Source of the DNA: a virus
Strand: one strand, 5' to 3'
Virus record (IMG/VR): IMGVR_UViG_3300014743_000002
Coordinates: 1-6,275 of that record
DNA: 6,275 bases
The notes under the pieces were generated by a model. The model did not search any database and was not told the DNA's origin. It worked only from the letters and a program-made list of their open reading frames with translations. Positions 1 to 6,275 of the stretch are shown here, one piece after another. How positions within the stretch are numbered: the stretch's first letter is position 1; each line of letters starts with the position of its first letter. Both the position numbers and the translations under genes were made by a program.

Positions 1-99
1 GTATTCACAACCTCATTGATATTAATCACAGAGGACCAACCGCCAATAAAGTGAGCATGATTACCCATGTACTCGGGGGCTTTAATACCAAACCGAGCA
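1..99. repeat. Terminal direct repeat from the assembly overlap of a circular genome; identical to 6177-6275
   Basis: Base-by-base comparison: gtattcacaacctcattgatattaatcacagagg...ccaaaccgagca occurs at 1-99 and again at 6177-6275 (offset 6176). The capsid reading frame stays in phase across the junction. Confidence 0.95.
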
Positions 100-1157
100 G
101 CCATCTGGTCCGAATAGTCCTTACTTGCGAATTGTACTACCTCTTTCCAGCGCTGAAGGTATTCCGTTGCACGAATTGAAAGTGCGGACAAATCGGAATT
201 AAGGCTAAGAGCTTGATTATTCGAAGAGGGTCGAGTAGCCGAAAGCGAAACATCAGAGGTACCACTACCCTTAGCCTGTAGATAAACACCTGAAGAACCA
301 TAAGGAACAATCCGATTTGAAGGCAAAGATGCATCAATTGAACCAAGCACAGCTACCGAACCATACTGACTATTCGGAAGTATACCCATAAAGTAATCTT
401 TCGGATAATTAGCATAACGGAGCTTCAACATATCAACACAAAGAGCGATAGAAGAACCTCCAGTCCAGTAGTCTACATTGTAAGCGTAAGCCAAGTGCTT
501 TTCCCATTGAGAGTTGCTGAAGAAATCGAAATAAACTTTCTGATAAGCAAGGAACGGAAGAGCATTCACAGTCTGAGACAGCTGATAAACAAGCGGATTA
601 ACACCGTCAGACAGATTATCAAGACCTAAATACTTCTTAGTGATAGCGGCTTTTCCTGTATTTGAAGATGCAATCATAGAACCGTAGCCAAGCATATCAA
701 GCAACTTGCATGAACCATAAACCAACGGCAGACCAGCATCATCACGAGTATTGGTCTGGTCATTGGCGTTCGCCGCTTGCAGGTAAGTGCTTAAAAATGC
801 CTGAGAGACATAAGGAACCTGAGTAAGCTGAGGAGTATTCTCACTATTACTAACGGCAGAAGTCATGTAATCAGACATCTGAGTAAACGCCTGCGGTAGA
901 GCACGAGAGATCAAGCGTAACGGCACAGCGTAAAAGTCATAATACTCTTTGATACGAGTATATGCAGCCGTATTGACGGGAACAGTACGAGTAAACCAAT
1001 CGGAAGAAATACGGTACTTACTCCCGGGAATAGCAATCTGCCAATAAACGGGTAAAATCTCACCAACTTTTGCCGTAAACAATTTTTTACTAGACAAGTC
1101 AAAGGAAGAGCGATGTACGGCAATTTTCGCTCGGTCTAGGGGATTAAAATCACTCAT
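1..1157 (-). CDS. VP1: Major capsid protein VP1 (F-like), N-terminal ~385 codons. The ORF runs off the left edge and continues at 6176 by circularity. The full protein is 580 aa (join 1157..1 and 6176..5591).
   Basis: ATG at 1157-1155. Hand translation gives MSDFNPLDRAKIAVHRSSFDLSSKKLFTAKVGEILPVYWQIAIPGSKYRISSDWFTRTVPVNTAAYTRIKEYYDFYAVPLRLISRA... I checked every codon of this frame from 1157 to 2 and found no stop. The FDLS...G.ILPV...PG...TRT.P...EYYDF..VP pattern is the conserved N-terminal signature of non-phiX microvirus capsid proteins. The ORF is missing from the supplied track only because it has no in-window stop. Confidence 0.93.
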   Translation of the reverse strand, partial: MSDFNPLDRAKIAVHRSSFDLSSKKLFTAKVGEILPVYWQIAIPGSKYRISSDWFTRTVPVNTAAYTRIKEYYDFYAVPLRLISRALPQAFTQMSDYMTSAVSNSENTPQLTQVPYVSQAFLSTYLQAANANDQTNTRDDAGLPLVYGSCKLLDMLGYGSMIASSNTGKAAITKKYLGLDNLSDGVNPLVYQLSQTVNALPFLAYQKVYFDFFSNSQWEKHLAYAYNVDYWTGGSSIALCVDMLKLRYANYPKDYFMGILPNSQYGSVAVLGSIDASLPSNRIVPYGSSGVYLQAKGSGTSDVSLSATRPSSNNQALSLNSDLSALSIRATEYLQRWKEVVQFASKDYSDQMAARFGIKAPEYMGNHAHFIGGWSSVININEVVN

Positions 1158-1173
1158 AATCAATTAATTTAAA

Positions 1174-2994
1174 TTAGACCATACGGTTAAATATATTATT
1201 AGCATCATTCAATTTCTTATGCTTAATCATATCGCGGCAGAAGGTAGCAGCACGGAAATCAAGACATTTTTGTAAGTCGCTACTTTGCCCACTATCATAG
1301 GAACTTCTTGTATCGGGTTTCGCGGATTTGATGTAATTACAAGCCGCGAGAGATGGGATTCTGGGGTCATCAAACGGAACGTGTATCTGTTCTTTAATGG
1401 GACGAATAAATCCGTCTGCATATTCTCCGTCTTCTCCGATACCAATGGTCGCCATTTCGCATCCTTCGGCTGGTACATAGAAATACCGAAGCATAGGGGC
1501 TGGCAAAGTCTGTTGTATTCGCAACGAATCACACATTCGTACATAATCCGCTTTCTTTTCATATTCTATTCCAGTTTTGAGGATAAACATAATACGATTG
1601 GCATAAGAATCAAGATTACCACCGATGGGAGGCAGATGCCAATTCCTAAGGAACTTACTGACATAAAGGAATAGCCGATATAACTTATTAATATAAGATT
1701 CAATATCGACATCAGAAGAACTGTTACAGAGCCTAGTAAGGCACCGAGCATTGTGTAATATAATTTCATCTTCATTGGTTAGGCAATGATTTAATGTAAT
1801 ATATCGATAATAAGCACGAACAATAGAAAGGATAGAATCGGAATTATAATCTATAATACCAAATCTTGCGATTCTTTTTGGCGCGCTTGCAACAGCGCGA
1901 ATAATTCTAGCAATCGCAGTAGCATCGTCATAGCGAGCACTTGAGAATCGGGGCAATAAGGTACGGATATACGACATGGGGGGAGTTGATTTAACACTAA
2001 TCCCGTTGAAGTTATAGACTCGTCCATTAATGACAGAATCGATTTTTTTTTCAATCGCGTGATAGACGTCTTCACCTTCCTCAAAAATATCGCCTTTTTC
2101 AAAAAATCCAAGAGACGCTCTTTGTCGGGGTTTAAATGCGCAGCATGCTCGATATAATAAGGGAGCAGAGCTAAGGCTGTTAACGTAACTCGCAACGTAC
2201 GATGAAGCTCCACCTCGGGCAATCTGGAAATCTGAACGACCGAGTTTCCAACTCTTATCATGGCACTGTCGTAATACCTCTGAGATTTCTTTCGAGTTCG
2301 TGAATAATAAGATATGATAATGCGGGCGAAAATGGACTGGTCCGTATTCACCCACAGCGTAGAAGTGTAACGTTTCATAAGAACCTAAAGCTGTTTTTAA
2401 ATGTTTACGCAATCGTTTAATATAGTTCTGAACATCAACATAATTCAGGAAGGGTATAAGGTTACCAAGACCATATTGTTCAGCAGCGGGATATACCGAG
2501 TTGTCAACGGCCTGCGTTTTACGGATAAAACTACGAATAGCATCCATACTAAGAAACCAATTATCCTTAACAGGAACATATTCCTTAATTTCACGGTCAA
2601 ACGGCACTGTGCCTTGAACTTGCGTGAAGAATATATGACGCAAGAGGGAAGAATCCGCAGGTTGATACTCAGAAACAGGTATATAAGAGTGGCGTTCATA
2701 ACCAAAAACTTTATCTCCTGAAATACTTAAAGCATCTTCATACTCACTATGCAGAACCTCACAATTCATCAAAGGAATATGCTCATTATCATAAGTAAGC
2801 GTCACAAAATAAGAATACTTAAAAGCACTTCCTGCGGTCTTCACACGAATGGACGCTTTTTGAGCACGCTTATGAATACAGTAATCGCATTGTCCGCAAT
2901 CTACAGGAATGCGCTGACCTGTGTAACGATTAGTTATAAAAGAGCGATGCTGACAATGGTCAGCAGCCTTAAGTAAATCAGGAGAATATGTCAT
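1174..2994 (-). CDS. VP4: Rolling-circle replication initiation protein (HUH endonuclease; VP4 / phiX174 gene A homologue), 606 aa
   Basis: All three rolling-circle Rep motifs were verified at nucleotide level. Motif 1 is FVTLTY (2791-2808). Motif 2 (HUH) is HYHILLF within EYGPVHFRPHYHILLF (2302-2322). Motif 3 is YVASYVNS (2176-2199), nearly identical to the two-tyrosine active site YVAKYVNK of phiX174 protein A as I recall it. There is also an N-terminal CGQCDYC...R cluster typical of microvirus Reps. Confidence 0.93.
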   Translation of the reverse strand: MTYSPDLLKAADHCQHRSFITNRYTGQRIPVDCGQCDYCIHKRAQKASIRVKTAGSAFKYSYFVTLTYDNEHIPLMNCEVLHSEYEDALSISGDKVFGYERHSYIPVSEYQPADSSLLRHIFFTQVQGTVPFDREIKEYVPVKDNWFLSMDAIRSFIRKTQAVDNSVYPAAEQYGLGNLIPFLNYVDVQNYIKRLRKHLKTALGSYETLHFYAVGEYGPVHFRPHYHILLFTNSKEISEVLRQCHDKSWKLGRSDFQIARGGASSYVASYVNSLSSAPLLYRACCAFKPRQRASLGFFEKGDIFEEGEDVYHAIEKKIDSVINGRVYNFNGISVKSTPPMSYIRTLLPRFSSARYDDATAIARIIRAVASAPKRIARFGIIDYNSDSILSIVRAYYRYITLNHCLTNEDEIILHNARCLTRLCNSSSDVDIESYINKLYRLFLYVSKFLRNWHLPPIGGNLDSYANRIMFILKTGIEYEKKADYVRMCDSLRIQQTLPAPMLRYFYVPAEGCEMATIGIGEDGEYADGFIRPIKEQIHVPFDDPRIPSLAACNYIKSAKPDTRSSYDSGQSSDLQKCLDFRAATFCRDMIKHKKLNDANNIFNRMV

Positions 2995-3305
2995 AAATAT
3001 AATCTTTTATCAATCACTTGGTGACGATTACGCGGACCAAATGAAATATGAATAAAATTATCATAAATAATAAGTTGGTCAAAAGGAGAAAAATGATCAG
3101 AATAATCATAAATCATCTCAAGCAACTTATTAAAACTAGTAGAACCGTAAGGCTTGATATCAATAGCTTCACCCATCAGATGCTGAGAATTAGGAGCGCC
3201 ATTACAAGCCTTATTCTGTTCAGGAGTGCGACGTGCACTAGTCACGACAAAATGAGTATTAGAAAGCAGCAAATACTCAAGAAAATACATAAGAGACTTA
3301 TTCAT
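2991..3305 (-). CDS. Zinc D,D- or L,D-peptidase of the M15/LAS superfamily (putative peptidoglycan hydrolase / endolysin), 104 aa
   Basis: SQHLMGEAID (nt 3159-3188) matches the SxHxxGxAxD motif. Together with FIH (His86) it gives the H-x6-D...H zinc triad (His42, Asp49, His86) of VanX/VanY/M15 phage endolysins. The preceding VVTSARRTPEQN resembles the SGYR...N block of Peptidase_M15_3/4. No signal peptide is visible. Its stop overlaps the Rep ATG (ATGA at 2994-2991). Confidence 0.8.
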   Translation of the reverse strand: MNKSLMYFLEYLLLSNTHFVVTSARRTPEQNKACNGAPNSQHLMGEAIDIKPYGSTSFNKLLEMIYDYSDHFSPFDQLIIYDNFIHISFGPRNRHQVIDKRLYL

Positions 3306-3385
3306 AAACCGATAGAGTTTAGAATATAACCAAGAGCCGCACTAACAGCGCCGATAATAATTTTCCAAATATTATTACTTTTCAT
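3302..3385 (-). CDS. Small single-pass membrane peptide, 27 aa (MKSNNIWKIIIGAVSAALGYILNSIGL); putative holin-like partner of the peptidase
   Basis: It is the C-terminal, non-overlapped part of the listed 74-aa ORF. The internal ATG at 3385-3383 overlaps the last codons of the 64-aa ORF. The TGA stop overlaps the peptidase ATG (ATGA at 3305-3302). It has a charged N-terminus followed by a hydrophobic stretch of about 20 residues. By hand count, 16 of 27 codons end in T, the same third-position bias as the bona fide genes. There is no homology evidence. Confidence 0.45.
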   Translation of the reverse strand: MKSNNIWKIIIGAVSAALGYILNSIGL

Positions 3386-3569
3386 CAGATTGAGATTTAA
3401 GTTCAACGAAATTATTTTCTTCTTTAATTGAATCCACAATAACAATAAGACCCAACGGAGAAACTCGCTCAGAATAATTTCCAAGACCATCCAGAGAATT
3501 GACAATATAAGGCGGCATAACATCACGACCAGTTTGTTTTTCTTTAAGGGAAATAATGAATTTCTGCAT
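3375..3569 (-). CDS. Hypothetical protein, 64 aa, first gene after the intergenic region
   Basis: The ORF runs from ATG 3569 to TAA 3375. Its composition is balanced and slightly acidic (8 K/R against 10 D/E), with T-rich third codon positions like the other genes. It fills the space between the intergenic region and the lysis-like genes. I recognise no motif. Confidence 0.6.
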   Translation of the reverse strand: MQKFIISLKEKQTGRDVMPPYIVNSLDGLGNYSERVSPLGLIVIVDSIKEENNFVELKSQSDEK

Positions 3570-3680
3570 AATTGTAAAATTTTAAATGTTAATAATTTAA
3601 TGAGTTGGTTTCTACAGGGGCAAAGGAAAGCATTATTTTCGAATAAACAAAATATTTCGGAGTTTTTTATTCTACGGTTA
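3570..3680 (-). promoter_or_regulatory. AT-rich region upstream of ORF64; probable promoter for the ORF64-peptide-peptidase-Rep(-VP1) transcription unit
   Basis: The viral-strand sequence ...AAATATTTTGTTTATTCGAAAATAATG...TAAATTATTAACATTTAAAATTTTACAATT-ATG contains TATTTTG (around 3647-3653). This is one base short of the Bacteroides -7 consensus TAnnTTTG. I found no clean -33 TTTG at the right spacing and no Shine-Dalgarno sequence. Confidence 0.3.
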
Positions 3681-3687
3681 GGGTGTG

Positions 3688-3756
3688 AGTTGTGCGTTTA
3701 TAGACGAGGAGGGGGAGAATCCGAGAGGATAACTCGGATTTGCTTCGCACACAACT
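3688..3756. other. Composite stem-loop: an outer stem (3688-3696 pairing with 3746-3756, 2-nt bulge) encloses a purine tract and a perfect 8-bp hairpin (3718-3725 with 3733-3740)
   Basis: aatccgag/aggataa/ctcggatt is a perfect inverted repeat. agttgtgcg pairs with cgcacacaact when c3748 and a3749 are bulged. A 14-nt purine run lies at 3706-3719 (pyrimidine on the viral strand). Confidence 0.6.
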
Positions 3757-3807
3757 AAGGGCTTCGCTTAAATAACAAAGTGGATGTATACAGAGGTGTA
3801 TAGGCAC

Positions 3808-3829
3808 GGCAGGTCAGATAGAACCTGCC
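3808..3829. other. Stem-loop with a 7-bp perfect stem, ggcaggt / 8-nt loop / acctgcc
   Basis: Direct inspection: 3808-3814 is the reverse complement of 3823-3829. Confidence 0.6.
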
Positions 3830-3832
3830 TTT

Positions 3833-3870
3833 GCGCGCCTTCGCGCTAAAATACCGGAGCGGAACGCTCC
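3833..3870. other. Two short GC hairpins: gcgcg-cctt-cgcgc (3833-3846) and ggagcg-gaa-cgctcc (3856-3870)
   Basis: Both are perfect inverted repeats on inspection. On the viral strand the second reads GGAGCG-TTC-CGCTCC followed by GGTATTTTAG, a weak candidate intrinsic terminator after VP2. Confidence 0.5.
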
Positions 3871-3903
3871 TCTAAGGAAGTCGCTCCGCTCCATTTTTCG
3901 ACC

Positions 3904-3954
3904 AGGCCCTACGCGGGCGGCGGGTGTATATCGCTCAAACGCCGCGATGGGCTT
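3904..3954. other. Bipartite GC-clamped stem-loop directly after the VP2 stop, with a 17-nt AT-containing loop
   Basis: The outer stem is 3904-3909 with 3949-3954 (6 bp including one G-T). The inner stem is 3917-3922 with 3940-3945 (6 G-C pairs, gcggcg/cgccgc). The loop 3923-3939 reads ggtgtatatcgctcaaa. Confidence 0.6.
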
Positions 3955-3959
3955 TTAGT

Positions 3960-5138
3960 TTATCTACCGTTATAGATTGTAGTATTACGAGGACCATAAT
4001 CGTTACGAAAGATATTAGCACCAGGGCGAAAAGAGCCAATTACATTACCAGCGCCAGAAGCAATAGAACCAACACCGCGGGCTACAGATTCCCAATAATG
4101 AGTACGGCCTTGTTTACGAGCTAATTCAGCACCATACTCGGTGAGTTTCTGTTGAGCCTTAGCAGTGTTATACTCCACATGCTTACGTAGCTTAACGTTC
4201 TTATAATCATACGTACTATCACGATACACTAATTCATTAGAAGCATTAGTAGCTTTAATCAGAGAGTCAGCAGTTTCCTTAGCTATTCTGTTTTGAATCC
4301 TAAGACCGTTAGTCTCAACAGACAGCTTAACAGCCCTAGCCATCTCAGTTTTATACTGCGCTTCAGTAAGAGCACCTTGTGCAAATAGATTAGCAAGAGT
4401 CTGACCCTTAATGAACAAATCAGCCTGTTGCTGTTCATCAAGATATTTATTCAATATCTGTTGAGCCTGGGAATCAAGTAGAATCTGTGTTTCTTGGGCA
4501 GCAGTAAGACGACCAGCAAACTCCATATTCTTAAGTTCCTGAAATTCCTTAGACTGATCTAATATAGCAGAGCGTCTACCAGTGGAAGCATTCCAATAAC
4601 CTGACTGACCAATACCAATATTACGATAATCCGTATCACCAAGGATCTTATTGATAAGGAATGGAGTAGTAGCTACATTCTGTTCAGCATTCATCATAGC
4701 AGCACGAGCCTGGGCCATAGAAGCAAGAGCGGAACCAATGTCAGAAAAATCAGGGCGAAACGCCTGAACGCTAGGAGGAGGAGCAGCAGAAGCAGCAGCA
4801 CCTCCAGAGGCAGGAGACTTAGAGCCAGCCATAGCGGCAGAACCTTGAACGAACGGATTCAAACCACGAGAGATCATAGCATTGGGAGAATTGTAAGAAT
4901 TATTCATTCCCCACATCTTTTCTTGCCAATTACGCTGAATCTGAGCCTGTTCGGCGTTAAACGCATTATTCTCGCGATTAATGTCAATATTGGTCTGGTT
5001 GGCCTTATTCTGCGCAGAAGAGCCAATCATATTGCCAGCAAGAGAAGCACCAGCAGCAATAATACCACCAAGGACAAGCGGAGCAATACATCTATCATTA
5101 GGAGAGAGCAAGCTCTCTCCAATTTCTAGAAACCTCAT
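3960..5138 (-). CDS. VP2: Minor capsid / DNA pilot protein (VP2; functional analogue of phiX174 H), 392 aa
   Basis: It has an N-terminal Gly/Ala-rich hydrophobic segment (APLVLGGIIAAGASLAGNMIG). This is followed by the N...FN...A...R.WQE.M......NP block seen in microvirus VP2 proteins (NAFNAEQAQIQRNWQEKMW...RGLNPF). An Ala/Ser/Pro linker (SPASGGAAASAAPPPS) and a long Q/A/L-rich helical C-terminal half fit a pilot-protein coiled coil. The start ATG overlaps the upstream stop (ATGA at 5138-5135). Confidence 0.8.
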   Translation of the reverse strand: MRFLEIGESLLSPNDRCIAPLVLGGIIAAGASLAGNMIGSSAQNKANQTNIDINRENNAFNAEQAQIQRNWQEKMWGMNNSYNSPNAMISRGLNPFVQGSAAMAGSKSPASGGAAASAAPPPSVQAFRPDFSDIGSALASMAQARAAMMNAEQNVATTPFLINKILGDTDYRNIGIGQSGYWNASTGRRSAILDQSKEFQELKNMEFAGRLTAAQETQILLDSQAQQILNKYLDEQQQADLFIKGQTLANLFAQGALTEAQYKTEMARAVKLSVETNGLRIQNRIAKETADSLIKATNASNELVYRDSTYDYKNVKLRKHVEYNTAKAQQKLTEYGAELARKQGRTHYWESVARGVGSIASGAGNVIGSFRPGANIFRNDYGPRNTTIYNGR

Positions 5139-5578
5139 TGTGCACTAGCGGCAGGGGCGGACGCATCAGGAGCGGGCGCTGCACTTTGCTCTGCCAACAT
5201 AGACTTAGCAAACTCAGTCAATTCTGAATGTTGAGAAGCTAACTCAGACAATACAGCCTGACGTTCAGACATTGTTTGACAATGACGGGAAACAACACAA
5301 TTAAATCGTTCTTCATCCGTCATACCATCCATAACAGTAGACTGAGTAGGATGCATCTGGGCAAGAATATTCTGAACATTCATATCACCAAGCAAACGAC
5401 GATACTTTTCCTGATTCAAAAGGATCTGAGTCATATCACATTGAATCAAATCACCGTCAGGAGTCTCATCATACATAACCGGATCATAAGCAGAAGCCTG
5501 ATAACACGGGTTGCCTTCAACCAATTGAGGTTGATAAGTATCCGGAATAATTTCAGGGGTAAAATCAAATCTTCTCAT
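5135..5578 (-). CDS. Hypothetical acidic protein, 147 aa, possibly an internal scaffolding protein (VP3-like) judged from position, size and charge only
   Basis: The ORF starts 12 nt after the VP1 stop and is coupled to VP2 by an ATGA overlap. It is rich in D/E and ends in an Ala/Pro tail (AAPAPDASAPAASAQ). Its size is similar to gokushovirus VP3 (about 150 aa). No diagnostic motif, so the function is inferred. Confidence 0.55.
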   Translation of the reverse strand: MRRFDFTPEIIPDTYQPQLVEGNPCYQASAYDPVMYDETPDGDLIQCDMTQILLNQEKYRRLLGDMNVQNILAQMHPTQSTVMDGMTDEERFNCVVSRHCQTMSERQAVLSELASQHSELTEFAKSMLAEQSAAPAPDASAPAASAQ

Positions 5579-5590
5579 AACGACATATAA

Positions 5591-6275
5591 TTAATAAGGT
5601 AAACCATTTCGATCCAAGTTCTGAACAGCATATACTTGGAAGTTAACATTACACAACAGTTGGTCAAAAGCAACAGAACAATTCGCAGCATCAACCTGCG
5701 GAACGAATATAGAGTTCAGTTGTTGAGGACGAACCTTCATAGACTGATAAGACCAAGCACCAGAGCCAGTTAAGACCTGATAACCATTCAATGGAGAAGC
5801 CCAAGACTGATAAGCAGTACCTTTACGGAAACCGGCATGAACGGTATCAATACTAGATTTCCATTGCCAGTAACGAAGATTATATCCAAGACTATTACCA
5901 GTAACCACCTTCAAACCGGGGTTATTCTGGAGATTCAAAGCAGGGACGACTTGCATACCTAACTGATCGAATGCTGGTTCCGGGAAGTCAGAAATAGAGG
6001 TAACAGTCAACTGAGGAGCTTGACCTGTCAAATCCCAATCGAGTAAAGGCACGGCATGATAAACGCAGATAATTACCTGATGCTCGGCACCACAATCATA
6101 GGTTAGAGTATGACCAGAATTAGAGGATACGCCTTTACCAGCTATACTAGCCTGAGAATTATCGGTATCCAAATTGGTATTCACAACCTCATTGATATTA
6201 ATCACAGAGGACCAACCGCCAATAAAGTGAGCATGATTACCCATGTACTCGGGGGCTTTAATACCAAACCGAGCA
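5591..6275 (-). CDS. VP1: Major capsid protein VP1, C-terminal part. Bases 6177-6275 duplicate 1-99; the unique part is 5591-6176.
   Basis: The frame of the listed 217-aa ORF (5591-6244) stays open up to the window edge (...ARFGIKAPEYMGNHAHFIGGW...) and is in phase with the 1..1157 segment: 1157 + 586 = 1743 nt = 581 codons including the stop. The TAA stop is at 5593-5591. ARFG....PEY.G is a typical microvirus capsid motif. Confidence 0.93.
   Translation of the reverse strand, partial: ARFGIKAPEYMGNHAHFIGGWSSVININEVVNTNLDTDNSQASIAGKGVSSNSGHTLTYDCGAEHQVIICVYHAVPLLDWDLTGQAPQLTVTSISDFPEPAFDQLGMQVVPALNLQNNPGLKVVTGNSLGYNLRYWQWKSSIDTVHAGFRKGTAYQSWASPLNGYQVLTGSGAWSYQSMKVRPQQLNSIFVPQVDAANCSVAFDQLLCNVNFQVYAVQNLDRNGLPY
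6177..6275. repeat. Second copy of the terminal redundancy (equals 1-99). The unit genome length is 6176 nt.
   Basis: Same comparison as for 1-99. The repeat lies inside the capsid ORF, which fits a linearisation artefact and not a biological repeat. Confidence 0.95.

Follow-up and report, generated by a model that had tools for sequence, protein, structure and literature searches.

To our knowledge, the phiX174 group is the only one among the microviruses whose mechanism of lysis has been elucidated. There, protein E is encoded in the +1 frame within gene D, has one N-terminal transmembrane (TM) segment and acts without a muralytic enzyme. Tailed phages deploy holin-endolysin cassettes, the membrane component of which can be as small as the two-TM pinholin S21 68 of phage 21; typical holins end in a charged, hydrophilic C-terminal tail. 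Even shorter lysis proteins are on record: LysM (Sgl-M) of the ssRNA phage M is a MurJ inhibitor of 37 residues (PMC12506998). Among gut microviruses, an endolysin role has been proposed for the M15_3 peptidases of the Alpavirinae, whose insertion site lies between VP2 and VP4; of 11 such genes, 5 are neighbors of an ORF labelled 'unknown' (Roux et al. 2012, PMC3394797). Their horizontal acquisition has also been proposed already (PMC3394797, PMC9239249), and one of the surveys in question explicitly omitted overprinted genes (Kirchberger et al. 2022, PMC9239249).

Here, we analyze such a locus in a stretch of 6,275 nucleotides of viral DNA, henceforth the window (IMG/VR record IMGVR_UViG_3300014743_000002, positions 1 to 6,275). 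A preliminary description of the DNA had referred to gokushovirus-type microviruses; by its size (~6.2 kb), its gene order VP1-VP2-VP4 and the origin of its relatives, namely mammalian guts, the genome is instead Alpavirinae-like. It shares with the published Alpavirinae genes the PF08291 domain, the VP2-VP4 insertion site and the setting in a gut microvirus, and the peptidase itself is no novelty, such genes having been published before (PMC3394797, PMC9239249). Those surveys list the peptidase, leave out overprinted genes and describe no conserved membrane ORF, no overprinting and no peptidase-less sisters that keep a membrane gene. Nor was a description of the membrane ORF found in the literature searched. 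The locus joins an enzyme of an already known type to a conserved, unannotated membrane gene directly upstream of it. The features of the locus are collected in Table 1.

Table 1. Features of the pre-Rep locus (coordinates are those of the window)
Feature	Coordinates	Strand	Remark
Replication initiator protein VP4/Rep, 606 aa	1174..2994	-	Pfam PF23343, 1.7e-16; PHROG 942, 3e-35
ATGA overlap, peptidase stop/Rep start	2991..2994	-	Sequence read
M15_3/LAS zinc peptidase, 104 aa (gene 2)	2991..3305	-	Candidate endolysin; Pfam, PHROG, motif, AF2/Foldseek
ATGA overlap, membrane ORF stop/peptidase start	3302..3305	-	Kept in nearly all peptidase-bearing relatives
27-codon ORF	3302..3385	-	C-terminal TM segment outside the overlap (long-ORF residues 47-73)
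Membrane-protein gene in its probable full extent, 73 aa (gene 1)	3302..3523	-	Overprinted, +1 frame of the 64-aa gene
orf64, conserved acidic protein, 64 aa	3375..3569	-	Overprinted frame shares codons 16-64

The peptidase and its gene neighborhood

The 104-residue protein is an M15/LAS zinc peptidase by sequence and predicted fold, in keeping with the preliminary description. It matches Pfam PF08291 (Peptidase_M15_3) above the curated cut-off of 23.2, with a score of 40.9 bits (E=2.5e-10), and PHROG 894, 'endolysin', with 4.9e-16. The ORF contains both SQHLMGEAID and the distal FIH and so presents the probable zinc-ligand pattern, H-x6-D within SxHxxGxAxD and a further His downstream. Two alignments, of 50 and of 61 diverse homologues, show no variation at H42, D49 and H86, nor at S23, R26, N31, G36, S40, G45, A47, D76, Q77, S88 and R94. 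The motif lines up with SRHMYGHAAD of the Streptomyces albus G zinc D-Ala-D-Ala carboxypeptidase (1lbu), which the deep profile of the peptidase retrieves with E=7.6e-12; searching the PDB sequences with the single peptidase or a shallow profile gave no match, the deeper profile being required. In the structural comparison, the AF2 model from a deep alignment (pLDDT 94.6) again has 1lbu, a Zn DD-peptidase, as its top Foldseek match in the PDB (probability 1.0, rmsd 2.3 Å over 83 columns), with VanY, LysB4, LdcB, the RB49 peptidase and Sonic hedgehog as further matches; the BFVD matches are M15A peptidases. This model replaced a first one, made from an alignment at ≥80% identity, which had an unreliable active-site loop and meaningless Foldseek matches.

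The signature and distal His are likewise shared with LAS-fold endolysins such as LysB4, the L-alanyl-D-glutamate peptidases of T5 and RB49, and Ply500. Unlike these and 1lbu, the microvirus enzyme is devoid of a cell-wall-binding domain and of the N-terminal segment of ~45 residues seen in typical homologues of 130-150 aa. The protein was also correctly described as signal-less: it has neither a signal peptide nor a TM segment, a hydrophobic window is absent and the N-terminal helix belongs to the folded domain. We regard it as a candidate endolysin, apparently minimal, cytoplasmic and horizontally acquired. Its closest small stand-alone homologues are located in lysis cassettes of Bacteroides-type dsDNA phages. 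In two of these (L173 and L175) the peptidase homologue, with a Phage_holin_4_1 gene near it, is followed by a gene whose product has a lipoprotein signal and, at its C-terminus, a TM segment, a u-spanin-like architecture. The homologues from cultured Bacteroides and Stenotrophomonas phages carry an endolysin annotation.

Rep is the downstream end of a chain of coupled genes. The junction between the small ORF and the peptidase reads TTATGAAT and that between the peptidase and Rep TTATGACA, both being ATGA overlaps, as had been read earlier; in most relatives a gap of 2-5 nt takes the place of the second overlap. At the upstream end lies orf64, which is kept in all relatives and has a pN/pS of 0.23-0.40; it finds no match in Pfam or PHROG, and its GenBank relatives are labelled hypothetical. 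Scans for the Bacteroides promoter consensus, sigma-70 promoters and terminators, together with Rfam, returned nothing decisive at the locus, and GTDB genomes scanned with either Rep or the small ORF yielded no prophage copy.

A membrane gene probably overprinted on orf64

Directly upstream of the peptidase, where the preliminary description had placed it, is the hydrophobic 27-codon ORF with the product MKSNNIWKIIIGAVSAALGYILNSIGL. Judged by its conservation, this ORF is a real gene, beyond chance. It was found in 65/65 cases, namely the window and all 64 related loci with DNA upstream of the peptidase. The preliminary description had named, as a refuting outcome, an absent or interrupted ORF in close relatives retaining the peptidase; none of them shows it. 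Its pN/pS is 0.11 at a pS of 0.42 (22 non-overlapped codons, 60 distinct nucleotide sequences), and among relatives its Ser codons alternate between AGY and TCN. The ATG is retained in 125/127 distinct sequences and the overlapping codon of the upstream gene is GAT, AAT, CAT or TAT; by this comparison the start codon is under constraint. T occupies the third position in 16/27 codons, in agreement with the earlier count, the other genes having 45-65% T. Residues 9-27 reach a mean of 1.89 in the 19-residue Kyte-Doolittle window.

The preliminary description went on to consider the membrane component unusually small. This needs revision: the frame is constrained for 46 further codons upstream, so its likely product is a holin-sized 73 aa, and the membrane gene probably encodes this overprinted protein rather than one of 27 aa. 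The long frame starts with an ATG at 3523, a GTG being present one codon further upstream at 3526, and its overprinting is backed by four independent signals. Stops are avoided in the +1 frame: the window has 0 against 4.6 expected (P=0.0015), with other genes as expected, and stop-creating codons occur at 3/1651 at-risk sites (0.2%) versus 17-32% in control genes. This amounts to a depletion of ~100-fold from orf64 codon 16 to the end, with an onset at the conserved ATG; Rep, the peptidase and the small ORF are free of any such depletion. In precisely this stretch synonymous diversity drops to half, with a pS of 0.243 in the overlap versus 0.40-0.49 in the flanks. Further, Arg4, Glu15, Glu20, Trp24 and Trp30 of the alternative frame are conserved through rare codons, and the orf64 residue varies where the alternative frame stays fixed (P/S/A at codon 19). 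Lastly, the entropy at codon position 1 of the overlap is about that at position 3, a dual-coding pattern. The long ORF is unbroken in 118/121 distinct sequences, mostly at 73 aa; the three in which it is broken (L014, L061 and one other) retain the 27-aa ORF, and the ATG at residue 1 is missing in 3/125.

In the 73-aa ORF, hydropathy windows ≥1.6 extend over residues 1-31 and 55-73. The central loop is basic, which suggests a topology with both termini of the protein in the periplasm. The N-terminal hydrophobicity is partly an automatic consequence of the T-rich third positions in the overlapped gene. At the other end the protein terminates within the TM helix (...YILNSIGL) with no tail, and Gly58, Ala62, Gly65, Asn69 and Gly72 line one face of this helix. 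The internal ATG (Met47) may be a second start, giving a 27-aa product. We rejected the idea that frameshifting fuses the TM segment to the peptidase, as the last four codons contain no slippery site and most relatives also carry a peptidase-frame stop 15 nt upstream of the peptidase ATG. Neither the 27-aa nor the 74-aa form matches any Pfam or PHROG family, holins included. The homologous clusters of the membrane protein number 157, all of them without a name or spuriously named, and its gene is confined to microvirus-sized contigs; by this distribution the gene is clade-specific.

As expected of a holin, the membrane protein is small, has one or more TM segments by hydropathy and is encoded next to a candidate endolysin; the charged C-terminal tail is absent, as is a match to any described holin family in Pfam or PHROG. 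The arrangement resembles tailed-phage cassettes, such as that of S21 68, in having a small membrane gene directly upstream of, and coupled to, the gene for a muralytic enzyme. At the protein level it shares with S21 68-type holins a size of ~70 aa, a Gly/Ala/Ser-rich TM helix with a face of small residues and possible alternative starts. It differs from them in having no sequence homology, charged C-terminal tail or spanin, in that both its ends are likely periplasmic, and in that its gene is overprinted and retained without an endolysin. With phiX174 E it has in common that it is a microvirus membrane protein in the +1 frame of another gene, probably of de novo origin, and that it remains the sole candidate for lysis in those relatives that lack the peptidase. 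It has no homology to E and differs from it in that the conserved TM segment lies at the C-terminus, outside the overlap, and that most genomes here add a coupled candidate endolysin. LysM (PMC12506998) is a very short single-TM lysis peptide and the closest precedent in size to the 27-aa form; it differs in belonging to an unrelated virus group, in lacking homology and a partner enzyme, and in having a specific target, for which this locus offers no evidence.

Relatives with and without the peptidase

The coupling via ATGA persists among lineages with peptidase identities of no more than 47-94%. The same arrangement is retained, for instance, by mar56 (52% peptidase identity) and by bajarodmic virus 1134 and L066 (47-52%). 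Ten relatives have an intact membrane ORF and no peptidase at any position of their genomes, three of which are complete, as their terminal repeats show. The peptidase-less genomes are scattered among peptidase-bearing Rep lineages and no other lysis candidate is evident in them. At the locus they carry one homologous 'empty-site' spacer of 52-60 nt, unrelated to the peptidase sequence; because they have this spacer in common, independent deletions of the peptidase were rejected. In one further genome (L161) the peptidase is truncated. The enzyme is thus dispensable in at least some settings, and the membrane gene, being intact without it, would be the core component, with an activity of its own.

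These relatives also bear on the origin of the locus. The preliminary description had thought of a two-component cassette, of the kind known from dsDNA phages, as possibly captured. This finds no support: of the two genes the peptidase alone has a foreign appearance, and the other is overprinted on a resident gene. We sought the membrane peptide in the dsDNA-phage lysis cassettes with homologous peptidases and found it absent; it occurs only in the microvirus-sized contigs. As to two-component lysis itself, the part of the proposal that stands is a conserved membrane ORF coupled to the peptidase. The part that is weakened is a strict holin-partner role, the membrane gene being conserved even where the enzyme is missing: with ten peptidase-less relatives keeping the ORF intact, a strict dependence of holin-for-endolysin type can hardly be the whole story. 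In two other microvirus lineages the peptidase itself bears a hydrophobic N-terminal extension, which suggests that these enzymes need a membrane device.

Lysis models for the locus

On balance we lean toward a two-gene lysis module of mixed origin, in which a holin-like resident membrane protein would be joined by an accessory, acquired endolysin. Gene 1 would encode the ~73-aa membrane protein, its first 46 codons overprinted on the resident 64-aa gene and its last 27 specifying the highly conserved TM helix, with Met47 possibly yielding a second product of 27 aa. This protein would build up in the inner membrane, oligomerize via its small-residue/Asn face and then permeabilize or otherwise weaken the envelope. 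The signal-less peptidase encoded by gene 2, probably acquired horizontally and coupled to gene 1 via the ATGA, would thereby gain access to the peptidoglycan and cleave cross-links, as an accessory that probably speeds or secures lysis. A more pointed version, which we put forward tentatively and as short of an even chance, has the de novo overprinted membrane protein of Alpavirinae-like gut microviruses capable of working alone, with the horizontally acquired endolysin recruited by translational coupling in most lineages and with hosts presumed to be Bacteroidota. If true, the locus would represent a natural halfway stage between lysis by a single gene and lysis by holin and endolysin, and its one frame might yield both a 73-aa and a 27-aa product.

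One may go further and see in the membrane protein a stand-alone lysis protein akin to phiX174 E or LysM, which would block a step of peptidoglycan-precursor synthesis or trigger host autolysins, the peptidase being a dispensable booster freed only as the cell fails. The full conservation of the ORF in the ten scattered genomes with the common empty-site spacer and no other lysis candidate speaks circumstantially for it, as does overprinting in the +1 frame, the situation of E within D. Short single-TM lysis proteins exist, LysM with its 37 residues being one (PMC12506998). We nevertheless consider it unlikely, though a serious contender: the tight ATGA coupling is kept over the whole 47-94% range of peptidase identity, a cytoplasmic muralytic enzyme is of little use without a membrane lesion, and the protein resembles no known single-gene lysis protein in sequence, and no target can be inferred. 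At the other extreme, the membrane protein might have nothing to do with lysis, serving instead in superinfection exclusion, in the membrane anchoring of replication or assembly, or in entry, and be a neighbor of the peptidase only because the pre-Rep junction is a permissive insertion site. Such a role, which the independence of the gene from the peptidase and the want of holin homology in Pfam and PHROG would suit, strikes us as rather improbable given the conserved start/stop overlap, the need of a signal-less enzyme for some route across the membrane and the hydrophobic segments fused onto the peptidase in other microvirus lineages. Moreover, a lytic microvirus with no other lysis candidate must have one.

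The remaining doubts concern the products themselves. Were the 27-aa peptide the sole product, the upstream frame would be open only incidentally, through codon usage or some constraint on the nucleic acid. The retention of the internal ATG in 125/127 sequences and of the 27-aa ORF in the three with an upstream stop would fit this, T-rich third positions give a hydrophobic +1 frame by default, and a simple pN/pS calculation on the overlapped frame gives 0.80. All four signals of overprinting run against it: the ~100-fold stop depletion beginning at the conserved ATG, the halved synonymous diversity in precisely that stretch of orf64, the alternative-frame residues fixed while those of orf64 change, and the dual-coding entropy. 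We accordingly give it little credence; an interpretation of the 74-aa frame as a by-product of T-rich third positions, which drew on the same pN/pS and on two broken genomes, was overturned by explicit null models. Finally, M15A domains are found in tail and tape-measure proteins of tailed phages, and the peptidase could by analogy be a virion-associated enzyme that digests peptidoglycan on entry rather than at lysis. This seems to us very improbable indeed, as we know of no precedent for enzymes packaged in the T=1 capsids of microviruses, the nearest small stand-alone homologues reside in lysis cassettes and natural relatives manage without the peptidase.

On the favored reading of a mixed-origin module, the locus offers a concrete lysis candidate for very abundant gut microviruses, conserved in >120 distinct genomes, and the natural variants with and without the enzyme constitute a ready-made comparison. 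It would also be a clean case of gene birth by overprinting beside a rare horizontal acquisition, in a genome of ~6 kb. Gene callers mark the 64-aa ORF and usually overlook the membrane gene; hence, the annotation of this clade could be improved.

Genome architecture and the peptidase

The exact 99-nt direct repeat at the ends of the window, an assembly overlap, indicates that it represents a circular microvirus genome of ~6176 nt with all genes on the minus strand (see the table). The nearest GenBank records are faecal microviruses of lemurs, dogs and humans (74-87% nucleotide identity), in which the 104-aa gene is labelled 'peptidase' and orf64, a 64-aa gene upstream of it, 'hypothetical protein', with the small hydrophobic ORF of 27 codons left without annotation. 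The non-coding region between VP2 and orf64 is GC-rich in its 5' half and contains a GC hairpin with a T-run. As single-stranded DNA it is predicted to be strongly structured (z = -5.3, with no shuffled sequence folding equally well); it has no match in Rfam and may serve as an origin, in packaging or as a terminator.

Coordinates of the features discussed (in the window, unless another contig is named)
Feature	Coordinates	Strand	Remarks
Terminal direct repeat	1-99 = 6177-6275
VP1	wraps window ends	-	580 aa
147-aa ORF	5135-5578	-
VP2 pilot protein	3960-5138	-
Structured intergenic region	3570-3959	-	390 nt
GC hairpin with T-run	3870-3856
orf64	3375-3569	-	64 aa
Long frame (membrane ORF)	3302-3523	-	probable 73-aa gene
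Small hydrophobic ORF	3302-3385	-	27 aa
Peptidase	2991-3305	-	104 aa
Rep	1174-2994	-
+1-frame ORFs within Rep	1851-2378, 1227-1562, 2445-2705	-	up to 175 aa
L172	9878-12226		Logan SRR29466483
L179	904-1440		bajarodmic virus 388
L180	925-1434		bajarodmic virus 470

The preliminary description had recognized an M15/LAS metallopeptidase in the 104-aa protein from its SQHLMGEAID and FIH motifs. Both are present, and the protein's score against Pfam Peptidase_M15_3 exceeds the curated cut-off; it also matches PHROG 894 ('endolysin'). Alignments with 50-61 diverse homologues show no variation at H42, D49 and H86, nor at S23, R26, N31, G36, S40, G45 and A47. A profile of the homologues recovers the Streptomyces zinc DD-peptidase 1lbu (E=7.6e-12) and, more weakly, hedgehog N-domains and phage L-alanyl-D-glutamate peptidases, all of the LAS group like 1lbu. 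The AF2 model was poor when built from a shallow alignment and reached a pLDDT of 94.6 with a deep one. The fold so predicted is indeed that of the LAS group, with 1lbu as its best Foldseek match in the PDB (probability 1.0, rmsd 2.3 A), followed by VanY, the LysB4 endolysin, LdcB and Sonic hedgehog; in a viral structure library the model matches M15A peptidases from tailed phages and other microviruses. The window enzyme is a member of M15/LAS, in a minimal version of the fold without the first ~45 residues of typical homologues. A signal peptide is absent, as had been claimed: no segment of the protein is hydrophobic, and the N-terminal helix belongs to the fold itself.

Homologues in contigs of Bacteroides-type dsDNA phages adjoin a u-spanin-like gene that encodes a lipoprotein signal and a TM segment at the C-terminus, and have a holin-family gene nearby; those of cultured Bacteroides and Stenotrophomonas phages are annotated as endolysins. 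M15_3 peptidases, including a VP2/VP4 insertion, have been reported in Alpavirinae with a proposed endolysin role (Roux et al., 2012; PMC3394797) and listed among lysis-associated accessory genes (Kirchberger et al., 2022; PMC9239249). The microvirus M15 peptidase and its proposed role are therefore already known, with nothing new in them here. A premature stop in one IMG/VR contig, L161, cuts the peptidase to 65 aa with the membrane ORF intact; either the gene is naturally knocked out there or the stop is an error of sequencing.

A membrane gene probably overprinted in orf64

The 27-aa ORF lies where it had been described, with T in 16/27 third codon positions and with both ATGA overlaps in place. 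Among relatives collected by peptidase similarity (63 viral contigs, 52-94% protein identity), it is present in 65/65 loci whose sequence extends upstream of the peptidase, the window and three GenBank relatives included, and usually ends in the ATGA overlap. No close relative that keeps the peptidase was found to have it absent or interrupted. The distant Microvirus mar56 has a recognizable homologue at the same place, and Bajarodmic virus 1134 and the related locus L066 a divergent one (MKSETKSKIWSAIIAAAVS...). Over the 22 codons free of overlap, pS is 0.42 and pN 0.047 (ratio 0.11). Ser is encoded by AGY in some sequences and by TCN in others, as Leu is by CTN and TTR, and thirteen residues do not vary. 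Its start is ATG in 125/127 distinct sequences and GTG in the other two, and the orf64 codon supplying the 'AT' is GAT, AAT, CAT or TAT, never xAC, which implies a constraint on the start codon or the Met itself rather than on orf64. By these signatures of selection the small ORF is a real gene.

It is probably the tail of a 73-aa gene overprinted in the +1 frame of orf64, through which its frame remains open upstream. We initially took this open frame for a by-product of the T-rich third positions, a view overturned by explicit controls. Under synonymous resampling, orf64 of the window has 0 stops in the +1 frame versus 4.6 expected (P=0.0015), and the control genes (VP1, VP2, Rep, the peptidase and the 147-aa gene) have as many as expected. 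Among 125 distinct relatives, whose phylogeny these dual-coding statistics ignore, sites where a synonymous codon would make a +1 stop carry such a codon in just 3/1651 cases (0.2%) from orf64 codon 16 to the end, as opposed to 6.4% in codons 1-15, 17.5% in Rep, 31.5% in the peptidase and 19% in the small ORF. Abundant T/C turnover at these same sites indicates that many independent substitutions avoided stops. Synonymous diversity across 91 genomes is 0.243 in orf64 codons 16-54, and 0.40-0.49 in codons 1-15, the small ORF, the peptidase and Rep.

Individual codons follow the same pattern. Codon 19 of orf64 encodes Pro, Ser or Ala but ends in G in 123/125 sequences, which preserves an Arg in the alternative frame. 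All 125 have GAT at codon 16, and 122 of them read ATG in the alternative frame there; for Gly30, 124/125 use GGA, which yields Glu or Asp, and G-ending codons for Leu39 and Val45 preserve two Trp. Entropy in the overprinted stretch is similar at codon positions 1 (0.425) and 3 (0.471), whereas the ratio of position 3 to position 1 is 1.7 to 3.6 in single-coding regions. The dual-coding signal starts at a conserved ATG at 3523, and the likely product of the long frame is MLCRLILSILWMVLEIILSEFLRWVLLLLWIQLKKKIISLNLNLNLMKSNNIWKIIIGAVSAALGYILNSIGL. The 121 distinct long ORFs comprise 92 of exactly 73 aa, 26 of 72-83 aa with linker indels and 3 that are interrupted. The +1-frame ORFs within Rep are not accompanied by this sign of overprinting, as Rep has 17 +1 stops against 19.3 expected. 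In L012, L014, L061, L062 and L064, short tandem duplications (e.g. FVELKTQADE-FVKLKTQADEK) at the orf64 3' end, a stretch that doubles as the membrane ORF's linker, extend both of the proteins encoded there; the long frame is broken in three genomes, L014 and L061 among them.

The predicted 73-aa protein opens with a hydrophobic region of ~30 residues bearing conserved R4, E15, E20, R23, W24 and W30, continues through a basic KKK loop and a variable Leu/Asn/Lys linker, and ends in an invariant C-terminal helix. At 100 degrees per residue, Gly58, Ala62, Gly65, Asn69 and Gly72 fall on one face of this helix. Faces of small residues and Asn are associated with TM helix packing, and this one would be such a packing face. 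The ORF has been called in 157 protein clusters, all on microvirus-sized contigs and none bearing an informative name, and the protein has no match in Pfam or PHROG. Literature searches found no published description of it; Kirchberger et al. (PMC9239249) state that overprinted genes were excluded from their analysis.

The membrane gene without the peptidase

Scanning viral contigs with a degenerate DNA pattern of the peptide core yielded 105 further loci. The peptidase directly follows the membrane ORF in 95 of these, including L161, and in the other ten (L067, L099, L102, L113, L119, L121, L133, L141, L147 and L171) a spacer of 52-60 nt leads on to Rep. No peptidase was found by tblastn anywhere in these ten genomes, three of which are complete, as their terminal repeats indicate. 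They share one homologous AT-rich spacer (TTGATTTTATT...GCCnnTTCAGGCTCTTGGTTAT), unrelated to the peptidase sequence, and their membrane proteins have a slightly different C-terminus, LSAIGV, with Ser replacing Asn at residue 69 and Val replacing Leu at residue 73 in 9/10 each (L119 ends in Gly). The long ORF is intact, with the same conserved residues, in 9/9 of these loci with the orf64 start covered.

In a neighbour-joining tree of Rep, the peptidase-less genomes are scattered among peptidase-bearing ones. The peptidase occupies this site also in the more distant mar56, bajarodmic virus 1134 and L066, which makes a loss or replacement, spread by recombination, the more likely origin of the empty allele. 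With either origin, it is the membrane gene that forms the core, and the enzyme is an accessory. The earlier suggestion of a captured two-component cassette does not hold in that the pair was not captured together, the membrane gene being intact in ten loci devoid of the peptidase. In a 24.7-kb contig, L172, the part shared with the window, at 85% identity, is limited to the membrane ORF, the peptidase and an entire Rep. It is surrounded by dsDNA-phage-like genes (dUTPase, D5_N primase, Bro-N and T5orf172), and represents either an assembly chimera or a tailed-phage capture of a microvirus fragment.

A possible part in lysis

From the observed anatomy, conservation, coupling and fold, we infer a lysis mechanism in which the membrane protein would compromise the inner membrane and the signal-less M15 peptidase would then gain access to murein; in the peptidase-less genomes, the membrane protein would have to suffice, which suggests that it acts in the manner of single-gene lysis proteins. 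This combination of a holin-like membrane protein with an accessory endolysin is the reading that we favor, with modest confidence. The membrane protein is comparable to small two-TM holins in its size, in the position of its gene and in the composition of its helix, but lacks the charged C-terminal tail of canonical holins and, by Pfam and PHROG, has no homology to the described holin families. That it has no part in lysis at all appears rather improbable to us.

The membrane protein resembles phiX174 E in being overprinted. A pure stand-alone lysis protein is an unlikely, if conceivable, interpretation. Least probable of these readings is the 27-aa peptide as the sole product. The conserved internal Met47 leaves room for it as a second product, but the membrane component, previously thought unusually small, is likely to be 73 aa, given the stop depletion and halved synonymous diversity upstream. 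In two more distant microvirus lineages, L179 and L180, an in-frame hydrophobic N-terminal extension of the M15 ORF, possibly a signal anchor, stands in place of a separate upstream membrane ORF, which fits a need of such enzymes for a membrane device.
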